The notes under the pieces: model-generated | The model's input: the letters and a program-made list of their open reading frames with translations, nothing else | Databases searched by the model: none | Told to the model about the DNA's origin: nothing | Translations under genes and position numbers: made by a program | Shown here: positions 1 to 42,603 of the stretch, in pieces | Position numbering within the stretch: position 1 is the first letter of the stretch | Layout of the letters: each line of letters begins with the position of its first letter | Virus record (IMG/VR): IMGVR_UViG_3300012940_001454 | Coordinates: 1 to 42,603 of that record | DNA from: a virus | Lineage: Duplodnaviria; Caudoviricetes | DNA length: 42,603 bases | Direction: 5' to 3' (one strand)

Positions 1-852
1 AACGACTCCATCTGTCTGGGGGCCGAAGATGCCATCCACGCCGATGTGTCCAGCGTATGAGCGGTAGTTCAGCTTCAGCTTGCGCTGCAGCCGTTCTACG
101 TCCACGCCCTCCATCCACGGGTCGTCCAGGAAGAGGTCACGCACGGCTGGTGCCGGAGGAGGTGTGGGCGTACCACCTGACAACAGTCGATTGACTTCTG
201 CCTGAACCGCGGCGTAGTTGTAGCCCGCAGCAGTGAGTCGGTTCTGACGGTCGACGCCGTTACCCCAGTCCCCGCGAAGGACTTCCTGCGCCAGTTGTGC
301 GACAGACTTGCCATCGTTCGCCGGCGGTGTCTGACCGATCGATGACAGCCACTGGTCGTGGCTCTCGCCGCGCATCATCGACAGCCAGGCCTTCTTGGCC
401 ATCGGGTCGTTGACATAGCGACGACGGACCTCGCCATGAACGTGCCACTTGTGGTCAGGCGAGGCGTAGCCCTTGCCGCCGGTGACGAAGTCCCAACGGA
501 CCGCGTCACCCGAGCCGAGCCACCCGTTGAAGCAGTTGAAGTACTTCCGACGAGTGTCGGCCGGGTTCGCCCACACAGCCACGATGCGCTGCGACGCCAG
601 CACCATGTCCGCGGAGTTCATCGACATATCGATGGCCGCGGCCAGGTTGCGTGGCCAATCACCAGGCGGCGCCTTGTCGTCCACGCGGACCACCGAGTAG
701 TTGTTGCTCGGCTGATCCTCGATGGAGATGTGGTACCCGCCGTTGGCACGGTGGGCCTGATCGCCGACGATGCCAGAGAAGACGGCCGAGGCGTAGATGT
801 TCTCGAACTCCGCTGCGGTGTCCTTCAGATTCTGAGGAGCAAGGGTAGCCAT
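1..852 (-). CDS. Endolysin, partial (runs off left edge): M15-like Zn peptidase + CW_7 repeat + PG_binding_1-like domain
   Basis: Manually translated from ATG 852; absent from ORF track because no stop is in the window. MATLAPQNLK...GIVGDQAH...GYH...AAAIDMS...HKWHVH (peptidase); KSVAQLAQEVLRGDWGNGVDRQNRLTAAGYNYAAVQAEVNRLL (CW_7); GVDVERLQRKL...VDGIFGPQT (PG-binding). Confidence 0.88.
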   Translation of the reverse strand, partial: MATLAPQNLKDTAAEFENIYASAVFSGIVGDQAHRANGGYHISIEDQPSNNYSVVRVDDKAPPGDWPRNLAAAIDMSMNSADMVLASQRIVAVWANPADTRRKYFNCFNGWLGSGDAVRWDFVTGGKGYASPDHKWHVHGEVRRRYVNDPMAKKAWLSMMRGESHDQWLSSIGQTPPANDGKSVAQLAQEVLRGDWGNGVDRQNRLTAAGYNYAAVQAEVNRLLSGGTPTPPPAPAVRDLFLDDPWMEGVDVERLQRKLKLNYRSYAGHIGVDGIFGPQTDGVV

Positions 853-1100
853 CAGCCCTCCTCGTAGGCTCGAACATCGTAGGATCGCTCCTCGGCTGCT
901 CGGAATCGGTTATGTGTTGCGGTTGGGTCCGAGATGAGCTCGGCTGGCTCCCGAGACACGAACTCACCGCCCGTGTAGTCGTAGATCCAGGCCCGGTTGT
1001 TGGGCTTGTCGACCAGCAAGAAGCCCTTGGGACATCTCGACTGTTCGACCTTGCCATCGAGAGGTCCGCCTCGGCAGACGGCCTCGAGTAGCTCCTTCAT
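852..1100 (-). CDS. Hypothetical protein (GGPLDG motif)
   Basis: AAGGAG RBS; stop overlaps the lysin ATG. Confidence 0.7.
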   Translation of the reverse strand: MKELLEAVCRGGPLDGKVEQSRCPKGFLLVDKPNNRAWIYDYTGGEFVSREPAELISDPTATHNRFRAAEERSYDVRAYEEG

Positions 1101-1110
1101 CACTTGCTCC

Positions 1111-1362
1111 TTACTGTGCTTTGCCGATGACGACTACAGTCCTTGACTTCACGGAAGGATCGGGGCTAGTAGCGAGAGTGACCCACACTCGATCATTGAT
1201 CGCTAATCCGGCCACGAGAGTAGCGACAGGTGCAAAAGAATCATCCTCGTTATCCAGCCTGATCAGCAAGGGTGAGTCGTCCGTGACTGTTGCCCACCCT
1301 GATCGATCAGACTCCGGAGAGTCAGTGGGAATAATCATCCCTAAGTGATTCATCTTTCTCAC
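1111..1362 (-). CDS. Small minor tail protein
   Basis: GTGA overlap with upstream tail gene; ATV...PL.IRLD...DRV pattern typical of small tail-tip proteins. Confidence 0.6.
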   Translation of the reverse strand: MRKMNHLGMIIPTDSPESDRSGWATVTDDSPLLIRLDNEDDSFAPVATLVAGLAINDRVWVTLATSPDPSVKSRTVVVIGKAQ

Positions 1363-3485
1363 AGATCAACCACCTCCCGGAAAGTTGTTTGGGCCAGAGC
1401 TGCTCCGCTGAGCTCAAGGGATGTCTTAATGACTGTGTGTCGAGCGTCAATGCCTGCGGGCACACGACGGAACCTAACTGTTTGGTTCACAGTCAGCCCG
1501 GGCACGGGAGCATGATAGACCTCAATCTCCGCTGTTTGACTTGTAAGTTCTACCAGCCTTCGCAAGGTGTAAGCGTCCAAGGTGGCTTGGTCAGTCGCCT
1601 CCGCTGACTCAGCCTTCCCGATGACTCGACCTCGATTAGCGATAGAGTACGGGGAATTGGGATTGGTATTTTCCTGAGTTGATGTGAGTCCTTCTGTCGT
1701 TCCCGTTCCCATTGTGGTGATGGTAAGACGGTTAGGAATCCCCAAGATGTCTATGTCCTTCTTGAACTCAGGCTTGTAGATAGACGTAGAACCGTCGAGG
1801 AACTCATAGATGATCGGCCGCCTAGCAGGCAACACATAGGGAGCCCCGACCATCTGCCCGTCAAAGTTGGCGTACAACGAGAAGTAGTTGATAGCCGCCA
1901 ACAGGTCGTTAATGATTCGGATCTTAGGAGTAGCCGGAGGCCATACCTTCGGCACGGTGAGAGTCGCTGCACTGGGTGTGATCGCGTGGTTAGTGATTCC
2001 AGCAGACTCAATCAGGGTCACGATCTCATCTGTGATCACTGCACCGACAGGGAGGGAGTAGGTCTGGGCCACAGTATCCCCGTCCAAGATGGTAGTCTTG
2101 TCGAGGAGCTTAATCTCCCATCGATTGCCGATGCCAAAGAACTGAGGAGCTTCCGAAGGTAGGAACACACCCAACGGCTGTGGATCCAATCCCTCAATTA
2201 GCATCCATGGGCGAATACGGGCTGTCAGCCAGTTGATGTCTTGCCCAACATTCTCTACAACGAGCTGTCCAGCACCCTTGACCACCGCATTGTAGACCCA
2301 GTCCAACTTGCCCCCGACCACACCCTCTATGCGACCTATAGGGGAGTCGTTAGTGTCCAGCAGGTCCAAGTAGAACCTCGTATTGCGGTTACCAGAGAGA
2401 ATCTGTTCCCGAGTCAAGGCCCTCACTGGAATGACTCGAGAAACGGCCACACCTGAGGCTGAAATAGAAACCTCAGCGGTAAGGCTTGCACTACCCTCAC
2501 TAGCCCCAGGTATTGGCGCATCACCCGTAGCAGACACATCTAGGGCCACACCAACGTCAGCAGTTCCAACGGCCAAGGTCCGACCTGTAGCCGATATGCT
2601 AACGTCTAACGTGACAGCTGCTGAACCGCCTTCCTGCTCGAGGTCACTACCTGTCGCAGAAACATCCACACTCAGCGTGACGTCTGCAGACCCCTGAGCA
2701 GCTGCCCTGCCGCTCACGGTAAGCGAGACATCAAGGGTAACACCTGCACTACCTTGAGCCGCAGCACGACCCGTAGCGGCTACTTCTACGGTAACGTCAA
2801 GCGCCGCACTACCTTCGGAAGGCTGTACTCCCTCCCCTTCACCCATTAGGGCGCCGAGCCATGCTCCCTGCTTGTCACTAGCTGCGCATGACCCTTGAAC
2901 CGTACCAGTAGCACCTGCTGAGGCTTTACCCATATCAGCGAGCGTGGCCGCCCGTTCGCCGGTGTCCCAGCGCTCGGTGAACCCGGTCGGTGGGGTCCAG
3001 GCGCCACCGAGCCAGTTGGACGCGACCCAGATCAGCAGCGTGTCCGCGACGCTCGTCGTGATCGACACCGCGGGCGACGTGCTGACGTTGGTGTTGCCCG
3101 ACTGAGCCGTCGATACATTGAACGGCTCCGATCCGGGGTCCCACGGGACTCCGGTCGAGATCACACCATCCCAGCGGACCGCAACGGCTTTGCGGAACAC
3201 GTTGGCCGACAGCGTGAAGTTGTAGGTTCCCGTGTCGTTGCCGGTGGCGCGCTTGCCGTACACGTACAGCCGATGGGCGCCGGGGCCGCCCTGGTTGACG
3301 TTGACCGGCGCCCCTGGCGCCAGCGTGAAGCCGGTGGGGACGCCGGTGACCTGTGCCGCGCCATCGACAAAGATGATGACGGTAACGTAGGATCCGGCGA
3401 CCACGCCGGACGGCACGGCCACATTGACGCTCGACGAACTCCCTTCGAGGTCCGCGCCGGCCGCGCCGAAGGTTGGCATCACCAC
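1359..3485 (-). CDS. Minor tail protein (N-terminal beta domain + ~20-aa repeats + C-terminal tail-hub-like domain)
   Basis: 708 aa ORF in tail module; C-terminal PLGVF...LLDKT.IL...NPNSPYS..NRGR resembles siphophage hub proteins. Confidence 0.75.
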   Translation of the reverse strand: MVMPTFGAAGADLEGSSSSVNVAVPSGVVAGSYVTVIIFVDGAAQVTGVPTGFTLAPGAPVNVNQGGPGAHRLYVYGKRATGNDTGTYNFTLSANVFRKAVAVRWDGVISTGVPWDPGSEPFNVSTAQSGNTNVSTSPAVSITTSVADTLLIWVASNWLGGAWTPPTGFTERWDTGERAATLADMGKASAGATGTVQGSCAASDKQGAWLGALMGEGEGVQPSEGSAALDVTVEVAATGRAAAQGSAGVTLDVSLTVSGRAAAQGSADVTLSVDVSATGSDLEQEGGSAAVTLDVSISATGRTLAVGTADVGVALDVSATGDAPIPGASEGSASLTAEVSISASGVAVSRVIPVRALTREQILSGNRNTRFYLDLLDTNDSPIGRIEGVVGGKLDWVYNAVVKGAGQLVVENVGQDINWLTARIRPWMLIEGLDPQPLGVFLPSEAPQFFGIGNRWEIKLLDKTTILDGDTVAQTYSLPVGAVITDEIVTLIESAGITNHAITPSAATLTVPKVWPPATPKIRIINDLLAAINYFSLYANFDGQMVGAPYVLPARRPIIYEFLDGSTSIYKPEFKKDIDILGIPNRLTITTMGTGTTEGLTSTQENTNPNSPYSIANRGRVIGKAESAEATDQATLDAYTLRRLVELTSQTAEIEVYHAPVPGLTVNQTVRFRRVPAGIDARHTVIKTSLELSGAALAQTTFREVVDL
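2440..2820 (-). repeat. About six degenerate ~20-aa repeats (GSA.VTL.V.VSATG) within the minor tail protein
   Basis: GSAALDVTVEVAATG / GSAGVTLDVSLTVSG / GSADVTLSVDVSATG / GSAAVTLDVSISATG / GTADVGVALDVSATG / GSASLTAEVSISASG. Confidence 0.7.
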
Positions 3486-3498
3486 GGCTTAACCCCAA

Positions 3499-3837
3499 TC
3501 AGGTGCCAGTAGCAGTGATCGTGAGAGCAGTGATCTCATAAGCTCCCTCACCGTTAAAGGCCTGATCTCCGGTCAATGACTCAAAGCCGTAGAACGTACC
3601 GGCCACCGACGCACTGTAGAACAGTACGTGAGTAGCACCCGCAGCCGGCGTTCCAGTGAAGGCAAGCGGGACGTTGGTGACTGTGATCACACCACCGGAG
3701 GGTGCGCCGAGGGTCAGCTGGATCCGGCCTGTCGACGTCTGGTCGCCGGTCAACGGACCATCGCCGATTGCCGCATAGAACACGGCCTCGTTGCCGTCGT
3801 TGAGCAAGGCATCCAGCCCTGCACTGTTAAGAGCCAT
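3499..3837 (-). CDS. Small virion/tail protein
   Basis: 112 aa, Gly/Ala/Thr-rich; GGAGG RBS; lies between minor tail genes. Confidence 0.7.
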   Translation of the reverse strand: MALNSAGLDALLNDGNEAVFYAAIGDGPLTGDQTSTGRIQLTLGAPSGGVITVTNVPLAFTGTPAAGATHVLFYSASVAGTFYGFESLTGDQAFNGEGAYEITALTITATGT

Positions 3838-3840
3838 GGC

Positions 3841-6165
3841 TCATCCTCCCACGTTTTCGTCGTAGTCCACTCGCGTCAAAGTGAACGCGACAGGGAATAG
3901 AACAGAGTCGGTGTTATAGTTCACCGACACTGGGCTAATGCTGGCGAACATCCTTCGCCCGGTGTAGTCTCGCCACAGAACGATACCGGTCGTCTCGCCC
4001 ATGTCCTCAAGCTCTTGTGGTGTGGACGAAGACCCGTACAGGGTAGCGACTACTTCGTACTGTCTGCTTGTCTCCTCTCCTGACAACTCGACAGGCTTTT
4101 CTCGCCCGGCGAAGTGGTTAACGGACTTGTTTCTTCCGGTTGTTGACCGCCCCGCTAAACGAGCCCTCATCCTGAGCGTATCGGCAAAGTTCCCGGCAAA
4201 ACTACTCAAGAAACCCCAGCGTCGTTCTGATGTCTCATTAGAGACCTCATCGCTGATCGCACTTGAAGGAACAGCTGACCGAACGATAGCTCGGTAGTTA
4301 TTGACCCCGTTTACTGTCGGCATGGTGTCTACGAGAATGGCTGTTAGCGTATCGACGGACAGAACGATCCCGGTAGCCCAAGTTACCCATTCCCCGCCGT
4401 CAATCTGACGCTGTAGATCCACCGTATCGATCGGCTCCGTGATGCCTCCCTCAGCCGAAGAACCAGTGATGGTGATAATCATCTGACCCAGGTCAGAGTC
4501 ATACGACGCGGTAAGCGTTACATTTGCTGGGGGTAGGTAGGTGACCGTAAACTCTTGAAGGTCCGTACCAGCATCGATCGACTCGAGTCCTGACGCTGAC
4601 GTGACGTACACACGAACGCCATACGTCTCACCATCCAGCAGCGTAGTACTGAAGGTAACTTGGTTAGTTGTTCCTGACCCTGCCTCCTCACCAACCAGAG
4701 TGGCATCACTGAAGTCGGGCAATGCTCCCTTCAGATACAGAAACGCATGCCAGGCCGTCTGAGCCGACGACTGAGCCTGGAAGTACGTCCACTCGGCCGT
4801 CAGGGTTGACTGAGTATGGGTAGACCCCGCCGGCACCGAGATAACAGACGTCGGACGATCCTGAGTCGTGAAAGACGACTCTGCCGAGTACGCACCGATG
4901 GTGCCGTTCTCACCGGCTGTGGCTACACGCCAAGTGATGGTGTTGCCATTGGCCAACGTTGCCGCAGGCAGTGTGAACGAAGACACGGTGCTATCTGTTG
5001 GACCGACGGTCGTGTATTCACCTGCGCCCACCTTGTACTGCAACTGATACTTGCTCTGAGGCGTAGAGTCAGTGGGGTTGTGAGTCCACGTGAAGACAAT
5101 ATCCTCGGTAGCATCCAAGGTAGAGCCCGAAGGACTTAACCCCGTTGGTGCTGCGGCCGTAGACAGCAGAGTGATGAGGGCCGATTCATTGGAGAACGCC
5201 GAGAACAGCGAGGAGTCCAACTTGTTAGTCAGAGCTTTGTATCGATGTGTAACGGCCGGGTTGGGAGAGACATGATCCCAAGTTGTAGCGCCAGCCGTCA
5301 TCGAATTGACGTAGGCGTATGCGCCTCCGTCTTGGCTCTCGTAGATGTCAGTTTGGTACTCGGTGTAGTTAACGTTGTTGGTCCACGCCACACGGATGTT
5401 GCCGCCAGCCAGCTTAGTAGCCGACAGCGCGGTTGGAGCGCCTGGGGTCGTCCAGACCGCGCTGGAGACACCGGACTGCGCCGAACCGGCGGCATTTATC
5501 GCCTCCACCTTGTACGTATACTTGTGGTTCGCGCTGGTGGTGTTATCGCTGTAGGTCGTAACCACGCCAAGCGTTGCGATGAGTGCGAACCCCGCACCAT
5601 CCGTACTGCGGTACACCTTAACGTTCGAGTAGGCGGTGAACGTCCCGGAGTTGTTGGTCCAGCTGAGGTTGATCTGTCCGTCGTTGACCCTGGTAGCAGT
5701 CGGAGTCCCCGGCGCTGTAGGGGGGCGAATGATGTTGGGCAGAACGATGTCGTGGTTAGTGATGTTGGAGGTGTATAGCCCGGAGCTGAAGGACATAGCC
5801 GCGTTGAGGCGGATAGTTCCTTGGCCGTTGCTGTTGTGAAAGATGCGGACCGTGCCATCCCAGAAGTAGTGGATCTGTCCACCATAACCGGGATCCGATG
5901 TGTTGATGGTGGGAGCGGAGGAGGTTCCGGTTCCGAAACCTCCAACGCCCGACACACTTGCACCTGTAGCAACGGACCACGCCACGGAACGGTTGGAGAT
6001 GTTGTTCCACCAGTTCGGATCGCCGTAGTCAACACCATACTGCCAGTAAATGTCGGTGTAGTTCCCGGCGATACTCTGCCCGACAACTGTGTAGTTCACG
6101 AGAACACGGTGGCCATCCGACCCTGACGTGCCACCGAACCGTGAGTTACCAAAGACCAATGTCAC
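3841..6165 (-). CDS. Minor tail protein with fibronectin type III domains
   Basis: Follows tape measure gene; PTAPGTPTA...LSWTNN...VYRS...YKVEAINAAG Fn3 repeats. Confidence 0.8.
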   Translation of the reverse strand: MTLVFGNSRFGGTSGSDGHRVLVNYTVVGQSIAGNYTDIYWQYGVDYGDPNWWNNISNRSVAWSVATGASVSGVGGFGTGTSSAPTINTSDPGYGGQIHYFWDGTVRIFHNSNGQGTIRLNAAMSFSSGLYTSNITNHDIVLPNIIRPPTAPGTPTATRVNDGQINLSWTNNSGTFTAYSNVKVYRSTDGAGFALIATLGVVTTYSDNTTSANHKYTYKVEAINAAGSAQSGVSSAVWTTPGAPTALSATKLAGGNIRVAWTNNVNYTEYQTDIYESQDGGAYAYVNSMTAGATTWDHVSPNPAVTHRYKALTNKLDSSLFSAFSNESALITLLSTAAAPTGLSPSGSTLDATEDIVFTWTHNPTDSTPQSKYQLQYKVGAGEYTTVGPTDSTVSSFTLPAATLANGNTITWRVATAGENGTIGAYSAESSFTTQDRPTSVISVPAGSTHTQSTLTAEWTYFQAQSSAQTAWHAFLYLKGALPDFSDATLVGEEAGSGTTNQVTFSTTLLDGETYGVRVYVTSASGLESIDAGTDLQEFTVTYLPPANVTLTASYDSDLGQMIITITGSSAEGGITEPIDTVDLQRQIDGGEWVTWATGIVLSVDTLTAILVDTMPTVNGVNNYRAIVRSAVPSSAISDEVSNETSERRWGFLSSFAGNFADTLRMRARLAGRSTTGRNKSVNHFAGREKPVELSGEETSRQYEVVATLYGSSSTPQELEDMGETTGIVLWRDYTGRRMFASISPVSVNYNTDSVLFPVAFTLTRVDYDENVGG

Positions 6166-9100
6166 GCCGTGGTCACCTCCAGACTCCTCCGACTATTGTT
6201 GCGCAAGTTGTCAATCCACTCCCACAGCTCTTCCAGGTCCTTAACCGACTCCAGATCCTCGAGCCTAACGTGGATGTGGACATCGCCGTAGGTAGATGTA
6301 GTGGTAATCGTACCACCTCCACCCGCAGCTGTTGATACGCCAGACGCGAACATCTGTCCGGCAGTAACAGCAGCGGAGTGGTCCGTCGGCAGAAGGGCCG
6401 CAATATCAGTCAACGATCGCTGAGCCGTGTCATTGACCACACCTGCACGGTCTGACATGCCCTCAGCGAAGCCCTCCATGATGGCTCGGCCAGAGTAGAG
6501 AACCCAGCCCTTGCCCGAGAAAGGACCACGCTTCGCAGGAGAGAATGGCCACAGGTCACGAAGCCCGGACAGACCATCTTCGACCCAGCCGACCATGTTG
6601 TCCCAGATCCGCTTCATGCCATCCCAGAAGCCCTGGATCAAGGCCTTGCCGGACTCGAACAGATACGAACCAAGATCGCCGAGGGCAGACAAGATCCTAC
6701 CCGGAAGCTCCTTAACCCACGTGATAAGTTCCTGAAGCTTCTGGATTGCTGCGTCCTTGGCCTGCTGGAACTTCTCACGAATCTTGGTAACGAACTCCGT
6801 AAAGTTGTTGATGATCCCAACGATACGGTCTCGAGCGCTGGTGAAGAAGCCAACGATCGCATCCCACACGCCTGAGATGAAGTTCTTAACTTCCTCCATC
6901 CGCTGTGAGATCCAGTCCTTCACAGCATTGAAGGCGTTAACGATGGGCGTTACCACCCACTCGTAGATCTTGTCCCAGATGCCGACGATGATATCCCACG
7001 CACCACGTAGAATGCCCAGGATGACATCCCACGCTGCTTGCAGGAAGTTCCAAATGGCCGTAAAGGCTAGGACCACAGGCTGGATGAGGTAGGTCCAGAC
7101 GAAGTCCCACAGAGCCTTCATGCCCGTCCACCACAGCTGGAAGATCCCACTGATGATGGAAAAGGCCAAGGAGATGATATCGACGATCAGGTCAAAGACC
7201 GCCTTTGTCACCGGCCACAGGAAGTTCCATACGGCTAGGAAGGCATCGATGAAGACCTTTACGACCTTCCAGATCTGCTCGAAGACCCATTTGCCAGCGA
7301 CGTAGATAGCGTAGAACGGCGCAATGACCGCGATTGCTACCCACTTGCCAATGGTCTTCAGGATCTCGATGAAGTCCTTAAATCCCTCAATCAGCTTCGG
7401 GATAAAGCTGATGACACCAGCTATGGCATCGATGATGAAGGAGAAGACCGGACCGAGAACATTGAGCAAGATCGGGATGATGAATCCCAGGGCTTTGCCC
7501 AACACGTTGATGATGACCTTGGCTACGTTCAGCAAGATCTTCCACCAACTGATGATGTATGGCATGACCTTAGAGATCGCGTCGCGCATCTTGTCAACCG
7601 CGGGAATTACCCGCTGCTGCATGAAGTCGCCGATGGCCCGGAAGGCCGGAGCCAGATTGTTCGCCAAGTTCTGCGCGATCTCGCGAACCGCGGGGATCAG
7701 GTCATCCTTGATGAAGTTAACTACCGGTGTGACCACGGCCATTATCAGGCCGAAGACACGCTTGAAGTACTCCCCGATAGCTCCAATCAGATCCCGGAAC
7801 TCCTGGCTACGGTCATAAGCCAGCTTGATCGCCACAGCGATAGCCACAATGGCTGCGACCACACCCGCGATGATGGCCGCGATCTTCAAAGCTGCAATGG
7901 ATGCGACCACACCAGCCACAGCAGCGCCGACAGCGGCGATAGCAGCGACGACGCCTAGCATGGCCGTAACAGCTACCGCGCCAAAGGCAATCAGCCTCTG
8001 CCACTTAGGATCCAGCGCAGAGAATCGGTTCACCAGCTCACTGATGATCTCGGTTACCTTGCGAATCACCGGCAGCAGAGCTGTGCCTAACTGAATGGCC
8101 GCCGTCTCCACGGAGCCCTTCAGCTGCTCAATAGCACCCGCCACGTTGTTAAGGCGAGCTGCGGCGACTTCCTGAGCAGAGACATTGCCTATGGCGTCGG
8201 CCATGGCCTGGAAGCCTTCGGCACCTTCCCCCGCGATCACTGCAGCCGCGCGAATGGCGTCCGCACCGAAGATGGTTTCCAACGCCATAGTCTTCTGGGC
8301 GTCGGTCATCCCGTCCAACGCGCCATTCAGAATCTCGGCGACCTCAGCCAGAGACTTCAGCTCTCCTCGCTGATTGAAGAACTGGTTAGTGCCGTCCTCA
8401 GTAAGGATGCCCAGCTCCTTCATCAGGGTGATCTGACGCTCCGTCGTCGGCTGCAAGTTCTGCAGCATCGTCTTCAGAGATGTACCTGCGTCACTACCCT
8501 TGATGCCCTGGTTACCCATGAGGGCAATGGCAACAGCGAGGTCGTCGAAGTTCACACCCACGAGGTTGGCGACGGCACCTGCCTGACTAAGCGCGAAGCC
8601 GAACTCCCCGACATCGATGGCCGAAGCGTTAGCAGCACCAGCAATCAGGTCCGCGATATGCGGGAGGTCCTGGGCCGCCAGCTGGAACTGATTCATCGCG
8701 TTGGACGCGATGGCAGCCGCCTCAGGGAGGGACACCTCACCCGCCGCAGCAAGAGCCACGGTAGCATCCGCAGCGCCGTTCATCACATCTTCCACGGAGA
8801 GGCCGGCCTTAACCAGCTCTTCCATGGCAAGGGCAGCCTCAGAGGCAGAGAACGAGGTGTCTGCGCCGAGCTGAAGGGCCTTCTGACGAAGGACCTCCAT
8901 CTGCTCTGCTGATGCACCAGACACGGCTCCGATAGCGGAGATCCGCTTCTCGAAGTCAATGGCAGCGTTGACGGCGAGCCCGATGCCCGCCGCCAACGCC
9001 GTGGCTGCAATTCCTGTAGTCTGAGCTACCTGAGAAAAGTTCGCTGAATGGTGAGCAGCCCTGTCAAGGCTGCTGCCGACTCCATCGATAGAGTCGCCCA

Positions 9101-9248
9101 TGGCGACGAAACGACCACGGGCATCTCGGAGTCGACCGTTTGCATCCCGGGAGAATTGCTCTACAGCCTTGTTTGCTTGAGTGACGCCCTTACCGTCATA
9201 GACGAGCTTAACCGTCCCTTGAGCGGTCCCCAGGGTGTAATCGGCCAT
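6162..9248 (-). CDS. Tape measure protein
   Basis: 1028 aa; TP901-type core (ALQLGADTSFSASEAA...GIKGSDAGTSLKTM); W/F-periodic helical repeats; C-terminal PFSPAKRGPFSG; GGAGG RBS. Confidence 0.95.
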   Translation of the reverse strand: MADYTLGTAQGTVKLVYDGKGVTQANKAVEQFSRDANGRLRDARGRFVAMGDSIDGVGSSLDRAAHHSANFSQVAQTTGIAATALAAGIGLAVNAAIDFEKRISAIGAVSGASAEQMEVLRQKALQLGADTSFSASEAALAMEELVKAGLSVEDVMNGAADATVALAAAGEVSLPEAAAIASNAMNQFQLAAQDLPHIADLIAGAANASAIDVGEFGFALSQAGAVANLVGVNFDDLAVAIALMGNQGIKGSDAGTSLKTMLQNLQPTTERQITLMKELGILTEDGTNQFFNQRGELKSLAEVAEILNGALDGMTDAQKTMALETIFGADAIRAAAVIAGEGAEGFQAMADAIGNVSAQEVAAARLNNVAGAIEQLKGSVETAAIQLGTALLPVIRKVTEIISELVNRFSALDPKWQRLIAFGAVAVTAMLGVVAAIAAVGAAVAGVVASIAALKIAAIIAGVVAAIVAIAVAIKLAYDRSQEFRDLIGAIGEYFKRVFGLIMAVVTPVVNFIKDDLIPAVREIAQNLANNLAPAFRAIGDFMQQRVIPAVDKMRDAISKVMPYIISWWKILLNVAKVIINVLGKALGFIIPILLNVLGPVFSFIIDAIAGVISFIPKLIEGFKDFIEILKTIGKWVAIAVIAPFYAIYVAGKWVFEQIWKVVKVFIDAFLAVWNFLWPVTKAVFDLIVDIISLAFSIISGIFQLWWTGMKALWDFVWTYLIQPVVLAFTAIWNFLQAAWDVILGILRGAWDIIVGIWDKIYEWVVTPIVNAFNAVKDWISQRMEEVKNFISGVWDAIVGFFTSARDRIVGIINNFTEFVTKIREKFQQAKDAAIQKLQELITWVKELPGRILSALGDLGSYLFESGKALIQGFWDGMKRIWDNMVGWVEDGLSGLRDLWPFSPAKRGPFSGKGWVLYSGRAIMEGFAEGMSDRAGVVNDTAQRSLTDIAALLPTDHSAAVTAGQMFASGVSTAAGGGGTITTTSTYGDVHIHVRLEDLESVKDLEELWEWIDNLRNNSRRSLEVTTA

Positions 9249-9347
9249 GTTGACAAGTCACCTCCTGGGGGCTCATTTGAGGCCTATAGAACGTCCGTAC
9301 AGCGACTTTCAGGTCGTGCGCGTATGTCACGACATGCACGCGCACTC

Positions 9348-9686
9348 TCAACGCGCCGGCGGCGGGACCACCGTCCTGGTCGGTATCTCTACACCAGGTC
9401 TCCCCATGCCGGCGGGATCCCTGAACTGTCGAGGACCGCCAACCCAACGGTTGAGTACTTGCTGTCTTGCCATGTTGATTTGGGCCTGGGTCCGTTTGCT
9501 CTTTCCCTTGCCCTGCTGACTGACACGTTCCAGCTCGGCCTCGACAGCCTTGCCGAAGGTAAACACCGCCCGATCAAAGTAATAGGCGGTTAGTTCGTCC
9601 TCGATGTGAAGGAGCTCACTCGGCCGGCAGTGAAAGGTCTTGGACTGTTGCCATGCCACCCAGCATGCCTGAGAACTCCTTACGAA
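9348..9686 (-). CDS. Tail assembly chaperone, second (frameshift) segment
   Basis: Overlaps the first chaperone ORF in the +1 frame, directly upstream of the tape measure gene. Confidence 0.7.
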   Translation of the reverse strand, partial: FVRSSQACWVAWQQSKTFHCRPSELLHIEDELTAYYFDRAVFTFGKAVEAELERVSQQGKGKSKRTQAQINMARQQVLNRWVGGPRQFRDPAGMGRPGVEIPTRTVVPPPAR

Positions 9687-10182
9687 AGGTCTCGAGATCG
9701 GCGGAACCCCCGACCGCCCACTGCATGATGAAGAGCTTATCCTCGAGCTCGATCACACGCACTGCCAGGCGGTCGCCTTCCTCTTTCTGCCGCTTGGCCC
9801 AGTCGTCATCGCTCTCGTTGGTGAGCTGGTAGTCGACCCACACCGGCGGTTGTGTGATCGCGTAGGCCACCAGGCGGTCGATCATCTGGAGGCTCGTGGC
9901 TAGCTTCTCCGGGTCAGCCATAAGCTGTCCCGCGGCAGCCTGAGTCTGTTCCTCAGAAACCTTGGCCGCACGAGCCATACCCTGAGGACGGTTCTTGTTG
10001 ATGTGCTCCGTCTGCACAAGCGAGGTGAGCTGGTCGAAGTTGTCCAGCACGCCCGCGGCGATGAAGCCCTGGACCCCCGGACGCCGTGCCTGGCAGGTGG
10101 CGCCCGAAGGTAGCTCCAGGTCGATCAGGTGACTTGCAGCGGCTTTGGTACCGAGCGTGTAGTTCTTGGTCTTGGGTGGCAT
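9616..10182 (-). CDS. Tail assembly chaperone
   Basis: Position between major tail and tape measure genes; AAGGAG RBS before ATG 10182; LELPSG...RRPG. Confidence 0.8.
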   Translation of the reverse strand: MPPKTKNYTLGTKAAASHLIDLELPSGATCQARRPGVQGFIAAGVLDNFDQLTSLVQTEHINKNRPQGMARAAKVSEEQTQAAAGQLMADPEKLATSLQMIDRLVAYAITQPPVWVDYQLTNESDDDWAKRQKEEGDRLAVRVIELEDKLFIMQWAVGGSADLETFRKEFSGMLGGMATVQDLSLPAE

Positions 10183-10207
10183 CCTTGTGCTCCTTGTCAA
10201 GAAGAGA

Positions 10208-10594
10208 TCAGCCGCCAGCCGGGTAAGGGCCGAGGATGGCGAGAGTGACGGTGGTCAGGGTCCCCGTGTGCTCGAGGGTTATCTGGCCATTGGCGTCACG
10301 GAAACGGTTGGTGTTGGAGATCCTGACGTACCGCTCCTCATCGGCGTCGAGGGTACCGTCGAAGATCTCCGCGTCAGCGAAGCCCGGCACCGCAGCCGAT
10401 CCTTCAGGGATGGGTGTGGTCGGGTCCACGACAGTGAACACCGCGGCACCGGTGGTGGTCGCGCCGTTCACGTAGTGGAGGATGTAGCTCGCGTCCGGTG
10501 CAGCATCGAAGACGTCCGATGCCGACACCGCCACGCGGTTGGGCGCCTCCCCGGAGAGACCCGGCTTGCGCACCTGAGCCGTGAGATCGGCCAT
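10208..10594 (-). CDS. Putative virion structural protein
   Basis: GAAAGGA RBS; beta-rich composition; directly downstream of major tail gene. Confidence 0.65.
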   Translation of the reverse strand: MADLTAQVRKPGLSGEAPNRVAVSASDVFDAAPDASYILHYVNGATTTGAAVFTVVDPTTPIPEGSAAVPGFADAEIFDGTLDADEERYVRISNTNRFRDANGQITLEHTGTLTTVTLAILGPYPAGG

Positions 10595-10641
10595 GTGCAT
10601 AGTCCTTTCAGGACAGTCCTATGTGGACGATGGGTCGCCGG

Positions 10642-11199
10642 TCAGGCGATGGCGGTCACAGCCTCGTTCTGGATGAAGTCGTAGACCACGTCGAAGTCGT
10701 CGCCCGGGATGAGACAGGCGAGACCCTGGCCGCCCGCGCCGGTCAGCCAGAACTGACCGTCGGTGAACTCGCCATTGAAGTCGTCCGTGGCCTTGCAGCG
10801 CCAGATGACGCAGTGCAGGTCACCGCCGGAGTCCGAGATGACTTGGCCCTCGACCTTGAAGTAGGGACGCTGGTCGGTCCGCTTCTTGCGGAACCGCTTG
10901 ACGCGAGAACCAGGCGTGGCGACCAGCTCCGAGACCACACCACCATACATGGCGGCGACGGCCTCGAACGAGTAGCCACCGGCCTCCAGCTCCCAGTTGA
11001 CGACCGGGCCAGCGCCGTGGGTCGCCACCAGGGAGTCATCGCCGCGGAGCTCCTCGAACTCCTCCGCCTCGGCGAACGAGAACGTCCGCGAGTTGGGGAG
11101 GTCGATGCTCGAGGCGGCCAGCACAGTCGCTGTCGCATCGGTGTACGGGGTGATCTTCACATCCCGCAGACCGAAAGGCAGAGAGATTGGCATGGTCAT
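10642..11199 (-). CDS. Major tail protein
   Basis: LPFGLRDVKI...FEELRGDD...RPYFKVEGQVISDSGGD; strong codon bias; AAGGAG RBS, ATG 11199. Confidence 0.88.
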   Translation of the reverse strand: MTMPISLPFGLRDVKITPYTDATATVLAASSIDLPNSRTFSFAEAEEFEELRGDDSLVATHGAGPVVNWELEAGGYSFEAVAAMYGGVVSELVATPGSRVKRFRKKRTDQRPYFKVEGQVISDSGGDLHCVIWRCKATDDFNGEFTDGQFWLTGAGGQGLACLIPGDDFDVVYDFIQNEAVTAIA

Positions 11200-11402
11200 G
11201 CCGCTTGCTCCTTTTTTCTTACCGGGAACGGATCCCGGAATCGTTGGTCTTCCCGACGTGCTCCTGTGAGAACATCCCACCGATGGATCACTACGACCCC
11301 CGGCTCGTGCTTACAGAAGCGCGAGGAGCACTTGACGTACAGGATCCCATCCTTGAGCTCCCCATGTTTCTTATGGTCGCACCGAAGGTCTAGTGCTTCC
11401 AT
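11196..11402 (-). CDS. Small zinc-ribbon protein
   Basis: LRCDHKKHG...VKCSSRFC; overlaps both neighbouring genes. Confidence 0.7.
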   Translation of the reverse strand: MEALDLRCDHKKHGELKDGILYVKCSSRFCKHEPGVVVIHRWDVLTGARREDQRFRDPFPVRKKEQAA

Positions 11403-11794
11403 CAGAACTTCCCCACGACAGAGAAGTTTGCCACCTTCACGATCGTTCGGTGGCCGTCGTCTTGCAAGTCCGGCCCATCGTTGTTCCAGGTGATTACCTG
11501 GACCTCAGACGTGCCATCGACCACACCCTCCAATGACTGCAGAACGGTGCGCAGCCTGGCGAGGATCTGGTCTATCCGTGAATAGTCAGCCGGTGTGTCG
11601 TGAACCCAGACCGCCAAGGTAGTCTGGATCGTCACCTGCTCACGGAATGACGGGAGGTTGGATCCCCACTTGAGATTCAAGAAGGGCCTACCCACCGGCG
11701 TATCGACATCCCCCGCTAGAGTTGCCTCCGGGGTGACGCCGAGTGACACAAGCTGAGCATCGGCCAGTATTGCGGCCCGGACAATGGTACGCAC
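11402..11794 (-). CDS. Tail terminator-like protein
   Basis: Synteny; PFL.LKW...VWVHD...YSRID.IL. Confidence 0.7.
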   Translation of the reverse strand: MRTIVRAAILADAQLVSLGVTPEATLAGDVDTPVGRPFLNLKWGSNLPSFREQVTIQTTLAVWVHDTPADYSRIDQILARLRTVLQSLEGVVDGTSEVQVITWNNDGPDLQDDGHRTIVKVANFSVVGKF

Positions 11795-11795
11795 C

Positions 11796-12167
11796 TTAGC
11801 CTCCCATCAGCTTAATGGCTCTCGCCACAGACGCAGTGACCATCGCCATTACCTCAGGTCCCATTGTCTGCAAAGTAGGAGCGATGATCGCGTAACGACC
11901 AGACCAGCGCACCTCGAGCCAGATCCCATACGGCATGGTGTGGTACAGGATCAGCTCATGAGCCACGAACGGTTCTTTCTCATGCCGGGCACGAAGGCCA
12001 GCCCGAGCGTTTCCCGTACGATCCGTCCACGGCGCATTCTCCCGCATGTATGACTCAGCACGGGGAACCGCCGCATCGAAGGCAAGATCCACGCCGGCTT
12101 CAACAGCGGGCATGAAGTTCTGCAAGTGGGGAGTCAAGTTATCGAAGTCCCAGAAGACCCGAGCCAC
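11796..12167 (-). CDS. HK97 gp10-like neck protein
   Basis: NAPWTDRTGNAR...YGIWLEVR...YAIIAPT. Confidence 0.8.
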   Translation of the reverse strand: MARVFWDFDNLTPHLQNFMPAVEAGVDLAFDAAVPRAESYMRENAPWTDRTGNARAGLRARHEKEPFVAHELILYHTMPYGIWLEVRWSGRYAIIAPTLQTMGPEVMAMVTASVARAIKLMGG

Positions 12168-12168
12168 C

Positions 12169-12540
12169 TTACCCCACCGGCAGACGACGCTCTACCAGGC
12201 CCTTCTTTTCGTAGCCGAAGCCCTCGGCCATGGCGACGATCAGATAAGTAGTGCCGTCTGCACCTGTCCAGGTGTCCCACACCTCCATGATGGAGTCATG
12301 CGTGCCGAGTAGCGTGTACGAGATGATCCTCTCCACGCCATCGACAAGCAGAGTGGGCCGCTGATCGAAAGTCATCGGGATAAGCTTGAAGGTCTGCTCA
12401 GCCCTCGGACTCTGTGGAACCAGCTTCCTGGCCCCGTTCGCCTGAATCTCCACTGCTTGTGGAGTCAGGATCACGACTGTCGGACTGTCGGCGATGAAAG
12501 CGGCGGTCATCGCCTGATTCACAGCCAAAGGCGTTGTCAA
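12169..12540 (-). CDS. Head-to-tail stopper-like protein
   Basis: Synteny; TTG start with GAAGGGG RBS. Confidence 0.65.
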   Translation of the reverse strand: MTTPLAVNQAMTAAFIADSPTVVILTPQAVEIQANGARKLVPQSPRAEQTFKLIPMTFDQRPTLLVDGVERIISYTLLGTHDSIMEVWDTWTGADGTTYLIVAMAEGFGYEKKGLVERRLPVG

Positions 12541-12547
12541 TACGCTC

Positions 12548-12679
12548 TCACCCCTTCACTCGCCAGTGGAAGTGGCTGCCTAGCTGTCGTATGTGGTCCT
12601 CGAGAAGATGAAGTTTTCTGAAGGACGATCGACAGTGGCATTTAAACTCGTGCTTCTCTCGCCACTTACCCTCAGCACA
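12548..12679 (-). pseudogene. Start-less 43-codon frame with C2H2 zinc-finger-like pattern
   Basis: CAEGKWREKHEFKCHCRSSFRKLHLLEDHIRQLGSHFHWRVKG*, in frame directly after the TAA of 12680..13009. Confidence 0.35.
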
Positions 12680-13009
12680 TTACGGTCGCTCGATCTCCAC
12701 CACGTAGCTGTAGCCGGTGAGATCTTCCTCACCTTCTGCAGCCTCGCCTTCGGCCAGCTTGCGGTAGTGGCTGGCCATCTCCAGCGCGCCTGTTCTCAGC
12801 TGGGACAGTCGACGGGTTGAGCCGCTCTCTCCCATGTCGACCATGCCTGCGTAGGTCGCCGCCTTCTCAAGCCAAGCCTGAGAAGCAGCCGCATTCATGG
12901 ACGCCGAAGCATCGATCAGGGCCGAAATGTAGGCGTCGGTCCATGGCTCCGCATCGGTCAGCTCGCCAATCATCCGGCGGAACTGAGTGATCTGCTCCGA
13001 CGTTGCCAT
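12680..13009 (-). CDS. Head-to-tail adaptor
   Basis: RRMIGE...WTD..I...AA..W..KAA...ESGS.R.LSQL; downstream of capsid. Confidence 0.75.
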   Translation of the reverse strand: MATSEQITQFRRMIGELTDAEPWTDAYISALIDASASMNAAASQAWLEKAATYAGMVDMGESGSTRRLSQLRTGALEMASHYRKLAEGEAAEGEEDLTGYSYVVEIERP

Positions 13010-13012
13010 GGG

Positions 13013-13363
13013 CTACTCCTCGGGGTGAGCAGCGTCCCAGGCACGCATGGCGGCGATCATCTCGGCCCGGCTGGTGCAGCCGGTGAAGTCGACCGGCGGA
13101 GTCCGGCTTTCGCCCTCCTCACGGAGCTCAGCCTTCTTCCAGTTGTCGTAGTCGTCCCCCTCGTCCACACCACCCTCCGCAGGAGTGCTCGAGGGGCCGA
13201 CGCCGAGCTCTCGCTCGATCTCGTCTTCACCCTCGATGACGGGCCGGCCGTGGAGGGCCTCGTTGAGGTCCACCTCCGCGTGACGATCGCGCTGGCGCAG
13301 CCAGCCCTTCTCCTCCGCGGTGAGCGGACGACTCTCAATATCCGCCCGCGTGATGTTCCGCAT
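13013..13363 (-). CDS. Hypothetical protein with C-terminal HeH/Rho-N-like helical motif
   Basis: YDNWKKAELREE...SRAEMIAAM; AGGAG/GAAAG RBS. Confidence 0.65.
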   Translation of the reverse strand: MRNITRADIESRPLTAEEKGWLRQRDRHAEVDLNEALHGRPVIEGEDEIERELGVGPSSTPAEGGVDEGDDYDNWKKAELREEGESRTPPVDFTGCTSRAEMIAAMRAWDAAHPEE

Positions 13364-13411
13364 TTCTTGTCTCGCTTTCTCCTAAGACACCCCAGGTGTC
13401 TTTGGTATCCA

Positions 13412-13451
13412 AGAGAAAGGGCGGTCCCCCTCTATATGAGGACCGCCCCTT
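13412..13451 (-). terminator. Intrinsic terminator after major capsid gene
   Basis: Minus strand GGGCGGTCC-loop-GGACCGCCC followed by TTTCTCTT. Confidence 0.75.
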
Positions 13452-13465
13452 CAGTTGACGAAAGG

Positions 13466-14716
13466 TCAGGCGTAGACGCTCGGGATGTCGTACGAGGGAT
13501 CCGCGGTGACCTCCATGACCATGCCCGCGCCGCGGTGCCGGATACCGGTACCGAAGCCGACCGCCCAGAAGGAGTCGATCAGCGGGTAGTTGGCCTGCTT
13601 GCCCTTGACGAGTCGGAGACCGCGGAGCTGCGCGTTCGCGTGCTCGCGGAAGCCGACCGGGTTGCCAAGCGACTCGGAACCTCCGGTGCAGAAACCGAAG
13701 ATGTGGGTCGTCGGCAGCCAGTCGTCCTGGACGATGATCAGCGGCCCGTAGGTGCCGATCACGTTCAGGCCGGCCAAGGTGTTGGCGATCTGGCCCTGGC
13801 CGAAGAACTGCTGGTTGGTGTTGAGGATGACGCCGGGCTGGCCCTGGGCCGGGATGAAGTCGTAGGTGCCGGTACCGCCGTTGGCGACGGACCGGAACCC
13901 GCGAATCACCGAGCCCTGGGTCGTGTGCACCATGAGGACCTGGCGGTAGCCGTTCGCCTGCGAGTAGCCGTGGCTCTCGAAGTCGGCGATCATCTCGTCC
14001 AGGTCACCGGCGACGAGAGTGCCGGCGCCCGTGGTGCGGTAGTGGTTGTGGGTGCCCAAGAACGTGTTGTTCTTGTACGGTGGAGGCACGGTGCCATCGG
14101 CGTTGTAGAACTTGTAGACGGGCACGCTGTTCTGGTTGATCGTCGTGGTCAGGTTGTTGTTGTTGAACACCGTCTTGAGCACTTCGAACAACTGCAGGCG
14201 ATAGAACGCCTCGACCGCCGCGTTGGCGACCGAGTCCACCATCGCCGCGGTAGCGTCCGCGAGGTACTGCCAGGTGTAGCGGCTGGCGAGGTCGTACCAC
14301 TTGAACGTGTAGCCCATGTTGAAGTACGTGGGCTGCACCCGCGACGCGACCGGCTCGCCGAACTCCGAGGCTTCCTCGAAGTCGACACCTTGGCCCTGCT
14401 GGGCCACGAGTTCCTGCGGGTTCGAGACCTGGAAGGTCAGGAATCGCAGCAGAGCCTGACGCTCGCTGTTGACCACGTTCAGCAGCTGCATGAACTCGGT
14501 CCAGATGATGTTCAGGTCCCGGCCGTCGGTCGTCTGAGTGACGATGTCCGCGGCGGTGTGGAAACCCTGAAGCGGTTCAGAACCGCCGGCGATGCCCGGG
14601 AGGATGCCCAGCTCGAGCAGATCCGCGAGGACCATGCCCTTCTTGCTGCGCAGCGCCACCGGCGCTTCGAGGATGCGGTCCGGGCCCATGCCCGGGGTCC
14701 AGAGCTGCGTCTTCAT
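13466..14716 (-). CDS. Major capsid protein
   Basis: ~416 aa from the ATG in the TGATG overlap at 14716; DFEEASEFGEP; strong codon bias; downstream terminator. Confidence 0.9.
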   Translation of the reverse strand: MKTQLWTPGMGPDRILEAPVALRSKKGMVLADLLELGILPGIAGGSEPLQGFHTAADIVTQTTDGRDLNIIWTEFMQLLNVVNSERQALLRFLTFQVSNPQELVAQQGQGVDFEEASEFGEPVASRVQPTYFNMGYTFKWYDLASRYTWQYLADATAAMVDSVANAAVEAFYRLQLFEVLKTVFNNNNLTTTINQNSVPVYKFYNADGTVPPPYKNNTFLGTHNHYRTTGAGTLVAGDLDEMIADFESHGYSQANGYRQVLMVHTTQGSVIRGFRSVANGGTGTYDFIPAQGQPGVILNTNQQFFGQGQIANTLAGLNVIGTYGPLIIVQDDWLPTTHIFGFCTGGSESLGNPVGFREHANAQLRGLRLVKGKQANYPLIDSFWAVGFGTGIRHRGAGMVMEVTADPSYDIPSVYA

Positions 14717-15159
14717 CAGGCCGCGTCTCCGATCTTCTGGCACCGCACGACGAGGCGAGTGGCCTCGACCATGTGGCCGACGTAGAAGCCGACGGTGGCG
14801 TCCGCGGGAGCGGTCGTGGTGAGCCGCGACGCGGTGGCGTCGTAGTACACCTTCTGACCGGCCGTCGGAGCAGCACCGCCCTGGAAGTCGTCGCCGTCGA
14901 TCTCCACGATCTCACCGGCGGTCATGACGTCGACCGGGTCGCCGGCCTCCTTCGGACCGGTGAGCACGATGACGCCGACACAGTCGACGGCAGCAGCGGC
15001 CTTGACCACACGGCCCGAGCCATTGATGCCGACGACCAGAACACGGTTAAGGTCCGTGACGCCGGTCGGGCCGGAGGTCGAGTTCCACGCCGCGTTGAGC
15101 TTGGCTCGGAAGCCACCCACGCGGGGGTCGTACTTGTCATACCTTGAAATGGGAAACAC
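14716..15159 (-). CDS. Head decoration/cement-like protein
   Basis: Between scaffold and capsid; SRYDKYDP..GGFRA...DVMTAGEIVE; start is GTG 15159 or ATT 15150. Confidence 0.75.
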   Translation of the reverse strand: MFPISRYDKYDPRVGGFRAKLNAAWNSTSGPTGVTDLNRVLVVGINGSGRVVKAAAAVDCVGVIVLTGPKEAGDPVDVMTAGEIVEIDGDDFQGGAAPTAGQKVYYDATASRLTTTAPADATVGFYVGHMVEATRLVVRCQKIGDAA

Positions 15160-15166
15160 CTTCTTT

Positions 15167-15385
15167 CTACGTCTTGAGGTAACGATGTGCGGAGGCAATT
15201 ATTCGCCTGTCATGCCGCAGCATCCCGATTCCGACATTACATCGAAGGCATAGCAGCCCGCAGACACGTTTAGTTCCCTCAACGTGATCAACGTGTAGCT
15301 TAGGCCCTCGATTGTCACTTGGGAGTTCGCTACAGATGTCGCACCGTCCCTGACGGATGCTTACCATCTCGCGGTACTCTTGAAC
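15167..15385 (-). pseudogene. Truncated endonuclease VII-type (HNH) homing endonuclease
   Basis: EYREMVSIRQGRCDIC...LHVDH...VCGLLCLRCNVGIG...YL; N-terminal region missing. Confidence 0.75.
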
Positions 15386-15422
15386 TCCTTTGGGGTCCCA
15401 GACCCTATCGGGAGAAGAGGTG

Positions 15423-16277
15423 TCAGCGTCCGCCGAGTGCAGGGAATCGCTTGGCCAACTGCTCGCGCGTTGGTTGCGCTGTTTTCCCCTTGCCCTTGCG
15501 CTGACCGTTCATCGACGAAGCCGAACCACCGGAGTTGTCCCCGGTGCTGGTGTCCCCGTCCGCGTCGCCCTGCTTCGCAGGCTTGGGCTTCACCAGATGC
15601 GGATTCGCCTTTGCAAATCGCTTGAGCTCAACTACCAGCGACTTGCGATCGATGTTACCACGATCGTCAAACTCAACCTCGTAATCGTCATCCGCAAGAA
15701 GCAGCGTCATGACGTGAGACGGGTTGACCCAGTCGATCGTGTTGGTGCGGAGGAAGGCGTTCTCGATCTTGAGACGACGCTTTTCAGCTTCGTCCTCCTC
15801 ACGACGGCGGCGATCAGCCGGCGACTCTTCGTCATCGTCGTCTTCGTCGTCTTCCGGCTCCGTAGCCTTCTTGCCCTTCTTGACCTTGGCCTTCAAGGCA
15901 TCCAGCTCGGCCCTCAGAGCATCGAGCTCCCGCTCGGCCTTCTTCCGCCGCTTGTAGTGACGATCCTTCTCCTCCTCCAAAGCCTTGATCTTGGCCTTGG
16001 GGTCCTTGTCGTCGTCCCCGTCGTCGTCTCCGTCGCCATCATCACCATCCGCGTCGTCCCCGTCGTCTCCGTCGTCGTCACCTCCCCCGCCGGAGTCGTC
16101 GTCGCCTTCGCCACCGCCGACGATCGGCCACAACGGCTCGTCACCGACCACACCTACCGCTTCGAGCGGTTCGCCGGTGAGAGGGTGACGAAGGGTGGGG
16201 TGGAAGATCCCCGTTCCGGCCTTCCGTGCAGCGGTCAGACCGGGCTTGATGTGCCTCAGGCCCATCACAGTGCTCAC
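15423..16277 (-). CDS. Scaffolding protein
   Basis: Acidic D/G stretch, coiled coil, C-terminal L.KRFPAL; upstream of capsid; start uncertain (16334/16277/16265). Confidence 0.85.
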   Translation of the reverse strand: MSTVMGLRHIKPGLTAARKAGTGIFHPTLRHPLTGEPLEAVGVVGDEPLWPIVGGGEGDDDSGGGGDDDGDDGDDADGDDGDGDDDGDDDKDPKAKIKALEEEKDRHYKRRKKAERELDALRAELDALKAKVKKGKKATEPEDDEDDDDEESPADRRRREEDEAEKRRLKIENAFLRTNTIDWVNPSHVMTLLLADDDYEVEFDDRGNIDRKSLVVELKRFAKANPHLVKPKPAKQGDADGDTSTGDNSGGSASSMNGQRKGKGKTAQPTREQLAKRFPALGGR

Positions 16278-16287
16278 TTTCTCCGGC

Positions 16288-17184
16288 TCAGCCGGTGTTG
16301 GGTAGACGACCGAGTCGTCTTCTGAGCTCATCATCGAAGTCACCTGCAGCAACTGAGTCTGCAAACTGCTTCGGTGTGAGCGTTAGATACGTGAGATAGC
16401 AGAAACAGTGAGGATGTGGCTTACCTGGAACGTCTCCGACGCGGTAAACACCTCTCCCCAAGTCTGCATGGTCACGTTCTGCGTACTGATTGCAGATATC
16501 CGGGCGAGGGTGAGAGCCGGACAGGTTCCATTTCACACCCCGGACGCCGGGTGACTCAGCAACCTTGATCTGCTGCTGGTGGAAGGCGTTGTTGATCTCA
16601 GTCCGCGCAAGCCTCATCGCGGCGTAACTAGCCCCACCCGGCGTGGAAGGAGAGACGTATCGGTACACCTCCCTAGCTAGCTCCTTCGCAGACAGACCTC
16701 TGGTAAGTCCGCTACGGATCAGCCCATCGATGATACCCCTTGAGACAGCCTGGTTACGGTAAACCGCCTCTGACAGGGCTCGAGGGACTCTCGCATACGC
16801 AGCCTCTATGCCAGCACGTCCTGTCGCTCTCAGAGACCTTGTAAGCGCTTCAGCATCGCGCTCCGGCAGTGATGCGTACACGACGCGCGAAAGTGTCTCT
16901 ACGGCGCTCTCAGCTGCCTTTGCGGCCGCCTTGCCGCCGGTCATCACGGTACGTGTCACGTCGTCGCGCCACAAGTGAGCCAGTTCCTCGTGGATCGCGG
17001 CCAACGTCACGCGCAGCTGAGAGGCTCTTACCGTCGCACCGATGCCCGGTGTGACACGCAAGACCCTCAGCTTTCGCTCAATGTCTTTGGCCGCACCCTC
17101 GAGCATAGCTACCAGTTGAGCGTCATACTTCCTCTGAACGCTCAGGTAGGCCCGGAAGGTTGGATCACGCGCCGGCTGTGTCAT
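16288..17184 (-). CDS. MuF-like minor head morphogenesis protein
   Basis: AMRLARTEINNA...WNLSGSHPRPDIC...PHPHCFC. Confidence 0.85.
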   Translation of the reverse strand: MTQPARDPTFRAYLSVQRKYDAQLVAMLEGAAKDIERKLRVLRVTPGIGATVRASQLRVTLAAIHEELAHLWRDDVTRTVMTGGKAAAKAAESAVETLSRVVYASLPERDAEALTRSLRATGRAGIEAAYARVPRALSEAVYRNQAVSRGIIDGLIRSGLTRGLSAKELAREVYRYVSPSTPGGASYAAMRLARTEINNAFHQQQIKVAESPGVRGVKWNLSGSHPRPDICNQYAERDHADLGRGVYRVGDVPGKPHPHCFCYLTYLTLTPKQFADSVAAGDFDDELRRRLGRLPNTG

Positions 17185-18652
17185 CGCCCAACTCCGCATT
17201 CACCCTATCGGCCAAAGGATCTACGGTCTTCAGGGCGGGATCATTCGCTACACGAGTGCCCATGTCCGGCGGGAAGACATAGCCAAGCTTGGCCGCCTCC
17301 GTACGGTAGTACTCCGTGTCGATGACCTTCCGGTCCAGCATGTCGTTTAGCTCTCTGAATCGAGCCGCGCGGTCTACTGGAAGCTTGTCACCGACGACGC
17401 ACTTAGAGGCCACCTCGTTGAAGGTAGTCTCCTCATAGGCCGGGTACCACTGATTGATGATGTCGTAGAACATCTGATCGTGAGTGGCGATGATCAGGTC
17501 GTCCTTCTCCGCTGACTTGGCCAGAATGGGAGACATCTGCAGCGCGAGCGCGATGCCGGACTCGGCGATCTTCACGTCCACACTACCAATGGCAATGTCC
17601 GGCGAGGCAGAAGCCCACTGCAGGGACTCCCACAGGCGCGTCCAGTGATCGCCATATGGAACGACACTGCCCACACCCTGGATACGATCCATCTTGTGTC
17701 CCAGCGGCACGTGGTTAACCACGCCTGGGCCCATGCGCCACGGGACCTGCTGTTTGGTACGAGGGTCCACAGGGTGTGGAGCGTCCGTGACGTAAGTACC
17801 AATGCCTGCGAGGGCGAGAGCGAGCTCTTCGTCGGACATCGTCTGGTTCACCGCGGACATGATTGTCTCAAGCCCACGCAGTTCGGAGGAACCGAAGACG
17901 TTGCCCGGCTCCTCGAAGTTCTTGGTGTGGTACACGGGGATGGCCGTGATGGGCGGCGGCAGCGTGGTGACTGCTTTGATGACCCGCTCGGGCTGAGCGT
18001 CGAGGGATTCCCACGCATCGATGGCGTAGATTCCCTCATCCACAGTGACAGAGCCCAAGTTCTCACCTGAACCCGGGACCTTGCGGTAGGTCACGCGATG
18101 GACCTTGTTGTCACTGCCCTCGACGACCACCTCCGCCAGGATCACTGCCACCAGCTTGTCCTGGTTGTCCTCAGCGAACTGAGGGAAGTACATGGAGGGA
18201 TCGAGAGTCACCAGGGACAGCCGCTGACCGACAGGCTTCGTCGGGTCGGCCGTCAGATGCCAGATCCAGTCTCCCTGAATCTGTGCGTATCGCTTGGCAC
18301 CCAAGAACTTAGCCCGGAAACGCTCTCGGGCAAAGAGGTCTTGAAGCGCCATGCGACAGGCAATGACATCTGCCGAATCCACACCTCCTCCGCGTGTCGT
18401 CAGCTGTACGGCGAAGTCTGGCGCCGTGTAGCGATTGGACGTATCCACGATCGTTCGCGCAGAAGGGATGTAGAGAGGGTTGGCGTTCGTACCCCGCATG
18501 GTGACCTTGTACGTCTCGGGGACGTTCCAGTACATCCTCTCGTAGAGCTCGTAGCTCTGCAGTCGCTCCTGTTCCAGAGTATCAGTGACGTGTGCCGGCT
18601 TGGCGCCAAACAGTGCGCGCCCCGTCGCGTAGGGCGTGAATTCTCCTGCCAT
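17165..18652 (-). CDS. Portal protein
   Basis: 495 aa directly after terminase; FGSSELRG.E...ESGIALAL. Confidence 0.9.
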   Translation of the reverse strand: MAGEFTPYATGRALFGAKPAHVTDTLEQERLQSYELYERMYWNVPETYKVTMRGTNANPLYIPSARTIVDTSNRYTAPDFAVQLTTRGGGVDSADVIACRMALQDLFARERFRAKFLGAKRYAQIQGDWIWHLTADPTKPVGQRLSLVTLDPSMYFPQFAEDNQDKLVAVILAEVVVEGSDNKVHRVTYRKVPGSGENLGSVTVDEGIYAIDAWESLDAQPERVIKAVTTLPPPITAIPVYHTKNFEEPGNVFGSSELRGLETIMSAVNQTMSDEELALALAGIGTYVTDAPHPVDPRTKQQVPWRMGPGVVNHVPLGHKMDRIQGVGSVVPYGDHWTRLWESLQWASASPDIAIGSVDVKIAESGIALALQMSPILAKSAEKDDLIIATHDQMFYDIINQWYPAYEETTFNEVASKCVVGDKLPVDRAARFRELNDMLDRKVIDTEYYRTEAAKLGYVFPPDMGTRVANDPALKTVDPLADRVNAELGDDTAGA

Positions 18653-18657
18653 ATCTC

Positions 18658-20019
18658 CTACCCTACTCGAGCGATAGACTGGAACGAGCCGCCCTCTGCG
18701 GCAGGTGCGTGGTACTTACCCCGGAAGAATCGGCCTAGGGCCTCAACACCGTGGTTGTCTTTGTCCATCGGGTTCTCTGAATCCGACGTGACCTCTGACC
18801 TTCTCTCAGGCCACTTGTACCCCTCACGCATCTCCCAGGCCAGCTGCGTGCAGGATCGATCAATGACAAGCCTTGGCGCCCCGCTAGGCAGTCGTCCCTT
18901 CAGGGCGGTACGGATCAACGTAAGGCGATTCTTCAGTGAGCCGCCTGTGTTGTAGTGAGCAGGTATCCGTAGTACTCGCTCGAGGATCTGTGTGTCGTCA
19001 GGCTCCGCAGGGTCAGGATACAGAGCCTGACATGCGCGAATGAGCGGACCATCTTGGAACAACAGGTCTTCAGCGACCTGAGGTGTGTCTAGGCGTGTAA
19101 ATCTACGCTCTCGTAGCACACGCACCTGCTGATTGGACGGGTCTTCCTGAATGAACAGGACGACGAAGGGGTTTGTGAACCCGTAGTCCACCGCCATGTA
19201 GGTCGGTAAGAGCGGGTCGTACTTCAGGTCCGCCAGATGGATTTCATCGTCGTATTCCTGCATGACGACGCCCGTCTTATCCGTGAATTCTGCGCCGTAC
19301 TGACGAGCGAACTCATCCGCGGTCAGGTCAGCCTCAGCCTCCAGGATCTCGGGATCGTTTCGACCCCCAGGAAAGACGATGTTGTTAGTCCACGAGGGTC
19401 GCTTCCAGCTTCGCCAGGCGGGGAACTTGTCCGACTGTCCGCGCTGATAGAGTGAGTACAGAAGTGATTGCTCCGACTTACCCTCAGGCACCCCAGTGAA
19501 CAGAGCCCATCCACGCTTGTCGGACAACGCAGGACGGATGTACTGACCCCAGGTCCGCCTCTTGTGTCGTCCCGCCTCCACCATCAGCACGCCGTTAAGT
19601 CCTTCACCCACAAGGGTTTCCGGGTGCGCGGCAGACTTACCGATCAGCTCGAAGCCCCACGACGTCTTGATGTGCATGGAGCCGGTCGTGGAGTTGTTGA
19701 GGAACTTAATGGAGTCCCTATCGTAGCCTTGCCGACGTAGGGAGTCGTACACGACTCGGAATTCCTTCTCCGCGTCGCTGTATTGCGGGCCAACAATCCA
19801 CACGATCTGACCCTCTCCAGTGATCCAGCACGGCTGGAATGCTCGAGGCTCTGCCTCACGGGCGCCGAAGATGGTTTTACCCCATCGACGACCGTTGCTG
19901 ACTACTTTAAAGCGGGACCGTACGTAATGTAGCTCACGCTGTCCTTCGTGCGGTGTGTATCCCACCTTCTCGTAGTACTCAGACAGACGCATCCGCCTCA
20001 GGCGGGGTTGCGCCGTCAT
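18658..20019 (-). CDS. terL: Terminase large subunit
   Basis: PHEGQ; GRRWGKT Walker A; LVGEGL..VLMVE Walker B; VDYGFTNP nuclease; DKDNHGVEA. Confidence 0.95.
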   Translation of the reverse strand: MTAQPRLRRMRLSEYYEKVGYTPHEGQRELHYVRSRFKVVSNGRRWGKTIFGAREAEPRAFQPCWITGEGQIVWIVGPQYSDAEKEFRVVYDSLRRQGYDRDSIKFLNNSTTGSMHIKTSWGFELIGKSAAHPETLVGEGLNGVLMVEAGRHKRRTWGQYIRPALSDKRGWALFTGVPEGKSEQSLLYSLYQRGQSDKFPAWRSWKRPSWTNNIVFPGGRNDPEILEAEADLTADEFARQYGAEFTDKTGVVMQEYDDEIHLADLKYDPLLPTYMAVDYGFTNPFVVLFIQEDPSNQQVRVLRERRFTRLDTPQVAEDLLFQDGPLIRACQALYPDPAEPDDTQILERVLRIPAHYNTGGSLKNRLTLIRTALKGRLPSGAPRLVIDRSCTQLAWEMREGYKWPERRSEVTSDSENPMDKDNHGVEALGRFFRGKYHAPAAEGGSFQSIARVG

Positions 20020-20099
20020 TCGGCACCTCCAGACCCTGATCGCAGACCCACCCGAACTTGTAGATGCCCCTCTTCAGCTTCCCGCAGGTAGGCGAGTCA

Positions 20100-20375
20100 T
20101 CAGAAGTCGCCAGTCAGATCCGGCGGTGCGACAGAGTCCGGGCGAGAACCATCGTCCAGCGGGTCAATCGCATAGATCATCGCCAGACGTTCGGACGCGG
20201 TCGGCACGTGTGGAGTAGGCTGAATAAGCCCGCCCACACCACCGAACTCCGTGCCGTCACGGTAGTTTTCCTCACTTACCAGTGAGCGAGAAGACAACGA
20301 AGGCACAATCAGGTCCCGGTTCATGCGTGGCCCAAGGCCATAGTCGGGACCGACGGGAGGCTCTACCTGTGTCAC
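20100..20375 (-). CDS. Hypothetical protein
   Basis: GTGA overlap with upstream ORF. Confidence 0.55.
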   Translation of the reverse strand: MTQVEPPVGPDYGLGPRMNRDLIVPSLSSRSLVSEENYRDGTEFGGVGGLIQPTPHVPTASERLAMIYAIDPLDDGSRPDSVAPPDLTGDF

Positions 20376-20623
20376 TGTGTCACCCCCGAAATTGCTCGGA
20401 TCTTAGCCTCTGCCACCGTAAGATCCTCAGGTGTCAGAATGCCCTTGTCGATGAGTGCCTGACGTAGTACAGGATCGAACGGCCAAGGGGCGGCCTTGAC
20501 CTGAGGCCTCATAGGAGTCTGCCCCAGCTTGCCATTGAAGGCATGGTGAGAGTTATTCTCCTGATGCCATGCCCTTGCCTGACCACATGTGGTGCACTTC
20601 TCCTCATCAGTCGGGGAGGTCAT
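20372..20623 (-). CDS. Hypothetical protein with CxxC...H...H motif
   Basis: GGAGG RBS; CTTCGQARAWH...HHAF. Confidence 0.65.
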   Translation of the reverse strand: MTSPTDEEKCTTCGQARAWHQENNSHHAFNGKLGQTPMRPQVKAAPWPFDPVLRQALIDKGILTPEDLTVAEAKIRAISGVTQ

Positions 20624-21137
20624 CGTCGTCCTCCTCCACTACAGATCCCTCGATCATCCGACCCGTATACATCTCGTCCCCATCATCGAAGACGATAAGG
20701 TCGGCCAAAAGCTTCTCACCAACAGTGGCCTCTCTCACGGCCACACGTCGCTCGGGCGTACCGATGACGTATTCCAGGATCAACTTAATGGCCTGGAACT
20801 GATGGCTGTTGTCATCGTCCGCAGCGATCCTTGCCAGGGCCTTCAAGGCCGTAGGCATGATCTTACGCAGCTCGGCATAGGCGCCGATACGTACGCGACG
20901 CACCAGCTCCTCTTCTACCGCCGGGGTAATCCACGGCGGCGGAGCTTGCTTGCTGTACCCCTTGGGCTTCCCTGCGCAGAGCTCGGCGAATGACCAGGTC
21001 TCGATATCCGGCATGCCCAGCATGGGGATAGCGGACTTGACGTCCTGAGTCCCGCGTCGTATGCGAGTACGGATCTGTTCAGGACGAGTGCTTCTTATGG
21101 CACCCTTCCTGGTCGGGCTGTCCTTAAGTAGGGCCAT
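20607..21137 (-). CDS. Putative terminase small subunit
   Basis: 176 aa helical protein upstream of terL; AAGGGAG RBS; ALKALARI...FQAIKLILEYVIG. Confidence 0.55.
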   Translation of the reverse strand: MALLKDSPTRKGAIRSTRPEQIRTRIRRGTQDVKSAIPMLGMPDIETWSFAELCAGKPKGYSKQAPPPWITPAVEEELVRRVRIGAYAELRKIMPTALKALARIAADDDNSHQFQAIKLILEYVIGTPERRVAVREATVGEKLLADLIVFDDGDEMYTGRMIEGSVVEEDDDDLPD

Positions 21138-21160
21138 GGCTCAACCACTCCCTTGCCATA

Positions 21161-21192
21161 GAGAAAGCGACAGAGGATCGTCCCCTGTCGCT
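21161..21192 (-). terminator. Hairpin + U-tract upstream of putative terminase small subunit
   Basis: AGCGACAGGGGA-CGA-TCCTCTGTCGCT-TTCTC on minus strand. Confidence 0.6.
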
Positions 21193-21266
21193 GACTCTGA
21201 AACCAACTATATCAGTGTATCACACGTCAAACTCCAGCTTACTCGAGTCAGACGGGCTACACAGTC

Positions 21267-21791
21267 CTACTCGCCGGCGAGATGCTTGCCCGGACGCTGT
21301 TCCCCAACGAGTAGCACCCCAGAAACAGCTTCTCGAACCTCGTTCTCCGGGTCCGGGACTTCCAAGTCTGCTCGATGCCACTCAACATCGACGTCTGTCC
21401 TTGGCAGATCCGTCGTCGTCCACACCAGCCCTTCCTGCGTGTGCTCGACCCCGCGGTCCTTGAGCCAGACCATCATGCCGGAGAAGGTGTTCAGAAGTTC
21501 ATCTCGCTCTGCGCGTGCTCGGTCAAGCAACGCCTTCTGTTCCTGGTAGAGCACCTGCTCATCGGCGACGGCACGAGACAGACGAGCGATCTCGTCAGCG
21601 TCGCGGATGTTGATTTGCTCCAGCTCGGCGATGCGGGCCAGCAGGCGGTTGATGGCCTGCACCTGATTTCGGATCCGCTTCTCCATCCCTTCCTGATACG
21701 CCACCACCTGCGACGTCTTGACGGTGATGGTATCGGGAAACTTCGATACCTCCTCCGTCGTAACGATCGGCTGGACTTCATCCTCAGCCAT
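21267..21791 (-). CDS. Coiled-coil hypothetical protein
   Basis: GAGGAG RBS; heptad-rich central region. Confidence 0.7.
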   Translation of the reverse strand: MAEDEVQPIVTTEEVSKFPDTITVKTSQVVAYQEGMEKRIRNQVQAINRLLARIAELEQINIRDADEIARLSRAVADEQVLYQEQKALLDRARAERDELLNTFSGMMVWLKDRGVEHTQEGLVWTTTDLPRTDVDVEWHRADLEVPDPENEVREAVSGVLLVGEQRPGKHLAGE

Positions 21792-21821
21792 TACTTCTCC
21801 TCTGCTTGCGTGTGGACGAGC

Positions 21822-22052
21822 TCATACGAAGAGTCCTCCTCTCAGGACGTATTCAAGCATCAACATATCGCCCACAAGCCCGATGAGCAACAAGCCAAGT
21901 GCAAGGAATAGCACAGACACGTCCTCACGCTTGACACCAAGCACGCCAGAACGCCGGTAGGAGGCCCTCAGAGGCTCGTAGAGCAATTGTTGCGTGTCGT
22001 GTGTGTCGTCGCCAGGGTGATTGTGCCTGTGACGTCCAGGAGGCCTCTTCAT
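21822..22052 (-). CDS. Small membrane protein
   Basis: VSVLFLALGLLLIGLVG hydrophobic segment; ATGA overlap with thyX. Confidence 0.55.
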   Translation of the reverse strand: MKRPPGRHRHNHPGDDTHDTQQLLYEPLRASYRRSGVLGVKREDVSVLFLALGLLLIGLVGDMLMLEYVLRGGLFV

Positions 22053-22831
22053 CTGCCCACCGATTCACCAGAGGGCGGGATGGCTCTCAGCGAAGGCCCT
22101 TCGTCGGTCAGAACCACCTGAAGGTCTTGGTACAACGCCGGATCCGCCTCGCTCAGCTGGCCGAAGATGACCTGAGCCAGGCGACTGATCTCGAGGTCTG
22201 CCTCCGGCTGTAGACGCTTAAGAAGCATGTCCCGCCAGGCACGATGGTTGCCGGTAAGCACGATGGCTGTAGGGGTCATGTTGGGGAGTACGGCCCGCGC
22301 AGCTTCCCGCGCCCGCTTCTTGGCTAGGGTGCCAGTCAGACCCAGTTCCTGAGCCCGACGCTCGCCGATCGGGAGCAACTTTTCGTAGGCCTGGATTGCT
22401 GCATCCCACAGATCCAGCAGGATGTCAGACGCGGCTTCGGAATGCTCGAACAGCGGAGGTACCACGAAGTCCCGGACCATCACGTCAGGATTGAGAACCA
22501 CAAACCGCTGCGACAGCTGAGAAGGCGACAGGTGCCTGTGCCGAACCAGTTCGTGTGTCAGGGATCGAGACACCCCCTTGATGTAGAAAGTCACCGTCGC
22601 GTGCTCCATCACGGACCAGTGGCCGACTTCCTCGATGTGCCCGAGGTAGTCCTTGTTACTTCGGGTCCGGGGATTCGCCTTGTCGAAGGACTGGTAGCAA
22701 GCCCGTCCAGCGAATTCCACGAGCAGGGCGCCGTCGGTGCCGTCCTTGTCGGACTCCCACACATCCTCGCTTCGGATGGCCTGGTCGTCGTAGAACTCCG
22801 TACGACCGATCATGAAGACCTCAAGCGGCAT
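22049..22831 (-). CDS. thyX: Flavin-dependent thymidylate synthase
   Basis: EFAGRACYQS, GHWSVMEH, RHRHLSPSQLSQR signature, AREAARAVLP; start MPLEV at 22831. Confidence 0.96.
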   Translation of the reverse strand: MPLEVFMIGRTEFYDDQAIRSEDVWESDKDGTDGALLVEFAGRACYQSFDKANPRTRSNKDYLGHIEEVGHWSVMEHATVTFYIKGVSRSLTHELVRHRHLSPSQLSQRFVVLNPDVMVRDFVVPPLFEHSEAASDILLDLWDAAIQAYEKLLPIGERRAQELGLTGTLAKKRAREAARAVLPNMTPTAIVLTGNHRAWRDMLLKRLQPEADLEISRLAQVIFGQLSEADPALYQDLQVVLTDEGPSLRAIPPSGESVGR

Positions 22832-23093
22832 TGTGAGCCATTCCCTTTTTGGACGGTGCCAACGAGGAGTAGTACCTCGAAGGCAAGATGTGACATTGTG
22901 CTCCTGTGATGGTGCTCCACACCGGCGTACCGTTGGTGTGCTGCGCCCTCTCTCGGCCAAAGAAGCGGCCACGACCTCGAGCGCAATGGCGACCGCGACT
23001 TTCCTTCTGGATCAGGCCTGAAAGACCGTACTGCTGATAACCTTCCCACAGCAGTGTGACAACCAGGCTGATCAGGAGTGATATCTTGATCAT
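22821..23093 (-). CDS. Hypothetical protein with hydrophobic N-terminus
   Basis: MIKISLLISLVVTLLW; overlaps thyX start. Confidence 0.35.
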   Translation of the reverse strand: MIKISLLISLVVTLLWEGYQQYGLSGLIQKESRGRHCARGRGRFFGRERAQHTNGTPVWSTITGAQCHILPSRYYSSLAPSKKGMAHNAA

Positions 23094-23154
23094 TCATCGA
23101 TTGTGTCACCTGGACGACACTTGCGCAAACTTCATAGCTCTGTTTTCTACCAAC

Positions 23155-23188
23155 CAGCCCCGCAAAGCTCAGGGCCTCTGCGGGGCTG
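23155..23188 (-). terminator. GC-rich hairpin downstream of the small acidic ORF
   Basis: CAGCCCCGCA...TGCGGGGCTG inverted repeat. Confidence 0.6.
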
Positions 23189-23241
23189 ATCGGGCAAGGG
23201 AATCAGGTGAGGGGGTTTGCCTGTCGCCTTGCGTGTGGGGA

Positions 23242-23379
23242 CTACTCGCCGGCGGCGTCGCTGGTCGGGGCGGCCTCGGCATCGGTCCCTTCGGTGGGCA
23301 TGGCGTCCAGCATGTCCTGCAACTCGTCCTCAGCAGCGTTCGCCTCGGCGACGAGTTCGTTCTCGTGGTCCTTGTCCAT
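23242..23379 (-). CDS. 45-aa highly acidic peptide
   Basis: MDKDHENELVAEANAAEDELQDMLDAMPTEGTDAEAAPTSDAAGE; AAAGGGAAG RBS; own promoter and downstream hairpin. Confidence 0.65.
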   Translation of the reverse strand: MDKDHENELVAEANAAEDELQDMLDAMPTEGTDAEAAPTSDAAGE

Positions 23380-23418
23380 CAGATCACTTCCCTTTGTCGT
23401 TGTATCGATTGCCCATTC

Positions 23419-23447
23419 ATCATGTCGCACAAGGCTTCTGGTGTCAA
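23419..23447 (-). promoter_or_regulatory. SigA/HrdB-type promoter
   Basis: TTGACA (23447-23442), 17-nt spacer, CATGAT (23424-23419). Confidence 0.7.
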
Positions 23448-23448
23448 C

Positions 23449-23577
23449 TCACGAAACCCGAACCCAATCTACCCACATCGATTGGCTTTCCCAGTCTCCT
23501 GGCGTCCCTCCCCAGCCGCCTACGACTACGTTCAGGATGATCTGCTGCGGACCGGTGATCGTGAATGGCACAGAGCC
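23449..23577 (-). pseudogene. C-terminal relic of a GH16-like glycoside hydrolase
   Basis: GSVPFTITGPQQIILNVVVGGWGGTPGDWESQSMWVDWVRVS* matches the GH16 C-terminal pattern P..IILN..VGG.W.G.P....M.VD(Y/W)VRV. Confidence 0.6.
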
Positions 23578-23687
23578 TCGACGCGGTGCGGCGGTCCTGA
23601 CTCGACGACTCGCGGCCCCGGGGCGGGCACATCGCCCCGGGGGCCCAGTTGCTGCTGTCTTGGACCCGGGCGACGGTCACCCGGTGA

Positions 23688-24401
23688 TCAGGCGGGCCGG
23701 ATCATCTGGCCGAACAGGTCGATGGCGGAGTCCTGGAGGGCCTCCACCGTGAGCTTGAGGGCGACCCGAGCGGCGACCCAGCGTCCAGGTAAAGCGGCGA
23801 CCCAAGCGAGGGCCCAAGCGACGGCCTCAGCGACGGCCTCAGCGGCGACCCGAGCAGCGGCCTGAGCGGCGACCCGAGCGGCGGCCAAAGCGGCGACCCG
23901 AGCGGCGTACCCAGCGGCTTCCGCTAGCGTCGCCGCCTTCTGCTGCGCATCGCGCACCACCGGCCCGGCCTGCTGCGCCGCGACCAGGTCCACGATCCGA
24001 CGCAGATCCCGCAGTGCCGTCGCCTCAGCCGTCAGCCCGGCAAGGTCCAGCCACGCCGGGGTGTAGGTGCGGATCAGCCAGTCCAACGCCATGTACGAGC
24101 GGGTCTCGTCCAGGCCGTCATCCGCCGTTCCGATCAGCGACGGGATCAGCGGGCGCAGCTGCTGCCGCTTGTCGTCGGGCAGGACGTCGTTCAGGCCGCG
24201 GCCGAACGCACCGAGGACGGGGCTGACGCACTGCGGGTGGTCGGACCACGGTTCGCCTGCCATCCACGCGGCTGCCTCCAGGAGACACGCCTGGCCTGCG
24301 GTCGGGTCGAACTCGTCGGGCTGGTCGTGGCTGCCACTGCCGAGGCGTAGCGCGTTCAGGTCCAGCGGGCGGAGCGTTGTTGCCCGGGTGGGCGCGGTCA
24401 T
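23688..24401 (-). CDS. Hypothetical actinophage-type protein with Ala-rich repeat tail
   Basis: GSH...CLLEAAAWMAGEPWSDHPQCVSP...LND; very high GC3. Confidence 0.8.
   Translation of the reverse strand: MTAPTRATTLRPLDLNALRLGSGSHDQPDEFDPTAGQACLLEAAAWMAGEPWSDHPQCVSPVLGAFGRGLNDVLPDDKRQQLRPLIPSLIGTADDGLDETRSYMALDWLIRTYTPAWLDLAGLTAEATALRDLRRIVDLVAAQQAGPVVRDAQQKAATLAEAAGYAARVAALAAARVAAQAAARVAAEAVAEAVAWALAWVAALPGRWVAARVALKLTVEALQDSAIDLFGQMIRPA
23761..23905 (-). repeat. 12-nt tandem repeats (GCCGCTCGGGTC-like) encoding AARV/AA.A
   Basis: About 12 degenerate copies visible. Confidence 0.75.
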
Positions 24402-24724
24402 GACTGAGCCTCACCGTCGACGAACGCGGTGACCGCCCACCGGCAGCCGCCCTCCCAGGACTCCCACATGATGGAGTGGTAGCCCTCGTGCCGGTAGGCG
24501 GTAGGCTCGGCGGCGATGCCCAGTGCGCGGACCATGGCTGCCGCTTCGGCAAGCGAGTCATGCCCGGGTCGGCCGCGGTGGTAGCTGATGTCGGCGCCCA
24601 TGTCGATGTTGGCGATGGCGGTCGGCTCGGGCGCCCCGGCGTCAATCGCGGCGAGGATGCGGGCCAGTGCAGCGCGACCGGTGAGGCGCAGGCTGGCGGT
24701 GGTGTCGGGCTTAAACCAGTTCAT
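24398..24724 (-). CDS. Hypothetical protein (possibly chimeric)
   Basis: GAGGAG RBS; ATGA overlap with the next gene; GC content appears to jump after the first ~5 codons. Confidence 0.65.
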   Translation of the reverse strand: MNWFKPDTTASLRLTGRAALARILAAIDAGAPEPTAIANIDMGADISYHRGRPGHDSLAEAAAMVRALGIAAEPTAYRHEGYHSIMWESWEGGCRWAVTAFVDGEAQS

Positions 24725-24735
24725 GGCAATGAATG

Positions 24736-25128
24736 CTACTCCTCAGGGAGGTCTAAGTCAAACACTTGGCTTTTCCTGCGCTTCTCAGCGACGTGTGCGT
24801 CCCACAAAGCCCGTGCTTCTGCTATCGAATGCACATCTCCGAGTGTGTCGTACTTGAAGCTGTGGTGCTTGTTAGAGCCCAAGGGAGCCATGCAGTAACA
24901 GCGCACCCTGAGACCCGGCTCTCCAGCCTTCTTACTCGCACCAGTCAGGATCAGCTCACAAGGATTAGTTCCCAACACCTTGCCGAATCGATCCCTGTTT
25001 CCGCGCTGCTTTACTTTCCTGCGATGCATACAGGCCTGCTTAGAGGCACACTCCTCTTTGCCATCCCAGACACGAGTCTTGATTCTAGGGTGGTCAGCAA
25101 AGACCACACCACACCAAGGACACATCAC
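24736..25128 (-). CDS. Cys-rich hypothetical protein
   Basis: CPWC...EC...AC...CYC; overlapping starts and stops. Confidence 0.6.
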   Translation of the reverse strand: MMCPWCGVVFADHPRIKTRVWDGKEECASKQACMHRRKVKQRGNRDRFGKVLGTNPCELILTGASKKAGEPGLRVRCYCMAPLGSNKHHSFKYDTLGDVHSIAEARALWDAHVAEKRRKSQVFDLDLPEE

Positions 25129-25532
25129 GCGATCCTGATGCCGCCGAAACTCTCCTGATTGATGAGCTCCACAAGAACGGTCGCCTCCATCAGAGTGACC
25201 GTGTTCTCGATCTCGCTATCGGGACCAATCATTCGGTACCGAAAAAACGGGCCTTGCTGCTGCCCGTCATGCTCGAGGACGCCGCGATCCACCTCGATGG
25301 TGATCTCACGACCCAGCTCATTGATGAACGTCTTACTTGCCATCTCTCCTCCTGTTTGCCTCGTGCCATAGTCCTCTGCGTTGTAGATGGTACCACAGAG
25401 CGGACAGCCAATGATGCCGTAAGGCCAGTTGCTCTTGAACAGCAGTGCGGGCGGCAGGACGCCATAGACCCGGCTCTGTCTTTTACCACACCAACAGCGC
25501 CAGGTGACCACGCCGTTCTTCACGTTGACCAC
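25125..25532 (-). CDS. Hypothetical protein(s); internal GGAGGAG RBS suggests a second start at ~25343 (MASKTF)
   Basis: CWC...CPLC N-terminal half; internal RBS. Confidence 0.5.
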   Translation of the reverse strand: MVNVKNGVVTWRCWCGKRQSRVYGVLPPALLFKSNWPYGIIGCPLCGTIYNAEDYGTRQTGGEMASKTFINELGREITIEVDRGVLEHDGQQQGPFFRYRMIGPDSEIENTVTLMEATVLVELINQESFGGIRIA

Positions 25533-25689
25533 TTTCCAGTTGCACTGGGACTGGCGTGTGTTCTACGCCATAGATGGAGGCCCCACAGGGGCTACCTTGT
25601 GCAGACCATCGATCAGAGCCTTCTCTATGCGGCCCAGTCGAGGTCTGGCGCCATGCGCTTGAGTTCCTCGACCTCTTGGGCAAGGTCAC

Positions 25690-25869
25690 TCATGGTTTTT
25701 CCCCTGACCCCAGACACCATTGACCAAGAACCATCTGTCCCCGACTGAAGACATAGTGGCCTTTGTCACGAGGCGCCGGATGGCGATGACGAGCGAAGAC
25801 CCCATCGTCTGTAATCACTGTGTCCTGGCCACAGTGTTTGCACGGCTTCTTCTTTATCTCGAGGCTCAC
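25690..25869 (-). CDS. 59-aa Zn-binding small protein
   Basis: Manual translation MSLEIKKKPCKHCGQ...ARH...WCLGSGEKP; GTGA overlap with upstream gene. Confidence 0.65.
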   Translation of the reverse strand: MSLEIKKKPCKHCGQDTVITDDGVFARHRHPAPRDKGHYVFSRGQMVLGQWCLGSGEKP

Positions 25870-26195
25870 TTCTTCCTCTCCCTCTTGACCTTCACGGCCA
25901 CACCAACCGGTGTCGGCTGCAACGCGAGCTCTGCCTCCGCGGCCTCTCGATCCGCCTTCTCCTGAGCGAGTTGCGCCAGACGCTGCTCACGACGCCGCTC
26001 TCGGAACGCGCGGATCTCTTCGTCCTTGCGCACTCGCTCAGCCGAACGAACCTTCTTCTTCGGCGTCCGTGCCTCTGGAGGCTTGCCCTCCTTCCAGGCC
26101 TTGGTCTTTCCACCCTTCAGCGTCCGGCCTGGCCTCGCCGGAGACTTCACAGGCGCCTTCGCCTGAGAGCCCGGATCGCCCTTTCCCTTCGCCAT
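25866..26195 (-). CDS. Basic Lys/Arg-rich hypothetical protein
   Basis: GAAGGAGG RBS. Confidence 0.65.
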   Translation of the reverse strand: MAKGKGDPGSQAKAPVKSPARPGRTLKGGKTKAWKEGKPPEARTPKKKVRSAERVRKDEEIRAFRERRREQRLAQLAQEKADREAAEAELALQPTPVGVAVKVKRERKK

Positions 26196-26314
26196 CGCGG
26201 ATCCTCCTTCTCACTTGTTCGTGCTCCATAGCGGCGCGAATGGTGGCACCCTCTCGTTCCACACAACATCTCGTGTAGTACGGCATATTGGCTGTCCTGA
26301 AGACAGATGCGCAT

Positions 26315-26593
26315 CTAGTCACCGTCGGCTCCGTACATCACGTAGCGCTTCCCCATGCTGAGTAGCCCGGTGGCACGGTACGTGGGGATCCCACCGCTGG
26401 GCATGATGATAGAGTAGGCTGTCTCGTCATCGTCGGGTGTGTCGCCGGGAACTATCTCAGCTGCGACGACAATCCAGTCCACGAGAGTTCCTATGGATTC
26501 GTCAGGATTAGCCGCCTTGTACGCTTGACGGTGCGCCTCGATCGCCGCCTCTATGGCGTCGTTAGTGGCGACCTCTTCTGGTGTTCTTGACAT
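26315..26593 (-). CDS. Hypothetical protein
   Basis: AAGGAGG RBS before MSRTPEE; LVDWIVVAA...P.YR..GLL. Confidence 0.7.
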   Translation of the reverse strand: MSRTPEEVATNDAIEAAIEAHRQAYKAANPDESIGTLVDWIVVAAEIVPGDTPDDDETAYSIIMPSGGIPTYRATGLLSMGKRYVMYGADGD

Positions 26594-26647
26594 AGTTGCC
26601 TCCTTCTTAATGAACATAACATCTACAAATTGACGTAGATAAACGGT

Positions 26648-26790
26648 CTTACTCGCGCCGGCACGCCGGGGTGCGCATTATGCGAGCCGCGCATTATGCG
26701 CGATCGCGGCTGCATGTAGCGGCCGTGCGTCGGGGCGCACTCGCATAATGCGCGCCGGCATGGCGCGCGCCCCGGTGAGTTAGGGGTTAC
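26648..26790. repeat. Direct and inverted GCGCATTATGCG repeats in a long non-coding gap
   Basis: Direct copies at 26673-26686 and 26689-26700; inverted copy at 26740-26753. Confidence 0.7.
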
Positions 26791-27077
26791 CGTAGAGTGA
26801 ACCATTTCAATGGCTGCCTAACTAATCCTTACTCACGCTAGCGCAGCTGCTAGCGCGCGCTGACTCCATAAGATCGGAACGTAGATTGACCTTTGACGAT
26901 AGGGTACCACACCTCCTGCCGAGAGACTCGAGCGCAAACGGTGCGACGACGCGACGACAAACGTTTTGAGAGGCTCGTTTAAGGCCCCTCAGAGACACGC
27001 TGGCGCCCGTGCACCGGTGCTTGTATGAAATGACACGCATTTAACACCTGGCTGTCTCTACGGCGAAATGAGAGCCC

Positions 27078-27608
27078 TTATTGATGGTCATCGCTCTGCA
27101 TCGGTGCACCGTCGTATGGGCACCAGTTCCACGTCTCCTCTCCGTACTTCTTACACCGGGTGCATCGTCGGATGGCACCACGGTCTTTGCGGTTCTCTAG
27201 CTCGTCTCTGATCTCACGGGCTAAAGTTCGGAGCCGTCGATCGATCCGACTTTTAAGCGACAGTAGACGTTCGGAGCGTACTTCTGCGCCACCTTTGGCT
27301 ATGGGGGGTTTTCCACGGGGGGCTACACCTCGGGTCTCTACCTCTGACGTCCTAGTTCTGACCCTGGTCACTTTAGGCTTCACAAGGACATTATCCGGAG
27401 CTCCCCTTCCCTCCATCCCGTCCCTTAAAGCCCCGGTAACCAGAGCCCCATAGGCCGACACCCATACTTCAGGCATCATACGCAGCTCATCAGCCAACCA
27501 ACTAAGTCGCACGCGAGCCATTGCAGACCCGGCAGCTACTCCAGCGGCATATCCCTCAGCCCTCGCATCCTCGATCTCCCGGGTTCTTACTTCGTCGTCG
27601 GTCGTCAT
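27078..27608 (-). CDS. Hypothetical protein with C-terminal zinc ribbon
   Basis: RRCTRCKK...WNWCPYDG; start 27608 or 27626. Confidence 0.7.
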   Translation of the reverse strand: MTTDDEVRTREIEDARAEGYAAGVAAGSAMARVRLSWLADELRMMPEVWVSAYGALVTGALRDGMEGRGAPDNVLVKPKVTRVRTRTSEVETRGVAPRGKPPIAKGGAEVRSERLLSLKSRIDRRLRTLAREIRDELENRKDRGAIRRCTRCKKYGEETWNWCPYDGAPMQSDDHQ

Positions 27609-27656
27609 ACCCACTTTTCCCTTCATCCAGTTCCGCTGTCGAAATGTCTACGCGAT

Positions 27657-27716
27657 TTTGTGTAAGTGATATGCACACCCTTCCTGTTTAAGGAAGTGTG
27701 CATACACATACACAAA
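27657..27716. repeat. AT-rich ~60-nt imperfect palindrome
   Basis: TTTGTGTAAGTG-A-TATGCACACCCTTCCT...AGGAAGTGTGCATA-CACATACACAAA. Confidence 0.7.
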
Positions 27717-27734
27717 TAAGCGTGACATTCGCAC

Positions 27735-29846
27735 TTAAGAACGACGCCGACGACCCCGACCTGCTGCGGACATTCGTTCCTTCACCTGCGAGAAGTCAAT
27801 CGTCATTGCTTCTGAATCTTCTACCACTCGATACGCTATCTTACGGCCTCGGGTGCCCGGCTCGACCACACCAGCGATGAATCCGAGAGCCTCTGCCTCA
27901 TCAATCAACTTGCTCTGTGTCTGACGGTGCGAGTACCCTCGGATACGTCTCTCGTGGATCTTGTCGCACAACGCGGTCTTAGAGATCCCAGGATTAGTCG
28001 CCACAATCTCCACGATCTGCTGGACGCCGAAGTCCCTCACGGCTGTATCAGTGCCACTCCCGAGCACCAGGTGCTTGGTGTCGCTATTGTACGTCAAAGA
28101 CGTCTTCGGAAGCTCTACGTCTCGTCCCTCGACCTTCAGGAATCGCACATCTCCGTCCCGCTCAAGGACCCACCGAGCGTCGGCCCAGTCGTCAAAAACT
28201 GTAGCACCACGTGCTCTGTCTCGTGCCTCGCCGCTACGGCCGGTGTGAGCGATCAAGAACATCTCAGAGACCCCAGCCTCGTGCTTGATCTCATCAAGTT
28301 GTCGAAGCAGCGCCAGCACTTGGTCATTATCGTTGGCTTCCACGCCAGCCATGCCGCAGATTCGGGCGAAGCTGTCAATAACCCAGACAGACACCATCTC
28401 TTGCCTTAACCATTGCACGGCCCAGTCCTTACCGACCTGGCTCATCAGCGGGATTGAATACCCACGCCCATGCCAGATGATCAGGTTAGAGGCTTCGTTC
28501 TCATCCATGCCCTGCGGCCTGAGATATCGGTCTTCTAGCACGGCCTGAGTCATCTCGAGGGACCAGAAGCCCACGGTCGAGGCTCCCATACTGGCTACTT
28601 CCATACTGCCGAGGAATGGCGTTTGAGAGGCCAACGATCGGATGAGGTTACAGACGAATAATGTCTTTCCTGATTTGTACTGGCCGGTAATAGAGACATT
28701 GTCCCCAACGCGGGCAACGCCGTGGATCAGGTATTCGATCTCGTCAGGCTCGGCCATCAGTCGCTCAGAGAACAGCACGGTGCTTTGCTCAGGCGGAGGA
28801 GTGAACTCAGCCAGTGCCATTTTCTGTCGTGCACGTGCCTCGGCGAGCTTACGCCAGATGATCTTGTCGGCCTCAAGGTTCAGGCGTTCTTCATCCTCAA
28901 GAGCCTTAAGTCTGTTAAACTCTTCCTCAGGAATGTTGTCTTCTATCGCCGGTGCGGCTACAGGCAGGTCATCCACAGGGTCAAGCACAGGATGCCGCGC
29001 GATGCATCGGTCAATGTCCCTGTGTAGATCATAGCCCTGTTCTTCATCCTGCTTTTCTAGGCCAGGCTCGAAGTTCTCAAGCGCGGTGTGAATCTGATCC
29101 CGAGAGAGGCCCATCTTAATGAGCTTCATCGTCACCTGATACACGGCCCCATGACGAGTACCAAAGCGACCTATCGCTTCATCAGTGGACATCTTACCGA
29201 CGCGACGCGCATAGCTGGGGCAGTTGTCCAGCGACACGCGGTCGTAGGTGCCATCACCTACTTCTCGCTCATGAACCACGCGAGTGTCTCGAATGGCCGG
29301 GAAGGTATCGATCAGCTCTTGAGTCCCCCACACAAGGCTTGTCGCTCGTTTCCACACCACCTCGACAGGGCGGCCCTTACGGTTGAACGTGCCGGGCAAG
29401 CGGAGCAGAGAGTTGTCAGGATGTTTGGCGTCGGCCTCTAGCAGGTCACGGAGCCCTTGATTAAGACGATAGTGTTCCTCGAGCGAGACAGCCTCCTCGA
29501 GCTTCACGTAGACGTGGTAGTTGTTGCCAGTGCCACTGCGCACAAGCGCAGGCCTCAGCGTCTTAAGGGCCTGCATAACCGCGGCCTTATTCTTGACCTT
29601 CTCCCAGTCAATATCCGCCCACAGCCATCGCAGGTTCACGCCGTCACCTTTGACCCGCCGTTTCTCACTCCTGAGGGCGGGACAGATGAAGATGTTGGCC
29701 TCGTTCACTCGCTGCTCAACCCAGCGTATCAGGCGATTTCGACCACGTGGCCAGGCAAACTGATATTCTTCCCACGTGTCGCCTTTGCTAGCTACAGCAA
29801 CGAAGCCTTCTTCGTCACCAAAGAACATGTCGAGGTATTGCTCCAT
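27735..29846 (-). CDS. DNA primase-helicase (RepB-like AEP primase + AAA_25/RepA helicase)
   Basis: WADID, SGTGNNYHVY, LLRLPGTFNRK (primase); GQYKSGKT, VIDS, AHTGR, ARGATVF (helicase); GGGAGG RBS at ATG 29846. Confidence 0.9.
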   Translation of the reverse strand: MEQYLDMFFGDEEGFVAVASKGDTWEEYQFAWPRGRNRLIRWVEQRVNEANIFICPALRSEKRRVKGDGVNLRWLWADIDWEKVKNKAAVMQALKTLRPALVRSGTGNNYHVYVKLEEAVSLEEHYRLNQGLRDLLEADAKHPDNSLLRLPGTFNRKGRPVEVVWKRATSLVWGTQELIDTFPAIRDTRVVHEREVGDGTYDRVSLDNCPSYARRVGKMSTDEAIGRFGTRHGAVYQVTMKLIKMGLSRDQIHTALENFEPGLEKQDEEQGYDLHRDIDRCIARHPVLDPVDDLPVAAPAIEDNIPEEEFNRLKALEDEERLNLEADKIIWRKLAEARARQKMALAEFTPPPEQSTVLFSERLMAEPDEIEYLIHGVARVGDNVSITGQYKSGKTLFVCNLIRSLASQTPFLGSMEVASMGASTVGFWSLEMTQAVLEDRYLRPQGMDENEASNLIIWHGRGYSIPLMSQVGKDWAVQWLRQEMVSVWVIDSFARICGMAGVEANDNDQVLALLRQLDEIKHEAGVSEMFLIAHTGRSGEARDRARGATVFDDWADARWVLERDGDVRFLKVEGRDVELPKTSLTYNSDTKHLVLGSGTDTAVRDFGVQQIVEIVATNPGISKTALCDKIHERRIRGYSHRQTQSKLIDEAEALGFIAGVVEPGTRGRKIAYRVVEDSEAMTIDFSQVKERMSAAGRGRRRRS

Positions 29847-29979
29847 TCTCCGCCTCCCTATTTCATGTTGTAAATGTCGGCTCTCCAAGAGTTTAACACA
29901 CGAATGACTCACAAGATCAATTTGCCATGAGTCCTGTGTGTGATACGGTGATGCGTCAGGGTTAACAAGAGGAGGTCCC
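29847..29979. promoter_or_regulatory. Divergent promoter region between the two genome arms
   Basis: AT-rich strand switch; TTGCCA-16-TACGGT rightward; TGnTAAACT extended -10 leftward; GACTCA...TGAGTC inverted repeat. Confidence 0.55.
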
Positions 29980-30438
29980 ATGCGTCATTTGCCACCCACC
30001 ATTCACGATCTATTGGCCATCCCACGGTTCGCGGCCATGATGGACCGCACCCCGCGGATGCCAGAGAACTTGAACTGGGGCACCCCGTGGCGACTGTGGG
30101 TACTCCGTGACGACGGCACATGGGGCATGAAAGAGTACGAGGAGTATCAGCGGGTGTGGGCGGTGGCACAAAAGGCTATCGCAGATACCTCGCGATACCA
30201 GGACGTGTGCATCGTGAGTAAGAGGCGACTGATACGACCGTCAGACAGCCTCAGAGACGCTGTAAGACGCGCAGGATATAACGGCGTGTGGTGCCCACGG
30301 TGTCGTCGCCCGTCATACTTCGGCAGTTTCACTGCCCGGCACCACGCCCTCAAGCTGCAGCCCACTCTCACACAGGACGAGCCATACCGCTGTTACTACT
30401 GCGGCATAAGGAAGGCTATGGTAAGAGGGTATGCTTGA
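29980..30438 (+). CDS. Zn-binding hypothetical protein
   Basis: GAGGAGG RBS; WCPRCRRP...RCYYC. Confidence 0.8.
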   Translation: MRHLPPTIHDLLAIPRFAAMMDRTPRMPENLNWGTPWRLWVLRDDGTWGMKEYEEYQRVWAVAQKAIADTSRYQDVCIVSKRRLIRPSDSLRDAVRRAGYNGVWCPRCRRPSYFGSFTARHHALKLQPTLTQDEPYRCYYCGIRKAMVRGYA

Positions 30439-30634
30439 CGAGATCTGGCGCTATACGTACATGGGGGAGCGCACACACTTCTTGGTCGCTTCATACGACA
30501 GAGTGGCTAGGTGTGGTGTAAGCGTGATCAATTCCAGCGAGTGGTTTGGCACGGGGTCACAAGAGGAGTACGATAAAGCAGCGTCGTTGCCGAAGTGTAA
30601 GAACTGCTTGAGACTACTAGGGAGAAAGCCGTGA
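30431..30634 (+). CDS. Small Zn-binding protein
   Basis: H...ARCG...PKCKNC; overlaps upstream gene. Confidence 0.7.
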   Translation: MLDEIWRYTYMGERTHFLVASYDRVARCGVSVINSSEWFGTGSQEEYDKAASLPKCKNCLRLLGRKP

Positions 30635-30787
30635 TTGTCCACAAGCGACCCACACACCCTCGCTACACGATGGCCATGGGGGAGGCTTCACGCTGCTCCA
30701 TGAACTAGTCAGGCTGAAGATAGAGGAGATCAGGTCGGTGACTCAGGACCCGGTGATCACTCATTGGTGGTAGAGGGGTAAACTGTA

Positions 30788-32350
30788 ATGCGCTACAAGT
30801 TCAAGACGAAGCCCTACCATCACCAGAGGGAAGGTATTAGATTTGTCTTCCGTCAATGGGGTCAAGGTCTGGGTGCTGCGCTTCTCTTTGAGCCCCGAAC
30901 AGGAAAGACTAAGACAGCGATTGACTGCTTGTCTATCCTGTACCACAAGGCGGGAGTGCGTAAGATTCTCGTCATTGCGCCCAACCGCGTGCTTGGGACG
31001 TGGGTTGAGGAGTTCCATACTCACTGTCCGCTTATGGTACAGACGATCATCTGGGATAAAGACGCGCGCAAGCGGCCGCTCCCAAAGACGATGGGTCCAT
31101 ACGACCTTCAGGTCGTCATTACCAACTTCGAGGCCTTTAGTACTCCTGGGCGTAAGACTAGATCAGGTCGTCGCTCCAAGGCTTCCGGGCGTTTCAAGCA
31201 CAGAAGCCTTATCCGCGATTGGCTGGGCAATGACTATGCTGCAGCAGTCATTGACGAGGGGCATAAGATAAAGAGCCCATCAGGTTCGGCCGCTAACATG
31301 ATCGTGTCCATGCGCGACGACTTCGAGTTCCGTCTCTTGCTCACGGGCACGCCGATTACGAAGGCCCATCGCGCGCATGACATCTATATGCTCTGGCAAT
31401 GGGTCAACCCTCGGCGATTCGCCAAGTGGGGTGCCACGGTCGAGGCGTTCAAGAATCACGTCGGCGTGTGGACGCAGAAGCACGGGTTCCCTCAGTGGTT
31501 GCGCGCTCGAGACCAGGGCATGAGGGACCTGCAGAAAGGTATTCACGCCGATGGCATGGTGGTCAGGCGAGAGGACTGCTTTGACCTGCCCCCGCGCTCA
31601 GAGCGAATCATCCCTGTGATGCTCACACCAACAACGGCGGCGCACTACCAAGAGATGGCAGGGGAGATGGTGACGCTCCTTCAGTCGGGCAAGGTGGCGG
31701 AGGCGTCCATTCCCTTGGTAGTCACGCTGCGCTTATTGCAAATGACATCCGGTTTCGTTGGCGTGCAAGAGGAGCGGGTGATCAACGGCAAGAAGAAGTT
31801 GGTGTCTATTCCTCAGGTGATCAGCCATGAGAAGCTGGACGCGCTGAAGGAGATCCTGGAGGAAGAGGTCCTCGAGCGTGAGGAAAAGGTGGTGATCGCA
31901 GCCAGGTTCAAGTACGATCTGACGTCGATAGAGGCCCTGTGTCGGAAGCTCAAGATTCCCGTGTGGGCTATTCGGGGCGGGATCTCGAGGAGCGACACGG
32001 ACAGGGCCATCCGTGCCTTTCGGACACACACTGACGGACCTGGTGCCATTGTCATGCAGCCCTCCGCGGGCTCGTTGGGCATTGACCTGTCCACAGCTAA
32101 CCACATGATCTGGTACAGCCTCACACACTCGTGGGTGGACTGGACACAGGCCTGTGATCGTATCGCCCTCAGCAAGAATCCCACTACGTTCACGTATCTA
32201 CAGGTGCCTGGCAGTGTGGATAGTTTGGTCTACAACGCGCTCATGAACGATACTGACGTTTCGCGCATGATCCTCAGTAACCCAGGTTCAATCCTGCTTG
32301 GAGGCAAGAATGAGACACCTAATCGTCGAGGGTCCCGACGGCGGGGGTAA
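30788..32350 (+). CDS. SNF2-family DNA helicase
   Basis: PYHHQ; EPRTGKT; IDEGH; LTGTP; GIDLS; QACDRI. Confidence 0.92.
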   Translation: MRYKFKTKPYHHQREGIRFVFRQWGQGLGAALLFEPRTGKTKTAIDCLSILYHKAGVRKILVIAPNRVLGTWVEEFHTHCPLMVQTIIWDKDARKRPLPKTMGPYDLQVVITNFEAFSTPGRKTRSGRRSKASGRFKHRSLIRDWLGNDYAAAVIDEGHKIKSPSGSAANMIVSMRDDFEFRLLLTGTPITKAHRAHDIYMLWQWVNPRRFAKWGATVEAFKNHVGVWTQKHGFPQWLRARDQGMRDLQKGIHADGMVVRREDCFDLPPRSERIIPVMLTPTTAAHYQEMAGEMVTLLQSGKVAEASIPLVVTLRLLQMTSGFVGVQEERVINGKKKLVSIPQVISHEKLDALKEILEEEVLEREEKVVIAARFKYDLTSIEALCRKLKIPVWAIRGGISRSDTDRAIRAFRTHTDGPGAIVMQPSAGSLGIDLSTANHMIWYSLTHSWVDWTQACDRIALSKNPTTFTYLQVPGSVDSLVYNALMNDTDVSRMILSNPGSILLGGKNETPNRRGSRRRG

Positions 32351-32906
32351 GACCCGCTTGATCGAGGCCCTCATGGCGAGGTACCCCCTGACCCAGCACG
32401 AAAAGGCCTCTACAAGCCTCCGTGGGCCTATCAGGAACCTCGCTGCATGGGTTACTGACGACATCGCCAAGATGGACCACTTCGAGGCCGTGAACGTCTA
32501 CGACCGTCACCCTGTCATCAGCGAACCCATCTATGGTCGCATCGTTCGACACAACCCCCAGCCCGGCTTCACGACCACACGCTTCGGGATGCCCGACAAC
32601 AGCCCGTGGTTGTCCACACAGCGGCTCGCGCTGTATCAGCGGACGATGGTCATCTGGTGCATTCCGACCCTCGAGCAGTGCCGCTCAGCAGTCGACCCGT
32701 CGCGTGACATGCCCGGCGTCGTCGAGAACATCGAGGAGATCTACGACTGGTACCGCAACGCGATGGCCTCGTGGGGTGGACCATCGATTCGCTACAACCT
32801 CAACATCTACCCCCGCGAGGTTCAGGAAGACGGACTGTTCGCCGGCGCCGTCAAGTTCCTGGACCTCAATGACTACCGAATCCAGGAGTGCCTCAGTGGC
32901 TCGTGA
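32310..32906 (+). CDS. dNMP (thymidylate-like) kinase
   Basis: IVEGPDGGGKT P-loop; YDRHPVISEPIYG; GGAGG RBS before ATG 32310. Confidence 0.85.
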   Translation: MRHLIVEGPDGGGKTRLIEALMARYPLTQHEKASTSLRGPIRNLAAWVTDDIAKMDHFEAVNVYDRHPVISEPIYGRIVRHNPQPGFTTTRFGMPDNSPWLSTQRLALYQRTMVIWCIPTLEQCRSAVDPSRDMPGVVENIEEIYDWYRNAMASWGGPSIRYNLNIYPREVQEDGLFAGAVKFLDLNDYRIQECLSGS

Positions 32907-33357
32907 CAAGCTGAACCAGATCCTCGACATGCAGCGGAACTATCAGCTGCGTCTTGGCCACGACTTCGAGAAGATGACGCTACGCCGGCGTATCGCCTAC
33001 ATCCTTGAGATGAGCTACGCGCTCAACGACGAAGTCCACGAGTCGACCAAGGAAGTCGGCTGGAAATCGTGGGCGAAGTCCAAGCACATCAACGAAGAGG
33101 CGTACCGATCGGAGCTGATCGATTGCTTCTTCTTCCTGCTGAACCTCATGCTGGCCGCGAACATGACGCCGATGGACATTTTCCGCGGGTACAAGGCCAA
33201 GCTGGCCAAGAACCTACAGCGCATCAAGGACCGGTACGACGGCGTATCGACCAAGTGCAAGGTCTGCAAGCGCGACTACAACGACGCCGGCGTGGAGTGT
33301 TCTCCGGCAAGGGGTCACGTCAGTTCCACACCAAGGAAGGCCTCTCGTGCTGCATAG
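32896..33357 (+). CDS. All-alpha dNTP pyrophosphatase (dimeric dUTPase/dCTPase, MazG-like fold)
   Basis: DEVHE, WKSW, ELIDCFFF, Y..K...N..R motifs; GTG 32896 with CAGGAG RBS. Confidence 0.85.
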   Translation: MARDKLNQILDMQRNYQLRLGHDFEKMTLRRRIAYILEMSYALNDEVHESTKEVGWKSWAKSKHINEEAYRSELIDCFFFLLNLMLAANMTPMDIFRGYKAKLAKNLQRIKDRYDGVSTKCKVCKRDYNDAGVECSPARGHVSSTPRKASRAA

Positions 33358-34324
33358 CTTCGTGTTCCCCGACGCCATCACCATGCACAACAAGCTGTGC
33401 AGGCGGATGATGTTCGGTCGGCTCGGCGAGCACTTCGACTGGGTCGGCTCGCCGGAAGTGGGCATGTCCAATGTCCAGATCGGCCTCCAGTCGTTTGACT
33501 ACGATTTCAACTTCGCGGAGTTATTCCAGCCGGCCACGCGCTGGCGTAAGATGGTGCGTGAGTACGTCAATCCCGATCAGCTAGACTGGGCATTGGGCAT
33601 GGTCGATGCGCACCTCGGCAAGAAGAAGACCCGCGGCATCGCCACGGTTCGCATGAACCAAGTCGAGGAGTGGGACCCGGACGATGACGACTACGACCAG
33701 GCGGGCTCAGAGCTGAGCACCAACCTCGTCGAGTCGCGCAAGACGGGCTCGCGCACCGCGCGCCGGTGGGGGTCTTGTATGCTGAACATGACCTACCGGA
33801 TCTCGCCAAGGCCGACGGTTACGCTCAACAGCCGAACCACCTACTTCGGCATGCTGGCCATGATGGACGTAACCGTCGCTCATGTCTTCGGCCGCATGTG
33901 CAACGCGATCACGGGCTTCAGCATGGAAGAAACCCAGTTCGTGTGGAACATCAACCTCGCTCAGTGGCATGGCTTCAGGTCCCTGGCATGGGCCCTCACA
34001 AACGAGTACGCACGGGCGAAACTCGAAGCGCATTATCAACAGCGCGACGATCACAAGGACCGCCCGGGCTTCTATCGTTCGTTGACCGGGTATCGTCGCT
34101 TGGCCCGCCTGGATGACGAAGGAGTACTCTACGGAGATGAGAAGTTCGCGTCGGCGCTACGGATGCGCAAGAGGTTTCACACGGAAATCTACGGGCCCGA
34201 GTACGCGGCGCAGTTCGCGGGAGGAACACTACACCCCTACTGGGGCCGCCCGTTCGACCCGCTTCCGGAACTCTGGTCCAGCACCCTCGACTTCTCGCCG
34301 ATCGGGAGACCCCTCAATGGCTAA
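33347..34324 (+). CDS. Highly diverged thymidylate synthase (ThyA)-fold protein
   Basis: GSC-x18-RTTYFGMLAMMD...FVWNINLAQWH aligns with ThyA PC-x19-RSCD...N177...FVWTGGDTHLY. Confidence 0.65.
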   Translation: MLHSFVFPDAITMHNKLCRRMMFGRLGEHFDWVGSPEVGMSNVQIGLQSFDYDFNFAELFQPATRWRKMVREYVNPDQLDWALGMVDAHLGKKKTRGIATVRMNQVEEWDPDDDDYDQAGSELSTNLVESRKTGSRTARRWGSCMLNMTYRISPRPTVTLNSRTTYFGMLAMMDVTVAHVFGRMCNAITGFSMEETQFVWNINLAQWHGFRSLAWALTNEYARAKLEAHYQQRDDHKDRPGFYRSLTGYRRLARLDDEGVLYGDEKFASALRMRKRFHTEIYGPEYAAQFAGGTLHPYWGRPFDPLPELWSSTLDFSPIGRPLNG

Positions 34325-34529
34325 GACTGAGCAACACGCTCGACTCATGAAGAACTATCAGGAGTGGCGGGTCGAGCACGCCACCGGCCTTGATAGTGTC
34401 CACGATGCGCTAGAGGCTGGCGACTATGTCAAAGCCTGCCGCATCATGGATGCAGTCGTCCAGCACGCCGCACAGGTCGCCGTCGCCATGCGCGGCATCA
34501 TGGTCAAGGAGGGTACCGATGAAGACTGA
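34317..34529 (+). CDS. 70-aa helical hypothetical protein between the two ThyA-fold genes
   Basis: MAKTEQHARL...; overlaps both neighbours; GGGAG RBS. Confidence 0.65.
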   Translation: MAKTEQHARLMKNYQEWRVEHATGLDSVHDALEAGDYVKACRIMDAVVQHAAQVAVAMRGIMVKEGTDED

Positions 34530-35280
34530 GTTCCATCGATACCGAGCAGGTCTGGTACAGCTACTGTTGGACACAGATCCTATACACACCGGCAGCTGGC
34601 AGCGAATCGACACATCCACATCTCCCGCTCACGCAACATACGAGCTGATGGATGTAGTGGTGAGGCTGAAGGTTCCTCCCTCTGTGGGGCAGCTTCAGGA
34701 ACAGCTTCAGCCTGACCTGCCGTGGGCTGAGCGTCACTTCCTCGAGCGCATCGGTGGGGTACCCCTGAACCCGCCGCCGTCGCACGAGATCTGGCCTCAC
34801 GGGAAGTTCAACGACCGACACCTCGACCAAGGCCAGTTCTCTCACACCTATCCCGAGCGATACTGGCCTCGGGAAGCCGGAGCTATCCCAACCGGAATCC
34901 GTTTCCGTTACGGCGATCTACAAGACCTACTGAACCTGTTGATGCGAGAAAGGCTTACGCGGCAAGCATACCTGCCAGTGTGGTTCCCAGAGGACACGGG
35001 AGTCCATCACGGGAAACGTGTGCCGTGTACGATCGGTTACCACTTCATGGTACGCGACGACGAGCTGAGCTGCCGCTACTACATGCGATCCTGTGACATC
35101 TACCGACACTTCACCAACGATGTCTACATGACAGCGCGCCTGATGCAGTACGTGGCCAGCTGCCTCAACGAGGATATAACCAAGACGCCCGTTCGTGTTG
35201 GTGAGCTGATTATGTATATCTCTAGCCTACACGCCTTCGTCGGCGACAAGTCAAAGCTGGAGGCGATGATTAATGGCTGA
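34519..35280 (+). CDS. ThyA-fold enzyme, predicted dCMP-modifying (dCMP hydroxymethylase-like)
   Basis: TRQAYL, VPCTIGYHF, MRSCDIYRHFTND, ISSLHAF; Asp 11 residues after the RS Arg; AAGGAGG RBS. Confidence 0.88.
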   Translation: MKTEFHRYRAGLVQLLLDTDPIHTGSWQRIDTSTSPAHATYELMDVVVRLKVPPSVGQLQEQLQPDLPWAERHFLERIGGVPLNPPPSHEIWPHGKFNDRHLDQGQFSHTYPERYWPREAGAIPTGIRFRYGDLQDLLNLLMRERLTRQAYLPVWFPEDTGVHHGKRVPCTIGYHFMVRDDELSCRYYMRSCDIYRHFTNDVYMTARLMQYVASCLNEDITKTPVRVGELIMYISSLHAFVGDKSKLEAMING

Positions 35281-35752
35281 CGACCGAATCACACGAGACC
35301 AGATGCTAATGGGCATGGCTCAGGTCGTCGCTCGTCGATCAACCTGCGAACGGTCTAAGGTAGGTGTGATCGTAGCCGTTCAATCTCGGCCCCTTGTGTC
35401 AGGCTACAACGGTGCTCCTGCTGGCATGCCCCACTGTGACCACACCTGCAACTGTGGGGCAACAGACAAGTACGGTGACACGGTCAGTGATCATGACGAC
35501 ACCTGTGCCGCCGAGATGCCTTGCACTGTCGCCGTACACGCGGAAGCTAACGCGATCGCTTACGCGGCAAGGCATGGCATCATACTCGCAGAGTCTATCC
35601 TCTACTCAACCCTCGAGCCCTGCTACGAATGTGCCAAGCTCATCATCAACGCCGGAATAGTTCGTGTGGTTTATTCCATGGCGTATCGTAGCCATTTGGG
35701 ATTGATGTTGCTACGAGAGGCCGGGGTGGAGACGTGCTATCAGGGGGCATGA
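35273..35752 (+). CDS. dCMP deaminase
   Basis: RSTC, GYNG, HAEANA, PCYEC. Confidence 0.93.
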   Translation: MADDRITRDQMLMGMAQVVARRSTCERSKVGVIVAVQSRPLVSGYNGAPAGMPHCDHTCNCGATDKYGDTVSDHDDTCAAEMPCTVAVHAEANAIAYAARHGIILAESILYSTLEPCYECAKLIINAGIVRVVYSMAYRSHLGLMLLREAGVETCYQGA

Positions 35753-35911
35753 AGCGAACTTGCCGAAGATGCAAGGTCCACTGGCGAGCTTAGGGGAATG
35801 CTGTGCAACAACCGCAACAGCGGCTTAGGTTTCTTTGCTGATGATCCTGAGCTACTCGAGAGGGCAGCCCGGTATATCCGAACTAACCTCGTGAGGAGTG
35901 CTGATGAATAA
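35749..35911 (+). pseudogene. Internally deleted, frameshifted endonuclease VII relic
   Basis: MKRTCRRCK start, then in another frame STGELRGMLCNNRNSGLGFFADDPELLERAARYI (second Cys of CxxC changed to Arg). Confidence 0.75.
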
Positions 35912-38462
35912 GCGATTGCAGATGGCCGTGAGGAACGCCGTCTGTTCAGCTTGCAAGATGTGCCAAGGCGTTGATGAGAAAGACATCTGCGTCACAGGCA
36001 ATGGTCCAACAGGCGCACGCATTGGTGTAGTGACGACGTTCCCCCTGAACCCAAAGTCCTACATGCTCAAGAATCTCAGGGCATGGCTAAAGGGTGCAGG
36101 CATCGATCCCGACCAAGTCATGTGGCTGTCGGCGATCAAGTGCTCAGCAGATGGCTCGATCACCAAGTCTGTAATGAAGGCGTGCCGTCCATATCTGGAA
36201 GCAGAGCTGGACTTCCTGAAGCTGGACTACGTGCTTTCGATTGGTATGGAAGCTCTCTTTGCCTGTACGGGCAAGTCGGGCATCATGAAGTACCGCGGAC
36301 GCACCGAGGTACGTGGCCACACCATCATTTTCCCAACGATCAGCCCGTCCATGCTCTCGAGGAACCCAGGCCTGACTGCCGGCTTCGAGGCAGACATACG
36401 ATACTTCGGCAACCTCACGCGCGGCGTTGACGCCAACGATGATCCCTGGCATCTACCGTACGACGATCAGTGGACGACGATCGACACGGAGGACGCTCTC
36501 AGAGACGCCGTACGCGCTTTAGGCGTTGCTGACGTCGTTTCGTACGACATCGAAACTGTCGGCGCTTCTGAGCACCTCTCAGGCGCCGCAATCGTGTCTC
36601 TGTCGTACACGTTGCTCACGAACGGCGAGCCGCACGTCTGGACGTTGCCGCTGTTCCATCCCGAGTCAGTGTGGCGGGACCAATGGATCGAAGTCCTTAA
36701 CATCATTGGTCGAGCCATGCGCAAGGTGCCCAAGCGTGTGGCCCATAACGCCAAGTTCGACACGCGATGGATGCGGCACTTCGGCGTCAAGATAATGCCA
36801 ACCTTCGATACGATCATTGCTACCTCCCTGCTCGAGGAGAACAGGCCCAAGGACCTGAAGTCGTTGGCCCTACACCTGCTGGGTGCAGACCCGTGGGCGA
36901 TCGAGACACGGGAGCTGCTGACGACGCCGCTGGACGAGGTGCTCGACTACAACGGGCTGGACACGTGGCACACGCTGCGTCTGTACCTGCTATTCCGTGA
37001 GCAGCTGATGGAACAGCCGAGACTGGCACGTCTGTTTACCAAGCTCATGATGCCGGCTGTGCGAGAACTTACGCGCGTCGAGGCTCGCGGCGTGTACGTA
37101 GACCGTAAGGTGCTCGAGGAGAACTGGGCGATCGTGCGGGACACGCTCGGGCGCATCGAGAAGGAGTTGTCCGAGTACCTCCCCCATGATGACGAAGTGC
37201 CAGACAGGTTCAAGAAGAAGGGCGTGGTACAGGTCAACTTCGGCGCGTCCAACTTCGCGCGCTGGTGGTTGTTCGAGTACCTACAGTGGCCCGTTGTCTC
37301 ATGGGGTAAGCTAAGAGAGGATGGTACCCGATGGCCCTCTATGTCGGAGAGTGTATTCCAACTGTTGGCTGAACGCGGTGATCCTGTCGCTAAACTACTC
37401 CTCGAGCGCGTACAGTGGCAGAAGTTCCACACCTCATTCTTCACACCGTACAGTGCGCAGCTCACCGAGGACAGTCGCCTTCACAGCACTTTCAAGCCGT
37501 GGGGTACTGTCACGGGTAGACTGTCGTCTGGCAAAGAGGATCCGGAGAAGATCACAGGCACGCGGGCACGCAACTCGATGCAGGGTGTGAACCTGCAACA
37601 GGTCCCGCGTAACAAGCTGGTCCGTGGTGTGTTCGGCGCCGCGCCGGGTTGGACATTCGTCGAGGCAGACTACTCGCAGATTGAACTGAGGATCGCTGCC
37701 TTCCTCGCCAATGAGCGACGTATGCTCCATCTGTACGCGACAGGCCAGGATATTCACATGGCGACGGCCATGCAGATGACCGGCAAGCCGGCTTCGCTTG
37801 TCACGCCGGAGGAACGCAAGAAGGCCAAGGCGGTGAACTTCGGCTTCCTCTATGGCATGGGCTGGGAGAAGTTCATTCAGACAGCATTCCTCAACTACGG
37901 GCTGCATATTAGCGAGGAAGAATCCCGCGCATTCCGTGAGGCATTCTTCCAGCAGTTCCCTGACCTGCCGGCATGGCACCGTCGGCAACGTATGCTAGCC
38001 CGTAAGTACAAGAGGGTAGAGACTCCGATGGGTCGCGTACGACACTTGCCTGATGTCGACTCGATGAATGAAGAGGTCCGAGCTGAAGCTGAACGACAAG
38101 CTATCAATAGTCCTGTCCAAGCAATGGCTTCAGACATGGCGTTGCTGTCCCTCGTTCACACCGCCCGACGTTTCCGAGCAGAAGGCATCGAGGCATATCC
38201 GATCTGCGCCGTACACGACGCGGTTAATTACGAAATCTCTGACCGGGACGTACCTCGGGCTATACCCATTATCAAGGAGACGATGGAGAACTTGCCTCTC
38301 GAGGAACTGTTTGGGTGTACGCTTACTGTTCCGATCGTCGTTGATATCAAAGCCGGGAAACACTGGGGTGGGTCAAAGGAAATACCTGGGGAGGTGATTG
38401 CTAGTGGCCGCTCCGCTTTGCGCTTGTGGTTGCGGGACAACACTGAAGCCCTTTCCTCGTAG
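35904..38462 (+). CDS. polA: Family A DNA polymerase with N-terminal UDG family 4-like domain and 3'-5' exonuclease
   Basis: CSACKMC/AIKC/CRPYL (UDG-like); YDIET, HNAKFD, YNGLD (exonuclease); DYSQIELR, KAVNFGFLYG, VHD (polymerase); GAGGAG RBS before ATG 35904. Confidence 0.96.
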   Translation: MNKRLQMAVRNAVCSACKMCQGVDEKDICVTGNGPTGARIGVVTTFPLNPKSYMLKNLRAWLKGAGIDPDQVMWLSAIKCSADGSITKSVMKACRPYLEAELDFLKLDYVLSIGMEALFACTGKSGIMKYRGRTEVRGHTIIFPTISPSMLSRNPGLTAGFEADIRYFGNLTRGVDANDDPWHLPYDDQWTTIDTEDALRDAVRALGVADVVSYDIETVGASEHLSGAAIVSLSYTLLTNGEPHVWTLPLFHPESVWRDQWIEVLNIIGRAMRKVPKRVAHNAKFDTRWMRHFGVKIMPTFDTIIATSLLEENRPKDLKSLALHLLGADPWAIETRELLTTPLDEVLDYNGLDTWHTLRLYLLFREQLMEQPRLARLFTKLMMPAVRELTRVEARGVYVDRKVLEENWAIVRDTLGRIEKELSEYLPHDDEVPDRFKKKGVVQVNFGASNFARWWLFEYLQWPVVSWGKLREDGTRWPSMSESVFQLLAERGDPVAKLLLERVQWQKFHTSFFTPYSAQLTEDSRLHSTFKPWGTVTGRLSSGKEDPEKITGTRARNSMQGVNLQQVPRNKLVRGVFGAAPGWTFVEADYSQIELRIAAFLANERRMLHLYATGQDIHMATAMQMTGKPASLVTPEERKKAKAVNFGFLYGMGWEKFIQTAFLNYGLHISEEESRAFREAFFQQFPDLPAWHRRQRMLARKYKRVETPMGRVRHLPDVDSMNEEVRAEAERQAINSPVQAMASDMALLSLVHTARRFRAEGIEAYPICAVHDAVNYEISDRDVPRAIPIIKETMENLPLEELFGCTLTVPIVVDIKAGKHWGGSKEIPGEVIASGRSALRLWLRDNTEALSS

Positions 38463-38481
38463 TGTTACGGCCCGAGGTTAG

Positions 38482-38613
38482 ATAAAGGGAGAATACCGCG
38501 GGTGGTTATGTCTTACATGCAATAGGGGGCTAGAATTGTTCGAGGACAACCCCGATTTACTACAACAAGTGATCGATTACTTAAGGAGGCATCATGACAA
38601 CCGCAGCACTTGA
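38482..38613 (+). pseudogene. Endonuclease VII C-terminal relic
   Basis: KGEYRGWLCLTCNRGLELFEDNPDLLQQVIDYL; no start codon, TAG immediately upstream. Confidence 0.75.
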
Positions 38614-38860
38614 CGGAGGACCTGGTACTGAGGAGGCCCTCGAACCCGACACTATCCTTGTCGCGCCGGAGATCCCGGTGACGATCCCTTGGTGGCACCG
38701 CCACAAGTGGAGTGTCTGGGGAGAGGTATTCAGCGCGAACAGTGCTGGCCTCATGGGGGTCTTCACCGGCGGTTCCAGCGGCCCATGGTGGCAAGAGAGG
38801 TGCTGTGTCGTGTGCAACATCGCGCAACGCCGCCGCGTCGAACTGCCGGATCAGCGATGA
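38594..38860 (+). CDS. Hypothetical protein (H..W...CxxC)
   Basis: AAGGAGG RBS; HRHKWSVW...QERCCVVC. Confidence 0.7.
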   Translation: MTTAALDGGPGTEEALEPDTILVAPEIPVTIPWWHRHKWSVWGEVFSANSAGLMGVFTGGSSGPWWQERCCVVCNIAQRRRVELPDQR

Positions 38861-38979
38861 GTCGACACCTTCCTGACCGTGAACACAAGAAGCAGGACCG
38901 GGTGATTGCGCTCGAGGTCGAGCACAATCGAGTGGATCAGTAGGAAAGAACCCTGGAATGAGCATGGATACAGCCCGCC

Positions 38980-40128
38980 ATGCTCGAGTCGACTCCCACA
39001 AGTACCAGGCGGTTGTTCGGGATGACGAAGACTAGGACATTCAAAGGCCCAGCACTGTACCTCGACGAAGGGAGAAGAATAACTACCCATTCAATGCTGA
39101 AGCAGATGATGCGGTGTCCCAAGGCCACTCAATACAAGTACGCGGAAAGGCTTAAGCCGCGGTTCATGTCTGCGCGCGACAAGCCTCTCCAGCGAGGCAC
39201 CTGGCTCCACGCATTGCTGCAGGAGTACTACGCCGGGCGATCGTGGAGGGCCATGCACAAAGAGCTGTGTGCCAAATACGATGAGCTCTTTGACGAGGAG
39301 AAGGAGGCCCTCGGCGATCTGCCGACGGAACTCGCTCAGCTCATGCGTTCCTACCTGTGGCACTATGGCGCCGACAAGTCAGACCCCTATCACGGGTGGG
39401 ACGTGATCGATACAGAGGTCACCCTCGAGTGTCCTTGGCCTGACTCAGAGGACGGGCTGGATATCTATCGATGCCGAGTCGACATCCTCTACACCGACGA
39501 GTTCGGCATGTGGATCGGTGACCACAAGACTCACAAGTCCTTACCGGACACAACCTTCCGCCTGCTCGACGCGGCATCACCTTTGTACATCTGGTGCGCT
39601 CGTGAGAACGGGTATCCTGTCCGAGGCTTCATGTGGAACTACCTCTGCACGAAGCCTCCGTCCACACCCCAGCTTGCGTATGCGGGCACCTCGCGTGAAC
39701 GACTGAGCAAGCGCATGGGTGATACCGACTATCCGACGTTTCTTCGTGGTATCAAGGAACTAGGCCTCGATCCTGCCGACTACGCCGAACAGCTCCGGCT
39801 GCTCAAGGCGCATCGATGGGAGCCAGGCAAGCCACAGTCGTCGATGTTCTTCCGCCGTGACACGCTGGAGAAAGACGACGAGATGATCGCTCGTGTGGTC
39901 GCCGTCGCAATGAAGACGCGCGATCGGATGCACGAGTATGACTGGGACGAGCCCGACATGGTCGAGCGATCCCCCGACCGCTCCTGCGCTTGGATGTGCT
40001 CCTACCGTGGGTTGTGTGAAACAGAACTCTTCGATGGAAATGCCACGATGATCCGTAGGCAGCAATTCGTCCAAGGCGATCCGCTGGAGTACTACCGCGA
40101 TCAAAGGGAGGTTGACCTGTCGTCATGA
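38980..40128 (+). CDS. PD-(D/E)XK (RecB/Cas4-like) exonuclease
   Basis: THS...RCP, GTWLH, RVDIL...GDHKT, C.WMCSY..LC; start may be ATG 39022. Confidence 0.88.
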   Translation: MLESTPTSTRRLFGMTKTRTFKGPALYLDEGRRITTHSMLKQMMRCPKATQYKYAERLKPRFMSARDKPLQRGTWLHALLQEYYAGRSWRAMHKELCAKYDELFDEEKEALGDLPTELAQLMRSYLWHYGADKSDPYHGWDVIDTEVTLECPWPDSEDGLDIYRCRVDILYTDEFGMWIGDHKTHKSLPDTTFRLLDAASPLYIWCARENGYPVRGFMWNYLCTKPPSTPQLAYAGTSRERLSKRMGDTDYPTFLRGIKELGLDPADYAEQLRLLKAHRWEPGKPQSSMFFRRDTLEKDDEMIARVVAVAMKTRDRMHEYDWDEPDMVERSPDRSCAWMCSYRGLCETELFDGNATMIRRQQFVQGDPLEYYRDQREVDLSS

Positions 40129-40331
40129 TTGGATATGATCGACGTATGACATACCAACCCGTAACGCTGTCGGACGGCAGCACCGTTCTGGTCAAGGTCA
40201 AGCCAGGACAGAAACTCATCCCCGAGGACGTCGCCGCTCTCGAGGAGTTCCGTCGCCTTCTGGCGGTGGCCAACACCGGAGAACGACTCGCCACGCCCTC
40301 GGACGTGATGGGTCAGCCAGCCTCCGCATGA
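40125..40331 (+). CDS. Hypothetical protein
   Basis: ATGA overlaps on both sides; GGGAGG RBS. Confidence 0.55.
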   Translation: MIGYDRRMTYQPVTLSDGSTVLVKVKPGQKLIPEDVAALEEFRRLLAVANTGERLATPSDVMGQPASA

Positions 40332-40441
40332 AGACGCTAGTTGGGGCAGCGGAGCCTGAGGACTTGCCACCCTCGAGCTCTCAGGTTTCGCTGACCCACA
40401 CCAGCAGCACGACGTCCGCCATCTTCGTTTGGAGGCAAGAG

Positions 40442-40534
40442 ATGGGCTTCGTTTGCGAGAAATGCAAGTCGGGTAACCACGAGGAGTGCCCCGGCAACAC
40501 GCGCTGCGACTGCCAGCATAGGGGCCAGAAATAA
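40442..40534 (+). CDS. 30-aa Cys/His-rich peptide (or C-terminus of 40328..40534)
   Basis: GGAGG RBS; CEKC..GNHEECPG..RCDCQH. Confidence 0.55.
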   Translation: MGFVCEKCKSGNHEECPGNTRCDCQHRGQK

Positions 40535-41349
40535 TGGCTCGCAAGGACTACGCCGCGATCGCCAGGGCTCGCATTCACCGGCCGGCCACACACGATCGTA
40601 TGCCACGCATTCTCATCTTCGCCCGACCCAAGAAAGGCAAGACGAGATTCTGCGCAACGGCACCTGACGTTCTGATCCTTGACCCCGAGGATGGAACCAA
40701 GGAGGAGAAAGCCCTCAATCCTGCGGTGTGGCCGGTGAACGAGTGGGCAGACGTAGTCGACGCCTACCACTTCGTCAAGGGAACTGACGAGTACAAGTGG
40801 GTGGCGTTTGACTCCTTCTTCAAGATCTACACTCAGCTTCTCCATTGGCTGATGCGAACACGGTCTGGGGAAGTTGACCTCGAGAAGATCCCTCAGTCCG
40901 TGCAGATCCAGTCGTACGGTCGCGCCAACGAGATGGTGAAGGGCATGCTGCAGAACTTCCATGCCCTTCACAACATCGGACTCATCATCACTTGCCCGGA
41001 ACGTCTGGTCTCTGTCGAAACCGTAGACGACATTGACGACGACGAGGCCGAGGCCACCACCTATCAGATCGTCCCGGACCTCCCTAAGGGAGCACGGGCT
41101 GCGATAACACAGATCGTTGACGTCTGCGGCCGACTGTACGTCGTCAGTGGAGAATTCGAGCGCAACGTCAGAAGGGGAGGCAAGATCGAGACAATCACAG
41201 AAACACGGCAGCGACGCCTGTGGATTGGTGTGGACGATCGCTACGAAACCGGTTATCGTAGCGTGCATCAACTTCCCGACTTCCTGCCCAATCCAACAGT
41301 GAAGTCCGTAATGCGCGCACTACGTCAAGGAGTAACAGAGAATGGCTAA
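40534..41349 (+). CDS. AAA_24 / Sak4-like ATPase (recombinase)
   Basis: ARPKKGKT, LDPEDG, VAFDS; lies between nuclease and SSB genes. Confidence 0.85.
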   Translation: MARKDYAAIARARIHRPATHDRMPRILIFARPKKGKTRFCATAPDVLILDPEDGTKEEKALNPAVWPVNEWADVVDAYHFVKGTDEYKWVAFDSFFKIYTQLLHWLMRTRSGEVDLEKIPQSVQIQSYGRANEMVKGMLQNFHALHNIGLIITCPERLVSVETVDDIDDDEAEATTYQIVPDLPKGARAAITQIVDVCGRLYVVSGEFERNVRRGGKIETITETRQRRLWIGVDDRYETGYRSVHQLPDFLPNPTVKSVMRALRQGVTENG

Positions 41350-42133
41350 GGCCAAGGCAGACACGACCGCCAAGGTCCGTACCCTCGACTTCACGGGAGT
41401 CAAGGACCGCGGTCAGTTCAACACCCGTCATCGCAAGCCCGGCGAGTACCTCGCCCGCATGGTCGCCGTCGAGGAGGGAATGTCCAAGAACGACAACCTC
41501 CAGCTGATCTTCACCGTCCAGATCGAGGGCGACAAGCGGTCGTCGTACCCGCTCTACTGCGGTCTCGATCAGAAGTCGCTGTGGAAGCTTCGCTCGCTGA
41601 TCACAGCAGTCGGACTACCCACACCCACGGGACGCGCGAAGGTCAATCCGAACTCGCTGCTCAACAAGGTCTTCGGCGTGCTGCTCGAGGACGATGAGTA
41701 CGAGGGCCGCGTGAAGTCCAAGATCCAGGACTGGTGGCCGAAGAGCGAGGGAGGCCCGTACGAGAACGCCGACGCCAGCAGCACCAAGTCCCGTCAGGTC
41801 GAGGACGACGACGAGGACGACGACGAGGACGAGCCGCCGCGCAAGCCGGCGAAGAAGGCCTCCAAGCGTCCCGTGGAGCCTGAAGAGGACGACGACGAGG
41901 ACGAGGAGGACGACGACGAGGACGACGAGCCGGAGCCTCCGAAGAAGGCTTCCAAGAAGACAGCTCCCAAGAAGCGTGTTCCCGAGCCGGAGGACGACGA
42001 GGAGGACGAAGAGGACGACGACGAGGACGACGCTCCTCCGCCGCCCAAGAAGAAGGCCGCCCCGGCCAAGAAGGCCAAGCGTCGTCAGGTCGAAGAAGAC
42101 GATGACGACGAGCTGGACATCGACGATCTGTGA
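41342..42133 (+). CDS. Single-stranded DNA-binding protein-like with long acidic/basic tail
   Basis: LDFTGV...PGEY...SLWKLR...DDEYEGR..SKI; DE-rich C-terminus ending DELDIDDL. Confidence 0.75.
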   Translation: MAKAKADTTAKVRTLDFTGVKDRGQFNTRHRKPGEYLARMVAVEEGMSKNDNLQLIFTVQIEGDKRSSYPLYCGLDQKSLWKLRSLITAVGLPTPTGRAKVNPNSLLNKVFGVLLEDDEYEGRVKSKIQDWWPKSEGGPYENADASSTKSRQVEDDDEDDDEDEPPRKPAKKASKRPVEPEEDDDEDEEDDDEDDEPEPPKKASKKTAPKKRVPEPEDDEEDEEDDDEDDAPPPPKKKAAPAKKAKRRQVEEDDDDELDIDDL

Positions 42134-42230
42134 CGTTAATCCCGTCGGTTGACTGAGTTTCGCCGACGTGCGATTATCAACGTGTCGGGTGTTGCCGGCT
42201 CCTTTGTTGCCCTGACCAGCCAAAGGAAAG

Positions 42231-42285
42231 AAGACCCCCCGGTGATCGTAGGCGTACCTCCTCGCCTCTCACCGGGGGGTTTTCT
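42231..42285 (+). terminator. Intrinsic terminator
   Basis: ACCCCCCGGTGA...TCACCGGGGGGT-TTTCT. Confidence 0.75.
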
Positions 42286-42297
42286 GTTGGAGGACCA

Positions 42298-42603
42298 ATG
42301 ACTAAGCAACCTGAATCCCGACTATCTCGTCAGATCATGAATGCACTGAGAGCTGAAGGTGCATTCGTGTGGAAGAATCACGGCGGACCCACTATGATGG
42401 CCGGCCTACCCGATATCGCTGGGTGCTACAAGGGACGGTTCTTCGCCATTGAAACGAAGATGCCCGGCAATGAGCCCACCCCTATCCAGCGTTTGCGTCA
42501 CAGCGAAATACGCGAAGCAGGAGGCATCGTTAAGGTAGTCAAAAGCGTCGCAGAGGCACTAACAGTGCTCGCGCACATCGACACACAGGAAGGAACATCT
42601 TAA
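42298..42603 (+). CDS. VRR-NUC domain nuclease (putative Holliday junction resolvase)
   Basis: E..L...I; GLPDI; AIETK; PTPIQ; GGAGG RBS. Confidence 0.9.
   Translation: MTKQPESRLSRQIMNALRAEGAFVWKNHGGPTMMAGLPDIAGCYKGRFFAIETKMPGNEPTPIQRLRHSEIREAGGIVKVVKSVAEALTVLAHIDTQEGTS

Follow-up and report, generated by a model that had tools for sequence, protein, structure and literature searches.

Introduction

What does a phage make with two ThyA-fold proteins, one of them highly divergent, whose genes stand in one tight block? Phage T4 replaces the cytosine of its DNA with the help of the dCTPase gp56, the dCMP hydroxymethylase gp42 (ThyA fold), the dNMP kinase gp1, the dCMP deaminase cd and glucosyltransferases. 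To our knowledge, whenever a ThyA offshoot with a novel active-site signature has been characterised, it has turned out to yield a new DNA base (5-methylcytosine, 5-hydroxymethylcytosine, 5-hydroxymethyluracil or 5-hydroxycytosine). The window analysed here, a 42,603-nucleotide stretch of a Caudoviricetes virus record, encodes two ThyA offshoots with signatures outside the published classes, which also occur in cultured phages. According to the original prediction, made from the letters of this stretch, the phage makes a modified dCMP, destroys dCTP and incorporates the modified base while ThyX supplies dTMP. The observation behind it is confirmed and its interpretation is partly supported. 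We tentatively favour, at rather less than an even chance, a conserved pre-replicative pyrimidine module whose proteins B and A would make a C5-modified cytosine in two steps, the product being partly incorporated or weakly protective.

Structure of the gene block

The six plus-strand genes at 32310-35752 were checked and have the overlapping layout originally described (Table 1), with overlaps of 11, 11, 8, 11 and 8 nt from kinase to deaminase and a GTG start for the pyrophosphatase gene. A UDG-fused PolA had also been placed after a short endonuclease relic, and both are there: PolA contains PF03167, and a PF02945 fragment lies in the 145-nt gap between the deaminase and PolA genes, where three-frame translation shows the relic split over two frames with its N-terminal piece out of frame. 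A contig from a second study matches positions 33826-35776 with 5 letters different, so the layout across this region is not an assembly artefact. The same protein A occurs on a 54,960-nt contig; the window is thus incomplete and does not by itself decide the absence of a glycosyltransferase. Three near-whole relatives were negative for glycosyltransferases and for the other known families of base modifiers, in keeping with the initial reading that none was recognisable.

Table 1. Features of the gene block and its surroundings in the window.
Feature	Length (aa)	Coordinates	Strand	Evidence or remark
ThyX, outside the block		22049..22972	-	PF02511 E 2.2e-46; TIGR02170 above cut-off; true start likely near 22831
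dNMP/thymidylate kinase, P-loop	198	32310..32906	+	phrog_761 E 8.6e-12
All-alpha dNTP pyrophosphatase, T4 gp56 (dCTPase/dUTPase)-like	153	32896..33357	+	PF08761 dUTPase_2 E 7e-9
Protein A, divergent ThyA-fold enzyme (predicted)	325	33347..34324	+	Predicted structure, conservation; phrog_13667 (unknown function)
70-aa ORF	70	34317..34529	+	Lineage-specific filler
Protein B, putative dCMP-type ThyA homologue	253	34519..35280	+	PF00303 E 2.9e-8
dCMP/dCTP deaminase family protein	159	35273..35752	+	PF00383 E 1.2e-19
Broken endonuclease VII (homing-type) relic		35749..35908	+	PF02945 E 5.6e-7
PolA, N-terminal family-4-like UDG domain		35898..38462	+	PF00476, PF01612 (3'-5' exo), PF03167 E 2e-10

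The kinase gene was found in 62 of the 64 loci surveyed. The pyrophosphatase shares 27% identity with T4 gp56 over 143 aa (pairwise E 1e-12) and, judged by this alignment, is gp56-like as proposed; gp56 is annotated as acting on both dCTP and dUTP, and the window enzyme is a homologue whose base preference is unreadable from sequence. The deaminase has intact HAE and PCxxC zinc ligands. In an alignment with SPO1 gp31, UDG motifs A and B are both absent from the window's PolA, and a pattern search found both in 18 of 91 PolA homologues; the UDG catalytic motifs of this PolA look degenerate. Two parts of the original scheme fall away. Homologues of the 70-aa ORF (E<=0.02) occur in only 7/64 loci, and in Muddy, GTE2 and Zuko the A and B genes have no gene between them; ThyX is present in 19/59 relatives and missing from 40/59. 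The 70-aa ORF was rejected as a pathway member and ThyX as a core component, and both are accessories.

Protein B

The AlphaFold (AF2) model of B (pLDDT 93.8) matches seven ThyA-family chains at Z 18.5-20 (VIA). B scores far under the NCBIfam thymidylate synthase cut-offs and, in a residue table, is without the Arg21, Leu143, His147, Gly173 and Asn177 of the canonical enzyme. Its key residues are C170, R190, D193 and D201, the last equivalent to Asp177, which predicts dCMP use according to passages of PMC13326640 and PMC8670742. With Asp177 and the catalytic Cys in both proteins, A and B appear to be dCMP-type ThyA homologues, as had been proposed. The cofactor pocket of B is remodelled, with R167 at L143, R196-H197 at L172-G173 and probably H73 at E58. 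Among 117 B rows, C170, R190, D201 and R167 are each found in 114 (with 3 gaps), R196 in 113, H197 in 104, H73 in 113 and E76 in 117, and position 169 is Asp in 110. His73 is placed at Glu58 by the helix register and by the Glu that P21 has there, while hhalign picks another register; the invariant Glu76 lies one turn from His73 and could stand in for Glu58.

Passages of PMC6400193 and PMC13326640 give an Asp/Glu at the third position upstream of the catalytic Cys as the mark of a hydroxymethylase. This T4-type residue is absent in B, where Arg167 occupies the position in all 114 ungapped rows. An Xp12-type methylase would combine an intact folate pocket with a linked DHFR; B has His at Gly173 and Arg at Leu172, and DHFR was found in 0/59 A/B genomes by a search that was positive in the 5-methylcytosine phage Xp12. 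DHFR is also annotated in PaMx74. The D169N hydroxylase type was rejected for either protein, as position 169 is Tyr/Glu/Ser among A homologues and Asp/Glu in B. As far as its residues can tell, B fits none of the published methylase, hydroxymethylase and hydroxylase signatures. It may still use folate, since the equivalents of Asp169, Trp80 and Tyr94 are kept.

Could the block be an ordinary thymidylate-supply operon, in which B is an unusual dUMP methylase and A a paralogue that is dead or structural? Kinase, dUTPase, deaminase and thymidylate synthase are the usual dTTP-supply set, and the GenBank annotation agrees, but Asp177 stands in 114/114 ungapped B rows, Arg21, Leu143, His147 and Gly173 are lost, the catalytic triad of A is invariant, and a canonical ThyA or ThyX is kept alongside. 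In Triscuit, B (gp66) lies beside a canonical Asn177 ThyA (gp67), and three jumbo records encode B plus a canonical ThyA; together with the ThyX of the relatives, this argues that B is not the dTMP source. We consider a supply operon highly improbable.

Protein A

Neither Pfam nor NCBIfam matches protein A, a profile search found no match among PDB sequences, and the profile-profile comparison of A with B gave nothing significant; its ThyA fold therefore rests on predicted structure. All of the chains that match the AF2 model (pLDDT 88.9) at Z>=8 belong to the ThyA superfamily (7/7), the next best match reaching Z 4.1 (VIA). The closest is the dCMP hydroxylase 9iqc (Z 14.8, rmsd 3.6, 190 aligned), MilA scores Z 12.4 (VIA), and the top Foldseek matches are ThyA-family throughout. 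This exclusivity of the matches at Z>=8 bears out the ThyA fold that had been assigned to A. Matches by ESM Atlas features are a lead only: in 21 of 30, the cluster matched includes some PF00303 members, with 37% of them in the best one.

In a register set against B, residues C144, R163 and D174 of A correspond to ThyA C146, R166 and N177D. Homologues of A form 842 clusters at 50% identity, and two alignments were used, one of 44 rows at 11-48% identity to the window's A and a larger one of 197 rows. C144 is present in 195/197 (2 gaps), R163 in 197/197 and D174 in 194/197 (the other 3 being Glu). Folate-site residues are lost, with Y at D169, L at G173 and W at L143, and the Arg126' equivalent is R in only 98/197. 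The protein has additional Arg-rich C-terminal helices, and its dimer-face beta-sheet is retained in the AF2 model. Given the ThyA-like fold and the retention of Cys146, Arg166 and Asp177 in 194-197 of the 197 homologues, A is likely an active dCMP-type enzyme. A dead scaffold was rejected because the catalytic triad is invariant.

Distribution of A and B

The block recurs in phages of actinobacteria, proteobacteria and clostridia, including the therapy phage Muddy, and its carriers include cultured phages from at least three host phyla. A gene-neighbourhood survey found A beside B each time. B is present in 63 of 64 A loci, the one exception ending just after A, and A usually lies directly upstream of B and overlaps it. 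Of the 83 B loci that could be evaluated, 16 showed no A nearby. With the 197-row profile, no A was detected in the complete 434-kb record G001, which has B (best E 0.003, an unrelated coiled-coil protein), and in five B-only records a word-based search, run without a positive control, returned no A. The 44-row profile gave a genuine short A-type protein only E 0.17, against 5e-6 from the 197-row one, so the absence of A from jumbo phages may reflect the limit of detection. As A is always beside B and B occurs in jumbo phages where no A was detected, the pattern suggests that B came first and A second; a quick tree of B gave the clade of B-only sequences a support of 6, and the order of events was not read from it.

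It could also be supposed that A and B form one heterodimeric enzyme for one reaction, in which, as in ThyA dimers, either subunit would complete the phosphate site of its partner. The constant adjacency of the two genes and the dimer face apparently kept in the model of A would suit this arrangement, but B-type genes with an identical active-site signature occur without detectable A, which speaks against an obligate form of the heterodimer entertained in the original prediction. Moreover, some phages have two A-type genes or a third short A-type gene, which a chain of steps fits better, and the Arg126' equivalent of A is only half conserved. The A:B complex prediction (score 0.00) carries no weight either way. 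Overall, a heterodimer seems very unlikely to us.

Palindrome avoidance

At least two C-containing palindromes are strongly avoided in 14 of 19 A/B genomes and in 0/4 fully C-substituted phages (Fisher p 0.014, the four controls being two related pairs with other hosts). The number avoided is 0-7 in A/B genomes (6 in Muddy) and 0-1 in the C-substituted controls, and the unmodified mycobacteriophages D29 (16) and TM4 (14) avoid more, a pattern that would suit partial protection of A/B phage DNA. Examples, as seen/expected, are GATC in Serbin (3/180), GCCGGC in the genome G012 (0/45) and CTCGAG in Zuko (0/33). Since A/B genomes still avoid C-containing palindromes, the wholesale T4- or Xp12-style replacement of cytosine originally envisaged, in which the gp56-like enzyme would destroy dCTP, is not supported, and we think it improbable even though the four enzyme classes are the same as those of T4, 4/19 A/B genomes avoid no palindrome and the counts for the B-only jumbo records are 0, 1 and 0. 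According to passages of PMC11604996, Muddy also forms plaques on a strain with a type I system that restricts BPs, which is circumstantial support for replacement as Muddy may lack the sites. The window itself avoids 2 palindromes, like the unmodified phiC31 (3), which makes these data compatible also with a complete lack of incorporation.

The A/B genomes resemble the T-modified phages SPO1 and M6 in still avoiding C-containing palindromes, among them all-GC ones in 7/19 genomes, and this would suit a cytosine route to thymidine, in which a C5-substituted dCMP made by B and A is turned by the deaminase into dTMP/dTTP or a thymidine analogue, virion cytosine being canonical. Such a route would also agree with the 39/59 relatives that lack both ThyX and a canonical ThyA, with the resemblance of the UDG-PolA to SPO1 gp31 (passages of PMC13697223) and with passages of bioRxiv 2024.12.05.627091, in which deaminases beside Asp177 thymidylate synthases deaminate 5mdC/5hmdC nucleotides, with a proposed role in dTTP supply. 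However, 20/59 genomes and three jumbo records with B only also have ThyX or a canonical ThyA, so that a second dTMP route would be redundant there, and this argues against full T replacement; in addition, DHFR is absent and B is without the Xp12 residue pattern. We regard this route, the main rival to the two-step reading, as unlikely; if true, it would be a third way to thymidylate.

Proposed pathway

Starting from the observed layout, folds, Cys/Arg/Asp177 triads, remodelled pockets, co-occurrence and absence of DHFR, the two-step reading that we tentatively favour can be sketched as follows. B would convert dCMP to a C5-substituted dCMP, likely as step one, and A would likely tailor this product in a second step; kinase and polymerase would bring the modified cytosine into phage DNA, probably at only part of the C positions or in a weakly protective form. 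By analogy with ThyA chemistry, the Cys of each enzyme would add to C6 of the cytosine nucleotide and activate C5. Less firmly, as Glu58 and Gly173 are replaced in both, neither may use methylene-THF in the canonical way. The three invariant Arg and the His/Glu residues of B would suit an anionic co-substrate, and A, which is also without Asp169, may act folate-free on the product of B, an exchange reaction on an exocyclic methylene being one example. Trimming of dUTP/dCTP would fall to the gp56-like enzyme, and the deaminase would contribute to dUMP or dTMP.

In passages of bioRxiv 2024.12.05.627091, the combination of Asp177 thymidylate synthase, deaminase, pyrophosphohydrolase and PolA is enriched in restriction-resistant C-modified contigs (104/149 vs 17/277). 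The two-step reading is weakened, however, by the published T-modified layout, which likewise consists of UDG-PolA, deaminase, dUTPase and a thymidylate synthase homologue (PMC13697223). The original prediction could match the locus to no described pathway, and we likewise found none in the literature, nor a report of the base or of the function of A; the GTE2 paper and Iyer et al. 2013, which were outside our reach, may bear on novelty. Passages of PMC12908700, PMC13314858, PMC11269248, PMC10893344 and bioRxiv 2023.02.06.527410 contain nothing on base modification in A/B phages.

A bolder version, in which A and B act sequentially, at the nucleotide level and independently of folate, and use a non-folate anionic co-substrate to make a novel C5-carbon-linked cytosine in hundreds of phage lineages including Muddy, appears to us somewhat unlikely. 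Muddy has been given to patients, and no account of its DNA chemistry was found in the literature. A new base, if true, would bear on restriction escape and on the immune sensing of therapeutic phage DNA.

Comparison with known systems

The block resembles the T4 system in having a ThyA-fold enzyme with Cys and Asp177, a gp56-like pyrophosphatase, a kinase and a deaminase. It differs in that the water-activating Asp145 of gp42 is Arg in B and the Phe174-Gly175 of gp42 is Arg-His, a second ThyA-fold enzyme is encoded, the polymerase is PolA rather than PolB, no glycosyltransferase was found in the relatives and palindrome avoidance persists. With the 5-methylcytosine module of Xp12 and PaMx74 (mSCD) it shares an Asp177 thymidylate synthase, a dCMP-family deaminase, a nucleotide hydrolase and PolA. 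The Xp12 synthase, unlike B, keeps Arg21, Glu58 and Gly173 and is accompanied by DHFR, and it is the only one there, whereas two ThyA-fold enzymes are present here. Seven thymidylate synthases were tested in the mSCD work, two of them without 5mdC product (passages of bioRxiv 2024.12.05.627091).

The SPO1 hydroxymethyluracil module (passages of PMC13697223) likewise has a UDG-PolA, a deaminase, a pyrophosphatase and a thymidylate synthase homologue, and B has the same Arg-Gln at 126'/127' as SPO1 gp29. However, gp29 has Asn177 and Asp143 whereas A and B have Asp177, and the UDG motifs are apparently degraded in the window's PolA. The flavin-dependent 5-hydroxy-dCMP synthases (RB69 gp48, DLP3 gp80, HY126 AfhB; PDB 9iqc/9iqu) differ from A and B in their diagnostic D169N, described in passages of PMC13326640, and no arabinosylation genes were seen here. 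They nevertheless include the best structural match of A, and they set a precedent for a folate-free ThyA-fold enzyme (PMC13326640).

Results and discussion

The window represents most of a siphovirus-like actinobacterial phage (GC about 59%); its 42.6 kb come from a genome that measures about 55 kb or more. Every gene of the overlapping block in the original prediction is present, and kinase through deaminase overlap by 8-11 nt. The kinase matches phrog_761, the pyrophosphatase is of the dUTPase_2 type, protein B matches PF00303, and the deaminase is assigned to the dCMP deaminase family. Family matches also bear out the exonuclease and UDG domains of PolA, the relic suspected in the preceding gap is a broken endonuclease VII, and ThyX is encoded far from the block. 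The endonuclease VII family inserts at differing points of the block, since a relative carries an intact copy elsewhere (locus L058 in the table).

Protein A, the more divergent of the two ThyA-fold proteins, matched nothing in Pfam, NCBIfam or PDB sequences, and its single family match is phrog_13667 (function unknown). The predicted ThyA fold was recovered by structure: the model (120-row alignment, pLDDT 88.9) matches ThyA-family chains alone in Foldseek (best 9iqu, E 1e-5), and in VIA such chains score Z 14.8, 12.4, 10.4, 10.4, 9.9, 9.7 and 8.8, with unrelated folds beginning at Z 4.1. A profile built from 44 diverse members matches 842 clusters at 50% identity. Among 197 aligned rows, C144 is conserved in 195, R163 in 197, D174 in 194 and Y73 in 193; the first three correspond to ThyA C146, R166 and N177D, in gap-free register with B, and the folate-side residues are changed, with Tyr or Glu at position 169, an aliphatic residue at 173 and Trp predominating at 143. 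Invariance of the nucleophile and nucleotide-binding residues despite the great divergence of the family argues for an active enzyme. This fold has already been noticed in GenBank, as a label alone, because ORF027 of Yersinia phage P744, a member of the A family, was called 'pyrimidine hmase synthase' by its depositor.

Protein B has a clear ThyA fold (model pLDDT 93.8; Z 18.5-20). When compared with E. coli ThyA, Xp12 TS, T4 gp42, RB69 gp48 and SPO1 gp29, it retains C146, R166, D169 and D177 and is altered to Arg143, Arg172-His173 and Gln127', a signature that is near-invariant among 117 distinct sequences. According to published accounts (PMC13326640, PMC6400193), Asp177 is dCMP-specific, a hydrophobic residue at 143 denotes a methylase, Asp/Glu143 a hydroxymethylase, and D169N a hydroxylase. 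B obeys the Asp177 rule and matches none of the other three. In B, His73 probably stands in the place of Glu58, judging from helix 69-78 of the model and the Glu found there in Clostridium phage P21; hhalign gives another register, and thus the loss of folate chemistry in B is only likely.

Coordinates of block genes and variant genes in the window and in related loci
Feature	Locus	Position	Strand	Observation
Protein A	window	33347-34324
Protein B	window	34519-35280
Second-study contig	window	33826-35776		five differences
Tailed protein	window	41342-42133		263 aa; very long acidic/basic low-complexity tail; Pfam scan without match; SSB annotated at corresponding position in Shrew
Third, short ThyA-fold type	L060 (PMBT14)	9765-10313	+	about 180 aa, with Cys/Arg/Asp; concealed beneath annotated N-terminal extension of dCMP deaminase; profile E 2e-10
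Third, short ThyA-fold type	L089	10162-10995	+	away from B; apparently sole A-like gene there
Two tandem A genes	L022/L130	5053-6983		one phage
Additional B-like gene	L127	6268-6966		catalytic Cys absent; Asn177 present
gp66, gp67	L004 (Triscuit)	11292-12997		B-type gene, then directly adjoining canonical Asn177 ThyA; each annotated thymidylate synthase
Intact endonuclease VII	L058	10007-10510		between B and deaminase
gp37, cutinase-like	L001 (GTE2)	10924-11763		inserted between B and deaminase

A matches occur in 85 GenBank records (RefSeq duplicates counted), including Gordonia phages, Muddy/FF47, Zuko, Triscuit and Shrew, and in 54 IMG/VR loci; more distant A genes keep an unchanged gene order in PMBT14, Serbin, Polewnik, Desulfofustis MD02 and Clostridium P21. 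The proposed gene-neighbourhood survey found B in 63 of 64 loci with A, the remaining locus stopping just after A, and all five enzymes in 48. Retrieval via B gave 89 loci: 67 with A, 6 too short upstream, and 16 without A (10 distinct sequences, several being large records). The jumbo records L146 (G001, 434 kb), L132 (G002) and L134 (G003) hold a B-type gene alone and a separate canonical ThyA; in G001, which is complete, B accompanies an Asn177 ThyA, a gp56-like enzyme and a deaminase, and no A is detectable. ThyX, originally cast as the dTMP supplier, is accessory, being found in 19 of 59 relatives; canonical ThyA occurs in one (Triscuit) and DHFR in none of the 59, with Xp12 as positive control. 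That the block merely serves ordinary dTTP supply seems very improbable.

As the most likely of the readings considered, we tentatively propose a two-step scheme. The Cys of B would activate dCMP, on which a C5 group would be installed by non-canonical chemistry, and A, never seen without B, would tailor the product. Read in the light of ThyA chemistry, the residues hint at a possible anionic co-substrate for B and possible exocyclic-methylene exchange by A. Kinase and PolA would then put the product into DNA, either at only some C positions or as a base that protects only weakly. It is doubtful that A and B instead form a single heterodimeric enzyme. It is somewhat unlikely that the modified dCMP/dCTP is deaminated, yielding dTMP/dTTP or a T analogue; the same route has been proposed for mSCD (methylation-selective) deaminases (bioRxiv 2024.12.05.627091), and it agrees with the published SPO1-like UDG-PolA layout (PMC13697223).

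The T4 analogy, under which cytosine would be fully replaced, was assessed by palindrome avoidance (4/6 bases; observed <=25% of Markov expectation, Poisson P<0.001), with several genomes covered in part. As controls, we took T4 to be C-substituted and SPO1 and M6 to be T-modified. Xp12, PaMx74 and RB69 are C-substituted according to published work. Avoided palindromes number 0 in T4, 1 in RB69, 1 in Xp12 and 0 in PaMx74; 6 in SPO1 and 19 in M6; and 16 in D29, 14 in TM4 and 3 in phiC31, all presumed unmodified. The A/B phages avoid 0-7, with at least two C-containing sites avoided in 14 of 19 and all-GC sites in 7 of 19; the window avoids ACGCGT (0 observed, 11 expected) and TCGCGA (2 and 12). 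Their cytosines thus behave as if still visible to some restriction enzymes, those of Muddy as if less visible than those of D29 and TM4. Such avoidance lowers the likelihood of full replacement only so far, since there are few controls, which form related pairs and come from other hosts, and since avoidance has other possible causes. We consider full replacement improbable, although it has a circumstantial point in its favour: Muddy is reported to infect a strain that restricts BPs through its type I system (PMC11604996). The B-only records G001, G002 and G003 avoid 0, 1 and 0 palindromes, as in fully C-substituted phages. In Serbin (L184-L186), GATC is observed 3 times against 180 expected.

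With structural-region ORFs set aside, Pfam was run on 48 of the 62 ORFs in Muddy and 42 of the 51 in Serbin; in the related genome G006 it covered all 69 ORFs of 90-900 aa. No glycosyltransferase turned up, in line with the original prediction, and no other base-modifier family. Since many of these ORFs have no Pfam match, an unrecognised modifier may remain among them.

The A/B gene pair is real and widespread, with a putative function. The non-subscription literature searched yielded no study dealing with the A family, with the Arg143/His173 type of B, or with the DNA bases of A/B phages. That an Asp177 TS with deaminase, pyrophosphohydrolase and PolA marks C-modified genomes is published (PMC8670742; bioRxiv 2024.12.05.627091). 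To this, the present analysis adds a B signature that is assigned to none of the published enzyme types, B without A in jumbo phages, an accessory role for ThyX, and palindrome evidence against full T4-style replacement.
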